From a virus (taxonomy: Duplodnaviria; Heunggongvirae; Uroviricota; Caudoviricetes), in IMG/VR virus record IMGVR_UViG_3300013288_000004, positions 63,360 through 127,359 of that record: DNA of 64,000 bases; one strand, written 5' to 3'. The position numbers and the translations under genes were made by a program. A model generated the notes under the pieces. The model was given only the letters and a program-made list of their open reading frames with translations. It was not told where the DNA came from and ran no database searches. Shown one piece after another: positions 1-64,000 of this stretch (position 1 is its first letter; every line of letters starts with the position of its first letter).

Positions 1-21
1 GATGACACAACCGTTGATGAC

Positions 22-816
22 ATGGATGATCATTTAAAAAGTTTAAAAGAACAAATAGAAGAGAGTTTATTTAAGCATCATTTCTTCAAAGGTGAGTTTA
101 TTAGAGAAATTGTAGATGGTAAACTTAAAACATTAAAGCAGTTCGAAAACTTGTCTTTTTCAGAAGCAGAAAAGAAATTTTCAGAAAAGAAAGTATTCAA
201 GGATGCAAAACCGTTAATACAGTATCCAAATGGTTACAGGTGGATAAATGTTGGCGACAAATGTACTATCGTTGGTAAAGGAATGAACAATTGTGGTAGT
301 GCCGGGTTCATGTCCAATGATCCTAACAGGACTATATTTACGTTATTTGACGAGCATGACAATCCACACGTCATATCTACATATTCGCCAAATGATAATA
401 TTATATCTGGCGTAGAGGGAAAAGCATCATCAGAGTTAAAGGACCAATATGCTGACTATGTTGTTGATCTAATTAACAAATTGGGTGCTACATACGATGC
501 CAATAGGTCAAAATCGAAGCTGTTGACAATTAAAATAAATTCCAAAAATAAAGCAGAAAATATACAAAAAATACCAACAGATAACCAATTTTATAACAAT
601 TACCAATTCTCTGCTGGCGGTAAGACATATTTCACAGATGGTGAAGTAGCATTTACAAAAGACGATCTAGAAGTTTTTGTTGACAATCTTAAAGATGATA
701 AGTATATGAAGTCCAATATTGGAGATCAGGTTGGTTATATATTTTCAAGGTTCAGAGAGATCGATCTTAAGAATTTGAAACCTGACTTCAGATTTATACA
801 CATAAATCAATTATGA
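22..816 (+). CDS. Hypothetical phage protein, probably the C-terminal part of a longer ORF that starts before the window
   Basis: Frame is open to position 1; contains an MNNCGS...TLFDEHDNPHV segment of a kind seen in jumbo-phage proteins. Confidence 0.7.
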   Translation: MDDHLKSLKEQIEESLFKHHFFKGEFIREIVDGKLKTLKQFENLSFSEAEKKFSEKKVFKDAKPLIQYPNGYRWINVGDKCTIVGKGMNNCGSAGFMSNDPNRTIFTLFDEHDNPHVISTYSPNDNIISGVEGKASSELKDQYADYVVDLINKLGATYDANRSKSKLLTIKINSKNKAENIQKIPTDNQFYNNYQFSAGGKTYFTDGEVAFTKDDLEVFVDNLKDDKYMKSNIGDQVGYIFSRFREIDLKNLKPDFRFIHINQL

Positions 817-1470
817 ATAAGGATCTGTAAAGACTAATTGCGGCCCTTGTCCAGAGAGTCTAACCATTATATTTTTATCATGCAAATCAACGAAACCGAT
901 TTTTCTGTTGTTTTGCATTATTATTTCCAATGCTTCAGCATAACTCTCCATACCTATCAAATCTTTGGATTTTAACATTTTAAACAATTTATCAGATAAA
1001 TCGATGATTTGCCTATTCTGTTCCCATTTTTCTGTTTCTGGTCGTACATTATCAAACATGTTGGAATATTCTTTGACAATGTATAAATCTGCTAAATTGC
1101 GTATACGCTCAAGTGATGTTTCATAGTCCCCTCTAACAATAGTATAATTATAATAGGTAAATGGCAGCTTCTCCATTTTCCATAATTTTTTCTGCCCCGT
1201 TTTAGTAGACAGATAGGTTTTATCTTCATAGATTCTTGGAAAGTGTGGATTTTGTTGAGCCAATTTTGAATTTGCTAGAAATCTAACATATTTCTTATAT
1301 GCGGGATCATCGTTATGAGATATTTTATTAATCATATGCGGATCAGTATCCGGTACGACGTGACTATGAATACCACCAGTTTCCGTTCCAGTAAGATCCC
1401 ACCTATTGCTAAGATGCGAATTACCTGTTATGTTCTTGCTCTTAGTGTCGAATATTTCGTAGAGTTTCAT
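811..1470 (-). CDS. Protein kinase-like (PKL/APH fold) protein, paralog 1
   Basis: NPHFPRIY, WKMEKL, catalytic-loop-like DLHDKNIMVR and FTDP; start trimmed to MKLYEIFD. Confidence 0.7.
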   Translation of the reverse strand: MKLYEIFDTKSKNITGNSHLSNRWDLTGTETGGIHSHVVPDTDPHMINKISHNDDPAYKKYVRFLANSKLAQQNPHFPRIYEDKTYLSTKTGQKKLWKMEKLPFTYYNYTIVRGDYETSLERIRNLADLYIVKEYSNMFDNVRPETEKWEQNRQIIDLSDKLFKMLKSKDLIGMESYAEALEIIMQNNRKIGFVDLHDKNIMVRLSGQGPQLVFTDPYS

Positions 1471-1525
1471 TAATATGTCCAAATGATAATATTTATTGTG
1501 ATAAAATAATAAATTTATATCATGA

Positions 1526-1554
1526 TTGACAAATAAAAAGATCTCTACTATGAT
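1526..1554 (+). promoter_or_regulatory. Sigma70-like promoter
   Basis: TTGACA-17-TATGAT upstream of the YopX gene. Confidence 0.65.
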
Positions 1555-1577
1555 TGAAGCGTGAACATTGAAAAATT

Positions 1578-1907
1578 ATGAAAAACTTTAAAATTAGAAT
1601 ATGGAATCATGATAAAAAAGTTATGAGATATCCTTTTGGTGGTTTTTTCTCGCCAGTAGATTATAAGTCAGAAGAAGTCTTATTATATACTGGTAATAAT
1701 GATATAAATGATAGGCCAATTTTCGAAAACGACCTTATCATAGATTATCGAGGCACAGAATATACAATTGCATTCTTTGATGGTTGCTTCTATCTATTAG
1801 TGAATGGTTTAGACGAAGATCCATGGCTTATAGCATCACAAGAGACTATAGATCATAGAGAGATGATGGTTATAGGAAATACATTCGAAGGAATTTTTGA
1901 ATTATGA
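1578..1907 (+). CDS. YopX family protein
   Basis: KIRIWN...LLYTGNNDINDRPIFENDLI...MVIGNTFE pattern. Confidence 0.8.
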   Translation: MKNFKIRIWNHDKKVMRYPFGGFFSPVDYKSEEVLLYTGNNDINDRPIFENDLIIDYRGTEYTIAFFDGCFYLLVNGLDEDPWLIASQETIDHREMMVIGNTFEGIFEL

Positions 1908-2278
1908 AAAGTGCATTAGATTCGCAAATTCTTGAAGGTGAATTGGATTGTATTGTTAGAATATATTCATGCATTGATGAGTTTTCTGAAAAACGAAGAT
2001 ATGCATGTATTATGACAATTTACAATTATACTTCTGACAGTAATCGTCATGTAGCATTAGATGTTAACAATCAAATTAGTATAGAAATAAACTCCTTAGA
2101 AAACGAATTAGAACCAAACCAGTATTGGCAAAGATCTTTGAAATGGTTTGATTCTGAAGCAGAAGCTGAAAGAGAATTTTTATATTCATTTTTGCTATTC
2201 AAGCAGGATAAAAAAAGATTTGAAATTACTAAATCCAGTGAGCGTAAGATAACATTTAAAGCAAATAAAGGAAAATAA
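1904..2278 (+). CDS. Hypothetical protein
   Basis: ATGA-coupled to YopX. Confidence 0.7.
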   Translation: MKSALDSQILEGELDCIVRIYSCIDEFSEKRRYACIMTIYNYTSDSNRHVALDVNNQISIEINSLENELEPNQYWQRSLKWFDSEAEAEREFLYSFLLFKQDKKRFEITKSSERKITFKANKGK

Positions 2279-2279
2279 A

Positions 2280-2459
2280 ATGAAAAATAGATTTGACCTA
2301 GAACAAAACATTATGGCAGCGTGGAATGTTGTAGATGATCTAAAACTTCTACTGGATGTAGTGGAAGGCGATAAAGCGCAGAATATAGTTATTGGTATGA
2401 TCGAACTGTATCAACTTAAATTCGAAAAGTTATTCGAATCTTTCGAAAAAAGTATTTAA
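2280..2459 (+). CDS. Small hypothetical protein (MKNRFDLEQNIMAAWNVVDDL...)
   Basis: 59-aa ORF read manually; GGA RBS; TAATG overlap with the next gene. Confidence 0.7.
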   Translation: MKNRFDLEQNIMAAWNVVDDLKLLLDVVEGDKAQNIVIGMIELYQLKFEKLFESFEKSI

Positions 2460-2671
2460 TGGAGAGTAGCATGAATATACAAGAAAAAATTCAACTAATA
2501 GAAATGTTTAATAACACGATTAAACATAGAAAAGAGATGCGCGAAAAAATGACTAAATTACTGAATGTTCCCGGTAATAGTGATCTTCCTGCGTTCATCC
2601 AGCAATTAGATGATGAAATAGAGATGAATCTAGGATATCTCCAAAAAATTGAACAGCTTAATGTGACTTAA
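2459..2671 (+). CDS. Hypothetical protein
   Basis: Translationally coupled ORF. Confidence 0.6.
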   Translation: MESSMNIQEKIQLIEMFNNTIKHRKEMREKMTKLLNVPGNSDLPAFIQQLDDEIEMNLGYLQKIEQLNVT

Positions 2672-3371
2672 TGGCGTAAATACCATTACGTCCTTTAGGT
2701 TCTATTGACCATTCTGGTCCGAGGTATTGCGATAAGAAGCGTTTATAGATGGCTAATCGTCTGTTGGGTGAAGATTGACTAGATGATTCGCCAGATTCTA
2801 TGATTTCCAATAATCTTTGCATGAGTAATTTCATTTTTTGTAAAAATTGTTCAAACTTACTATCTAAATCTGGGTAATTTAATAAATGATTAATTCGTCT
2901 TAAAGCTTGTTCCACATAGCTCAGTTCATTCATGTATGGAAAATATTGTAGTATCCTTTCTAATTGTAGACCAATGCTGTAATCAGATTTATATTTTTTA
3001 ATATACAGCGCAAGTTCCGAGGCATATGGATTAATCATTTTTGAGATACTTTTATCATCGAAACTATCATTCCACGCATCAAAGCTAAATTTGTCTATAC
3101 CATTTTCATCAATAGTTTTTTTGATTTGGTACAGAACTGTTTGTAATATTTCTCTATCGGATGATCTGGTTATATCCTCCGTTGTAGAGTTGTTAACGAC
3201 GAAAGAAATATCATAGTTGCCACGATTACCACGTTGAAATTCTAATGCTACTCTGTTACCCTTGGATGTAGTCCATTTGCGCAATATGCGACCGTCATCA
3301 TTCATACTAGTCTCATGTGATGGAGCTTTCATTTCTATTTTTTCTATCAAGAATTGTGTAAATGTTTTCAT
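2658..3371 (-). CDS. Hypothetical protein, putative internal head protein
   Basis: MKTFTQFLIE N-terminus resembles the T4 capsid-targeting sequence. Confidence 0.65.
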   Translation of the reverse strand: MKTFTQFLIEKIEMKAPSHETSMNDDGRILRKWTTSKGNRVALEFQRGNRGNYDISFVVNNSTTEDITRSSDREILQTVLYQIKKTIDENGIDKFSFDAWNDSFDDKSISKMINPYASELALYIKKYKSDYSIGLQLERILQYFPYMNELSYVEQALRRINHLLNYPDLDSKFEQFLQKMKLLMQRLLEIIESGESSSQSSPNRRLAIYKRFLSQYLGPEWSIEPKGRNGIYAIKSH

Positions 3372-3372
3372 G

Positions 3373-4977
3373 TTAATTGAGCAATCCCATTATTAAAGCG
3401 TGAACTCGCTTATCCATTTCGTTTTTAGATCTATTCACGTATTCTCTCGCCTCTGGCATTTGCATTTTCAGTTGCGGATTAGATTTTTTAAACTCATTCA
3501 TATAATTTCGTATGGCAATAGAGTGTTTTAATAAAGGAGATGGATCACTATTATTATTTTTAAGCGTAATACCCAACTCGACTAAAGCCCTGATAATTCC
3601 TGATACGGAATTTCCAAAAGTAAAATATTTGTTTCCTAACGCTCTACCAATATCTTTCTCTATGGATGCTATCGCAGATTTGGCGGTGGCCTGTTCTCTA
3701 TTCTTTGGTAATACATCGATATTATTTTCTGATCTGTCACCTAGTAGTTTATATAATTTGGAAAGATATTCTTTTCTAAAGGCATTCGGGTCCATAGCAA
3801 TTTCCAAAAATTTCATGACTCTGTTGATAGTTTCGGAAACCTCATCAAATTTTCTATGATAATCTTCTCCACCCGGAGCACGAATTTCAATGTAACCTTC
3901 TGATAGTTTCCCAATATTCGCAAATCTATATTTTGCACCTTGACGTATAATTTTTCTATTAATAGATTCAATAGCAGCTTCATAATCTTTAAAATCGAAT
4001 CCACGTTCTTGTTTCAAATATTGAATGACGTGTTCTATATGAGGTTCTGTATAATCATTTCCACCTCTATCGAACATTGATAGTACATGATCTTCGCCCA
4101 CTAATAGAGAGAATTTTAATACATCTAGTTTTGCGACTTCTTCTTTAGTAAATGTACCGATATTAACATGTAAACCAGTGCTATCATTAGTTTCCAGTTC
4201 ACTGTCTTGTTTTATGGTATTAAAAACAGTGCGTAAAGCGTTAATAGCATCATGATGAGACAGAACCGGAGAACGCAATTCTGCGCCAGAAGGTCTAATG
4301 GAACTGTCTTTAACTAAAGTCCATTCACTATAATCATTACTATCTATTTCTATATTTGTTCTTAATGCTTTAGACATTACTTCTTGTATGTAACTAACAC
4401 TCGACCCCTTACCCTTATTATTGTCTAGGTACTCACGATATGCATCGTCCATCTGTTCTTGTTCATATTCGTAATAATAATCTTCGCGCCAACGATCATA
4501 TTTGTTAGGTTTAAATAAGTCGAAAAATTCTTCAGGATTCTTTATTGATAACAGATTAACTTCGTCACCTTCCGCATCCAGAACTATACCATGACGAACT
4601 TTGTCGGCATCTTCACTGTCTTCTTCGGTTGGTTCATAGAAATCCAAGAAACCCTGCCTTTCATCATAATCATCCCGTTTACCGTACCCGTAGATAGGTT
4701 TTAAACCGTAGTTGTCAATTATTTCTAATTTATCACGTTTACTAAGAGTGTCCCAATAATCCCAATCAGAGACATCATTGTTGTCAAACCAATTCTGAGA
4801 AAATTCTTCCCAAGAATCTCCATTATCATCGTCATCCGACAAATCTGGAGTTGCTATTTCAAATTCAAAACCAACAGTAAATTCTTTTTTGGGTTTGTAT
4901 CCTTTGATGTCCCTAGCGCCAGATCTAACACCTTCTGGTATAAATTTATTAACAAGATAATGTTTAAAACTTTTCAT
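3373..4977 (-). CDS. Putative amidoligase (COOH-NH2 ligase type 2)
   Basis: TVGFEFEI, DSSI, ELRSPVL, TGLHVNIG and IEIRAPGG motifs. Confidence 0.8.
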   Translation of the reverse strand: MKSFKHYLVNKFIPEGVRSGARDIKGYKPKKEFTVGFEFEIATPDLSDDDDNGDSWEEFSQNWFDNNDVSDWDYWDTLSKRDKLEIIDNYGLKPIYGYGKRDDYDERQGFLDFYEPTEEDSEDADKVRHGIVLDAEGDEVNLLSIKNPEEFFDLFKPNKYDRWREDYYYEYEQEQMDDAYREYLDNNKGKGSSVSYIQEVMSKALRTNIEIDSNDYSEWTLVKDSSIRPSGAELRSPVLSHHDAINALRTVFNTIKQDSELETNDSTGLHVNIGTFTKEEVAKLDVLKFSLLVGEDHVLSMFDRGGNDYTEPHIEHVIQYLKQERGFDFKDYEAAIESINRKIIRQGAKYRFANIGKLSEGYIEIRAPGGEDYHRKFDEVSETINRVMKFLEIAMDPNAFRKEYLSKLYKLLGDRSENNIDVLPKNREQATAKSAIASIEKDIGRALGNKYFTFGNSVSGIIRALVELGITLKNNNSDPSPLLKHSIAIRNYMNEFKKSNPQLKMQMPEAREYVNRSKNEMDKRVHALIMGLLN

Positions 4978-4998
4978 ATAGATTCCAAATAAAGATAT

Positions 4999-5424
4999 TT
5001 ATGTCACTACGACTAATAACACTTTAGGAATTACACCATGAACTCTCGCTGCCATCAATCTAGTATTACCAGCAATTAAGTAATACCTACCATTGCTTTT
5101 CATCACGATTGGGGCAGGAAGACTACCAGCATTACTAAAAACTCTTAATATACTCTGTAAATCTTTTCCATACTGCGAGGATAGATGAGTGACAGACTCC
5201 ATATCACCTTGTTCAATATCATAGGAATCGGTATTATCCAATCTAGACCATATAGTGTCATTTAATGTAATAAGACGAGCATGTTGAAAAGAATCAAGCA
5301 ATTGTTGTAAATTTATATCAAGTTCTTGTGATGTTCTTTCAATTTCATTCATCTCGTCATCAATATTGGGATAGACCCAAGTCACAGGACTGGATTGAAT
5401 TTCAAATAAATTACATAGTTTCAT
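4999..5424 (-). CDS. ParB/Srx-like domain protein
   Basis: LPAPIVMKSNGRYYLIAGNTRLMAA. Confidence 0.7.
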   Translation of the reverse strand: MKLCNLFEIQSSPVTWVYPNIDDEMNEIERTSQELDINLQQLLDSFQHARLITLNDTIWSRLDNTDSYDIEQGDMESVTHLSSQYGKDLQSILRVFSNAGSLPAPIVMKSNGRYYLIAGNTRLMAARVHGVIPKVLLVVVT

Positions 5425-6374
5425 CTATCATCCTTATTTTTCTTCACATGAGACAAGTAATCTTCAAGTTCTTTATATACTAATCGGTAATAACGATTTA
5501 TGATTTTAGATATTTTCGGATCTTTGAATTCTTCTGGTGAAAATACATGACTCAAATATGTCTTAACATTCTTAGATAGTTCAAGTTGTGATGGGTGAGA
5601 AACCCATTCATCATCCACCCCATAGTCGTTAATGATTTGTAGGCTAATATTATGAGCATGTGCAGCGATTTCTTGTGGGCTACTATAGTATGCTTTATTT
5701 TTTCTGTCAGTCCATTCGTCACTGTTCATCATTTTATGAAATTCTTTTTTGTCTTTTTCGAGATAACTTCTGTATTCAGTATAACCAGTGTGACGCCCAT
5801 TTACATTATTGACTTCCCATTGTCTATAATGTTGTATTGCATGCACCATTTCATGTAATAACACATCAACGAGTTTATTAAATGGTCCATCCAAATTTAC
5901 ATCTATGTTTATTCCATATTTTTTTACTTCATGATTATAATCTTCAATAGTGTTAAATGAAGATGCAACACTTTCAATATATTCACCATTAATAGTATCT
6001 AAAAATGGTTTTAATAGTTTTGTCCTATTAAGAGAAATATGGTTATGATAGCATTGACCTAGATCTTTAATGGAATCTGTAAAACTTACTTGTATATGTT
6101 CATAAGGTCCGCGTTCATCATAAACACCAGCCTCTTTTTCCATGATTTGATCACAGAACCATCTAAGATTAAATTCTATCCCCTCTTCAGTACTTTTCCC
6201 ATATAATTTAGCACTTAGGTGGTTTACAATGGCTCGGGCTTCATCATCCTGACCGGGTTCGACTGGCACTTGAACTTTCAATGATTCTTCTAAACTTTTT
6301 TTAATAATACCGGCTACTTGATTTTTGTATTTGATTAGGTTTATCGATTCAAGCAGTATTTCAGTAAGTTTCAT
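5421..6374 (-). CDS. HExxH zincin-like metallopeptidase domain protein
   Basis: LLHEMVHAIQH plus downstream QEIAAHA; MKLTEILLE N-terminus. Confidence 0.65.
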   Translation of the reverse strand: MKLTEILLESINLIKYKNQVAGIIKKSLEESLKVQVPVEPGQDDEARAIVNHLSAKLYGKSTEEGIEFNLRWFCDQIMEKEAGVYDERGPYEHIQVSFTDSIKDLGQCYHNHISLNRTKLLKPFLDTINGEYIESVASSFNTIEDYNHEVKKYGINIDVNLDGPFNKLVDVLLHEMVHAIQHYRQWEVNNVNGRHTGYTEYRSYLEKDKKEFHKMMNSDEWTDRKNKAYYSSPQEIAAHAHNISLQIINDYGVDDEWVSHPSQLELSKNVKTYLSHVFSPEEFKDPKISKIINRYYRLVYKELEDYLSHVKKNKDDR

Positions 6375-6558
6375 AATGATCTCTTTTCATTATTTATCAA
6401 TGTTATTATCATGAACAGATGTTAGACAGATGGTTTGATGACAGTTTAAATTTTTTGCGGGCAATTTTTAAACAAGTAGATTATTGGTATGATAATTCAA
6501 AAGTATGTAGGAGAGAATGGCAAACTGATCTAGTATAAAATGGTTTTTGGATGATGTT

Positions 6559-6682
6559 AAAATACTTGGGAAAATTTTGGGTAGAAATATAAAAAATGGT
6601 GTAGATAAAAAATGGCCCTAGAATGATAGTCAAAGTGATTCAATAAAATACTTGGGAAAATTTTGGGTAGAAATATAAAAAT
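6559..6682. repeat. About 37-bp direct repeat, two copies 86 bp apart
   Basis: AAAATACTTGGGAAAATTTTGGGTAGAAATATAAAAA at 6559 and 6645. Confidence 0.85.
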
Positions 6683-6875
6683 ATATTGAGGAAATAAATG
6701 GACTTGATCCCCCGGCTAAACCGATTGTATATATTATTAATTAATAGTAACTCATTGTAACCCAAACTGATTTTATTCTTCCTCAGATAATCCCCAGCCA
6801 TTATCTCTGTTACTGTTAGTTACTGTATGGCATGCGCCATCCATTACCTTCGGTTACTATCTCCCCATACTCAAA

Positions 6876-6903
6876 AGAAAGGGCCGGGATAATCCCGGCC
6901 CTA
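6876..6903 (-). terminator. Intrinsic terminator
   Basis: AGGGCCGGGA-TAA-TCCCGGCCCT hairpin with a U-tract on the minus strand. Confidence 0.7.
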
Positions 6904-6950
6904 GTATAGGTATACTACCTTCCGATTATGCTGGGGTGATATTCTCCCCG

Positions 6951-7241
6951 TCAATTCGCAGAGCCTCGAAGTTGTCCCGCAACGTGAGCGACGTGAGGCC
7001 GACGCTGCGCTTGTTCAAGAGCGAGCGGATCCCAATACACTGAACGAGTGAATCCATGGCGGGTAGCCTGACGGCGATACAACTCCCATACCTCTTTTTC
7101 ACCGTCTTTGGTCATGATCTTCGCAGTGCGAACACCATAGTTGCGCATCGTGTCACCAGAGAACTTCATATTGTTACGAGAAAAGAACAAGCTATCGGGG
7201 TTGTTGGCTTCGACCTTGCGCTTGAGTTCGCTCGCGTTCAT
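6951..7241 (-). CDS. Hypothetical phage protein
   Basis: FFSRNNMKFSGDTMRNY..WELYR pattern; RBS present. Confidence 0.65.
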   Translation of the reverse strand: MNASELKRKVEANNPDSLFFSRNNMKFSGDTMRNYGVRTAKIMTKDGEKEVWELYRRQATRHGFTRSVYWDPLALEQAQRRPHVAHVAGQLRGSAN

Positions 7242-7337
7242 GGCGTGTTCCTTGTTGGTATGCGAGTAGTATACAGGACAAACCTGAACGGAATCTGAAT
7301 GGTTTCTATAACTTCATCAGTTGGACCTGATGTACTA

Positions 7338-7360
7338 TCTCCGACCACGCGCCCATTTTA
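7338..7360 (-). repeat. G-rich 23-bp dispersed element (copy 1 of 17)
   Basis: Consensus TAAAATGGGTGCGTGGTCGGGGA; other copies at 7487, 8746, 9762, 13587, 14842, 16299, 17275, 19499, 20375, 21021, 25214, 27695, 49101, 52702, 57978, 58453. Confidence 0.9.
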
Positions 7361-7486
7361 ATATAATTCAATTCAGAAGTAAAGAAGAACCCTGAAGGTC
7401 ATTCAGGGTTCGTTCATTTCAGTAATCGTAATCGTATCAAATTGTTTTGGTACGCTTCATTCAGTGTTCGTTCATGATATGTAATA

Positions 7487-7509
7487 TAAAATGGGTGCGT
7501 GGTCGGGGA
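7487..7509 (+). repeat. G-rich 23-bp dispersed element
   Basis: TAAAATGGGTGCGTGGTCGGGGA. Confidence 0.9.
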
Positions 7510-7537
7510 TGATGGTAGTTGCCCCTTTCGGGGCGCA

Positions 7538-7798
7538 TCACGGTTGCCAGTCGTATAGGTCTCCCCCATCGTCCAGCCACTCAGTTAGACTCTGCACTAG
7601 TTCCTCGTAATATTCGGAATCATCATCGTCCAGTAGATCGAACGGACCATAACGTTCCTTGATGCGCTTTGCGGCTATCTTTCGATTGCTCATGTTAATA
7701 TCCCATTCACTAATCTTTTCACCATCATTCAGCCAATCGGTCAGATCTTGCACCAGCGTCTCAAAGGACTCTGCCTGATCCTTTAAGAGTTCAGCCAT
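7538..7798 (-). CDS. Acidic hypothetical protein with an internal duplication (LTDWLNDG / LTEWLDDG)
   Basis: ORF track; followed by hairpin GCCCC-TTTC-GGGGC. Confidence 0.7.
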   Translation of the reverse strand: MAELLKDQAESFETLVQDLTDWLNDGEKISEWDINMSNRKIAAKRIKERYGPFDLLDDDDSEYYEELVQSLTEWLDDGGDLYDWQP

Positions 7799-7926
7799 TC
7801 CTCATAGCTCTTCACCTTCCACCCCAACGCTTCCGCATTGGCGCGATAGATTTCATATTCCGAATCATTGTCGCCACGAGTCTGCGTTGCATAATCTTCG
7901 CGATACTGAAGTGCGATCATGGTCAT
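7783..7926 (-). CDS. Small hypothetical protein (MTMIALQYRE...KSYEEWLNS)
   Basis: 47-aa ORF read manually with a GGAG RBS and its own promoter. Confidence 0.7.
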   Translation of the reverse strand: MTMIALQYREDYATQTRGDNDSEYEIYRANAEALGWKVKSYEEWLNS

Positions 7927-7946
7927 TCTCCGTTGGTATGGATTGT

Positions 7947-7979
7947 ATTATACGCCATGAACCTGAACGGTTGCTGAAT
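7947..7979 (-). promoter_or_regulatory. Phage-specific promoter ATTCAGCAACCGTTCAG-N10-TATAAT (representative copy)
   Basis: Same architecture at 8613, 8844, 13083, 17670, 17973, 18342, 22662, 22966, 26724, 27199 and 56575 (minus) and at 13236, 21164 and 27854 (plus). Confidence 0.75.
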
Positions 7980-8179
7980 TACTCTAGCACGCCATCATCA
8001 CCAAAAAAATCAGTATCGGGCCACTTGGATTTATCAGTGATGAAATCAGTGCTGGACTCATCGATGAAACTGTCACCAGTCTCGCCGTCGCGAACCAATT
8101 CAGAGCTTTCCATTGAACGGGGGTCAAAGTCTGACCAGACAACGATGGTAGTTTTCCACAAACCCCTTGGGTTAGACAT
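7979..8179 (-). CDS. Hypothetical protein
   Basis: ORF track; acidic. Confidence 0.55.
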   Translation of the reverse strand: MSNPRGLWKTTIVVWSDFDPRSMESSELVRDGETGDSFIDESSTDFITDKSKWPDTDFFGDDGVLE

Positions 8180-8189
8180 ATACTATCCT

Positions 8190-8576
8190 TTATTGATTGT
8201 TGAAACGCGGTTCGATAGCCAGAATCATATCACGGTTCTTGACCATCCAATTGCAAAACTTGGTCAATACTTCGATTTCATCCTTGCCGCTGATCTTGCG
8301 GAACTTGATATGACGACAATAAAAACCATTCTCCATGTACGCCTTCCCACGATGATCAGTCTGGATCAGACCTTTCAAATAGATGCTGCAATTTTCCAGA
8401 ATACCATATGGCGCATCTTTTTTGGATGGCACATTCGCGATCATGATACGGGGAAGCTCCCCGAGGATGTTCACGATGCTGATATCGATCAGGAAATTGG
8501 GGAACTCATTGCGCAGAATGTTGGTAACGCCTTCGCATGTGAGAGTCACGTCCAGACTGTTAGCGATCATGGTCAT
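8190..8576 (-). CDS. Hypothetical protein
   Basis: Own promoter and RBS. Confidence 0.7.
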   Translation of the reverse strand: MTMIANSLDVTLTCEGVTNILRNEFPNFLIDISIVNILGELPRIMIANVPSKKDAPYGILENCSIYLKGLIQTDHRGKAYMENGFYCRHIKFRKISGKDEIEVLTKFCNWMVKNRDMILAIEPRFNNQ

Positions 8577-8745
8577 TCTCCGTTGGTATGGGTTGTATTA
8601 TACGCCATGAACCTGAACGGTTGCTGAATACAACTCATAGACCATTTCGATCATCTCACAAAATGTTTGCCCATAGCGCTGTCAAGCATTTATTTGTAAC
8701 AGAATCAATGACTTATCGTTCAGGTTCTGTTCAGGTATGGTATAG

Positions 8746-8768
8746 TAAAATGGGTGCGTGGTCGGGGA
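8746..8768 (+). repeat. G-rich 23-bp dispersed element
   Basis: Exact consensus; followed by hairpin GAAAGAGCCC-TGAA-GGGCTCTTTC. Confidence 0.9.
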
Positions 8769-8850
8769 TAGTGGTGGCACAAAAAGAAAGAGCCCTGAAG
8801 GGCTCTTTCGATGTTGAATACATATGTATCATACACCACCGACCTGAACG

Positions 8851-9165
8851 TTAGCTGAATTCTTCGATCATGTCCAGCATCCAACGTCTACGGCCATCTT
8901 GAATCTCGATCATGGTGAATCGTCCTTGCTTCCCTGCCCAATCCTGAAACGTGTCGTGATCACCTAGACGTTCTGCAATTAACAGTTCCAGTGATCCGCA
9001 TCCGCTCCTTGCAAAGAATGTATTACAAATGAATTTTTTATAACCCTTGGATTTTTGGCCAGATCGTCCGTTCCAGAGCTTGTCCAATCCTTCTTTCAGA
9101 AGTTTGACGAATGTTGCATTGGGCTTGCTGTTCGGAGCACGTGGCGGAATCGGGACGATTTTCAT
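8851..9165 (-). CDS. Hypothetical protein
   Basis: Start trimmed to MKIVPIP. Confidence 0.6.
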   Translation of the reverse strand: MKIVPIPPRAPNSKPNATFVKLLKEGLDKLWNGRSGQKSKGYKKFICNTFFARSGCGSLELLIAERLGDHDTFQDWAGKQGRFTMIEIQDGRRRWMLDMIEEFS

Positions 9166-9199
9166 GGACTTGTTCCTTGTTGGTATGGTTGATATTATA

Positions 9200-9658
9200 T
9201 CAGAGCCAACCACGCTCTGCAAACGAAACTTGCGATTCTGCACCGATCACAACATGATCCAGAAAGCGAATCTCTACCAGTGCCATCGCTTGACGCAAAC
9301 GCTCCGTAAGCTCACGATCAGCGGCAGACGGTTCAGCGATACCAGACGGGTGATTGTGAGCCACTACAACCGCTGCACAATTGATCAGAAGCGCACGGCG
9401 AACGACCTGTCCAACATACACCGCTGCGCCAGTCAGCGAACCGTGAAACAGATCCTCGACCGCGATCACACCATGGCGAGCGTCCAGAAAGACAACCGTG
9501 AAAACTTCGTGGTCTTGCGGCATCAGGCGAAGTTGCAACAACTTGCGAACGCTCTGAGGATCAGTCACATAGGTGTTAGCCTTGCGCACCCGCTTTTCCA
9601 GAATCTTGATCGCATCATAGATCGCTGCATCTTCTGCCACCATGTTCTTGCGAGCCAT
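9200..9658 (-). CDS. radC: RadC-like JAB/MPN domain protein (UPF0758)
   Basis: EVFTVVFLD...HNHPSG..EPSAAD...LDHVVIG; GGGAG RBS before MARKN. Confidence 0.9.
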   Translation of the reverse strand: MARKNMVAEDAAIYDAIKILEKRVRKANTYVTDPQSVRKLLQLRLMPQDHEVFTVVFLDARHGVIAVEDLFHGSLTGAAVYVGQVVRRALLINCAAVVVAHNHPSGIAEPSAADRELTERLRQAMALVEIRFLDHVVIGAESQVSFAERGWL

Positions 9659-9874
9659 TGCGCATCTCCCTTGTTGGTATGGGTGAATCATAGTCCTATT
9701 ATCTAACATCGTCAAGTGCACAATTGTAAAATATGTTATGCCTCTCACCGCATGGCAACTTCTCCCAACCGCCACCATATTTTAACCTATAACATAATAC
9801 CCGTCAAATGTTATTTTGGCACTTGTGCTCATGTTCTTAGTATGATAGGCTCAGTAGGATGGCTAACTTGTTTT

Positions 9875-19498: not shown

Positions 19499-19521
19499 TA
19501 AAATGGGTGCGTGGTCGGGGA
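19499..19521 (+). repeat. G-rich 23-bp dispersed element
   Basis: Exact consensus; followed by the hairpin AAAGCGCCC-CGAA-GGGCGCTTT. Confidence 0.9.
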
Positions 19522-19558
19522 TAGTGGGATATGAAAAAGCGCCCCGAAGGGCGCTTTG

Positions 19559-19849
19559 TTAAATCTTGTAAATGCCAGTATACCAACTTGTGCAGGGTTC
19601 GGCATAATATCCGATTTTCTCCAGAGCAGCATTCATCTTGTCAATCATGCTGTAACATTCGTAGTCATAATTGAAGTAAGGAGCGGCTGCGCCACCATCA
19701 TGCACTACGACCAAGACAGCATTGGTACCATACTCCTCACCCCTCTTCTTCCATTCCTTACCGCTCATCGGCTCCGGTCCACCACCCCATTGTGAGGCTG
19801 GCTTTCCGATAACATGTTCCATCGCCCTCAGAATCTTGACTTTGCTCAT
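19559..19849 (-). CDS. Hypothetical protein
   Basis: Start trimmed to MSKVKIL. Confidence 0.7.
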   Translation of the reverse strand: MSKVKILRAMEHVIGKPASQWGGGPEPMSGKEWKKRGEEYGTNAVLVVVHDGGAAAPYFNYDYECYSMIDKMNAALEKIGYYAEPCTSWYTGIYKI

Positions 19850-19947
19850 GGACTGTCTCCGTGGTTGGTATGGAAGGACTATACTCTTATTATCTAACAT
19901 GGTCAAGAGGGAGAGTGTGAAAGATTACACTCTCCCTCTTTTTACTG

Positions 19948-20208
19948 TTAGACGTTTGCAACCTTCAGCAGAGCGGCCAGCTTGTTCGGGTCACGAATGG
20001 CGTTGATGACATCCGACACATTCACGATGTAACGATTGCTGGGGACCGCACCACAGACATCCGACACGATGGAGCGCATCTTTGCGACACGGTTCAGTTC
20101 ACGCTGATGGTTGTTCGCCTGAGTGGCAGTTGCGAACTTGTAACCATTCGACGTGTAGAAGAGCGGGGAACGATCCAACTGACGAACACCAGCGACGAGC
20201 TTTGCCAT
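19948..20208 (-). CDS. Hypothetical protein
   Basis: Start trimmed to MAKLVAG; GGAG RBS. Confidence 0.7.
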   Translation of the reverse strand: MAKLVAGVRQLDRSPLFYTSNGYKFATATQANNHQRELNRVAKMRSIVSDVCGAVPSNRYIVNVSDVINAIRDPNKLAALLKVANV

Positions 20209-20374
20209 TTGTCTATCTCCTAGTAAGTTTGGGTTAGTCGGAGGCAACTTGCCGCCGATGGAAGAACTATACCTATGTACAATAATTCTTGCAACAACTT
20301 TTTTGCGCCAAAATGTAACGGGATCAATTGGATTTATCCGACAAACGGTAGTTCCCATAGGTTAGCTTATAATA

Positions 20375-20397
20375 TAAAATATGGTGGCGGTTGGGGA
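20375..20397 (+). repeat. G-rich 23-bp dispersed element (variant)
   Basis: TAAAATATGGTGGCGGTTGGGGA. Confidence 0.75.
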
Positions 20398-20473
20398 TAT
20401 CGCGTTCCGCGATTCAGGATAGCTGATAGTGGGACGGACAAAAAAGAAGCGCCCCCGGAGGGCGCTTCTGCTA

Positions 20474-20902
20474 TCATTTCGAGGATAGCTTCATCTTCTT
20501 GGCGACGTGGGCGACCAATTGTTCTTCCGTTTCACCATCCTTCACCCACTGAAGGAAGATGCGGGCACAAGCCTCGTCATGCTTACCGAAAACGAAGCGT
20601 TCCTTCATCATTGCCACCAAGCGTTCCATTCGACGCTCTTTGCGAACCTTGAACAACTTGTGCACCAATTCAAGGCGAAGATTCTCATACTTGGCGGAAT
20701 GATTTCGCCACTTCACGTTCACAGGGCAGGGCATTTTCGGCACAGAAGGGCATGCGGTCCGAAACTTGTCGAAACGGGTTCGGTCATTTTCGGCGTTCAC
20801 ACGCTTACGCTTTACGAAGCGATCCCTACGTTCGGCGTGCCACTTTTCCCGCGTGATGGTGCGATCCATCATTTCGGCGTTTGGAGTGAAAGAGAAGTAC
20901 AT
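20474..20902 (-). CDS. Basic hypothetical protein
   Basis: RBS; terminator GAAGCGCCC-CGGA-GGGCGCTTC downstream. Confidence 0.7.
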   Translation of the reverse strand: MYFSFTPNAEMMDRTITREKWHAERRDRFVKRKRVNAENDRTRFDKFRTACPSVPKMPCPVNVKWRNHSAKYENLRLELVHKLFKVRKERRMERLVAMMKERFVFGKHDEACARIFLQWVKDGETEEQLVAHVAKKMKLSSK

Positions 20903-20980
20903 TTGCTTGTCTCCGTGCTGTCGATGGAGTAACTATACTCCCATCGGATGTCGTCGTCAATAGGTTTATAAAGAAATTTT

Positions 20981-20998
20981 TGTTGTTTTTTCGCAACA
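20981..20998. promoter_or_regulatory. Palindromic operator-like motif TGTTG-N8-CAACA
   Basis: Also at about 10580, 21774, 27655, 52661 and 59027. Confidence 0.6.
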
Positions 20999-21020
20999 GT
21001 CGCATAAGGTTCGACAGATC

Positions 21021-21043
21021 TCCCCGACCACGCATCCATTTTA
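21021..21043 (-). repeat. G-rich 23-bp dispersed element
   Basis: TCCCCGACCACGCATCCATTTTA. Confidence 0.9.
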
Positions 21044-21255
21044 GCAGGTATTATATAAATTGTCATGTTGTATTTTTACCACAGTCAGTTTGCGTTCATC
21101 TTAGTGTGCTAGTCTTAGTAGACTTGGAAAATTCCTGACAAACGGTCAGAAAACTCCAATTTGTTCAGCAACCATTCAGGTTCATTATGGTATACTGTTA
21201 GGTTGAACAGTCAAACCCGGAGGATTACCCCTCCGGGTTTGTGTATCATTTGATT

Positions 21256-21732
21256 TTAGACTAACTTCAGTGCCCACTGATAAGAATCTTCTTGCCAGTG
21301 AATATCTTCCTTAGTAATTAAACATGCGCTACCTGAGAATTCGTCCGGGCGCATCTTGGAGCATGTATTGGCCCATGTGATTAGGATGGCAGTGTTATTG
21401 TGGAAATTGCCATCAATAGCGCCAAGAATCAACAACTTTTGTAGGATGAAGGTAACAACTTCAAGATTTGCACCTTCTTCCGCATATACCCAAAGCTCGC
21501 CGTTATTGTGTTCCCACCCATCAATACCACCATAATCACTGATGATATTGTCATAAATCCAACGAATTTCTTCGTTGTTAAACAATTCATTTGATGGTAG
21601 CTGTTTGGTATCGTTCGAATCCAGATCAATCAAATCATAATCAATCTGGTCAAAGAATTCAGAAACACTTTCCACCAGTTCAGGCTTCAAAACCTTAACC
21701 GCAATGCTAAATTGAGTATAATTGTTAGCCAT
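21256..21732 (-). CDS. Hypothetical protein
   Basis: RBS; terminator AAACCCGGAGG..CCTCCGGGTTT downstream. Confidence 0.75.
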   Translation of the reverse strand: MANNYTQFSIAVKVLKPELVESVSEFFDQIDYDLIDLDSNDTKQLPSNELFNNEEIRWIYDNIISDYGGIDGWEHNNGELWVYAEEGANLEVVTFILQKLLILGAIDGNFHNNTAILITWANTCSKMRPDEFSGSACLITKEDIHWQEDSYQWALKLV

Positions 21733-21810
21733 ATAATATAATCCTCATTGGTGTGGTGAAAATACAACACCATTGTTGCGAAAATACAACAATGGTGTAT
21801 GAAAATAAAA

Positions 21811-22029
21811 TTACGATTTTGGAATCGTCTCAAACAAGACAGTTTTGCCAGCCTTGGTTTTGAGTTCCAAACGACCTTCATCGTCCAACTTGCGCTGTGC
21901 GGTCATGGCCTTGATGGTAGCGGTTTGTGTGATACCCCCACCAGTGAGAGCCAGAATGAAGTTCGCAGTCTCCATTTCGGTTGCAATCAGAACTTTACCA
22001 TCAAATGTGATTTTGTAGTTGCGGTTCAT
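21811..22029 (-). CDS. Hypothetical protein
   Basis: Start trimmed to MNRNY. Confidence 0.65.
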   Translation of the reverse strand: MNRNYKITFDGKVLIATEMETANFILALTGGGITQTATIKAMTAQRKLDDEGRLELKTKAGKTVLFETIPKS

Positions 22030-22107
22030 GGTTTGCTCCCTTTGTGTGAGACTACTATATCGGCTTTGCCGATTCATGTGAAACATGATAGCATAATTAG
22101 CTGAACG

Positions 22108-22356
22108 CTAGCTGAATGCTTTATCGTCCAATTCCATGAGATCATCCATCGCTTCGTTAAAATTCTGGATATGAGTCAATGCAGTGTCCATTGCATTCTG
22201 CCGAAGTTCATCTGGAGTCATTTTAACACCATCATGATAAATTGTGCGGTACAATCCTGTACCATTAGTTGCACTGTGCATCCAATAGTTTGCGTATAGT
22301 TCACACTGTTTCATGCGTGCGATCAAATGTTCTTTGACTTTTTTATCGTGGCTCAT
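22108..22356 (-). CDS. Hypothetical protein
   Basis: Start trimmed to MSHDKK. Confidence 0.65.
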   Translation of the reverse strand: MSHDKKVKEHLIARMKQCELYANYWMHSATNGTGLYRTIYHDGVKMTPDELRQNAMDTALTHIQNFNEAMDDLMELDDKAFS

Positions 22357-22677
22357 TATAACTCCAATCACCGCTATGTTATTGAATTTGAACGGTTTTT
22401 GTGTGCTTCACCGAAAAGCCCTGATTCCAAGGATGATCGTAAGTTATGATTTCCCTACGCGCTTGCCATGGACCGGATGCTCAGTAACACCATGTTCTTG
22501 AATTTGTGCGTCCGAGCCTCGTTAGACGCTTACCCGTGGGCACTTACATTGTCATGGGGATCGAACCCATACGCGATACAGACACGCGCGCTTACCCTTT
22601 GCTGACAATCTAAGTTACGGTATGCTTCCTCATCTGTTGAAACCATTCTACCACTTACTACCTGAACAGTTGCTGAA

Positions 22678-22923
22678 TTATTCTTCCTCACCACCATCAT
22701 CCATGAAGAAAAATTCCATATCAGTACCATGCTCATCGCATGCAGTTTGACATTCATCATCAGTTATTACATTCATTGAGACAAGATCGGTTTTCAATGA
22801 CCAACCACCATCAAGACATTCTTGCAGAACTTCCATCAGATTCATATCGTTGAAGAGTTGTTCATCCTCAACGGGAAGCAGAACATCAACCAAAATTTGT
22901 GCACGCTTCAACTTGATTTCCAT
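22678..22923 (-). CDS. Acidic hypothetical protein
   Basis: Start trimmed to MEIKLK; own promoter. Confidence 0.65.
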   Translation of the reverse strand: MEIKLKRAQILVDVLLPVEDEQLFNDMNLMEVLQECLDGGWSLKTDLVSMNVITDDECQTACDEHGTDMEFFFMDDGGEEE

Positions 22924-22984
22924 CGCTGTCTCCTCATTTGTTGAAACCATTCTATCACTGTGAAGCTGAACCGTTACTGAACAA

Positions 22985-23215
22985 CTATGGAATATAAACG
23001 GCTACCATATCATCAAGTTCAATGTCAAGATATTCGTCACGCTCAGGCTCGAAATTGATCTCAAGAGCATCAAGGATACATTTCAGGTCATCATCAATCT
23101 CACAGCCTTCTGAATAGCTTGCGGCACAATTTTGCAATGCTTCACGTTCGGTGGCAAATTTATGCAAATCTGTTCCGAAACGATGACTGTGTGTGACAAG
23201 GTAAGTTTTGAGCAT
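22985..23215 (-). CDS. Hypothetical protein
   Basis: Coupled ORF. Confidence 0.7.
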   Translation of the reverse strand: MLKTYLVTHSHRFGTDLHKFATEREALQNCAASYSEGCEIDDDLKCILDALEINFEPERDEYLDIELDDMVAVYIP

Positions 23216-23415
23216 TATCGGTCCCCTGCAATATAGCGATCAGAGTATTCCAACGAACCTTCATCGTCATATTCTTCATCATATTCTTCCGTAGAATCAA
23301 ACTGGGATGCACTTGCATAGGCATCATCCAAGTCATTGATTTCCTTCATGAATCGGATATAATCAGGATGATTCTGCGGAAGGTTTGCGATATCACTGTA
23401 GGTCAAACGGCTCAT
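23215..23415 (-). CDS. Acidic hypothetical protein
   Basis: Coupled ORF. Confidence 0.65.
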   Translation of the reverse strand: MSRLTYSDIANLPQNHPDYIRFMKEINDLDDAYASASQFDSTEEYDEEYDDEGSLEYSDRYIAGDR

Positions 23416-23621
23416 GTTGGGATTCCTAGAAAGTTTAGACGTTTTTCGATATTGTTATATTTCGTGATGTAACGCTTTGCTGCACCAATGGTATTGAATT
23501 TTCGCCAATTACCAAATGTACCATGGCGGGCATGTACTTCACCATTCTCATACACGTTGATTGTACCACCATTGTACGCTATTCGCCCCATCAATGTTGA
23601 CTCTACGAATAACATTCCCAT
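23412..23621 (-). CDS. Hypothetical protein
   Basis: RBS and promoter. Confidence 0.65.
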   Translation of the reverse strand: MGMLFVESTLMGRIAYNGGTINVYENGEVHARHGTFGNWRKFNTIGAAKRYITKYNNIEKRLNFLGIPT

Positions 23622-23673
23622 GATGTTCTCCAGTTGTTAAGGATATGATACTACACAATAGCTGAACCGTAGC

Positions 23674-23985
23674 TTAACGGTTCTCTTTTCGGAACCTTTT
23701 GAGACAATTCAGATAGCCATTGATATTTCCGCTACCAATGGGGTTCTGACTATGCACATAAAAATCTGGAATGTCAACATCACAATCCATGCAGATTTCA
23801 ACAAGCCACTTGGCACAATCATAACCATCCTTACCTTCACCTAGATCATGGTCAAAGGAAATGAAAGATGGTAATCCATAGATGGTAATACATCTGAGGA
23901 ACTCGGCATAATTGCGGACAATGATCCAAAGTTCACCATCTTCAGGCGGGAATCGCTCATCATCAAGGAACAGTTTGTAGCTCAT
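23674..23985 (-). CDS. Cyclic-phosphate-processing receiver-domain protein
   Basis: KLFLDDER...ISFDHDLG..KDGYDCAKWL...HSQNPIG. Confidence 0.75.
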   Translation of the reverse strand: MSYKLFLDDERFPPEDGELWIIVRNYAEFLRCITIYGLPSFISFDHDLGEGKDGYDCAKWLVEICMDCDVDIPDFYVHSQNPIGSGNINGYLNCLKRFRKENR

Positions 23986-24045
23986 AGTTATCTCTCAGTA
24001 GTGGGGCATGGATAAGATAATACCTATCCATGCCCTGTGTGTCAA

Positions 24046-24699
24046 CTACTTTGTGAGAATACCAGCCTTGAAAGCCTTGCTGATATAGACCAGACACGAC
24101 GGAACCGGAATGTCAAGTGCCTGATACATCTGAATTGCAAGAGCACTGCGGTCATTGGTACCAGTGATGTTATTGGTATTGAACCAGTTAACACACTTTT
24201 CGTATGCGGTCAACTTGCCAGTAGCAGCGTATGCCTGACGACCACGGCGACCACTGGAAGCCTTGGGAGCGACCACAACCGGTTCGGCTTCCGGTTCCAC
24301 CGTCACTTCAGGCTCCGCAGCAACTTCAGGTTCAGATGCAGTCTCGACCACGACAGGTTCATCATTCGCGGTTGCTTCGATCACGGGTTCCACACTGGCA
24401 GGCTCCGCAGCGACTTCGACAGTGGTCACGGTGACCGGAGCGGGTGCAGTAGTATTCTGGATGTAGGTACGATACTGTTCGACCTTGGGACCGATGACAG
24501 CGGCGACATCGTCAACTTCCTCAAAGATGGCAACAGCGACCATCTGGGCAGCACGGAGGGCAATGCGATCATCCGCATCATCGAAACCAAAGAACTTGGC
24601 AAATTCATGCGCCACATTGGTATTCTGGCGAAGGAATGCGGTTGCGGCAGACTTACTTTCGGTGGGGATGTTGAATTGAGACAACTGGGCTTCGTTCAT
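24046..24699 (-). CDS. Hypothetical protein with an A/E/P/V-rich linker and a small C-terminal helical domain
   Basis: Start trimmed to MNEAQL. Confidence 0.7.
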   Translation of the reverse strand: MNEAQLSQFNIPTESKSAATAFLRQNTNVAHEFAKFFGFDDADDRIALRAAQMVAVAIFEEVDDVAAVIGPKVEQYRTYIQNTTAPAPVTVTTVEVAAEPASVEPVIEATANDEPVVVETASEPEVAAEPEVTVEPEAEPVVVAPKASSGRRGRQAYAATGKLTAYEKCVNWFNTNNITGTNDRSALAIQMYQALDIPVPSCLVYISKAFKAGILTK

Positions 24700-24835
24700 A
24701 TTGATAACTCCTAGTGGGTGAGATCGGTAGTGGTCGTCACCACCGTGAAGCAATCATAGTCCTACGTTGCAAAAGATGCAAGACCTTTTTTGTAACAGAA
24801 TCGTTAAGATTGTCTGAACAGTTATAAACAAAGAC

Positions 24836-24864
24836 TTGACTGTCAATACGTCTGGATGTATAGT
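24836..24864 (+). promoter_or_regulatory. Sigma70-like promoter
   Basis: TTGACT-17-TATAGT. Confidence 0.6.
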
Positions 24865-24887
24865 TACATCACACTGAAACGGAGGAC

Positions 24888-25163
24888 ATGATGAAAACTT
24901 ACAAATTCTATAATGATCCCGGCCATGGCTGGCTTGCTGTCAAGCGCAAAGAGCTGATCGAACTTGGTGTTATTGGTCAAATTTCCCGCTACTCTTACCA
25001 GCGTGGTGGTACAGTGTACCTTGAAGAGGATGGGGACGCATCGCGATTCATCAACGCATACGTGGCAAAGGGATTGTGCGCAACTGTAAAAGATTTCCCA
25101 TATGAATCAAAGTATTCTGAGAAAAATTCCCCGATTCGTTCTTACGATAGTTTCAAAGTGTAA
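24888..25163 (+). CDS. Hypothetical protein (DPGHGWL...YLEED family)
   Basis: GGAGG RBS; motif recurrent in mobile elements. Confidence 0.8.
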   Translation: MMKTYKFYNDPGHGWLAVKRKELIELGVIGQISRYSYQRGGTVYLEEDGDASRFINAYVAKGLCATVKDFPYESKYSEKNSPIRSYDSFKV

Positions 25164-25213
25164 AAGAATGGGCCAGCAATGGCCCATTCATCTATTGTTC
25201 AGGAATGATGTGT

Positions 25214-25236
25214 TAAAATGGGATGGAGGTCGGGAG
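25214..25236 (+). repeat. G-rich 23-bp dispersed element (variant)
   Basis: TAAAATGGGATGGAGGTCGGGAG. Confidence 0.8.
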
Positions 25237-25254
25237 AGGTAGTAAGAAGCGCGA

Positions 25255-25548
25255 TTAATTGCGCTGTTCGTTTTCGTATGTATCGGTCAACCCTTCGACC
25301 TTCCAATATGCGTCGATTTCCTTCTGAGTGGCTTGCTCTGCTTCATATTCTGCTGCATACTCATCATCGAAACTCACCCTGATAATCTTCTGATTCTCAC
25401 CGGTGATAAGTGCGAAACAATTCTGCAATGCCCTCACAGTAAGTTTGCGATGATCCTCATCATCCAGATCAAGATCAGCAATCTGATAGCACTGGTCAGC
25501 AATACCGACACTTGGGTCGCCCTTGACACAAACGATTGCGGTAGTCAT
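25255..25548 (-). CDS. Hypothetical protein
   Basis: ORF track. Confidence 0.65.
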   Translation of the reverse strand: MTTAIVCVKGDPSVGIADQCYQIADLDLDDEDHRKLTVRALQNCFALITGENQKIIRVSFDDEYAAEYEAEQATQKEIDAYWKVEGLTDTYENEQRN

Positions 25549-25727
25549 GTTAGTAGCCTCCAGTGAGTGTGATCTTCATTGTATTCGTATTCGCGGAGAA
25601 TGTCAAGCCGCGAATCACTAACCCTTTGATTGTATTCAGGAATTCTTCAAAATCGGTACATTCGATGGTCATCATCTTGGTCCCCTTGTTGAGGGATCAA
25701 TTATACCATCATAATCTGAATGGTAGC

Positions 25728-25985
25728 TTAACTAGGAATGATTTCTATGCGATTCCATCGCCAATAATACGGAAACCTTTCATTAAATTCGCGTTCACAA
25801 TCTATGATTGCCATACCCTGAAACAACCTTCGACGACCAGACTCGCGCGTACCCATTCCAAGCGCTTCACGCACATAATCTGGCAAGTTTGTGGGATCAT
25901 ACATGCGCCCAGCCCATTTTACATTGTGAATGACTGGACCGATAATAGTAGGGGTGAATTTGAAATACCAGACTTGTTTGCGCAT
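25728..25985 (-). CDS. Hypothetical protein
   Basis: ORF track. Confidence 0.65.
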   Translation of the reverse strand: MRKQVWYFKFTPTIIGPVIHNVKWAGRMYDPTNLPDYVREALGMGTRESGRRRLFQGMAIIDCEREFNERFPYYWRWNRIEIIPS

Positions 25986-26007
25986 GATGGTATCCTATTA
26001 TGTTATA

Positions 26008-26108
26008 TGGTGGGAGAGGTGGGATTCGAACCCACGATGAACAGATTTTTTAATACTCTCGAAAAAGTGTTAAAAAAGTCTGCTGCCTTACCGCTTGGCC
26101 ACTCTCCC
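26008..26108 (-). tRNA. tRNA-Lys(UUU) with a 26-nt insertion in the anticodon loop
   Basis: Full cloverleaf with encoded CCA; stem GCAGA/TCTGT encloses a 33-nt loop that reduces to CTTTTAA on removing a UUCG-capped hairpin. Confidence 0.75.
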
Positions 26109-26155
26109 AGTGTGTAGCCACTATAGCAGATGCTATAGTGGCTTGCAACAACTAT

Positions 26156-26680
26156 TTATGCCACCTTACTCTTGCCAGTGAAATGATGCTTGGAAATGCG
26201 ACCCTTGGTGCTGGCGAGGATACGTTGCTGACCATTCGTCACCTTATTGTGCATCACATCACTCAGCCAGACAACTGTACCACAACTTGCAACATATTCA
26301 TAGCGATTTCGCTGGCGAAGCTTAACCGGAGTCATACCAGTTTCAGCAGCATTGAAGCATCGTTCACCAGTGCAACCGAGCGACACCGCTACACGTTTCC
26401 AATTCTTGCCATGGCCACGATCCCAACCGAAGTGTGCACAGATGATATGCGCGATTTCATGGGGGATGGTATTGTTACAGATGTAGTCAGGATTTTGACG
26501 CGCAAGGGTAAGATTCACCTTGATATGCAAACAGCCACGTGCTTGACCGGCGATCCCACCCATGTTTGGCACAATCTCAAACACCACGCGATGACGGTTT
26601 GCAGTGAATGCGGGGTAAAGACGGCAAGCATTGTCCATGTGACGATTGAAAGCAGCGCGCAGATCAGATTCGATGGTCAT
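26156..26680 (-). CDS. SprT-like zinc metalloprotease
   Basis: TIPHEIAHIIC...HGKNWKRVAVSLG...YVASCG. Confidence 0.85.
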   Translation of the reverse strand: MTIESDLRAAFNRHMDNACRLYPAFTANRHRVVFEIVPNMGGIAGQARGCLHIKVNLTLARQNPDYICNNTIPHEIAHIICAHFGWDRGHGKNWKRVAVSLGCTGERCFNAAETGMTPVKLRQRNRYEYVASCGTVVWLSDVMHNKVTNGQQRILASTKGRISKHHFTGKSKVA

Positions 26681-26746
26681 CGCGTTTGTCCTTGGTTGGT
26701 ATGAATGATTATACACCAGTTACCTGAACAGTAGCTGAATCGATCC

Positions 26747-27160
26747 TCACACTACTTTACCATCTAGAACATCAAGACCATTGCAGATATCATCGAAAAT
26801 ATCCATCAATTCCGTGTCCTCTTCTTCATTCAAACGCTGGCGCAGTGTATCACGGGCGCGCTCAAACCATTGGACCGCGGTCAACGGTTGTGGGACAATG
26901 GGGGCAAAAGCATCATCATACACCCCTTTCGTGTACGTCAGGAATTTCAAAATTTCCTTCTTCTTGGTAAAACGTGCATCAATATTGTTTGTATCTTTGA
27001 TTGCCACCAATGATACATCAAACCAACCATCATTACACGCCTGAATCAGTTTCATTTGAGCAAAACTGTGAACACTAATCCGCTTGACAAGATGATCATT
27101 TTCATCACCATCATTGACGATTCCATAATGCTTTGCGTTGGGGGAGATTTGAAGATTCAT
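26747..27160 (-). CDS. Hypothetical protein
   Basis: RBS and promoter. Confidence 0.7.
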   Translation of the reverse strand: MNLQISPNAKHYGIVNDGDENDHLVKRISVHSFAQMKLIQACNDGWFDVSLVAIKDTNNIDARFTKKKEILKFLTYTKGVYDDAFAPIVPQPLTAVQWFERARDTLRQRLNEEEDTELMDIFDDICNGLDVLDGKVV

Positions 27161-27214
27161 GCCGATTCCTTGATTTGATGCTATGATAACACAATTAGCT
27201 GAACGGTTGCTGAA

Positions 27215-27571
27215 TCAATAACGATCATCGTATGCAGCGTGAGCGCCAAGCATCGGGATACGAAACTGAGGCATCGTAACATTACAACCAAATTCATTCA
27301 AACGACGGACAACACCCTGAATGCGTTCGATTTTACGTTGAATGCGATAGAGAGAACCGGGACCAGCGTCACCGAATAGAGCACACTCACTACCAAACTC
27401 GCTGATGCCTTCACCGATACCTTCGATGCAGGATTCCAGAGCGGGCATATCATAAGGATCATCGCCGCAGTTGAGCCAATATGCAATGAATTCTTCACGA
27501 GTCATGGGCTTGGTATAATCATTACGCAGTTCTTCCAAGGCGTTCATGTTGAAGAGATGTTGTGCATTCAT
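27215..27571 (-). CDS. Hypothetical protein
   Basis: Start trimmed to MNAQHL. Confidence 0.7.
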   Translation of the reverse strand: MNAQHLFNMNALEELRNDYTKPMTREEFIAYWLNCGDDPYDMPALESCIEGIGEGISEFGSECALFGDAGPGSLYRIQRKIERIQGVVRRLNEFGCNVTMPQFRIPMLGAHAAYDDRY

Positions 27572-27694
27572 TTCTTGTCTCCCTGTGTATGTATTGTATT
27601 CTACATCAGTTTTAAAACAACGCAAGAACTATTTTTGTTGTATTTCTACCACACTGTTGTTTTTTCGCAACATTGGCCAAACCGGAGAACTATC

Positions 27695-27717
27695 TCCCCG
27701 ACCACGCACCCATTTTA
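27695..27717 (-). repeat. G-rich 23-bp dispersed element
   Basis: Exact consensus. Confidence 0.9.
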
Positions 27718-27976
27718 CCTTATAATGTTATATCCGTCAAGCGTTTTTTCACTTATTTACGATGCCGTTAATTTTTTATTCAGCTTCAGGCTGCCATGCT
27801 GAACCCTCACCAGATTGTAAATTCTTTTAAATCTTTATAAAAAGGTAGAATCATTCAGCATCTGTTCAGGTTCGATCAGCTATAATAGGAGCTGTCACGG
27901 TTGACTATGCCCAGAAAATCCTGAACAGGTCGTTCAGGATCGGTTCAGGTTGCGATATCATAACCGATTGAATTTG

Positions 27977-28429
27977 TTATACTTTTTGTAACAAATCACA
28001 TAGATTTCGAAGTTTTTCGATTTCTCTTGCAATTTCCGCTTCCTTGGTGCTGATTGTTTCAACGAGCTTTTGTTGAAAGCCAGCGATACCAGTATCAGTT
28101 AATACAGAGTCTGAAAGTAATCTCAACGTTTTAGATTTTTCATCAAAATCCAATCGCATTGGTCGCTGGATACCATCTTGGTTGATCGTGTTAACTGTAA
28201 GCCAATGACCCTTAGCAAATACCTCTGTGGGGAACACTTCGGTACTACCATAGAAAACCTTAACAAATCCTCGCAACGCCCCACGTTCTTCTGAGCATTC
28301 AAAAGAGATCAGATCAATCTTAGGTACGGATGTTGATCTATCATAAGCATAAAGCTTCCCCGGAACGATGTCAACCAAATTCAATTGCTTATAATTAAGC
28401 TTCGCCTGTTTCTTGTCATATGGCTTCAT
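27977..28429 (-). CDS. Hypothetical protein
   Basis: ORF track. Confidence 0.7.
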   Translation of the reverse strand: MKPYDKKQAKLNYKQLNLVDIVPGKLYAYDRSTSVPKIDLISFECSEERGALRGFVKVFYGSTEVFPTEVFAKGHWLTVNTINQDGIQRPMRLDFDEKSKTLRLLSDSVLTDTGIAGFQQKLVETISTKEAEIAREIEKLRNLCDLLQKV

Positions 28430-28555
28430 GTTTGGACACTCACTTATGATATCAGATGAATCATTGGTGTGGACTATTAGTGTGGTATTTTCGCAACGAT
28501 GTGTTGTTTTTATACGACAGAATAGATTTACGTTTTTGTTTTACGTTTTTGAAAG

Positions 28556-28765
28556 TTAGCTATTCCTAGCTTTCCTCAATAGATTTGCAAGTTCAGCAAA
28601 CAATTCTTCCTGCTTGGTTGGGTCAGAGATATACTCAGTTGAAATATTCCAAGCCAATCGTGCCAGTGGATCGTTTGCAGCGAACTTTTCTCGTACCATT
28701 GCATTGGTAGTGCGTTGCAGTTCATTACGTTCGTTATATGGTCCAGCATCTTTATTATCGTACAT
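28556..28765 (-). CDS. Hypothetical protein
   Basis: GGAGG RBS. Confidence 0.65.
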   Translation of the reverse strand: MYDNKDAGPYNERNELQRTTNAMVREKFAANDPLARLAWNISTEYISDPTKQEELFAELANLLRKARNS

Positions 28766-29027
28766 TTTTGATACCTCCGTAGACTAAGTTATTGGCATTA
28801 TCTGTTAAATCTTCTTCGTGAAAATTGATGAAGTCTTCTGCTAAAGCCTTTAGCGCCTTTGCAGCCTCTACTCTGAATGGAACACATTCATTCCTAATGG
28901 CGAAACCCAGTGTATCAAATGTCATTGTATATTCAGTGACACCATTATGAAAAACTACTAATAGTTTATCAGCGGATTCTACTCGGATAAACTTATGGAT
29001 TCTCTGGGCTTTCACTGTAGTCCTCAT
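28755..29027 (-). CDS. Hypothetical protein
   Basis: ORF track. Confidence 0.6.
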   Translation of the reverse strand: MRTTVKAQRIHKFIRVESADKLLVVFHNGVTEYTMTFDTLGFAIRNECVPFRVEAAKALKALAEDFINFHEEDLTDNANNLVYGGIKNVR

Positions 29028-29068
29028 TTTGATGAGAGAATTATATCGCTATGATCATGAACCAGAGC

Positions 29069-29896
29069 TTAATCACCATGATGTGCGATGATGGGCTGTT
29101 TGTCCATAAATCTTTTAATTTCTTGGAATGAGAATGGTCTATACTCTGCTTTGCCCGTTACCCATGTAGAGTCAACACCAACATCTACGCTCTTACCATA
29201 AGGTTCTAATCCATTATGCACATGACCAAAACATGCTATTGATCCATGGTGACATTTGTTCCACTGACGCATGGGATAGTGGAATAATACCACAAATTGG
29301 TTGTCTATGTAAAGCTCATCATAATCTTTGCTGAACTCGCGCACAGACTCTTCCAACCCTTCCTTAGAACCAGCTTTCCATACAGCAATGTTGCCAGCAG
29401 GGAAACCACATAGCTTTGCAAAGTGAACACCTTGCTGATCTGGTACTTGAACTGCAATAGTCCATTCATCATTCAACTTGGAAATGATCTTGCGTAGATC
29501 ATCCACCTTATTCTTGGAGTGACGTTCGTCACCATCTGTGATAACATTAAGAAGATATGCATGACTCTCAGTCTTCTTGTTCTTTACTTGTACTGTCAAT
29601 CCATCAAGCATAGTCTTCATTGCAGCATCAATCAATGCTGTACCACCATCTGCACGGAACGTTACATTATTGAGTGAAACTTCTTCAACTGGTCGATCAA
29701 TAAACAACGTTGACACTTCATGGTTAAATGTATATAATGAAACTAATGTCTCTTGACCACTTCCAGCAGACACTGCCTTCATGGCATCCAAGCCAGCTTG
29801 CAACACATTCTTTGCATGTGAAATTACATTATTATGTGCCATTGATCCAGACACATCTAGTGCATAAATTACGTGATTATAAATTTTCTTGGCCAT
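29069..29896 (-). CDS. vWA-domain protein fused in frame to a C-terminal fragment of a metallophosphoesterase
   Basis: MIDAS DVSGSM, GGTALIDA and VITDG, then VLFHYPMRQWN..FGHVH...SVDVGVD. Confidence 0.7.
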   Translation of the reverse strand: MAKKIYNHVIYALDVSGSMAHNNVISHAKNVLQAGLDAMKAVSAGSGQETLVSLYTFNHEVSTLFIDRPVEEVSLNNVTFRADGGTALIDAAMKTMLDGLTVQVKNKKTESHAYLLNVITDGDERHSKNKVDDLRKIISKLNDEWTIAVQVPDQQGVHFAKLCGFPAGNIAVWKAGSKEGLEESVREFSKDYDELYIDNQFVVLFHYPMRQWNKCHHGSIACFGHVHNGLEPYGKSVDVGVDSTWVTGKAEYRPFSFQEIKRFMDKQPIIAHHGD

Positions 29897-30110
29897 TTTT
29901 ATATCCTCTTGATAAAATTCTTATAAGCCTGTCGTCTAGTCGATTCATTTTATTATACAATATATCAATCTGAGAATCGACTAGTTCAGAGTGTTGTACA
30001 TTTCCTTCCAAATGATATTTGTCAGAAACATCAATTAAGTGATTGATTCTATTCATAATTTCTTGAGATCTTTCCTCAAGCCAATCACAAATGGAAATAG
30101 TTTTAGGCAT
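29877..30110 (-). CDS. Coiled-coil hypothetical protein
   Basis: ORF track; start trimmed to MPKTI. Confidence 0.6.
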   Translation of the reverse strand: MPKTISICDWLEERSQEIMNRINHLIDVSDKYHLEGNVQHSELVDSQIDILYNKMNRLDDRLIRILSRGYKNGQENL

Positions 30111-30885
30111 TGTACGCCTCAATCAACTCAAGGATCATTTCAACCATCGTGAGTTCCTTAAATGAATGCGCCAAGTCTTCTTTTAGAATCTGCTGCTTGG
30201 AGACAGTAATGCTATCAAACTTAGCAGGATCAAGTGAGAGAGTCTTCAAACCTACTGACTTACCATTCAGTTGGGATTCGATAAGATTGCCCATAAGTAC
30301 GTCTGCTCCAGAATTAGGAGCCTTCTTACGTTGACCGGGGAAAATCTCTTTACGAGAGATTTCAAGATACATCAACATAATAGTATTTGCAATGGGGTAA
30401 CCGTTGAAGAGTTTAGGAATCTTGATTCCGTCAACCTTATCACCTTCAAGATTGACCTTGACACCCTGACACACTGTAATATAATTACGGTCATGGCCTT
30501 CACGCAATGCATCACTGCGATCACCAGAGAGTGTCTTGTTCATGGAGTCAATGAGCTTCTGTTTTCGCTCATTAAAGATGCGTCGTTGATTGGCTTCATC
30601 AAGTGCTGCCAACTTTGGTTCCTTGTCTAGGAACGGTTTAACATCTGCGAAAGAGATGGTATCTAGTGCTGCAATCTTTCGCTTATACAATGCTGAAACA
30701 GAAATACGTGTAATAATTTGTAAATCAACCTTGGGGGAGATTTCCCATCCAGATTCTGGAATATAACCATGCACCGTACCGATACCACCTTTGTTAAGTT
30801 GTTTCAGTACATCAAGCACCTTTGCCTGATCATTGGAACACCAGAACTGTTCACCACTTTCAGCCTTGTAAAGAATATTGTTCAT
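30103..30885 (-). CDS. Hypothetical protein
   Basis: 260-aa ORF. Confidence 0.8.
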   Translation of the reverse strand: MNNILYKAESGEQFWCSNDQAKVLDVLKQLNKGGIGTVHGYIPESGWEISPKVDLQIITRISVSALYKRKIAALDTISFADVKPFLDKEPKLAALDEANQRRIFNERKQKLIDSMNKTLSGDRSDALREGHDRNYITVCQGVKVNLEGDKVDGIKIPKLFNGYPIANTIMLMYLEISRKEIFPGQRKKAPNSGADVLMGNLIESQLNGKSVGLKTLSLDPAKFDSITVSKQQILKEDLAHSFKELTMVEMILELIEAYNA

Positions 30886-31123
30886 TAGATTCGCCTTGTT
30901 TATGTTCGATCATTGGGACAACTTCTATGAAGTCATCTGTATCCAGAATTAATTTATATCTGCCAGTTGGCAATGGAACCATTGTACCAGAGTCCCCAAC
31001 AGAAAAAAAGGGGCAAATTTGGTTCAGTTCAGCTAGTTGGAGATATATTAACTGGCCGTCATCTTCTTTACGAAGCAATGCACGTTGAGATTTCAGAAAT
31101 TTACAAAGATAGGTGACTCTCAT
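30860..31123 (-). CDS. Hypothetical protein
   Basis: Coupled ORF. Confidence 0.6.
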   Translation of the reverse strand: MRVTYLCKFLKSQRALLRKEDDGQLIYLQLAELNQICPFFSVGDSGTMVPLPTGRYKLILDTDDFIEVVPMIEHKQGESNEQYSLQG

Positions 31124-31290
31124 TTCCTGAGAGCGTTCCTGATCTGTTGGCTAGACTCATTGAGACCATTGATGGCAGCATCCAACCTAGCTTTCAATAC
31201 TCGACTACGCCATTCCATGATCACACAGAAAACAAGAAACAACACAATGTAAATGATTTTACCAGCAGTAGAGTCAAGAAAAGCTTCCAT
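31120..31290 (-). CDS. Small membrane protein (MEAFLDSTAGKIIYIVLFLVFC...)
   Basis: 56-aa ORF read manually; GGAG RBS. Confidence 0.55.
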   Translation of the reverse strand: MEAFLDSTAGKIIYIVLFLVFCVIMEWRSRVLKARLDAAINGLNESSQQIRNALRK

Positions 31291-31403
31291 GGTCATCTCC
31301 CTAGTGAGTACATATCATTACACAGATCTTGCGTTGTGTCAACAGTTGACATGCACTTATTTATATTGTATGCTTCATCACAACATGGCAACCGGACAGA
31401 ACA

Positions 31404-31733
31404 ATGAACCCGCCCGCGTACAAGACTAAGATGCTACCACACATTGCGCCACCCACAAGTTTGCTGTATGCTTACCAGAATGCACGATGCTTCTATTGTA
31501 ATAAGTATATTGAATACTTTGCGCATCATGGTGGACACAAGAATGATAAGGGATACACCATCGATCATCTGTTCCCACGCTCAAAAGGTTTCCGCAAGGC
31601 TGGCAACAGTGTTTTGTCATGTAGACGTTGCAACGAGATCAAGGGAAACCGTTTGCCTACTATGAAAGAAATTGCCAAAGCATTTGAGTTGTATAGACTT
31701 ATGAACCGTACATTCATCTTGGAGACATCCTAA
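31404..31733 (+). CDS. HNH endonuclease (McrA-like)
   Basis: RCFYCNK...TIDHLFPRSKG...CRRCNEIKGN. Confidence 0.85.
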   Translation: MNPPAYKTKMLPHIAPPTSLLYAYQNARCFYCNKYIEYFAHHGGHKNDKGYTIDHLFPRSKGFRKAGNSVLSCRRCNEIKGNRLPTMKEIAKAFELYRLMNRTFILETS

Positions 31734-31902
31734 TGTTGGAACTTGCAGAAGCGCATGGAATTGTTGTATACTTTAAACCTTGTTTCCTTAACCAAGACGA
31801 GGCCGCTGAACTTCGCAAGAATCTGAAAGAAGATCTTGAGGCACTTGACAAAGAAGATTGCATCAAGTATATTAATACCAACTCAACTACTGGACAACTT
31901 TC

Positions 31903-32097
31903 GTGAAAACCTTCGGCGACTACTTCTCAGATTTCTTCTCCATCATTGAAGCAATCTTCATGGTCATTTATATTACATTCAAGTCGTTGCTGTTTGGTGT
32001 AGCAGCATTCGCCTTTATCATGTTTGGTGTTGGTGTTTGCTTTCTCGCATTCTTTGCGATAGCATTCTTCATCAAGGCAGTGTTCGGATTGTTTTAA
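31903..32097 (+). CDS. Membrane protein
   Basis: Hydrophobic 64-aa ORF. Confidence 0.55.
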   Translation: MKTFGDYFSDFFSIIEAIFMVIYITFKSLLFGVAAFAFIMFGVGVCFLAFFAIAFFIKAVFGLF

Positions 32098-32118
32098 CTA
32101 ACTATAAAGGAAAATACC

Positions 32119-32295
32119 ATGTTTGAAGAACTATTGAAGCAAGCAAACGGATTTTTTGATGCGGCCATTGAAGGACCACTGGCTGATAATATTGCGAAGT
32201 TTTCGCGACAGCAGCATGAAGCTTTTTTGCGCCAAGGTTTTACAATAGATCAATCTATCCAATTTGTGGCTGCGATCCTCGGTAAAAAGGCTTGA
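32119..32295 (+). CDS. Small hypothetical protein (MFEELLKQANGFF...)
   Basis: 58-aa ORF read manually; AAGGA RBS. Confidence 0.6.
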   Translation: MFEELLKQANGFFDAAIEGPLADNIAKFSRQQHEAFLRQGFTIDQSIQFVAAILGKKA

Positions 32296-32332
32296 CGCGC
32301 AAGCATAAATAAGCTAGAATTTGAAAATATGT

Positions 32333-32408
32333 GGTCCTGTAGCTTAAGCGGATAAAGCACTGGGAGTAGTTCCAGAGATGGAGGTTCGACGTCCTTCTGG
32401 GTCCACCA
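32333..32408 (+). tRNA. Degenerate tRNA, anticodon unassignable
   Basis: D-arm GCTT/AAGC, T-arm and CCA present; mismatched acceptor; 6- or 8-nt anticodon loop. Confidence 0.5.
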
Positions 32409-32416
32409 AATAATAC

Positions 32417-32492
32417 GGGCATGTACCGGCAGAGTCTTCTAAGCTCTAGTACCGTAACGGAGTAGATGGGGGTTCGAATCCCTCCATGCCCG
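32417..32492 (+). tRNA. D-armless tRNA-like RNA with an Arg(UCU) anticodon
   Basis: GGGCATG/CATGCCC; AGAGT-CTTCTAA-GCTCT; long extra arm; GGTTCGAATCC. Confidence 0.55.
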
Positions 32493-32682
32493 CAAGACTA
32501 TATAATAGGAAAGTAAAAATGGAAACCGTAAAGTTAGTTCTATCTGCAATTGCAATTATGATCTTCCTCGTACCATTCTGGTGGACTCTTGTAATCTAAG
32601 GACTTGACATGAACGATGACATAGAATACAATAATACTTTCAGAACAGTAATCTTCTTTGTCATCTTAGGAATGATCATTCT

Positions 32683-32892
32683 ATGAATGAAAGTGCATAC
32701 TATCCTCCTCCAGAGTTCAGGAAAGGTGAAGAAGTGTACCAAAGAACCACTGGCGATGTATATTTTGTTAAGAGTGTAGAAAGGCTTGTAGGTTGCATGA
32801 AGTATGCGTATAATCTTGTCCATTGTGCTGACTTGGATGGTAACACCAAGTCGTTCAGAGAGTGGGAATTGGGTAGTAACCAACCTGCATAA
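32683..32892 (+). CDS. Hypothetical protein in the tRNA array
   Basis: ORF track. Confidence 0.55.
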   Translation: MNESAYYPPPEFRKGEEVYQRTTGDVYFVKSVERLVGCMKYAYNLVHCADLDGNTKSFREWELGSNQPA

Positions 32893-32904
32893 ATAAATGT
32901 TAAT

Positions 32905-32982
32905 GCGCTGGTAGCCCAATTGGCAGGAGGCAACAGGTTTAGATTCTGTACAGTGTGGGTTCAAATCCCACCTAGCGCACCA
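32905..32982 (+). tRNA. tRNA-Leu(UAG), short variable loop
   Basis: Cloverleaf, loop TTTAGAT, CCA. Confidence 0.85.
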
Positions 32983-33269
32983 AAATTTAACAATTTACAG
33001 TGATATTGTGAACAAAGAACAAATAATTACAATATTCACAGTATCATGCTTGACAACGATCTTTGTTTCACCTATACTGTTTGCAACTAACGTCATAGTG
33101 TTTTTCATTGTTCTGGTATGTTATCTATATACATTGAGCGATGATGAATTTGATGATGTTGACAAAGACTAAATAGATTGGTATTATTTGAATTTGTGGT
33201 CGAAAGTTTTAGGATTATCTATTTCAAAGAAAAAACTCCTTTAACGATAAACTTATCACAATAATTTAT

Positions 33270-33347
33270 ATAGCGGTAGTTTAACCGGCAAAAACGCCAT
33301 TTTTTCAAATTGGAAGACTGCGAGTTCGAATCTCGTCCGCTATACCA
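33270..33347 (+). tRNA. tRNA with a UUC (Glu) anticodon and atypical body
   Basis: ATAGCGG/CCGCTAT, loop TTTTCAA, CCA. Confidence 0.6.
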
Positions 33348-33364
33348 GAATTTGTAACGAATAT

Positions 33365-33442
33365 GTGCTGGTAGTCCAACTGGTAGGAGACAACAGACTT
33401 AAAATCTGTACAGTGAGGGTCCGAATCCCTCTCAGCGCACCA
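33365..33442 (+). tRNA. tRNA-Leu(UAA), short variable loop
   Basis: ACAGA-CTTAAAA-TCTGT, CCA. Confidence 0.85.
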
Positions 33443-33495
33443 AAATTTAGTTGTTGACAAACACTAAATAGTACTGTAGAATTTAAGATGTAAGA

Positions 33496-33585
33496 GGGTT
33501 GTTAGACCGTTAAGGATACGGGTCTGCCTGTAAAGCAGAAGTCTGCAATATGACCACGATGGTTCGATACCATCACAGCCCACCA
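33496..33585 (+). tRNA. tRNA-Tyr(GUA)
   Basis: TCTGC-CTGTAAA-GCAGA, long variable arm, CCA. Confidence 0.85.
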
Positions 33586-33589
33586 TAAT

Positions 33590-33663
33590 GGAACTTTAAC
33601 ATAAAGGCTATGTGACTGTGTGAAGTACAGAGAAACTTGGTTCGATTCCAAGAAGTTCCACCA
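33590..33663 (+). tRNA. tRNA-Phe(GAA), atypical anticodon loop
   Basis: GGAACTT/AAGTTCC, loop GTGAAGT, CCA. Confidence 0.6.
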
Positions 33664-33675
33664 AAGTTAAAATTG

Positions 33676-33859
33676 TAAGCCGAACGAAAATAGGTTATCA
33701 CTACGAGTAGCAGGTTGAGGTTGAACCTAAAAGTGTCTGATACTAACATGCAACAAAGTATCATGTGTCCACACAAGAATATGGACCGCAACCAACAGGA
33801 CTTAATTGATTCTGTGTCAATGGCGAAACATTGGCGTCCTATTTTCTTTACCTTGCTTA
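33676..33859 (+). ncRNA. Candidate multi-stem structured RNA
   Basis: Nested closing helices TAAGC/GCTTA and GAAAATAGG/CCTATTTTC plus internal hairpins; no credible ORF. Confidence 0.4.
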
Positions 33860-33867
33860 TGATGCAG

Positions 33868-33896
33868 TTGACAGATGAAAAGTAGTAGAGTATAGT
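33868..33896 (+). promoter_or_regulatory. Sigma70-like promoter for the ribozyme and large RNA
   Basis: TTGACA-17-TATAGT. Confidence 0.7.
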
Positions 33897-33911
33897 ACAC
33901 AACATGCAGTA

Positions 33912-33971
33912 ACGGGAATCACTGATGAGTCTCCCCGTAAAAGAGACGAAACACCGTAAGGTGTCTGGTTT
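33912..33971 (+). ncRNA. Type I hammerhead ribozyme
   Basis: CUGAUGA core; stem II GUCUC/GAGAC; GAAA; stem III CACC-GUAA-GGUG; GUC cleavage after 33965; stem I GAAUCA/UGGUUU; loop II CCCGU can pair with 5' ACGGG. Confidence 0.9.
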
Positions 33972-34810
33972 AGCACTCCGAGGAAGAAATGAATCGGTGA
34001 TCGGAAAGAGTATCGCAAGGTGCTCAAAGGTTGACAGCCTCCCTAGTCAGCCACCAGAAATGGCCCATCTAAACAATGGCACAATACACTACCAGAAATG
34101 GTAGGACGAGGATGAAAACTCGTATAAGTTTTACAACATGGTGAGACAATAGCTGGCGAGGCCAACGGTGTAGCTTCAGCTAAGAATCCGCAAGATTCTA
34201 TCACACGCAAACATGTCTAGAACAGATGTTGAATGCCAAGGTATGAGGTTTGAGTCTTAGCGGACGAGGGCGCATACAAAGGGTATAAGGTTGTGGGACT
34301 AGCCTTCATCGGTTAGACACACAAAGGTATACACTAGTACGAGTAATCTTAGCGGATGAAAGGACGTGTGTGGTATTCCGTATAATAAAGTTATATGGAG
34401 TCACGGTGACACGCATCTTAGGAGGTTAGACTTTATCTATTGGTTAGATGTTTTGCCTTATACAAAACGCAGTGGTTCGATTCCACACTAAAACGCAAAG
34501 TTGTCACCGACTGTAACTGAAAGTAGCGTAATACTCAACACTTCGGTGAATTGAGTCAACGTAAAGCTCGCAAGGCGATATGTTGTTCAAGGAAAGTTGC
34601 ACGTAAGGGGTAGCACCCTGCACTGCTCGCAAAGTAGGCGGTAGACAGAACTTGGAATAGGTTATAGTGACACTAGAATTGCCTCTAGTATAAAAAGGCC
34701 GCTATGGTTGATACTTCCTTGAGGAAGTGGATAAAAGTGGAACCTGTCGATTAAGCACCGATTGGATAATCACTTGAAAGGCAACCAACGATATGCTATA
34801 ATCTCAGGCA
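33966..34810 (+). ncRNA. Large ornate ncRNA, GOLLD-like
   Basis: About 845 nt free of track ORFs inside a phage tRNA array; many GNRA/UUCG-capped hairpins; embedded tRNA-like domain; family assignment from size and context only. Confidence 0.55.
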
Positions 34811-34830
34811 TTCAAGATTTAGAATTTTTC

Positions 34831-34897
34831 ATGTTGTGTAAGATAGATGTTTCCTTTTAAACGCATCCTTCTCTTCTGGTTTACTCTTACACAACAT
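34831..34897 (+). ncRNA. Candidate small RNA
   Basis: 13-bp perfect closing stem ATGTTGTGTAAGA/TCTTACACAACAT; CU-rich interior. Confidence 0.4.
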
Positions 34898-34939
34898 TAA
34901 GAATTTTTAGATTTGTAATATCTCTAAATATAAAAATCA

Positions 34940-35012
34940 CAGGGATTAATGTAGTCTGGTAACATCCGAGACCTGGACTCTCGTATCGTAGGTTCAAATC
35001 CTACATCCCTGA
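34940..35012 (+). tRNA. tRNA-Pro(UGG), C33 variant, no CCA
   Basis: C1-G72/A73; CGAGA-CCTGGAC-TCTCG. Confidence 0.7.
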
Positions 35013-35022
35013 TAAAGATTTT

Positions 35023-35099
35023 GGCTCGTTAGCTTAGTGGGAAAGCGCCGCCCTTACAAGACGGATATTGAGTAGGTTCGATTCCTACACGCGCCACCA
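35023..35099 (+). tRNA. tRNA-Val(UAC)
   Basis: Loop CTTACAA, CCA. Confidence 0.85.
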
Positions 35100-35107
35100 G
35101 AATTATT

Positions 35108-35193
35108 TAAGCATGTTTAGCCTAATAGCATCCAGCTCTATGAAGAAAGAAGGGTTAGTTCAAAATAAGTGGGCATTTTGGACGACATGCTTA
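35108..35193 (+). ncRNA. Candidate small RNA
   Basis: Closing stem TAAGCATGTT/GACATGCTTA and an internal hairpin. Confidence 0.4.
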
Positions 35194-35221
35194 ATTAGAT
35201 AAATAGATTTACAAGATATTT

Positions 35222-35300
35222 GGGGTATGGGACTGCATATGGTGGTCGCTGCACTTGCACTGCGGAATTCAGATCGGAGAGTTACCGATATACTCCACCA
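35222..35300 (+). tRNA. tRNA-Ala(UGC), non-canonical T-loop
   Basis: G3.U70; loop CTTGCAC; T-loop AGAGTTA; CCA. Confidence 0.8.
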
Positions 35301-35309
35301 AAAATTTGA

Positions 35310-35389
35310 CGCGCGGTACATTCAATTGGCAGAAGGCGAGACTCATAATCTCTGCGGATGGTTGGGTTCAAGTCCCCCCTGCGCTACCA
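35310..35389 (+). tRNA. tRNA-Met(CAU), possibly initiator-like
   Basis: Unpaired C1; GAGA-CTCATAA-TCTC; CCA. Confidence 0.75.
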
Positions 35390-35412
35390 AATTAGTTGTA
35401 AAATATTTCAGT

Positions 35413-35489
35413 GGGAGATGTATTGTAATGGTTTCGCATATTACTCTGTGACAGTAAAGGAGAGGTTTCGAATACCTCCATCTCCCCCA
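35413..35489 (+). tRNA. tRNA-His(GUG)
   Basis: Encoded G-1:C73; TTACT-CTGTGAC-AGTAA. Confidence 0.85.
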
Positions 35490-35498
35490 AATTGTAAT

Positions 35499-35585
35499 GC
35501 CGCCTTGCCCGAGAGATTGAAGGGAGCACTTTTGTAAGGTGACGACGAAAGTCCATCGCAGGTTTGAATCCTGTGGGCGGCTCCA
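35499..35585 (+). tRNA. tRNA-Thr(UGU) with a class II-like long variable arm
   Basis: CACT-TTTGTAA-GGTG; GAC-GAAA-GTC arm; CCA. Confidence 0.65.
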
Positions 35586-35587
35586 AT

Positions 35588-35682
35588 TTTCGCAAATAAT
35601 TAAAACTGTGGCAGGTAGCGTACCTTACGCCAAAAGTAAAAAAACGTATCCGGGAGTACAGTTCTCCTAGCAATTTGCGAAA
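35588..35682 (+). ncRNA. Candidate pseudoknotted small RNA
   Basis: TTTCGCAAAT/ATTTGCGAAA closure; loop ACAGTT is complementary to upstream AACTGT. Confidence 0.4.
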
Positions 35683-35696
35683 TTCTTTGATATGAT

Positions 35697-35773
35697 GGCC
35701 GGGTAGCCTAGCGGTCTAGGGCGCAATCCTGATAAGATTGAGATCGGAGGTTCGAATCCTCCCCCAGCCACCA
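35697..35773 (+). tRNA. tRNA-Ile(GAU)
   Basis: CAATC-CTGATAA-GATTG; CCA. Confidence 0.9.
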
Positions 35774-35842
35774 AAATTCCCTCTTGACAGGACATAAGTT
35801 CTGGTGTAATATAAATATACACTCTAACAACAGGAGAAAGAA

Positions 35843-36472
35843 ATGTACACGAAGGTACTTCTTCGTTCCATTGTCATCATGTTGGCAATCACACAGATCG
35901 GTTTTATGATCTTGCTTTCAGATTTCAACCCTAAAATTACATTCCACCAGCAGAGTGTGGAATTACCAAAACCAAAGTTTTATTCAGCAGATGAAATTGA
36001 AGATCGGTTGCGTGTAGTTCACGCTGAAGCTGAAATTGTGGTCAAAGAAAACATTGTATACATCAATGAAAAAGAGTATAATTGTCTGGTCAAGAATATC
36101 TACTTTGAGGCTCGCAATCAGCCAAAGGTGGGTAAACAGGCAATTGCAGTCGTCACCCTAGAACGTGTTAAACGAAAAAACTATCCGCCTACTATCTGTG
36201 GAGTTGTCTCAGAACAACGTAAACGTGGTGTGTGCCAGTTTTCGTGGAAGTGTGATGGCAAGTCTGACAATCCCAATCTTGCCTCTAAAGAAGAACTAGC
36301 CGCTTGGAATCGTGCGCAAAAAGTTGCAGAAGATGCCTTGCTTGGTCGTGTCGATCCTGTTATAAAGGGGGCTACAATGTTCCACGCTGACTATGTGTCC
36401 CCAAAATGGGATTACAGTAAACTCAAGCGTCTGGCTAAGATTGGTGATCATATCTTTTATGAGGAAACGTAA
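35843..36472 (+). CDS. Cell wall hydrolase (SleB/Hydrolase_2 family) with N-terminal anchor
   Basis: NIYFEARNQ, TICGVV, CQFSW.CDGK, FHADYVSPKW, IGDHIFY. Confidence 0.9.
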   Translation: MYTKVLLRSIVIMLAITQIGFMILLSDFNPKITFHQQSVELPKPKFYSADEIEDRLRVVHAEAEIVVKENIVYINEKEYNCLVKNIYFEARNQPKVGKQAIAVVTLERVKRKNYPPTICGVVSEQRKRGVCQFSWKCDGKSDNPNLASKEELAAWNRAQKVAEDALLGRVDPVIKGATMFHADYVSPKWDYSKLKRLAKIGDHIFYEET

Positions 36473-36700
36473 ATGACTATCAAAGTTGTAATGAGTACAA
36501 AATCCAATATTACCACATACATGAAAGACATTAATAAAACATATGGAGTAACTCGCGATTTCCAGATAATGGATGAGTCTGAGGTGGAAAATTATGTTAA
36601 AACAAAGTTGCAGTCTGGTCATCAGTGTGCTATATTTGGTCTGGAGCAGTTCGCATACAATGAATTGGTCCCTACTTTCACTAAACTAAATAATAACTAA
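36473..36700 (+). CDS. Hypothetical protein
   Basis: Coupled ORF. Confidence 0.6.
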   Translation: MTIKVVMSTKSNITTYMKDINKTYGVTRDFQIMDESEVENYVKTKLQSGHQCAIFGLEQFAYNELVPTFTKLNNN

Positions 36701-36714
36701 AGTAAGGAAATAAA

Positions 36715-36912
36715 ATGCAGAAACCAATTTTACGCAAGACCTATTGGCAGTTTTTCAACTCTGGAACTCGTTATCAGTTCGATCCATTCAAGTTGGTTCA
36801 GACTGTAGACGGTAATAGAATGACTAACGGTGAGGTCCATAAGAACCTTGTAAAGGAATGGAATCGCCCAGATGTCTACTTGATGAATGAACAAGGTGAA
36901 TTGGTAACATAA
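36715..36912 (+). CDS. Hypothetical protein
   Basis: AAGGA RBS. Confidence 0.6.
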   Translation: MQKPILRKTYWQFFNSGTRYQFDPFKLVQTVDGNRMTNGEVHKNLVKEWNRPDVYLMNEQGELVT

Positions 36913-36914
36913 CC

Positions 36915-37163
36915 ATGGAAGTCTGGGAAAAGATAAAGAACGATCTATTTTGGTTCACTGTCATCTATTTTTTCGTAGCAACACCAATTGTTAGTTGGGT
37001 TCAAGTAAAATATTTTCCTGACGATACGGATGGTCCAGATGAAATCAGTCATATGCAACCACATGTAGATGCTTTAACTGGTTGTCAGTACCTATCTGTT
37101 GCTGGTGGTGGAATTACACCAAGAATGGATGAGCACGGTAAGCAAATCTGCAATAAGAAGTAA
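36915..37163 (+). CDS. Membrane-anchored phage protein (HVDALTGCQYL family)
   Basis: N-terminal TM; DALTGCQYL..GGGITPR. Confidence 0.7.
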   Translation: MEVWEKIKNDLFWFTVIYFFVATPIVSWVQVKYFPDDTDGPDEISHMQPHVDALTGCQYLSVAGGGITPRMDEHGKQICNKK

Positions 37164-37388
37164 CTGTAATGAGCGCAAAGAAATCTCACGAATGGTATAA
37201 TACTGGAATGAAGGGAATCCCTTGGGCAGTATGTGCTAAATGTGGGCTTATCCGATTCAACAACCCTAAGACTGATAAAAAAGTTAGACAAGCATGTCCG
37301 GGTTCTGAAGAAGACAAATAGTGGTTGACAGTCCCTGTTGAGTTGCGGTAAGATAAACTTACTTCAATTTAACAGGGACTTTCTTTTT

Positions 37389-37838
37389 ATGGCTACCTTC
37401 TCCAAAGCCCTCCAGATCGCTGTAGAAGCGCATTTCAACAAAACTGACAAAGGTGGGCACTCCTATATTCTGCATCCTCTACGCATCGCTATGAGGCTTC
37501 GTACACACGATGAAGAACTAATGTCTATCGCTGTACTACATGATGTGGTAGAAGACTCTAATAGGACGTTCCAGAGCCTTCTTGATGATGGTTTTAACGA
37601 ACGTGTGGTCAATGCGCTAATGCTACTGACTCACACTAAAGGTATTTCATACGAAAGATATATCGATATGATGTATAATAATATCGATGCATTGAAAGTT
37701 AAACGCGAAGACTTGCGCGATAACTCAGATATCACTAGACTTAAAGGTCTTACTGATAAAGATGTGGAACGAATGGTGAAATACCAAAGGGCATTTGTTA
37801 AAGTCGAACAATACATCAGGGAACTTGAAAATGATTGA
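37389..37838 (+). CDS. HD-domain hydrolase (RelA/SpoT-HD / Mesh1-like)
   Basis: AH..KTDKGGHSYILHP...AVLHDVVED...KREDLRDN. Confidence 0.85.
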   Translation: MATFSKALQIAVEAHFNKTDKGGHSYILHPLRIAMRLRTHDEELMSIAVLHDVVEDSNRTFQSLLDDGFNERVVNALMLLTHTKGISYERYIDMMYNNIDALKVKREDLRDNSDITRLKGLTDKDVERMVKYQRAFVKVEQYIRELEND

Positions 37839-38007
37839 TCATTGTTTTATGACTGAGTATCATAAAGAGGCATGGGATGAGCAGAACTTCTTAAATAAGT
37901 ATGCTAACAGTGGTTGGATATTGACAACTGTCATTCCATTGTCTCATAATGCAAATGGATATCCATTTTATGCTAAATATTATTTCTATCGTGTAACACA
38001 ACCATAG
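37831..38007 (+). CDS. DUF4177-like small protein
   Basis: FLNKYANSGWILTTV...YYFYR. Confidence 0.55.
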   Translation: MIDHCFMTEYHKEAWDEQNFLNKYANSGWILTTVIPLSHNANGYPFYAKYYFYRVTQP

Positions 38008-38018
38008 GAGAATGAACA

Positions 38019-38216
38019 ATGCATGAACAACGTGGTGATATCTTGGGCATTATGAACGTATCGCGTGAAGAAGTCTTTGCATCTTCTGCGAATTCTGTTA
38101 TACTGATTCCTAAAGGTGAACGCACACCTTGTGGCGAAGTGTATTTCAGGAATGATAGGTTCGGCGTTCGCTTTGGTGATTATAAACCCTCTCCTATTAA
38201 AAAGGTGCTACAGTGA
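38019..38216 (+). CDS. Hypothetical protein
   Basis: GGAG RBS. Confidence 0.6.
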   Translation: MHEQRGDILGIMNVSREEVFASSANSVILIPKGERTPCGEVYFRNDRFGVRFGDYKPSPIKKVLQ

Positions 38217-38327
38217 TCAAGAACTCTCCAGTTGCGAAGAACATGAACAAATTCAACAAGTTCGCCGTGCATCGTGATCGCAAGGCGCAGTATTCACGTA
38301 AAGAAAAGCATAAGAAAACTCCAACCA

Positions 38328-38543
38328 ATGAGTGAATGTGGTATATTGCACTGGCAGTCACCATATGCGTTTCCGCATGACGAGAATGGTTGTGTATTAC
38401 CAGACACCCACGATGGTCCACATATGTTTATAGCTGAAAATGGTGAAAAGTGGGAATGGGAAACAGATTGGTCCTGTGAATGTGAACATTGTATGAATGT
38501 TGAAGGTGATTATTGTACAATATATTGGAAGAAGTTAGGTTGA
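38328..38543 (+). CDS. Cys/His-rich small protein
   Basis: Start trimmed to MSECG. Confidence 0.55.
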   Translation: MSECGILHWQSPYAFPHDENGCVLPDTHDGPHMFIAENGEKWEWETDWSCECEHCMNVEGDYCTIYWKKLG

Positions 38544-38787
38544 GTGCTCTAGTGAGTTCTGGCTAAATATGGACTCACAACTTTAGGAGAAACAATCGTG
38601 AGAAATTTACTTAACAACTGGCAGGACGTTGCGATGCCCATTATCGCTCTCGCACTTGGTGGATTCATTATTACAGTAATGTTTAACGCAGTGTCACAGT
38701 TCTAAACAAAACTGTTACAAAAAACTTGTTGCCAGCATAGGATAGTTATGATATCTTATGCTGGCAATGTCATTTAGGAGATAGGAA

Positions 38788-39345
38788 ATGCAAAACGGTT
38801 TCAGCTTCTCAGATGCGGTCAACTCTCTTGTAAAGAAAGTCAAGGCTAATGTTGGAGAGAAGGCTTCCAAGTTCTTTACAATGAAAACTAGCTATGAGGT
38901 CGCTGCGGAAAAGTATGCAGAAGATCAGCGTAAAATCTGCGAGGATGCTCAGGCTAAAAACAATCTGGACTCGGTTGTAGATGATAGCTTGCAGATTCAA
39001 CGCAATCAGATCACTCGGATGCTCAAGTGTAAGTCATTGTTTTCTAACAAGTTTATTGAAACGATGATGGCACGGCAAGAGCGCGATGTTACAGTGATGG
39101 AAAATACTTATAAGGAAACTGGTCTACTTGCCGGGTTCATGTCCAAGGAAGGTTACGCGCTCGGTATTGAAGTCCACGCTGATTGGTACGAACAATATAC
39201 AATCACGTTCGGTTATCTACATGATCGGGACGGTGATATGAAGCAAGTGTTGGGACCGATGACCTACGATGAAATTGTCGAGATTGGTTATCCAGCATGG
39301 TTTAACGAATTGATCGAAAGAGCTAGAGCATTCAGCATCAAGTGA
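38788..39345 (+). CDS. Hypothetical protein
   Basis: RBS; promoter inside a hairpin. Confidence 0.75.
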   Translation: MQNGFSFSDAVNSLVKKVKANVGEKASKFFTMKTSYEVAAEKYAEDQRKICEDAQAKNNLDSVVDDSLQIQRNQITRMLKCKSLFSNKFIETMMARQERDVTVMENTYKETGLLAGFMSKEGYALGIEVHADWYEQYTITFGYLHDRDGDMKQVLGPMTYDEIVEIGYPAWFNELIERARAFSIK

Positions 39346-39349
39346 TACA

Positions 39350-39382
39350 AAAAAGGGGAAGCCACTGGCTTCCCCTTTTTCT
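39350..39382. terminator. Bidirectional terminator between convergent blocks
   Basis: AAAAAAGGGGAAGCC-ACT-GGCTTCCCCTTTTTT. Confidence 0.85.
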
Positions 39383-39637
39383 TTAGTCTGTTACCAGACT
39401 AGCGTTTGATATGTAAGGTGACTCTACCAATCGTTTAACTTCGTTTGAGAAGCCCTCCACTAGCATCAGTCCAGTGATTGGGTAGAATGTACTCTCTAGG
39501 AGGTTTGCGTCCTTAAGCATGATCTGTGAAGCTTTAGCTCTATCACTATCGGTAGGTAGTCCCCTACGATCCATTACAAGCATTGCCTTAACGATTTCAT
39601 TGGTGTGCATTGCATTGGTCAATTGTGAGTTAGTCAT
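39383..39637 (-). CDS. Hypothetical protein
   Basis: Coupled ORF. Confidence 0.6.
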   Translation of the reverse strand: MTNSQLTNAMHTNEIVKAMLVMDRRGLPTDSDRAKASQIMLKDANLLESTFYPITGLMLVEGFSNEVKRLVESPYISNASLVTD

Positions 39638-39640
39638 TGG

Positions 39641-40069
39641 TTATAATCCTTTAAATAATTGATTTACGTTTTTGGAAAGTTCGTTAATGTGCTTGAGATC
39701 ATTCTTGAGTTTCTTGAATTCTTTCTCTTTCTTCCTTACTTCCTCCTCTCTACGTTCAAGGTCTTCCATCATGATGTTGAAATGTTCTATGTTATAGAAC
39801 ATCTCTCTAGATATTAGAAATATCTCTGTGTTTACCTTTGTGTCATGATATATGTGAGTGTTATAATTATAATTGTTAGATGGTTCTTTAACTACTTCAA
39901 CATGTAGAAAATCACGAGTGATATCGTGAGCAATATCCAATCTGTTCATTTTTAGAATCTCTTCCAATGGTATTCCACTCATGGAAGAATATGTACATGA
40001 TGAGGTGACCCTCTTTACATGATCGTGTACATTAAATTTAGTCATACACGTCTGAGAATCCATAATCAA
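39641..40069 (-). CDS. Hypothetical protein
   Basis: ORF track. Confidence 0.65.
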   Translation of the reverse strand: MIMDSQTCMTKFNVHDHVKRVTSSCTYSSMSGIPLEEILKMNRLDIAHDITRDFLHVEVVKEPSNNYNYNTHIYHDTKVNTEIFLISREMFYNIEHFNIMMEDLERREEEVRKKEKEFKKLKNDLKHINELSKNVNQLFKGL

Positions 40070-40592
40070 AGATCAATGGTTTACCATCAACCAAACACCA
40101 ATTGTGCGTCTCATATCCTTTATACCAATCAGTATTCACATCACAGATATCATATTTCATAGTAAGAGATTCGACTTTATCAATATGTCTCTTACGAATC
40201 TTCTGTAATGGTGTATTAATATTATCGATATCTGGGTACCTGCGGAACACAATGTACTTATTCTTTTCGTAAGCGATGACTTCCGCAAAATATTTGCGGT
40301 CTTTCTCTTCTATAGTTTTCCAAACTTCATATTCAGCATTAGATTGTTTGCGTCTAGTAGTCATGTAATTCTCCTTATACAATCTTGGAGAATCTACCTT
40401 GATAACAAAGTCCAAACCGAACAGATGCATCCTTGTACCACCTAAACTAGATGGTTTGTTCTTCTGTAATGACTGTCTTGTATGTTTGTGGCCATTCAGA
40501 ATAATATAACGTTCACCGTTCTTCTTGCCAACTTCAATAGACAAACTATTGACGTCAGCCCAGTTCAAATTTACATCAAACCATTTTACCAT
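40038..40592 (-). CDS. Divergent kinase-like fold protein
   Basis: GGTR..FVIK, NAEYEVW, DV...HNW, LIFDYG. Confidence 0.5.
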   Translation of the reverse strand: MVKWFDVNLNWADVNSLSIEVGKKNGERYIILNGHKHTRQSLQKNKPSSLGGTRMHLFGLDFVIKVDSPRLYKENYMTTRRKQSNAEYEVWKTIEEKDRKYFAEVIAYEKNKYIVFRRYPDIDNINTPLQKIRKRHIDKVESLTMKYDICDVNTDWYKGYETHNWCLVDGKPLIFDYGFSDVYD

Positions 40593-40992
40593 GGTAACAG
40601 AATCCTTCAGTTGAAGTATAAAAGATATGTTTAATCCCAGCTATAGACAATGCAGGCATACAAGAGATGCATGGCCTACTGTTAGCAATACTACCATGCT
40701 TGTCTTGGCGGTACAAGAAGATTTCACAACCAGATAGATCGAAATCCTTAGACCTAATCAGTGCATCAATCTCCGCATGTATCTTGGCAAAAGGTGAGTA
40801 ATAGTTGACCTTACGATCATTCCTAAATTGAATTGGGTGAGTCTTTAAACGATTGAAGCCTTCAGAGACTACATAGTTACCGGATACGATCACACAGCCC
40901 ATGGGCTTCTCATGCTCGCTCTTCAACGCAATCAGCTTCGCTCTATTGTAGAAGCGAAGCTGACGAGTAGTAGGAATGATTAGATTGGTCAT
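40576..40992 (-). CDS. Zn-dependent cytidine/deoxycytidylate deaminase family protein
   Basis: HAEIDAL...RPCISC. Confidence 0.85.
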   Translation of the reverse strand: MTNLIIPTTRQLRFYNRAKLIALKSEHEKPMGCVIVSGNYVVSEGFNRLKTHPIQFRNDRKVNYYSPFAKIHAEIDALIRSKDFDLSGCEIFLYRQDKHGSIANSRPCISCMPALSIAGIKHIFYTSTEGFCYHGKMV

Positions 40993-41004
40993 TTTATATG
41001 AGAT

Positions 41005-41082
41005 TGGAGCAGGCGATGGGATTCGAACCCATCTTTATCACCGATTTGGAAGACCGGGGCACAGCCACTATACCACGCCTGC
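41005..41082 (-). tRNA. tRNA-Gly(UCC)
   Basis: CCGGT-CTTCCAA-ATCGG; U73; CCA. Confidence 0.85.
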
Positions 41083-41091
41083 ATTGATTTA

Positions 41092-41168
41092 TGGTGGGGT
41101 AGGACGGATTCGAACCGTCAACCTAATCATTTTGAGTGATCCGCCTCTGCCAGTTGGGCTACAACCCC
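41092..41168 (-). tRNA. tRNA-Leu(CAA), short variable loop
   Basis: Loop CTCAAAA; CCA. Confidence 0.85.
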
Positions 41169-41178
41169 ACATAATTAC

Positions 41179-41763
41179 TTATTTATACTTCTTACGTAGA
41201 AGAAACTCTAATTCTATCATGTTTGTATGCCGTTCTGCAACAACTTTAGCAGGTTGACCAGCATAAATCAAACAACCACTTAATCGTTTTGTGACTAGAG
41301 ACAAAGCTCCAACTGCTGCAAAGTCTTCTATTTCAACACCCGGCAAGATTACCGATCCAGAACCAATGATCACATGCTTACGTAAAATTACATAGCCACT
41401 CTTAACATTAGTATATTCTACAGGAACTGTTGGATTAGTCAAGAACTTTCCACTGTAATCATCACTCTTACTGTAAATCTTTACACCCTGTGACAATCCA
41501 GAGAAGTCTTCCATAATGATACCACAACCAGCAGCCAAGAAACAATAGCCACCAATATGAATATAGTCACCTAATGTTAATTCTCCAGCATGGGCAGAGA
41601 TTGTTGTAAAACCATCAATTCTAACATTGTTGCCAATGGAAATATTCTCTTCTCCAATGATGGTACAATTCTTTGCAATTGAGACATTTTCACCAATATG
41701 CTTAAACCCCATTGTTTTAAGGTCATGAGAAAAGTAGTATCCGGGGTTAAATGGGTTTGTCAT
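41179..41763 (-). CDS. Hexapeptide-repeat (LbH) O-acetyltransferase
   Basis: IGENVSI, IGNNVRI, HVIIGSGSVILPGV, YAGQPAK. Confidence 0.85.
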   Translation of the reverse strand: MTNPFNPGYYFSHDLKTMGFKHIGENVSIAKNCTIIGEENISIGNNVRIDGFTTISAHAGELTLGDYIHIGGYCFLAAGCGIIMEDFSGLSQGVKIYSKSDDYSGKFLTNPTVPVEYTNVKSGYVILRKHVIIGSGSVILPGVEIEDFAAVGALSLVTKRLSGCLIYAGQPAKVVAERHTNMIELEFLLRKKYK

Positions 41764-42053
41764 AGACGGTCACTTATATTTTGAATTAAATAATTGTCTG
41801 AATATGTCCTAGACTTTAGATGATTAACAGTGGCATCTGCCTCTTCTTTTGTAGCATATGAACATATGAAATCCTCTCCATCTTCCTGATATTCATAAAC
41901 CCACCAGACTTTTTGGTTACTATATTCTTTTACTAAGTTATTGATTTCATTAGCAATTTCTACCAAACGGTATGGCATACCATATGTATTATAATGCTCT
42001 TCTTTGAGAGATTTTGCAAGGTCTTCTAATTTTTGCTTTAGTTCTTGATTCAT
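41760..42053 (-). CDS. Hypothetical protein
   Basis: Coupled ORF. Confidence 0.65.
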   Translation of the reverse strand: MNQELKQKLEDLAKSLKEEHYNTYGMPYRLVEIANEINNLVKEYSNQKVWWVYEYQEDGEDFICSYATKEEADATVNHLKSRTYSDNYLIQNISDRL

Positions 42054-42073
42054 AAATCCTCAAATGGTTAAGT

Positions 42074-42168
42074 TGGTGGTTCTGGAAGGATTCGAACCTT
42101 CACTGTCCGCTAATCTGGCGGCTATGCTCACTTATAAGGTGAGTGTTCTACCGTTAAACTACAGAACC
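42074..42168 (-). tRNA. tRNA-Ile(UAU) with a 25-nt variable region
   Basis: CTCAC-CTTATAA-GTGAG; CCA. Confidence 0.75.
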
Positions 42169-42177
42169 TCTTAAATT

Positions 42178-42253
42178 TGGTCTCCGTAGACGGACTCGAA
42201 CCGCCAACATCTGCGCCCCAAACGCAGGACTCTACCAATTGAGCTACACGGAG
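42178..42253 (-). tRNA. tRNA-Pro(UGG)
   Basis: CTGCG-TTTGGGG-CGCAG; CCA. Confidence 0.9.
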
Positions 42254-42289
42254 ATTATGCTAACATCATACATCTATTTAGGTACAACG

Positions 42290-42865
42290 TCAAGCCAAAT
42301 TTTCAAATGTTTTCGGGTGAAGGCCATAAGCTTTAACCCACTTACGTATGGCGTTATCTGAAACATTGTATAATCTACCAACTTCAGAATAACCCATATC
42401 TTTAACCATTCTTACCAAATCTTCTTTGGAAGGTCTTTCGGTAGTTCTTTTATCTATCTTAGCACATTCATCAGAACAATAAAACTCTTGCTTAAATTGT
42501 AATGTGGTATTGCAAATTTTGCAAAATGTGTTTTCTTTATGTTCTGCAAAATATCTATGATCTTTTTCGCTTGGAACATATGATTCGTGCATTTTCGCAC
42601 CAGAGTCGATCCAGTAATGCAATCTCATATGTGATGCTGAGTTTGATAATACGACTAAATTGGAAATTCTATTGTTGTATCTATTCCCGTCAAGGTGATG
42701 AACAATCTCATCATCTCTTAGAGAGCGACCCATTTCGCGTTCCATTAAGTAACGATGTTCGTAAACGAATCCCTTCCAATTGTTAGAAGTATACGCAGTT
42801 GGCCAATCTGGCTTATATATCCCTCTGTACCCGTTTATATCCCTTTCTCGTAGTAAATCTGTCAT
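42290..42865 (-). CDS. Free-standing HNH homing endonuclease
   Basis: VYEHRYLME...VHHLDGNRYNNRISNL; late-promoter box at 42899-42906. Confidence 0.9.
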   Translation of the reverse strand: MTDLLRERDINGYRGIYKPDWPTAYTSNNWKGFVYEHRYLMEREMGRSLRDDEIVHHLDGNRYNNRISNLVVLSNSASHMRLHYWIDSGAKMHESYVPSEKDHRYFAEHKENTFCKICNTTLQFKQEFYCSDECAKIDKRTTERPSKEDLVRMVKDMGYSEVGRLYNVSDNAIRKWVKAYGLHPKTFENLA

Positions 42866-42930
42866 GTTAATTCTCCTGTAATTTCTGACCTACAGAAGTA
42901 TTTATATGATTTAAAATAGAGTGTTTAAGT

Positions 42931-43006
42931 TGGTGGCCCGTATGGGATTCGAACCCATTTTCTTCAAATTATGAGTTTGCTGCTTGACCGAATAAGCTTC
43001 CGGGCC
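42931..43006 (-). tRNA. tRNA with a CAU anticodon (Ile2/lysidine type or elongator Met)
   Basis: GGCCCGG acceptor; loop CTCATAA; CCA. Confidence 0.8.
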
Positions 43007-43558
43007 ATTAATCATACTATTTAGTCTTTTTGATTCTTAGCTTTTGCATCTCTATTTCAATCGCTTCGTTTAACTGCTCAACCGTTGTGGGAGCAATGTT
43101 AACAACATCATTGGCGGTAGTCAACAACACGCTAGACTCTTTTTCTTTCTTAGCGAGCCACCCTTCAGCAAGTTCTTTATAGCCCATTTTCTTTCCAGTT
43201 GATAGTGAAACATTGTGAAATGCGAGTATGGCAGGTTTACCTTCCTCCAACAATATTTTGCGCGTTGGCAGTCCCACTTAATAGCTGACTCGACGACCCG
43301 TACTCAATGTACTCCTAAACCCATTTCACAATTCAAAAACCGCGAGGGATTAATTTTTCACTAGAGTATATCATATCCCAGTAAAGTATCGCTCTAGTGC
43401 CATTCAAAACTATTGAATTCGTCTTTGAATGCTCAACGTGATGCCAAATATCTTACGTTCTTTCAACACGTTGTTATCATTTATTCTTTAGTACATCTAT
43501 ATATCAACTTTGTTGAATGAGATTTTCAATCTCATATGTTTGCGACCATGTAAGAATT

Positions 43559-43771
43559 CTACATCAACCACTGATCGTCTGTCAACCATCCGCTGTAGTT
43601 TGATACGAAATCGTACACTTCACGTAACTCATTGAATTTCAACGTTTTTACAGTAAAAGCCAGTTCTTTGTTACCATCAAGTGCTTGCAAAATAACTGCC
43701 AGTGGACGCTTATCATCATACAAGTGATAAACACGTGCAAAGCTTTCATCTGGAGCTATTTTGAGATTCAC
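43559..43771 (-). CDS. Hypothetical protein
   Basis: ORF track. Confidence 0.55.
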   Translation of the reverse strand: MNLKIAPDESFARVYHLYDDKRPLAVILQALDGNKELAFTVKTLKFNELREVYDFVSNYSGWLTDDQWLM

Positions 43772-43987
43772 TTGCGCAACTTCCCGTGACGATTCAACAG
43801 CTTACGCTGGATCGTCATACGTTCTTCAGTCAGTCTACGACATTCCCCGATGACACGCAAGCACATTGCGACACTCTTCGGGGTCTTGTATTCAGGGTAA
43901 TCCATGCCGGTCTTACGTTCTTCAGCCATTTCGTTTAATCCTTAAGTTGTTTGTTAGGGTAAATAATACAATGGTTAATTCTGATTG

Positions 43988-44173
43988 TCAACCTTTTCTG
44001 ATCTGTTTAACTTCTATCAAAATATTTAACAATATTGACACAATTATAAGTGTACGTGCATCAAACAACTTCTGCCCTTCTGGTAAAGGAAAGATGATTG
44101 CACTACATACACATATGATACAAAACCATATACAGGTGGGAATGAATACATTCCAAAATTCTTTGTTCATCAC
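43988..44173 (-). CDS. Membrane protein
   Basis: Two TM segments. Confidence 0.55.
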   Translation of the reverse strand: MMNKEFWNVFIPTCIWFCIICVCSAIIFPLPEGQKLFDARTLIIVSILLNILIEVKQIRKG

Positions 44174-44421
44174 GTCAGAACCTCACCTTGAATTTTGTTT
44201 AGCATCAGATTGGCAACATTAAACGCTGCACCGATACCTTGTTCGCTAATATCAAAGTCAACATGAATATACTCTGGATCACCATCAACCTCTGAACAAA
44301 TCATCCAATCCATAGATGATAGCACTTCTATCTGTTCTTCAGAAGCATTTACCCATAGTGCATGTTCATCACCATGTTCGAATTCAAACTTTTCATCATT
44401 GGGATACAGTTCGATGATCAT
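44170..44421 (-). CDS. Hypothetical protein
   Basis: Coupled ORF. Confidence 0.65.
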   Translation of the reverse strand: MIIELYPNDEKFEFEHGDEHALWVNASEEQIEVLSSMDWMICSEVDGDPEYIHVDFDISEQGIGAAFNVANLMLNKIQGEVLT

Positions 44422-44422
44422 A

Positions 44423-44620
44423 TCATTCTTCTACCTTTTCACCTTCAGGTTGGTTAACAAGATCAAGCAAGTCTACTACAGTATACGACTTGTACTCGTC
44501 CTCTAGAAGACCTTGTCCAATTTCTTCAGCTTTCTCCCATGTATCATAAGATCCAACCCAATCACCAGTACCACGGGCAGGGTAGAATTTTTCATTGACA
44601 ATCAACAAATAACGTGCCAT
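44423..44620 (-). CDS. Phage hypothetical protein (YLL..YPA.G.GDW family)
   Basis: Recurrent phage motif. Confidence 0.7.
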   Translation of the reverse strand: MARYLLIVNEKFYPARGTGDWVGSYDTWEKAEEIGQGLLEDEYKSYTVVDLLDLVNQPEGEKVEE

Positions 44621-44621
44621 C

Positions 44622-45734
44622 TCAATTCTCCGATTCTAGTTGAACATCAGTAATACCGAATTCACGATAGTTCTTCATCATCCAATCCTTCAATCCCATA
44701 TCCTTACCAAGATAAAGATTCATTGCGAGAGGGAATGTGCCATCCTTGAAAGTTTGTTGCGCAAGTATCGCGTAATCTTTCCTCGAAAGCAACTTATTTT
44801 CATCGTAAAACTTCTGCAACTGTGAAGAAATGTGATTGAAGTTAGTACGTACCAAAGTTTCCATTGCAGTGATCTGCTTCATCGCCAGTTCATCATCATG
44901 GAACAGTGAACGCAAGTCATCAGAAGTTTCATACAGACAAGCCTGAAACAGCGCCTTTGGATTGTTTACACTATCTTTACAACGATGAATTTTTGAATAC
45001 CAGTTGTTTTTTATTTTTGCCAATCGACCATCATTAAACAAAACAACGAAACCTTCAACGCCAGTCATATCAAGAATTTCTTCATATGAGCGCATCGTAT
45101 AATCACATGATACCACATATTTTGAACTCAACTGATGTTGAAGAGAAATGTCTGGATATTCTGTATGACCGTTCAACAAGTTGCGTGCGCTTAATACTTT
45201 TAATGAATGTTCCGGATAACGAACCACAATTTGGTTAGAACTTCCGATCCATTCAAAATTTACAGTATATCCATCATCAATATATTCAGAAACAACCATT
45301 AACAAATGATGGTTGCTTAAGAGAAATTGATATGCGTCAACGGCTTGTTGGGAAATGAATGAAGTTTTTGACTTCAAACGAAATCCATGATGCATCGTTG
45401 AATCTTTTACGGTTGAAATCAATGAGCCGTCGAGTTTATCCATATAAAGAACAGCATTCTTTAGATCTAAATCCATTGTGAAATTGTTTTCGTATAGATT
45501 GAAAAACTTTGCAGGCGGAAGACAAACCAAATCCACCGCAGTGTCACCATCCATCAGGAAGGTATGACCACGGCATTCCAGTGCATTCGGGAGGCAGAAT
45601 TCAGTGTAGGATGCCAAACGATAAGTGAACACACGGAAAACCTTACCGTCTACATTCTGATCCACATAGTAGAAAGCTTCGTTCTCACAGAGCTTCATGA
45701 GATCATTGTAAAGAGTCTGCTGGAAGGTGTTCAT
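44622..45734 (-). CDS. rnlA: RNA ligase 1 (T4 Rnl1-like)
   Basis: FTYRLASY, ECRG, PPAKFFNLYEN, KLDGSLI, EGFVV..KIK. Confidence 0.9.
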   Translation of the reverse strand: MNTFQQTLYNDLMKLCENEAFYYVDQNVDGKVFRVFTYRLASYTEFCLPNALECRGHTFLMDGDTAVDLVCLPPAKFFNLYENNFTMDLDLKNAVLYMDKLDGSLISTVKDSTMHHGFRLKSKTSFISQQAVDAYQFLLSNHHLLMVVSEYIDDGYTVNFEWIGSSNQIVVRYPEHSLKVLSARNLLNGHTEYPDISLQHQLSSKYVVSCDYTMRSYEEILDMTGVEGFVVLFNDGRLAKIKNNWYSKIHRCKDSVNNPKALFQACLYETSDDLRSLFHDDELAMKQITAMETLVRTNFNHISSQLQKFYDENKLLSRKDYAILAQQTFKDGTFPLAMNLYLGKDMGLKDWMMKNYREFGITDVQLESEN

Positions 45735-45880
45735 TGGCGTTCCTTGGTTGAGTGTATATACTATAAATCAACCAGCAGACGTTGTCAACAACTTTTCGTA
45801 TTTTTTCTTGATGACAGTTCTAATACCGGGGTTGATATGATAGATATGTTCCATCATGTTAGCACGCATGTAGTTACGTA

Positions 45881-47554
45881 TCAAGTGTTTTTTACGAACC
45901 GCAGCTTACCACAGTCCCATAAGCGATAGAATCCATGAGCATGCATGTTTTCTATCTCTGATTTGTTTGGGTCATAATTTTGTAATTTTTTAAGACCGGA
46001 AGTATGTCTCCAACTAAATTTATGCCAAACCTTTCCATCTTTAACCCAACTATAATCAGGTTCAAGCACACTGTCAAGCTTAAATTTTGAATTGTGATAT
46101 AAATCTCCTCCCGACCATCTTAAGTCTGCAAATGTCACTATCTTAGGTTTATCAAATTTGTTTTCAAAATGTGTTAACAATTTGGTAAATCCGCCAACAA
46201 CATTACATGAGGATGCGTATCTATTCAAAACATAATAATCATTGTACTTAATGAAACCCATACATGCAACTAAATCATTGTCACTCATTAAGCCAAAATT
46301 TATGGACGATGGGCCAGATTCTTGTATATGGTACAAATCAAAAAAATTATTCTTATCTTTTGTAGATACCTCACAGATTGTAGTTTTTCTTGCGAATATC
46401 TTACGTTCTTGTGATTTTCCGAATATGTTTAATAATTTTAATTTTACTAAATCATTTTTTTCAGTCCACTCATTTTCGAAGATTGTTATTAGTCGTATTC
46501 CATTATCTTTACATAAATTATATTTGTCAGCATGAAAGTTTTGTGTCTTACCAACTTTTTCACTATGCCAATATACTCCATTATATTCTATCGCTAATGA
46601 TATATCTGGTATGAAGCAATCCAACTCTACGCCTGCTATTTTTCTATAGTTGGGAATCGCGTTTGGAAATGATGATAGCACAAAATCGAAAAGCTCTTTT
46701 TCTCCAGCAGATCTGAAGTAATGTTTAACTTCTATGTTATGCTTAAAACAATAATTAGATACAGTAGTTTGAGTAACATCGATGATTTTGGCTATTTCCC
46801 CCTGTGTCATCTTTTTGTTATGATGCATATCAATCAATATATCTTTTGAATTTAAAACCTCTAATGCTTCGTTAGATAGATTTTTTTGCACATGAAATTC
46901 AACACCATATTTTTGTAAACAAGTCGCTTTATTTTTATTTTTAATCTTATCAGATTGCATAGCATTTTGCGTGCCATATTTTTCTTTATTTGTTTCTTTG
47001 ATCTTATCCTTTATTTCATCTACCATCAGAGGATTAGCAACACCGTAGACTTTCATTGACTTAATAATTTTCTTTTGCTTAACACTATCGGCTTGCGAAG
47101 GGTTGGATACTCCATATTTTTCTTTAACCGTATTCTCTATTTTATCTCGTATTATTTTAGATTGAGATACAAATTCTACGCCATATTTTTTCAAATTAGT
47201 TTTTTTGATACTTTCGCGAATACTACCAACAGATAAAATCTGGCGGGTTCCATATTTTTTCAATACCGCTTTTTCTCTATTCTGTTGTTCTACCTTTCTT
47301 GCACATTCTCTACAATAGTCACTGTATGTGTTTTGCTTTTTTCGAAGAAAAACAACTTGATCGCACAGAGCACATTTTGGTATTGTGAATACTTCGTTCG
47401 TTATGTGCCATGCTCTTACAACCAAAGGAAAATCTTCAGGAACAAAATTAGTTAATCGTTTTAATTCAGCCAACAATAGTGGTCTATTCCTAGCTAACCA
47501 TCCCGGCCAGTTTTTTTGTTTGAATATCTCTCGTAGTTCTTCTTTAACTGTCAT
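45881..47554 (-). CDS. Hef-like putative homing endonuclease: KKYG repeats, PD-(D/E)xK-like domain and C-terminal Mom/GNAT-like domain
   Basis: Repeated (K/E)KYG; ELDCFIPD..LAIEYNGVYWHSE; LNRYAS..VGGFTKLL..TFADLRW. Confidence 0.75.
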   Translation of the reverse strand: MTVKEELREIFKQKNWPGWLARNRPLLLAELKRLTNFVPEDFPLVVRAWHITNEVFTIPKCALCDQVVFLRKKQNTYSDYCRECARKVEQQNREKAVLKKYGTRQILSVGSIRESIKKTNLKKYGVEFVSQSKIIRDKIENTVKEKYGVSNPSQADSVKQKKIIKSMKVYGVANPLMVDEIKDKIKETNKEKYGTQNAMQSDKIKNKNKATCLQKYGVEFHVQKNLSNEALEVLNSKDILIDMHHNKKMTQGEIAKIIDVTQTTVSNYCFKHNIEVKHYFRSAGEKELFDFVLSSFPNAIPNYRKIAGVELDCFIPDISLAIEYNGVYWHSEKVGKTQNFHADKYNLCKDNGIRLITIFENEWTEKNDLVKLKLLNIFGKSQERKIFARKTTICEVSTKDKNNFFDLYHIQESGPSSINFGLMSDNDLVACMGFIKYNDYYVLNRYASSCNVVGGFTKLLTHFENKFDKPKIVTFADLRWSGGDLYHNSKFKLDSVLEPDYSWVKDGKVWHKFSWRHTSGLKKLQNYDPNKSEIENMHAHGFYRLWDCGKLRFVKNT

Positions 47555-48167
47555 CTTCTAATTCTGGAATATTAATCATATTTATGTATTTTTTCTTGAT
47601 TACTTTCCGTAATCCCGGATTAATATGATAGATGTGTTGCATCATATTTGCTCTCATATAATTGCGCATTAGATGTAAATCTTTGTTCATTTCATCTTCA
47701 ACAACATCTAACTTATTGATTTTACAATGATTTTCGAAAACTGATTTTTCTGTTGTCAAAAACGGACGGATGATGTTACCAGAAGTTACAGGGATCAACT
47801 TACCTTCACCATGTAATGAAGACCACACCCACGTTTCTACGGCATCATCGATATGATGACCAGTGATAATCTGTTGATCACATGATCTAAGAAAACGATA
47901 CCTAGCTCTACGCCATGCGTCTTCAAGGGATTGTCCCTTCTCACGTTGTCCATGATAACTAGCCAGAACAATAGGCATTCTGAGTCTATCAGCCAGACGA
48001 CAACATTTATACTCAATGTCTGCCGAGTATTGACATAGATGGTTAAAATGGTATAGGGTGACTTCCTTATTTCCCTTTTTCAGGAAATGTGCGATAGCCA
48101 ATGAATCGACTCCACCGGAAAATGCAACCCCGACTTTGTTAGGAACTTTTACAAGGAAACGGAACAT
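47544..48167 (-). CDS. tilS: Minimal tRNA(Ile)-lysidine synthetase (PP-loop domain)
   Basis: AFSGGVDS, RRARYRFL, TGHHIDDAVET, IIRPFL; start trimmed to MFRF. Confidence 0.85.
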   Translation of the reverse strand: MFRFLVKVPNKVGVAFSGGVDSLAIAHFLKKGNKEVTLYHFNHLCQYSADIEYKCCRLADRLRMPIVLASYHGQREKGQSLEDAWRRARYRFLRSCDQQIITGHHIDDAVETWVWSSLHGEGKLIPVTSGNIIRPFLTTEKSVFENHCKINKLDVVEDEMNKDLHLMRNYMRANMMQHIYHINPGLRKVIKKKYINMINIPELEDDS

Positions 48168-48175
48168 GATTATAT

Positions 48176-48248
48176 CGCCTCGGGTGAGATTTGAACTCAC
48201 GATCACAATTTTAGAGAAAGTCGCTTTAGGCCACTAAGCTACCGAGGC
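48176..48248 (-). tRNA. Amber-suppressor-like tRNA (CUA) with a weak anticodon stem
   Basis: GCCTCGG/CCGAGGC; D and T arms intact; loop CTCTAAA; an alternative UCU register has a non-canonical C33. Confidence 0.55.
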
Positions 48249-48255
48249 TTATAAT

Positions 48256-48447
48256 TTAATTCCACTGCGCCCCGTGCTTCGAATCATACTCGTCTGCGAG
48301 TATTCCTTCAATCTCATCTTCGATGTCCGCGATCATATCTTCTAAATCTTCTACGAGTTCATCGTCCACTTCATCCATCCCACGAGCTTCAGCAAGTTGC
48401 TTGGAGAGTGTAATCAAACGTGCCTGAAGGTTGTTCAGGTTGCTCAT
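48256..48447 (-). CDS. Acidic coiled-coil small protein
   Basis: RBS. Confidence 0.65.
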   Translation of the reverse strand: MSNLNNLQARLITLSKQLAEARGMDEVDDELVEDLEDMIADIEDEIEGILADEYDSKHGAQWN

Positions 48448-48545
48448 TTGTTTTTATGTCCTGTTGTTAGTGTGGATAGACTATATCAAAAAAGAAGGGG
48501 TGCGTCAAGCACCCCTTTGAATGTTACAACTGTTTATAATTATTG

Positions 48546-49064
48546 TTATTGACAATTTGGAACCACTAACGCAGTGTACGGTGTAGTTGGATCACGATTC
48601 AACACAAAAGTTCCAGAAGGGCCACCCGCTGGCGTACTTAACTGAATTGTTAAGTAGTTGTTGGTTGCATCGTATGCTACGACACTAAAGGTACCAGCTA
48701 GTGCAGACTTTGTCAAGAGGTTGAAACTTTGACCATACGGGATTCCCGTATTGGTAGAATCGTGCTTGTAACCTTCTGCGTGTATCCAACCGTTAACTGG
48801 ACCAGTGCGAGGGATTGAGACTGTAGCTCTTAAAACCTTTCCGCAAGTAGCTGGACCATAGCTACCTGCATAGTAGCTACCTGACGCTAGGACCACTTTT
48901 AAGCCGGGAACCTGATACGACGCCCAATAACCGGAGGCATCTGCTGGAACCACTGCTGTAGTAACTGGTACTGGTGGAAGTGTAACATAATTCTGCTTGG
49001 CTACTGCTGAAATTGATGCAAGGGCTAAGACCGATGCACATACGACTTTAATAAAATTTTTCAT
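48546..49064 (-). CDS. Secreted or periplasmic hypothetical protein
   Basis: Signal-peptide-like N-terminus; ATAAATA late-type box upstream. Confidence 0.7.
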   Translation of the reverse strand: MKNFIKVVCASVLALASISAVAKQNYVTLPPVPVTTAVVPADASGYWASYQVPGLKVVLASGSYYAGSYGPATCGKVLRATVSIPRTGPVNGWIHAEGYKHDSTNTGIPYGQSFNLLTKSALAGTFSVVAYDATNNYLTIQLSTPAGGPSGTFVLNRDPTTPYTALVVPNCQ

Positions 49065-49100
49065 AAAATAGATCTCCTGTTGTAAGTCTATTTATGATGT

Positions 49101-49124
49101 TCCCCAACCGCCGTACCAATTTTA
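49101..49124 (-). repeat. G-rich dispersed element (variant)
   Basis: TCCCCAACCGCCGTACCAATTTTA. Confidence 0.65.
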
Positions 49125-49197
49125 ACACCATGTATATGAACATAAAATGAATGGCCGGGTTTCCCCGGCCATTCTTTATAACTTATCTACCAGACTC

Positions 49198-50286
49198 TCA
49201 CTTTACGTGAGAGTAGGTTTCACCATCGCGGATGCGTGCTACAGTTCGCGGGCTAACCTGATAGAACCTTGCGATTGCTGCCAGAGTCTCACCCCTCGCC
49301 AGCGATGCTCGGATGCCACGGACTTCGTTGTCCTCCAACACTCCAACAGCGACCACGTTTACAACTTCATTCTCAGTATCTTCTCGACCTTCGGCATCCT
49401 TCATCCACTCCAGATTACCTTGTTCTTCGTCTGCATCGTCTTCATAATCATCTACATAATCATCTTCATCAAAATCTTCCGCATCATCCCAACCGTTACA
49501 ATCGTTGGTGGAAATGAAATTCGGCTTGATACGATCATTCCATTCAATCTCACGGAGGATAGTATACTTCCATGCACGACCCTTGGAGTTACCGTAATCG
49601 TAAGGAATTGAGATAACATCAGCGGGATCAATTTCAACCACTACCAGACGATGACCATGCGAACCTGAACCATATCCACCATTCAGAACATAATTCAGCG
49701 ATGCAAAATGCAGACCATACGAGCAGGTATTCATACGTTCAGGATCAACATTCTCCGGACTCTTCAAAGATACCAGAGTGCCCGGACTATTGTCCATCTT
49801 ACCAGTGTAAATATCCGTAAAATCGGAATTCACCATCTTATAAGCGAGGAACGTGCCATTCTCAGTAATCGGGCAATCGCCACCTTCAAGGAACAAATAC
49901 AGTTCATCTTCAAACTTAGGCGAATACAGTTTACTATCCTTGTCCAGACGCGGATTGGCAGCAACACGGTTCAGGAAGCGCAACAGTGGAGCCACCCCGA
50001 AACCTTCTGCGAACATGGTAGCGACACGATCAGCAAGAGCACCACGCATCGGGCCACCATCAAAATACAACTTACCATCGACCAGTTCAGCGCGACCCTC
50101 GGTCAACTGTGCAACATACTCGCGGATGTTCAGAAGACGCTTAAAAATGGATACATCGGTCTCGCCACGAACCAGTGCAGACTTAACATCCTTATAGTTA
50201 GGTGCAGTCTTTGGAATCGTGTATGCTGCGCCATCGACGGCGACCGTAACAGCATTTTCGGTGGAGATGAAGGGAATCGTTGCCAT
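49198..50286 (-). CDS. rIIB: rIIB-like protein
   Basis: ITENGTFLAYK, DNSPG, TCSYGLH, VEIDPADVISIPYDY. Confidence 0.85.
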   Translation of the reverse strand: MATIPFISTENAVTVAVDGAAYTIPKTAPNYKDVKSALVRGETDVSIFKRLLNIREYVAQLTEGRAELVDGKLYFDGGPMRGALADRVATMFAEGFGVAPLLRFLNRVAANPRLDKDSKLYSPKFEDELYLFLEGGDCPITENGTFLAYKMVNSDFTDIYTGKMDNSPGTLVSLKSPENVDPERMNTCSYGLHFASLNYVLNGGYGSGSHGHRLVVVEIDPADVISIPYDYGNSKGRAWKYTILREIEWNDRIKPNFISTNDCNGWDDAEDFDEDDYVDDYEDDADEEQGNLEWMKDAEGREDTENEVVNVVAVGVLEDNEVRGIRASLARGETLAAIARFYQVSPRTVARIRDGETYSHVK

Positions 50287-50339
50287 GTTTGTTACTCCTA
50301 GTGGGTGTGTGTTTTCAGTGTGGTAATCATAACTCAGTC

Positions 50340-52562
50340 TTAGCTCGGTGTCAACAACTTTTCGAGCACTTCCAAGTCTACAGGCGGAAGAAGTGGCGCA
50401 CCATGCTTGGCATCATACATATCCATATATTCCGCAAATTCAGCCTTTGATTGTGCGTCAACAGTAAAATAATAACTGTGGCGAATATGCCTCAACAGTG
50501 GATAATGGTCCACCAGCTTCCTGATATTATCAGTAACATAATCCCGAATGGTAGCCTCAATATGATTAAACTTACCAATCGGACGCTGTTGCAGAATCTG
50601 CTTAAGCATAACAGAATCATATTGCGATGCAACTTCAGTCTTACTAAACAGGGTCAATTCAACATCAAGCAACCACTGTTTAACTTTGGTATTATTCAGA
50701 ACCAATTGATAACGCGCATCCGAATTATCCCTGATATAATTGAAAGCATTCAAATAAGCGGCACTCTCCCATACATCGGCATACAGTTTAGCAATTGCAT
50801 CAGCATTGAAATGCTCATTAATATAATTATTCAACAGAATCCAATTTTCATCCTTTGCAATCTTTTCAGCGGTCTTAACGGGGAAAGCGTAAATCGGAAT
50901 CTGATATTCATTGGGAACTAGACCAAGGGAAACCAGTTCCTTGAACTTGGTCAGAATCTTATAATCATTGATAACCCCATTATCAGACACGACATAGAAT
51001 GCCGGTTCAATTACAGTCTTATCAACAATCTTGGTCCAGTTATAACGAGTCTTACAGAAATCCTGATTAGAAGTCTTGAACTCTTCAAACGGAACCATAT
51101 ACCCATGAGCCTTGACAAACGAATATGAGCTAGAAACATCAACCGGATCAAACTCGGACAACAGTTTAGTGGTAATACCAGAATCTTCAAAAACCTTTTG
51201 AATATCCAGACTCTTTTCCAGATCACTCGGCACAACTACCCAACAGGTAGAATACTGATTCTGATTATGGATAGCAATATACCGACGCTTCATATACTTG
51301 CAATCATTCGCAATCAGAATAAACTTGCGGCTGTTATTAAACTCATTAATAGCCACGCGATTCTGAGCATAAGTAGACCTAGAATTGCCAGACAATTGCT
51401 GGACACTCATAATCTGGAGATGGCAAGCATTCGCGCCCATAGCCTCTTTAACCGATTGAACATCAAAGTAGGCATATCGACCAGTGAATCGCACAACACC
51501 ATCATTATCCTTATCGTTCTTGATTACAATGATATTGCCAACGTCATCATTGGATTCTGCGATAAACTGCGCACGTTCCCAAGGAGTCTTGAATCCAGAG
51601 AATTGCTTTTCAAAGGTAGCAGTAATCTCTTCGATTAGACCATCGAAAACCTTATCAAAAGCCTTAATGGTGCGAGAATCATAAGAAAGATTCTCACGCG
51701 AAGGAGTTACGGAAACATCACCGATATTAAAGTAAATTCGAATAACACGATTAGACAACCAAGAGATAACCTTTTCATGCTTGGGAAGTTTCTCTTTCAA
51801 AATCTGGAAATTCAATTCATATCCAACCGGACCCATAATCGCCACTACACCACGACGATAATCGCCAGTCTTAAACATAGTAATATTATGATACTTAACC
51901 AGAATATCATTATCAGTAGGTTCATCCTGCCATTCAACAGAATGATCGCCACCCTTGATAATCGGGCGAACCTTAAAGAAATGCAATTGGCGAGAGATAG
52001 CCCTAGCAAATGCCGAACGATCACCAAGGTTATTAACCGGCATGATAATCTCAACACCATTAGGCTCAGTAGTTTCCTTTTCCAGAAGCAAACTGTGAAT
52101 AGGAGTACCATCCTCACGCTTATACATCGTGAAGGTACGCGACATACCATCCTTGATTGCCACCACGTTGAAGGTATCAGTATAAGCAAATGGAGTCTTG
52201 GAACCAAGACCGAATGCGCCAACGGAATCGTTACTGTTTTCCTTGGTAGAAACGAATAGGCTAGTAAAGACATTCTCAACAGTGTGAGTGTCCATACCAA
52301 TACCATAATCCTTTACAGAAAAATACGGTTCCATAATAGACGGCAGATGAATCTCAAACGGGAGATCAGGAGTGCCAGCTTCCTTATGGGCATCATAAGC
52401 GTTACAAGAAATCTCACGCACGATGGAACCGATCTTATCCTGATACAGTGTGCTAGAAAGAATCTCAAACGCCTTGCCATTAGCGGCAATGGTAAACTGT
52501 CCACGCAAGTCTTGCGGGATGTTGGACACTGCGCCCTCACTGCGACGTTCGTTCAGAAGCAT
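50340..52562 (-). CDS. rIIA: rIIA-like protein (GHKL-type N-terminus)
   Basis: LSSTLYQDKIGSIVREISCNAYDAH, KDYGIGM, GAFGLGSKTPFAY; start trimmed to MLLNE. Confidence 0.9.
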   Translation of the reverse strand: MLLNERRSEGAVSNIPQDLRGQFTIAANGKAFEILSSTLYQDKIGSIVREISCNAYDAHKEAGTPDLPFEIHLPSIMEPYFSVKDYGIGMDTHTVENVFTSLFVSTKENSNDSVGAFGLGSKTPFAYTDTFNVVAIKDGMSRTFTMYKREDGTPIHSLLLEKETTEPNGVEIIMPVNNLGDRSAFARAISRQLHFFKVRPIIKGGDHSVEWQDEPTDNDILVKYHNITMFKTGDYRRGVVAIMGPVGYELNFQILKEKLPKHEKVISWLSNRVIRIYFNIGDVSVTPSRENLSYDSRTIKAFDKVFDGLIEEITATFEKQFSGFKTPWERAQFIAESNDDVGNIIVIKNDKDNDGVVRFTGRYAYFDVQSVKEAMGANACHLQIMSVQQLSGNSRSTYAQNRVAINEFNNSRKFILIANDCKYMKRRYIAIHNQNQYSTCWVVVPSDLEKSLDIQKVFEDSGITTKLLSEFDPVDVSSSYSFVKAHGYMVPFEEFKTSNQDFCKTRYNWTKIVDKTVIEPAFYVVSDNGVINDYKILTKFKELVSLGLVPNEYQIPIYAFPVKTAEKIAKDENWILLNNYINEHFNADAIAKLYADVWESAAYLNAFNYIRDNSDARYQLVLNNTKVKQWLLDVELTLFSKTEVASQYDSVMLKQILQQRPIGKFNHIEATIRDYVTDNIRKLVDHYPLLRHIRHSYYFTVDAQSKAEFAEYMDMYDAKHGAPLLPPVDLEVLEKLLTPS

Positions 52563-52701
52563 TTCTTTTCTCCAGTTGGTTTGTATGGATGAATCATAGC
52601 ACAGTACGATGAACGGTAAATGAACAAAACCGTTTTCTTTCTTCATGAACGGTTTATGAATGTTGCGAAAAAACAACAAGACAGAGTTATATTATATGTG
52701 G

Positions 52702-52724
52702 TAAAATGGGATGGAGGTCGGGGA
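52702..52724 (+). repeat. G-rich 23-bp dispersed element (variant)
   Basis: TAAAATGGGATGGAGGTCGGGGA. Confidence 0.85.
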
Positions 52725-52817
52725 TGGTAGGAAAGACAAAAAAGAAACCCCACGTCTCAGGTGGGGTTCTGTTATATTACAGATTTAACACTCGTAGCAG
52801 AGTTAGTGATTTAGCTA

Positions 52818-53873
52818 TCATATGATAGCACTTTTTGACTTAACGGACTCTAAGCTCGTTATCCAGTCTAGTCCTTTGTGTAGAATATTTTTTGCTGCAT
52901 TTACATCTGCGTCTTGTGTATGACCGCAACTGATGCAACAATAATTTTCTAGATATCGACTGGATGCAGCAATATTACCACAAGCGGAACATTTCTGAGA
53001 AGTGTAAGCCGGATTAACATAGACCAAGCTAACACGGTTAGCTTGGGCCTTCATTTTCATAGCTTCTATAACTTGTCTATAGCTCCAATGTTGCTGTTTT
53101 TGTCTTGTTTGTTTATTTCTTTTTGTACTTCCTTTCTTCAAATTTTTAATGTTTTCATAGCAAAGCACTTCCATTTCTGTCCACGGAAGCAAGTTAACTG
53201 ATTGATTTATATAGTTTTTCTTTTCTGCTATGGCTCTTTTGTAATTCTTACTGTTCTTTTTCTTCCTTAGAATTTTATCATTGATTCGATTAAAATCAGT
53301 TCCTAATTTTTCACCATAGCTAGTGGTCAATAGCTTGTTCATTCCGATGTCTACACCGACCTTCAAGCTATTTTTCTTTTCAGGTGGGTTCGCCTCTACC
53401 CAGACGATGAAACCGTCTGGGCGAAGCTCACAGCCTTGTATCAATGTACCAGTTTTAAGCCATTTGTTTAAATGTGCATGCTTCTTTGTTGGTATTTCTA
53501 TTCGTCTTCCAGATTTCAATGTTGATAATTTTATCCACAAATCAAATTCTTTTGAAGATTTGTTCGTGTCAATAGACACGAACTTTGCATCTAGCACCGG
53601 ATAACCATTGAAATCTGGTTTGGATTTGTTCTTTTCGCTTTTACAAATTTGAAGTGCCTGTTTCAATGCATTGGATTTATATCTTTCGGATAAATCTTGA
53701 ACTTTATCTATAGATTTCAATGTTTTAGCATCTAATTTTGCTGTTTCTTTGTTGTTCCAGATGTAATCTATAAACATATTAACTTGACATCTATAGCGAC
53801 TAATCAAAGCAAGGACTTTATTTTGCTTTGCTTCTGTTGCATATGATTTCAACTTAATAGCTCTTTTAAACAT
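52818..53873 (-). CDS. tnpB: TnpB RNA-guided endonuclease
   Basis: GVDIG, YENIK, PAYTSQKCSACG, CISCG..DADVNAAKNI; RuvC D/E/D present. Confidence 0.92.
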   Translation of the reverse strand: MFKRAIKLKSYATEAKQNKVLALISRYRCQVNMFIDYIWNNKETAKLDAKTLKSIDKVQDLSERYKSNALKQALQICKSEKNKSKPDFNGYPVLDAKFVSIDTNKSSKEFDLWIKLSTLKSGRRIEIPTKKHAHLNKWLKTGTLIQGCELRPDGFIVWVEANPPEKKNSLKVGVDIGMNKLLTTSYGEKLGTDFNRINDKILRKKKNSKNYKRAIAEKKNYINQSVNLLPWTEMEVLCYENIKNLKKGSTKRNKQTRQKQQHWSYRQVIEAMKMKAQANRVSLVYVNPAYTSQKCSACGNIAASSRYLENYCCISCGHTQDADVNAAKNILHKGLDWITSLESVKSKSAII

Positions 53874-54444
53874 TTTCGTCTTCCAATATTTGTTGGATCT
53901 TTTGTTTCTTGTTCTGCGCTCTGCGCAGACCATATAATTTACAACAAAATGATGTAATAACAGAAACTAAATCTTTCATTAAATCCGCATGCTCTTCTTG
54001 ATCTCTATTCATAACAGTTAATTTACAACCAATCATAGGAAGTAATAAATCAAAGTAATTGAATCCAAATCTGGTCAATCTGTCCTTGTGCTCAACAATG
54101 ATATGTTTTGGTTTCTGTTCAATCAATTTAATTAATTTTGGTCGCTTATCATTCATGCCAGAAGCAATTTCTTTTGTAACTGAGATTATTTCGTATCCAT
54201 TGGCATTAGCAAATTCAACACATCTTTGGGCTTGTCTGGTTAGATCATCTTTCTTCTCATGTGAAGAAACTCTGGCATAGATATGTACTGATTTATTTTC
54301 ATCCGTGTTGACAGGCAGCTCATCTTGTATTATGATGGTGCCAGATGGGAATTGAGTTGAATTTGGAATTTTACCTGCCTTGAACCAGCGAAGCGCTGTC
54401 AAGTAGGAAATCCCTTGTTTATTTGCCCATTGTCGAAGTTTCAT
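53866..54444 (-). CDS. tnpA: IS607 TnpA serine recombinase
   Basis: N-terminal HTH, IYARVSS..DL.RQ, EIASGMNDKRPKL, VEHKDRLTRFG. Confidence 0.92.
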   Translation of the reverse strand: MKLRQWANKQGISYLTALRWFKAGKIPNSTQFPSGTIIIQDELPVNTDENKSVHIYARVSSHEKKDDLTRQAQRCVEFANANGYEIISVTKEIASGMNDKRPKLIKLIEQKPKHIIVEHKDRLTRFGFNYFDLLLPMIGCKLTVMNRDQEEHADLMKDLVSVITSFCCKLYGLRRAQNKKQKIQQILEDENV

Positions 54445-54466
54445 GTAATATCACCTTTCATATATC

Positions 54467-54474
54467 TATTTATA
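54467..54474 (-). promoter_or_regulatory. T4-type late promoter box
   Basis: TATAAATA about 23 nt upstream of the tnpA start. Confidence 0.5.
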
Positions 54475-54506
54475 GCAGATGATATTATTTGTGCTAATTT
54501 TCGGAA

Positions 54507-54860
54507 TTATGAGTCAAGACGCCTTTCAGCACGTTCAGCGGCTTGGATTACAGCCTTTGGCATTTCGTCCATCACCTTGTCAATAATCTTGCTCTCCAGT
54601 TCGCGATACTCCCCAGCCTTGGTAGGATGCTTGGCATTGGGAATCGTAATATCGAAAACATTACGACCAGCATCCAGACGACCAGCTACAATCTCACGAC
54701 CACGAGCCTTTACAAACTGATCCTTTGGATTAGTCCATGCGGCTGCAATCTTGACCTGAAGCCCTTCAGATGTTACGGTAGGAATGTACCCCACCGTAAC
54801 ACGATGATCGGCCATCTGAATGACATGAAACTTGAAATTAATCTTACGCTTCATTGTCAT
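54507..54860 (-). CDS. Phage hypothetical protein
   Basis: AAWTNPKDQFVKARGR motif. Confidence 0.75.
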   Translation of the reverse strand: MTMKRKINFKFHVIQMADHRVTVGYIPTVTSEGLQVKIAAAWTNPKDQFVKARGREIVAGRLDAGRNVFDITIPNAKHPTKAGEYRELESKIIDKVMDEMPKAVIQAAERAERRLDS

Positions 54861-54868
54861 TCTCCCTA

Positions 54869-55192
54869 TTATCGCTTGTTAGACTTCTGAATCAGGTGGA
54901 AGTAGGTATTGGCAATCGGCTTGCTAATGCCATCCGCAACAAACTTAGCCACGATGTCAGCACGGGCAGCAGTAGGGTTAGCGGCATAAATGGAGCGAGC
55001 ACGAGAGAGGGCAGAGCCAGCAACACGCGGACGTCCCGGTACACCCTTGGCCTTGGCAGGCTTCACACTAGGCGTAGCTTCTGCGGCAGTGTTAGTAGCC
55101 TCAGTAACAGCACCTTCAACGACTGCGCTGGTATCAGCATGGACAACGGTATCAACAGTTTCAGTTGCAACAGTTTCGATTTCTGTATTCAT
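54869..55192 (-). CDS. Hypothetical protein with an A/T/V/E-rich N-terminus and possible DNA-binding C-terminus
   Basis: Start trimmed to MNTEI. Confidence 0.7.
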   Translation of the reverse strand: MNTEIETVATETVDTVVHADTSAVVEGAVTEATNTAAEATPSVKPAKAKGVPGRPRVAGSALSRARSIYAANPTAARADIVAKFVADGISKPIANTYFHLIQKSNKR

Positions 55193-55275
55193 TTTGTTTC
55201 TCCGGTTAGTGGGTTTAAAAATTTCGTGGATCATTTCCACGTTGTTAGGTTACTTGGTTTTTACTTACTTGTCAA

Positions 55276-64000: not shown

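Follow-up and report, generated by a model that had tools for sequence, protein, structure and literature searches.

INTRODUCTION

Introns in the anticodon loops of tRNA genes have been described in several settings. Those of archaea and eukaryotes are presented in a bulge–helix–bulge (BHB) motif that is cut by the EndA or TSEN endonuclease, after which the exons are joined by RtcB or Trl1 (PMC4090602). Short tRNA introns have also been reported in the Lak megaphages, where they were termed 'enigmatic' and described without a mechanism (Devoto et al. 2019, PMC6784885). In the bacterial world, the anticodon loops of tRNA genes are interrupted by group I introns, which are hundreds of nucleotides long and self-splicing.

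Two systems outside intron splicing also provide points of comparison. In phage T4, PrrC cuts tRNA-Lys on the 5′ side of nucleotide 34 and leaves cyclic-phosphate ends, which Pnkp heals and Rnl1 seals; tRNA-Lys(UUU) is targeted by the anticodon nucleases PrrC, RloC and PARIS. In the 23S rRNA of Salmonella and others, intervening sequences are reportedly removed by RNase III.

Here we analyze an interrupted tRNA gene at positions 26008–26108 (minus strand) of a 64,000-nt stretch of phage DNA, referred to below as the window, which is part of a complete virus record of 306,759 bp with direct terminal repeats. The 26-nt insert, which we refer to as a mini-intron, resembles archaeal and eukaryotic introns in being small, in interrupting the anticodon loop, in having intron bases that pair with the anticodon and, as we propose, in requiring proteins for its removal. 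It differs in having no BHB, and its two predicted splice sites are offset by 2 nt within an unbroken helix. The point at which the tRNA is split is also distinct, ranging from 34/35 to 36/37 among the mini-introns described below but lying mostly at 37/38 in archaeal and eukaryotic introns. The likeness to group I introns is confined to the interruption of anticodon loops of bacterial-world tRNA genes, since 26 nt contrasts with hundreds of self-splicing nucleotides. The Lak introns likewise interrupt the anticodon loops of phage tRNAs, are short and conserved and lack the size for self-splicing, and the present insert fits this description. One difference is that the Lak insert that is described resembles a tRNA in shape, and that report proposes no RNase III design, junction rule or link to a ligase.

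RESULTS

Structure of the interrupted tRNA gene

A preliminary description of this locus recorded an otherwise canonical tRNA with an encoded CCA, interrupted in the anticodon loop by an inner hairpin with a UUCG loop, and both observations are borne out. Over its full length (1–71), the Rfam tRNA model (RF00005) scores the gene at 58.5 bits, the gathering threshold being 29. ARAGORN does not call the gene in its default mode; with introns allowed, it reports a 75-nt tRNA with a 26-nt insert. The tRNA portion has a 7-bp acceptor stem, a D arm, a 5-bp anticodon stem, a 5-nt variable loop, a canonical T arm, A73 and the encoded CCA. Based on the family rule developed below and on an uninterrupted UUU tRNA found in two related loci, we assign the 5′ exon (tRNA nucleotides 1–36) to positions 26074–26108, ending at its 3′ side in the anticodon UUU (26074–26076), and the 3′ exon (nucleotide 37 to CCA) to positions 26008–26047, both on the minus strand. 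Between them (26048–26073, minus strand) lies the 26-nt hairpin, a stem of 10 bp capped by UUCG and followed by two 3′-terminal nucleotides that are paired to positions 35–36 of the anticodon, as judged from the sequence, the pair table, covariation and the alleles of related phages.

The minimum free energy fold of the 101-nt RNA is a cloverleaf with a long anticodon arm (−36.1 kcal/mol, z = −4.6, with none of 200 shuffled sequences folding as well). The 33-nt anticodon loop is zipped into a helix that extends the anticodon stem and is capped by UUCG. In the predicted precursor, nucleotides 33–34 of the loop pair with 38–37 and nucleotides 35–36 of the anticodon with the two bases that end the intron; the helix runs through both splice junctions with only a 1-nt bulge at C32. 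The two 3-nt bulges and 4-bp helix of a BHB motif are absent from this fold and pair table. The insert is also far too short for a group I intron, which has a P3–P9 core and about 200 nt or more, and Rfam identifies no intron family within the window.

Conservation of the locus

The tRNA gene is adjoined upstream by a promoter-like site (26120–26148, minus strand) with a −35 element, a 17-nt spacer and a TG-extended −10 element, identified by a consensus scan, from which transcription could start. Beyond it lies a gene for an SprT-like metalloprotease (26156–26716, minus strand; Pfam SprT-like, 44.7 bits), which served as a synteny anchor. Immediately downstream of the tRNA, the list of open reading frames contains an 85-aa ORF with no Pfam match (25728–25985, minus strand) that is probably co-transcribed with it.

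Related loci were fetched through homologues of the SprT-like protein in a large protein index. In the resulting alignment (A1), the promoter-like site is kept in all of the related loci, including the one in which the tRNA is uninterrupted, and the start region of the downstream ORF is conserved. Because these two elements are common to all of the loci, we regard them as positional orthologues. The interrupted tRNA is retained in three diverged phage lineages (alleles L013, L017, L021 and L022), beside SprT homologues that are 56–63% identical in protein sequence. These relatives show three exon changes, two of which compensate for each other in the acceptor stem; each allele differs at 2 of the 26 intron bases. 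The sole mismatch in the hairpin of the window allele, a C·A, corresponds to U-A in one lineage and to C-G in a second; the tetraloop changes from UUCG to UACG among lineages while remaining of the UNCG type. The random decay in relatives that the preliminary description named as grounds against its readings is not what these loci contain: the hairpin is conserved, with compensatory changes, in all three lineages. On this comparative evidence the insert is conserved rather than decaying.

A fourth lineage (L011 and L012) carries an uninterrupted 91-nt tRNA in the same slot, with the loop CUUUUAA, A73, CCA and a body with a long variable arm. The presence of an uninterrupted UUU tRNA in the orthologous slot supports the UUU reading of the window gene and argues against decay.

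Other searches for close relatives returned little. There were no matches in a blastn comparison of the 2.5-kb region with GenBank phages, in an exact exon-anchored pattern search of IMG/VR or in a protein-based search of viral contigs for SprT. The exon-anchored pattern found two intron-bearing copies in metagenome contigs, and no intronless copy corresponding to the spliced form was present there.

A family of hairpin inserts in phage tRNA genes

When ARAGORN was run with introns allowed on the whole phage genome, two further split tRNAs were identified. One of them, interrupted by a hairpin of 28 nt, has the body (A1-U72, G73) and the loop expected of tRNA-Trp. Among the uninterrupted tRNA genes of this genome there is none for Trp or Asn. 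Aeromonas phage Ah1 has an unannotated 102-nt interrupted tRNA, and its annotated set has no Arg tRNA. Homologues of the Ah1 gene are found in avDM12-TAAL, Aeh1, PX29 and AsFcp phages. The Aeh1 copy is annotated as tRNA-Glu and the PX29 copy as a tRNA-Lys joined from two pieces, but the bodies of both match tRNA-Arg(UCU). A 2006 paper on Aeh1 lists tRNA pseudogenes and does not discuss the inserts.

The tRNA-Arg case provides the firmest junction. Klebsiella phage RaK2 has an intronless tRNA-Arg(UCU) with the loop CUUCUAA, and its D arm, anticodon stem and T arm are a near-match to those of the Ah1 gene. This homologue leaves only one junction for Ah1, after nucleotide 36, where the two bases at the 3′ end of the intron pair with nucleotides 35–36. 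The junction is fixed independently in this way only for tRNA-Arg; the staggers of the other members follow from restoration of a 7-nt loop.

A pattern built on the core motif located further members. In IMG/VR, it recovered an interrupted tRNA-Asn (G73) in two records. Four of the eight matches were discarded, three of them (L035, L036 and L040) having no tRNA and the fourth (L039) falling outside the family. Among the 69 matches in 596 Gb of prokaryote genomes there was one new member, a tRNA-Pro; 62 were chance matches outside tRNAs and six were ordinary archaeal introns. The tRNA-Pro gene sits on a Flavobacteriales MAG contig with a tRNA array, and ARAGORN labels it as a stop-codon tRNA. 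When the family rule was applied blind to this gene, it gave a 27-nt intron and the loop UUUGGGG, consistent with a C1-G72, A73 body. The interrupted genes fill gaps in phage tRNA sets, supplying Arg in Ah1 and Trp in the window genome.

Three features of the hairpins are shared by every member: (i) pairs 8, 9 and 10 counted from the 5′ splice site are invariantly U-A, U·G and U-A; (ii) a tetraloop or triloop follows pair 10 or 11 and (iii) a 2-nt 3′ tail pairs with the last two exon bases. The introns are 26–28 nt in length, with a stem of 10 bp in the Lys allele of the window and 11 bp in Arg (Ah1, Aeh1), Trp, Asn and Pro. These regularities can be expressed as a rule, in which a cut 8 bp to the 5′ side of the invariant U·G with a 2-nt 3′ stagger leaves a 7-nt loop and an anticodon matched to the tRNA body. 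The rule restores the expected anticodons in Lys, Arg, Trp, Asn and Pro, even though Lys and Arg are split at 36/37, Trp and Asn at 35/36 and Pro at 34/35; it is the geometry relative to the hairpin that stays constant. The mature anticodon of such tRNAs can thus be predicted from the position of the U·G pair.

The pairing scheme is also reflected in an alignment of eight sequences (A2), where the anticodon and the final two bases of the intron covary. The statistics from this alignment are inflated by the relatedness of the sequences and by their having supplied the structure itself: 93.3% of the cells form pairs, compared with 78.4% in shuffles (none of 500 reaching the observed value) and 45–56% with slid partners, 10 of 19 pairs are changed on both sides and the covariation score is 0.509 versus 0.229.

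The anticodon of the window gene

Removal of 26 nt restores the loop CUUUUAA, as the preliminary description stated, but this is one register among several. Because the insert has a U run on one side and an A run on the other, this gene taken by itself is compatible with the anticodons UUU, UUA, UAA and AAA, and ARAGORN labels it Phe(AAA). The lysine assignment instead draws its support from synteny and family geometry. The uninterrupted UUU tRNA in the orthologous slot favors the UUU register, as does the family rule, which would place the intron at 26048–26073 and leave CUUUUAA. The tRNA has A73, which is consistent with lysine identity.

AAA is the main lysine codon of the phage genome (52.6 per 1000 codons). 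An ordinary tRNA-Lys(UUU) is also encoded elsewhere in this genome; the interrupted gene is therefore not strictly needed, and a non-decoding role for it is possible.

The two other split tRNAs of the genome break after nucleotide 35 and the phage also has a tRNA with the anticodon CUA, which together suggested the idea of an ochre suppressor (UUA). We rejected this candidate because long ORFs cover 85% of the genome under the standard code, a figure that none of the alternative codes improves on, and because ORFs end most often in TAA.

Comparison with RNase III substrates

Escherichia coli RNase III cuts both strands of a helix to leave 2-nt 3′ overhangs with 5′-phosphate and 3′-OH ends (Pertzev and Nicholson, PMC1540722). 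Good activity requires a helix of at least 11 bp from the cut to the tetraloop, the product of the minimal substrate is a 28-nt stem-loop, and shortening this substrate by 1 bp reduces activity by ∼50-fold (PMC1540722). The distal box consists of a U-A and a stringently required U·G pair, and a G-C pair at position 2 of the proximal box or beside the scissile bond (position 4) blocks binding or catalysis (PMC1540722). Distal-box preferences may vary among bacteria (PMC1540722), and the comparison made here is with the E. coli enzyme.

All eight aligned sequences have U·G at base pair 9 and U-A at base pair 10, as in the E. coli distal box. The placement of the distal box at these positions rests partly on the product of the substrate uR1.1, which we take to carry U·G and then U-A as its ninth and tenth pairs. 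The uR1.1 string used here satisfies all of the published constraints (PMC1540722) and was found verbatim only in an unrelated methods table. In the proximal box, base pair 3 is A-U or U-A in all eight sequences, base pair 1 is never G-C or C-G and no antideterminants are present. Some pairs are nevertheless off the E. coli optimum, such as the C-G at base pair 2 of Ah1. The window allele has 10 bp from the cut to its UUCG loop, compared with the published 11-bp minimum, and the anticodon stem extends the helix beyond the cut. We assume that the U·G pair within the UNCG loop may replace the missing eleventh pair.

The mini-introns and uR1.1 have much in common: about 11 bp and a tetraloop, U·G followed by U-A at pairs 9–10 and A-U-rich sequence next to the cut. 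The predicted mini-intron products would also share the 2-nt 3′ overhang, the 5′-phosphate and 3′-OH ends and nearly the same stem-loop size, at 26–28 nt compared with 28 nt for uR1.1. The two differ in that the mini-intron sits in a tRNA anticodon loop, where its cleavage is a prediction and the flanks must be rejoined.

Candidate enzymes encoded by the phages

The preliminary description placed an RNA ligase 1 gene at 44622–45734 (minus strand), and Pfam confirms a T4-type enzyme with its C-terminal domain (T4_Rnl1_C, 76.3 bits; RNA_lig_T4_1, 42.9 bits), which is a candidate for the sealing step. Further matches to the RNA_ligase family are present in the same genome, along with a stand-alone 161-aa P-loop kinase. 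Two kilobases from the interrupted tRNA is a gene for a cyclic-phosphate-processing receiver-domain protein, cREC_REC (23674–23985, minus strand; PF20274, 84.6 bits). A role of cREC_REC proteins in RNA repair is a prediction (PMC7824862), and here the protein could have a part in end healing, but only after a cut of the kind that produces 2′,3′-cyclic phosphate termini.

Family searches of the phage genome returned no match for EndA (PF01974), RtcB (PF01139), RNase III or PNK3P, and a bifunctional Pnkp was not found by this insensitive approach. It also overlooked the genuine Rnl1 gene that hmmscan detects, which makes all of these negatives weak. The sole match to an RNase III signature expression was a 131-aa ORF with no Pfam match, which we rejected.

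Rnl1 is present in all three of Ah1, Aeh1 and PX29, as would be expected in any case for T4-like phages. No Rnl1 homologue was found in the two tRNA-Asn records, but at 48–62% completeness this absence carries no information; a 427-aa ORF in these records weakly matches the RNA_ligase family.

DISCUSSION

A model for mini-intron removal

The structure of the gene, its conservation and covariation and the constant geometry of the family indicate that the insert is probably removed by proteins to give a working tRNA. The match to RNase III determinants and the presence of Rnl1 suggest a more specific reading, in which the window gene encodes a functional tRNA-Lys(UUU) with a protein-spliced 26-nt mini-intron between nucleotides 36 and 37, RNase III being the nuclease and a phage ligase joining the exons. 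We put the prospects of this combined route at about even. It refines one of two earlier proposals for the locus. The first, a mini-intron excised by a nuclease and sealed by the phage Rnl1, has gained from the conservation of the hairpin, the UUU tRNA in the orthologous slot and the family, with RNase III now added as the candidate nuclease and with sealing by Rnl1 still a conjecture; the second, a nuclease-resistant or decoy tRNA, is disfavored in its decoy form for reasons given below.

Once transcribed, the precursor would have its anticodon stem extended by the intron into one long helix that resembles a minimal RNase III substrate. Host RNase III would then make a double cut in this helix with its usual 2-nt 3′ stagger. 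The 26-nt hairpin would be freed and the tRNA halves would be held together by the cloverleaf, with a 3′-OH at U36 and a 5′-phosphate at A37. Finally, a T4-type ATP-dependent ligase, for example the phage Rnl1, would reseal the 7-nt loop CUUUUAA. Ends of the kind left by RNase III are substrates for ATP-dependent ligases, so no healing step would be needed.

Both halves of this route have partial precedents. As with the 23S rRNA intervening sequences, a hairpin is inserted in the gene of a stable RNA and, in our proposal, cut out by the RNase III of the host; unlike the rRNA, which works as unligated fragments, a nicked tRNA would need sealing. The likeness to T4 tRNA-Lys repair extends to the tRNA species, the loop and the ligase family, with an anticodon-loop break sealed by Rnl1. 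The T4 break, however, is damage inflicted by the host, whereas the mini-intron would be subject to a programmed removal of 26 nt that involves no healing.

Alternative interpretations

One alternative is an intron that is genuine but excised by a different endonuclease. The enzyme could be an unrecognized phage protein that reads the U-A/U·G/U-A core, and these three invariant pairs may just as well be the site that such a protein recognizes. A metal-independent nuclease is another candidate, and it would leave 2′,3′-cyclic phosphate and 5′-OH ends to be healed and then sealed by Rnl1 or an Rnl2-like ligase. The phage has possible components for such a pathway, including the cREC_REC protein 2 kb from the tRNA, the P-loop kinase and several genes of the RNA-ligase family, and the majority of its genes have no known function. 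We nevertheless consider this interpretation unlikely. No candidate nuclease was found in the phage genome, nor was a bifunctional Pnkp in the insensitive search described above, and the agreement of the stagger, the 26–28 nt product and the U·G and U-A positions with RNase III determinants would have to be a coincidence. Furthermore, the family occurs in T4-like phages, jumbo phages and a provirus, a distribution more easily explained by a host enzyme that is universal than by one that the phages share.

A second possibility is that no spliced, decoding tRNA is made. With its anticodon held in a helix, the 101-nt RNA might act as a decoy or sponge, a tRNA-Lys anticodon nuclease and RNase III being possible targets, or the tRNA halves or the hairpin might themselves be the product. 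Ligation is a conjectural step of our model, anticodon nucleases are known to attack tRNA-Lys(UUU) and a normal copy of this tRNA is encoded elsewhere in the phage, all of which are compatible with such a role. A decoy, however, has no need of the features that the family rule restores in five types of tRNA, namely 7-nt loops, U33, a purine at position 37 and anticodons that match the body. Interrupted genes also supply isoacceptors that are missing from phage sets, and the slot in the sister lineage is occupied by a UUU tRNA with an ordinary loop. Taken together, these points make a non-decoding product distinctly improbable.

It could also be argued that the gene is dead or selfish, a tRNA inactivated by a small remnant (of a homing-endonuclease element, for example) that has been kept neutrally. 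HNH genes are present in tRNA regions of the phage genome, the mini-intron has no coding capacity and its spread between tRNA genes lacks an explanation. Exons and intron have nonetheless stayed nearly invariant while the neighboring protein diverged to 56–63% identity, the changes that are observed are compensatory and a dedicated promoter-like site is conserved, which leaves this interpretation with slight credibility.

Splicing in another register, whether to AAA, to UAA (Leu) or, after a blunt cut, to the ochre-suppressor anticodon UUA, is the least probable alternative, because the U-run and A-run flanks and the Phe(AAA) label that permit it, together with a D arm similar to that of tRNA-Gln and the CUA-anticodon tRNA of the phage, are set against a genome that reads well in the standard code with TAA as its commonest stop (208 of 375 long ORFs), an orthologous slot occupied by UUU, a family rule that is anchored by the Arg case and yields UUU and an A73 that fits lysine identity.

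Implications

Excision of the mini-intron by RNase III with resealing by a phage ligase invites a broader proposal, which we advance tentatively and regard as falling somewhat short of an even prospect when its parts are taken jointly: (i) bacterial viruses may have a third kind of tRNA splicing, beside group I self-splicing and the BHB/EndA pathway; (ii) its introns may be mobile or ancient hairpins of 26–28 nt that mimic an RNase III site and (iii) host RNase III may measure from the hairpin rather than from the tRNA body, with a T4-type ligase serving as the splicing ligase. In the literature that we searched, there was no proposal that RNase III or Rnl1 splices phage tRNAs.

Phage tRNA sets are miscounted at present, because default tools miss or mislabel the interrupted genes. 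Members of the family occur in Aeromonas phages that are in culture, and the hosts of these phages possess an RNase III like that of E. coli, so the model can be tested at the bench. If it is confirmed, this would be the first protein-dependent pathway of tRNA splicing in the bacterial world, assembled from a housekeeping nuclease and a phage ligase, and it would account for the short tRNA introns of large phages that have been called 'enigmatic'. Were the broader proposal also true, the maturation of these tRNAs would depend on infection, and T4-type RNA ligase 1 and other enzymes regarded as 'repair' ligases would have a routine biosynthetic job beyond the repair of damage.

Sequence context of the interrupted, probable tRNA-Lys(UUU)

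In sister lineages, a tRNA of 91 nt occupies the slot orthologous to that of the interrupted, probable tRNA-Lys(UUU); its anticodon is UUU and its discriminator base A73 (positions 3063–3153 of the fetched locus L012 and 1360–1450 of L011). The body of this tRNA is class-II-like: its variable arm is long, and its D arm resembles those of Ser and Leu tRNAs. Separately, Xanthomonas phage Xoo-sp13 carries an unannotated, ordinary tRNA-Lys(UUU) at about MN047793.1 34600–34675 (1465–1540 of its fetched locus, L004).

Other inserts in tRNA genes

The phage genome has a tRNA-Asn(GUU)-type gene, outside the window at genome positions 141017–141142 (minus strand; L027:518–643), that is split by a 51-nt insert and adjoins the Trp-type gene bearing a 28-nt hairpin. 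Unlike the hairpin mini-introns, the 51-nt insert is tRNA-shaped, containing a T-arm-like hairpin, and constitutes a separate insert class.

The bodies of the interrupted genes of the Aeromonas phages Aeh1 (AY266303.2 114904–115008), PX29 (GU396103.1 101162–101261) and Ah1 (MG250483.1 102760–102861) match tRNA-Arg(UCU). GenBank labels the first tRNA-Glu(UUC) and the second tRNA-Lys, and leaves the third without annotation; these look like annotation problems. We also note two further unannotated tRNA-like genes in Ah1 (MG250483.1, locus L030), at 84975–85093 and 85248–85359, both on the minus strand. Their inserts, of 42–47 nt, differ in kind from the hairpin mini-introns. ARAGORN assigns one of the two genes to Val, which is absent among the annotated tRNAs of Ah1.

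Other RNAs and possible RNA repair genes of the phage

The main tRNA cluster also includes a full-length GOLLD RNA (window positions 34363–34810, plus strand; Rfam RF02032, 198 bits). Two tRNAs of the window are over-long: tRNA-Thr(UGU), of 87 nt (35499–35585, plus strand), and tRNA-Ile(UAU), of 95 nt (42074–42168, minus strand), whose variable region holds a 22-nt hairpin. Such a feature is uncommon in class I tRNAs. Two weak Rfam tRNA matches on the plus strand (32333–32405 and 32417–32492, 38 bits each), at neither of which ARAGORN makes a call, may be aberrant tRNA-like genes.

A CUA-anticodon tRNA (48176–48248, minus strand) overlaps the start of a TilS-like PP-loop gene (47544–48206, minus strand; ATP_bind_3, 105 bits). 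Despite this amber-reading tRNA, the standard code reads the genome well, and TAG terminates 25 of the 375 long ORFs.

Beyond Rnl1, the genome has three matches to the RNA_ligase family (PF09414), all on the minus strand (genome positions 58050–58652, 212409–212825 and 216118–216621), whose products may have either DNA or RNA as substrate. The window also encodes a stand-alone cyclic-phosphate-processing receiver-domain protein (23674–23985, minus strand; PF20274, 84.6 bits), a domain with a predicted role in RNA end healing (PMC7824862).

Follow-up and report, generated by a model that had tools for sequence, protein, structure and literature searches.

The GOLLD RNA of the phage studied here is probably made by a self-processing transcription unit, in which a hammerhead ribozyme sets the 5' end of the RNA. 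As far as can be judged from the comparison of sequences, the ribozyme very probably makes this end to the exact nucleotide. A ribozyme-set 5'-OH end had been proposed in a preliminary description of the locus, and the proposal gained support from two sides. In five diverged loci the predicted cut adjoins the same homologous nucleotide, with covarying stems and pseudoknots, and the predicted released end pairs in a conserved GOLLD helix.

Genomic context of the locus

The analysed stretch of DNA (64,000 nt, hereafter the window) corresponds to positions 63360–127359 of a virus genome of 306,759 bp with direct terminal repeats, and this size together with the repeats indicates a jumbo phage. 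The hammerhead–GOLLD unit is flanked by two + strand tRNA gene arrays, at 32333–33663 and 34940–35773, and a consensus scan revealed several near-consensus sigma-70-type promoters around them. The same scan gave two features directly upstream of the ribozyme:

33814–33837, + strand: terminator-like hairpin followed by a T-rich run (consensus scan; putative function)
33868–33896, + strand: sigma-70-type promoter TTGACA-17-TATAGT (consensus scan; 11 of 12 consensus positions)

The hairpin would act as a separator between the upstream tRNA genes and the hammerhead–GOLLD unit. The promoter had already been named in the preliminary description and was found as described, with 11 of 12 positions agreeing with the consensus; transcription would be expected to start near 33903. 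Both promoter hexamers are identical in the DNA relative X5, and between the promoter and GOLLD the window holds the ribozyme alone.

Several further tRNA-related sequences were observed. Just upstream of tRNA-His, a tRNA-like sequence (35312–35392) has the anticodon loop CUCAUAA, a T arm and a 3' ACCA, and it was called neither by ARAGORN nor by Rfam at the gathering score. A tRNA with a CUA anticodon, labelled Pyl by ARAGORN, is located at 48176–48248 on the – strand; this tRNA and an RnlA-family ligase gene (44622–45734) lie about 10–14 kb from GOLLD. Two tRNA genes on the – strand are over-long, one of 92 nt (42077–42168), in which the Rfam alignment places a 22-nt insertion after the anticodon arm, and one of 98 nt (26011–26108).

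The GOLLD RNA

Five loci with a homologous GOLLD RNA were compared: the window and the loci L073, G014 (identical with L058), L065 and L062, which are phage or metagenome contigs. The features of the RNA in the window are as follows:

33966–34810, + strand: mature GOLLD RNA, 845 nt, with a predicted 5'-OH end (Rfam for the 3' half; full-length alignment with four homologues of 820–869 nt)
34254–34272, + strand: 5'-domain motif GUCUUAGCGGACGAGGGCG, a marker of the GOLLD subtype (motif scans)
34363–34810, + strand: conserved GOLLD 3' region (RF02032, 198.2 bits, cut-off 150, E 2e-54, model positions 1–416, the full model)
34425–34492, + strand: degenerate tRNA-like element in the GOLLD linker (sequence and alignment; uncalled as a tRNA here)
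34806–34923, + strand: extended imperfect hairpin (about 28 pairs) separating GOLLD from tRNA-Pro (MFE -26.3 kcal/mol, z -3.0)

The identity of the RNA had been guessed from its size and context. It is now established by the Rfam match for the 3' half, since the RF02032 model spans the conserved 3' region only, and by the alignment with four GOLLD RNAs for the 5' half, in which the 397-nt 5' region aligns with the homologues from the first nucleotide. The score with RF02032, a size of at least about 800 nt that includes a variable linker, and the location in a phage beside tRNA genes are those of a GOLLD RNA. The 845 nt are counted from the predicted cut (first nucleotide 33966) to the 3' motif AUAAUCUCAGGC. 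The statement that about 845 nt carry no ORF also holds, as no ORF longer than 59 aa was found in 33966–34810.

The tRNA-like element of the linker consists of D-arm-like, anticodon-arm-like and T-arm (GUGG-UUCGAUU-CCAC) hairpins. The homologous linker position in G014 reaches 52 bits as a tRNA, and the element is also present at aligned positions in L073 and L065; in the alignment these elements sit at columns about 485–575. Read by eye, the anticodon loop of the element in L073 contains CUA (amber-suppressor type), and the degenerate copy in the window contains UUA, with C where tRNAs have U33.

The hairpin at 34806–34923 is not followed by a T-run, and its loop takes up most of the substitutions and indels of the relative X5 in this region. 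A double-strand-specific RNase may process the RNA here and so define the 3' end of GOLLD. The 3' end of GOLLD also contains a promoter-like sequence at 34774–34802, TTGAAA-17-TATAAT with an upstream TG, whose -10 hexamer shares bases with the conserved motif UAAUCUCA. This sequence may serve the transcription of tRNA-Pro/Val downstream, or it may merely reflect the conservation of the motif.

The hammerhead ribozyme

The sequence between the promoter and GOLLD contains the following features:

33912–33916, + strand: pseudoknot 5' strand ACGGG, pairing with loop II CCCGU at 33934–33938 (sequence)
33916–33971 (33912–33971 including the pseudoknot strand), + strand: type I hammerhead with stems I, II and III and the full catalytic core (sequence and descriptor)

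The preliminary description had claimed a complete type I hammerhead, with its core, three stems and a CCCGU/ACGGG pseudoknot, and all of these elements were recovered at the same positions. Stem I is formed by GAAUCA (33916–33921) and UGGUUU (33966–33971), stem II by GUCUC and GAGAC, closed by the loop CCCGUAAAA, and stem III by ACACC-GUAA-GGUGU, so that the three helices, with stem I open, have 6, 5 and 5 pairs. The core strands are CUGAUGA (33922–33928) and GAAA (33948–33951). A33951 pairs with U33964, and the H17 position is occupied by C33965 and not by G; the same core is found in all four homologues. The cleavage nucleotide C17 is C33965, and the cut is predicted between C33965 and U33966. 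The tertiary contact between the stem I region and the stem II region is supplied by the ACGGG/CCCGU pseudoknot.

A strict hammerhead descriptor of our own, covering three topologies, detected one site in the window, and this was the only strong match in the 306.8-kb genome. The background was estimated from 100 simulated 64-kb windows with matching dinucleotide frequencies, which gave 0.08 matches per window at loose thresholds and none with stems 6/5/5.

The checks with Rfam models, which had been suggested for both RNAs, were positive for GOLLD (198.2 bits against 150) and negative for Hammerhead_1 (RF00163), which aligned to the site end to end with 17.8 bits, below its cut-off of 34. The model puts a penalty on the long loop II and on the G-U pairs of stem I, and the cut-off serves curation rather than defining the structure. 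Beside GOLLD in the window, a search up to E 10 gave no further Rfam ribozyme family. When the leader alone was folded by minimum free energy, a nested alternative reached -19.2 kcal/mol versus -13.2 kcal/mol for the hammerhead stems without the pseudoknot. The pseudoknot duplex is worth about -6.6 kcal/mol, beyond what such folding programs can add; the minimum-energy folding misses the hammerhead because the pseudoknot cannot be modelled.

Homologous loci

The five RNAs, with lengths of 820–869 nt, align from the first to the last nucleotide and are 54–80% identical pairwise, two of them being 80% identical. In each of the five loci, a hammerhead with a complete core adjoins the first nucleotide of the conserved GOLLD start UGGUNUAGCA. 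Three of the loci (G014, L062 and L065) were found via a motif located about 290 nt inside GOLLD, without consulting the hammerhead; the motif scans gave L062 from the viral collection and L065 from metagenome contigs. The 5'-domain motif GUCUUAGCGGACNAGGGCG is common to the window and G014 and absent from the other 52 loci. The locus L073 was found by a junction pattern. A second hammerhead-blind pattern, based on the first 110 nt, returned the same viral loci and no further real member. All motif-defined members with enough upstream sequence carry the hammerhead; in L066 and L072 the upstream sequence is too short to judge.

The type I hammerhead of G014 scores 26 bits with Hammerhead_1 and ends exactly at the start of the homologous GOLLD 5' domain. 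Stems II and III vary on both sides across the five loci, with the pairing kept. Four of the five loci have the loop II/5' pseudoknot, each with its own sequence pair, namely ACGGG/CCCGU (window), AAGGGA/UCCCUU, UAGUAA/UUGCUA and CUGUCU/GGACAG; shuffling gave p values of 0.11, 0.016, 0.093 and 0.013 for the individual loci. These pairs were counted sequence by sequence with a script, because the MAFFT columns are out of register at the pseudoknot. The locus L065 has a UAAU tetraloop as loop II and no pseudoknot, and L062 has a shorter stem I (4 bp) and an internal loop in stem III.

Promoter-like sites are present just upstream in G014 and L065, as in the window. In L073 the hammerhead lies within about 20 nt of a tRNA 3' end, with no promoter, and therefore the constant feature is the GOLLD 5' boundary.

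Other hammerheads were observed in the homologous loci. A type I hammerhead stands directly before tRNA-His in L058 (1432–1508) and in L065 (1198–1272, – strand), and the tRNA contributes its 5' acceptor strand to stem I of this hammerhead. In L058 the predicted cut after C1502 leaves G1503 as G-1, the tRNA being called at 1504–1578. Judging by this arrangement, such a hammerhead would bring about ribozyme-made maturation of a tRNA 5' end without RNase P. The tRNA-His of the window (35414–35489) has no such hammerhead. A second type I hammerhead follows immediately after the GOLLD 3' end in L058 (2559–2614) and L062 (3336–3389), and the one in G014 has its own loop II/5' pseudoknot (GGGC with GCCC). 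In both loci the RNA downstream of it is another non-coding one, marked by a common motif, GACCUUUCUGYGUA...CAGCGGCGA; in G014 this RNA is about 250 nt long and extends up to tRNA-Gly. This motif is absent from the genome of the window.

GOLLD loci without a hammerhead

A survey of GOLLD loci for upstream hammerheads, as advised in the preliminary description, had a mixed outcome, being positive in the four other loci of the same subtype and negative in about 40 others. A pattern for the GOLLD 3' region gave 53 viral loci, 40 of them with at least 1100 nt upstream of the match. No hammerhead was detected at the GOLLD 5' end among about 40 other GOLLD loci with at least 1100 nt upstream. Likewise, the CUGANGA...GAAA arrangement in the right place is absent from 12 Rfam-confirmed GOLLD members, and none of the 14 Rfam-confirmed members of that set has an Rfam ribozyme beside GOLLD at the gathering threshold. 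The absence of a hammerhead from these roughly 40 loci indicates that a ribozyme-made end is no general requirement of GOLLD and is subtype-specific. The hammerhead–GOLLD coupling is confined to one 5'-domain subtype.

In the first scan with the GOLLD pattern, 6 of 20 loci were below the Rfam GOLLD cut-off. Six metagenome loci (L063, L064, L067, L069, L070 and L071), all four genome_contigs loci (L075–L078) and the viral locus L079 were rejected as chance pattern matches in coding or G+C-rich DNA, and the species-representative bacterial genomes contained no true member. A search with Hammerhead_1 over 49 whole GOLLD-bearing virus records gave G014 as the sole match. This search is insensitive, because the hammerhead of the window itself falls below its E-value, and the descriptor was used instead.

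A strand shared by stem I and helix P1

The consensus of the five full-length RNAs contains a helix, P1, at the very start of the molecule. Its strands in the window are:

33968–33973, + strand: GOLLD helix P1 5' strand GUUUAG (RNAalifold consensus, script)
34069–34074, + strand: GOLLD helix P1 3' strand CUAAAC (RNAalifold consensus, script)

In the consensus, nucleotides 3–8 of the mature RNA (GUNUAG) pair with CUANAC at +104 to +109. In the alignment these are the pairs 3-114 to 8-109, and the helix is a MAFFT/RNAalifold prediction from five sequences, not a solved structure. At P1 position 5 (pair 5-112), two sequences have UA, two have AU and one has GC. The nucleotides 33968–33971 belong both to the P1 5' strand and to the 3' strand of the hammerhead stem I, and the two pairings are therefore mutually exclusive. 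Mature position 5 also pairs with its stem I partner in four of the five loci, so that one position covaries with both partners. Calculated as isolated duplexes, P1 is more stable than stem I (-5.2 versus -2.1 kcal/mol).

RNA contigs

Twenty public runs contain part of the stretch, and ten of them are recorded as RNA; the evidence consists of contigs, which cannot show RNA ends or level. The RNA contigs come from soil, sediment and wastewater studies and cover 33988–34710 with 95–99% identity. Those of two studies begin at 33988 and 33995, with no loose ends. A freshwater DNA relative continues through an intact hammerhead and promoter, where its only differences are T33905C and G33943A, the latter in the loop-closing pair of stem II. 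This gives a weak hint that the leader lies outside the stable RNA. No weight was placed on the stretches uncovered by RNA, namely the upstream tRNAs, the promoter, 34711–34810 and the downstream tRNAs. No contig joining the GOLLD 3' end to the 5' end was found among the contigs.

A 5-nt insertion, AGGAC, after 34360 was observed in the RNA contigs of two studies, and C34365G, at the start of the Rfam-matched region, in contigs of three studies. The differences at 34360–34365 reflect strain-level diversity of environmental relatives in soil, sediment and wastewater.

Proposed mechanism and alternative explanations

In the proposed mechanism, the host RNA polymerase would start near 33903, and the first 60-odd nucleotides would fold as a pseudoknot-stabilised type I hammerhead, with UGGUUU, the six nucleotides at the start of GOLLD, serving as one strand of stem I. 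The hammerhead would be complete six nucleotides past its cleavage site, and thus able to fold and cut. The cut after C33965 would occur during ongoing transcription and would remove the triphosphate leader together with the ribozyme, and GOLLD would keep a defined 5'-OH end at U33966. About 100 nt later CUAAAC (34069–34074) would emerge, and the freed nucleotides 33968–33973 would re-pair with it as P1 of the GOLLD 5' domain. With the end captured in this way, the cut would in effect be impossible to reverse, and processing would be linked to the folding of the 845-nt RNA. We infer the catalysis, the order of events and the need for a precise end; such an end may be required for the assembly of the cage, to guard the RNA against 5'-end-dependent decay or to make it independent of upstream sequences.

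5'-OH ends resist the entry of RNase E and RNase J and are a poor entry for 5'-end-dependent RNases. A hammerhead could serve mainly as an insulator or stability device, which detaches GOLLD from upstream RNA and replaces its 5' triphosphate with a 5'-OH, the exact nucleotide being of little matter. The variable upstream context is in line with such a role, as the window, G014 and L065 have their own promoter-like site and L073 has a tRNA directly upstream. Similar hammerheads before tRNA-His (G014, L065) and before another RNA (G014, L062) suggest a general processing module as well. However, the cut is fixed to the nucleotide relative to UGGUNUAGCA and P1 in all five loci, which argues for a precise end. 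We regard an insulating role of this kind as unlikely to be the main one, and it overlaps the best explanation, a ribozyme that sets a precise end, more than it excludes it.

It is far less probable that the 5'-OH is an end-joining intermediate, with Rnl1 (after phosphorylation by a kinase) or the host RtcB circularising GOLLD or joining it to another RNA. The genome does encode an RNA ligase of the T4 RnlA family (44622–45734, – strand; TIGR02308, 266.9 bits) and, elsewhere, a 161-aa P-loop kinase weakly similar to the Pnkp kinase domain. In addition, GOLLD lies between two type I hammerheads in G014 and L062, which would leave a 5'-OH and a 2',3'-cyclic phosphate. The window, however, has no second ribozyme after GOLLD, the genome has neither RtcB nor a PNK3P-type phosphatase, and no RNA contig joins the two GOLLD ends. 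The known role of T4 Rnl1 is tRNA repair, and nothing was found that connects the ligase or kinase genes to GOLLD. Equally improbable is an inactive hammerhead-like sequence, either a chance match or an uncut structural part of the GOLLD 5' domain. The Rfam score below the threshold and a predicted minimum-energy fold of the leader other than the hammerhead would be expected from such a sequence. Against it stand the lack of any match of comparable quality in the 100 simulated windows and the conservation of every core nucleotide in five lineages that differ at 20–46% of positions, with covarying stems. The RNA contigs, which lack the hammerhead, argue weakly in the same direction.

The self-processing unit may be part of a wider ribozyme-based system of RNA maturation in the tRNA islands of some jumbo phages, a reading that we hold tentatively and rate just short of an even chance. 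In such a system, the 5' ends of GOLLD, tRNA-His (G-1) and a small RNA would all be produced by type I hammerheads. The GOLLD stem I strand would double as the first helix of the product, and self-cleavage would act as an irreversible switch on which folding and cage assembly depend.

Comparison with known systems

Engineered 5' hammerhead cassettes, such as RiboJ-type insulators and those used for in vitro transcripts, include the first nucleotides of the product in stem I and give a defined 5'-OH end independent of the promoter. The locus described here has the same layout, i.e., a promoter followed by a cis-acting hammerhead with the product start in stem I. Unlike the designed cassettes, it is natural and conserved and carries its own strand for the refolding of the released end.

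Type I hammerheads are known from bacteria, phages and prophages; in phage genomes they frequently occur as several copies around the genes of one locus, and a role in processing long transcripts has been proposed (Perreault et al. 2011, PMC3088659). Pseudoknots between loop II and a 5' extension have been described for all hammerhead types (PMC3088659). The hammerhead of the window shares the core, the three-stem layout and the loop II/5' extension pseudoknot with these ribozymes. It differs in its neighbour, as those flank varied protein-coding genes and the ribozyme here directly adjoins nucleotide 1 of a giant non-coding RNA, and in the second use of its stem I strand, which also forms a helix of the product RNA.

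GOLLD RNAs are longer than 800 nt, with a less conserved 5' region (residues 1–420 of the 833-nt env-38 RNA), and are found near tRNA islands, sometimes with a tRNA in the linker (Kretsch et al., 10.1101/2024.12.08.627333). The env-38 GOLLD assembles into an RNA-only 14-mer nanocage as seen by cryo-EM, which is known for env-38 only (10.1101/2024.12.08.627333). The RNA of the window resembles GOLLD (RF02032) in its length of about 850 nt, its less conserved 5' region of about 400 nt, its position in a phage tRNA island and its tRNA-like linker element. It has diverged from mainstream GOLLD (198 bits versus 270–325 bits) and, unlike it, has its own 5' domain, with the UGGUNUAGCA start and CUUAGCGG motifs, and is led by a hammerhead.

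Theta ribozymes are minimal HDV-like ribozymes located next to phage tRNA genes (Kienbeck et al. 2024, PMC10879173). As in our locus, they are small self-cleaving ribozymes in a phage non-coding RNA cluster and have been proposed to mature a neighbour without host RNases; they belong, however, to another class, lie 3' of tRNAs and act in trailer removal. Hammerhead, GOLLD and ROOL are absent from the theta-ribozyme paper (PMC10879173), and PMC5737381 names GOLLD and the hammerhead separately, without coupling. In the literature searched, partly by title and abstract and excluding Weinberg et al. 2009 and the Yale thesis cited by Kretsch et al., we found no description of hammerhead–GOLLD coupling. 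Phage hammerheads, GOLLD and theta ribozymes are thus already known separately. What appears to be new, judging from the conserved arrangement, is a naturally occurring hammerhead cassette that serves the 5' end of a single GOLLD subtype and has one strand in common with its product.

GOLLD is among the largest bacterial or phage non-coding RNAs, and the conserved hammerhead at its 5' boundary would be a concrete step in its biogenesis. It provides a predicted native 5' end (U33966, 5'-OH) for structural and functional work on GOLLD, and it would be a natural example of a ribozyme substrate strand that is recycled into the fold of the product. Moreover, it would extend the idea developed for the HDV-like theta ribozymes at tRNA 3' ends, namely that phages may mature their non-coding RNAs by built-in ribozymes besides host RNases.
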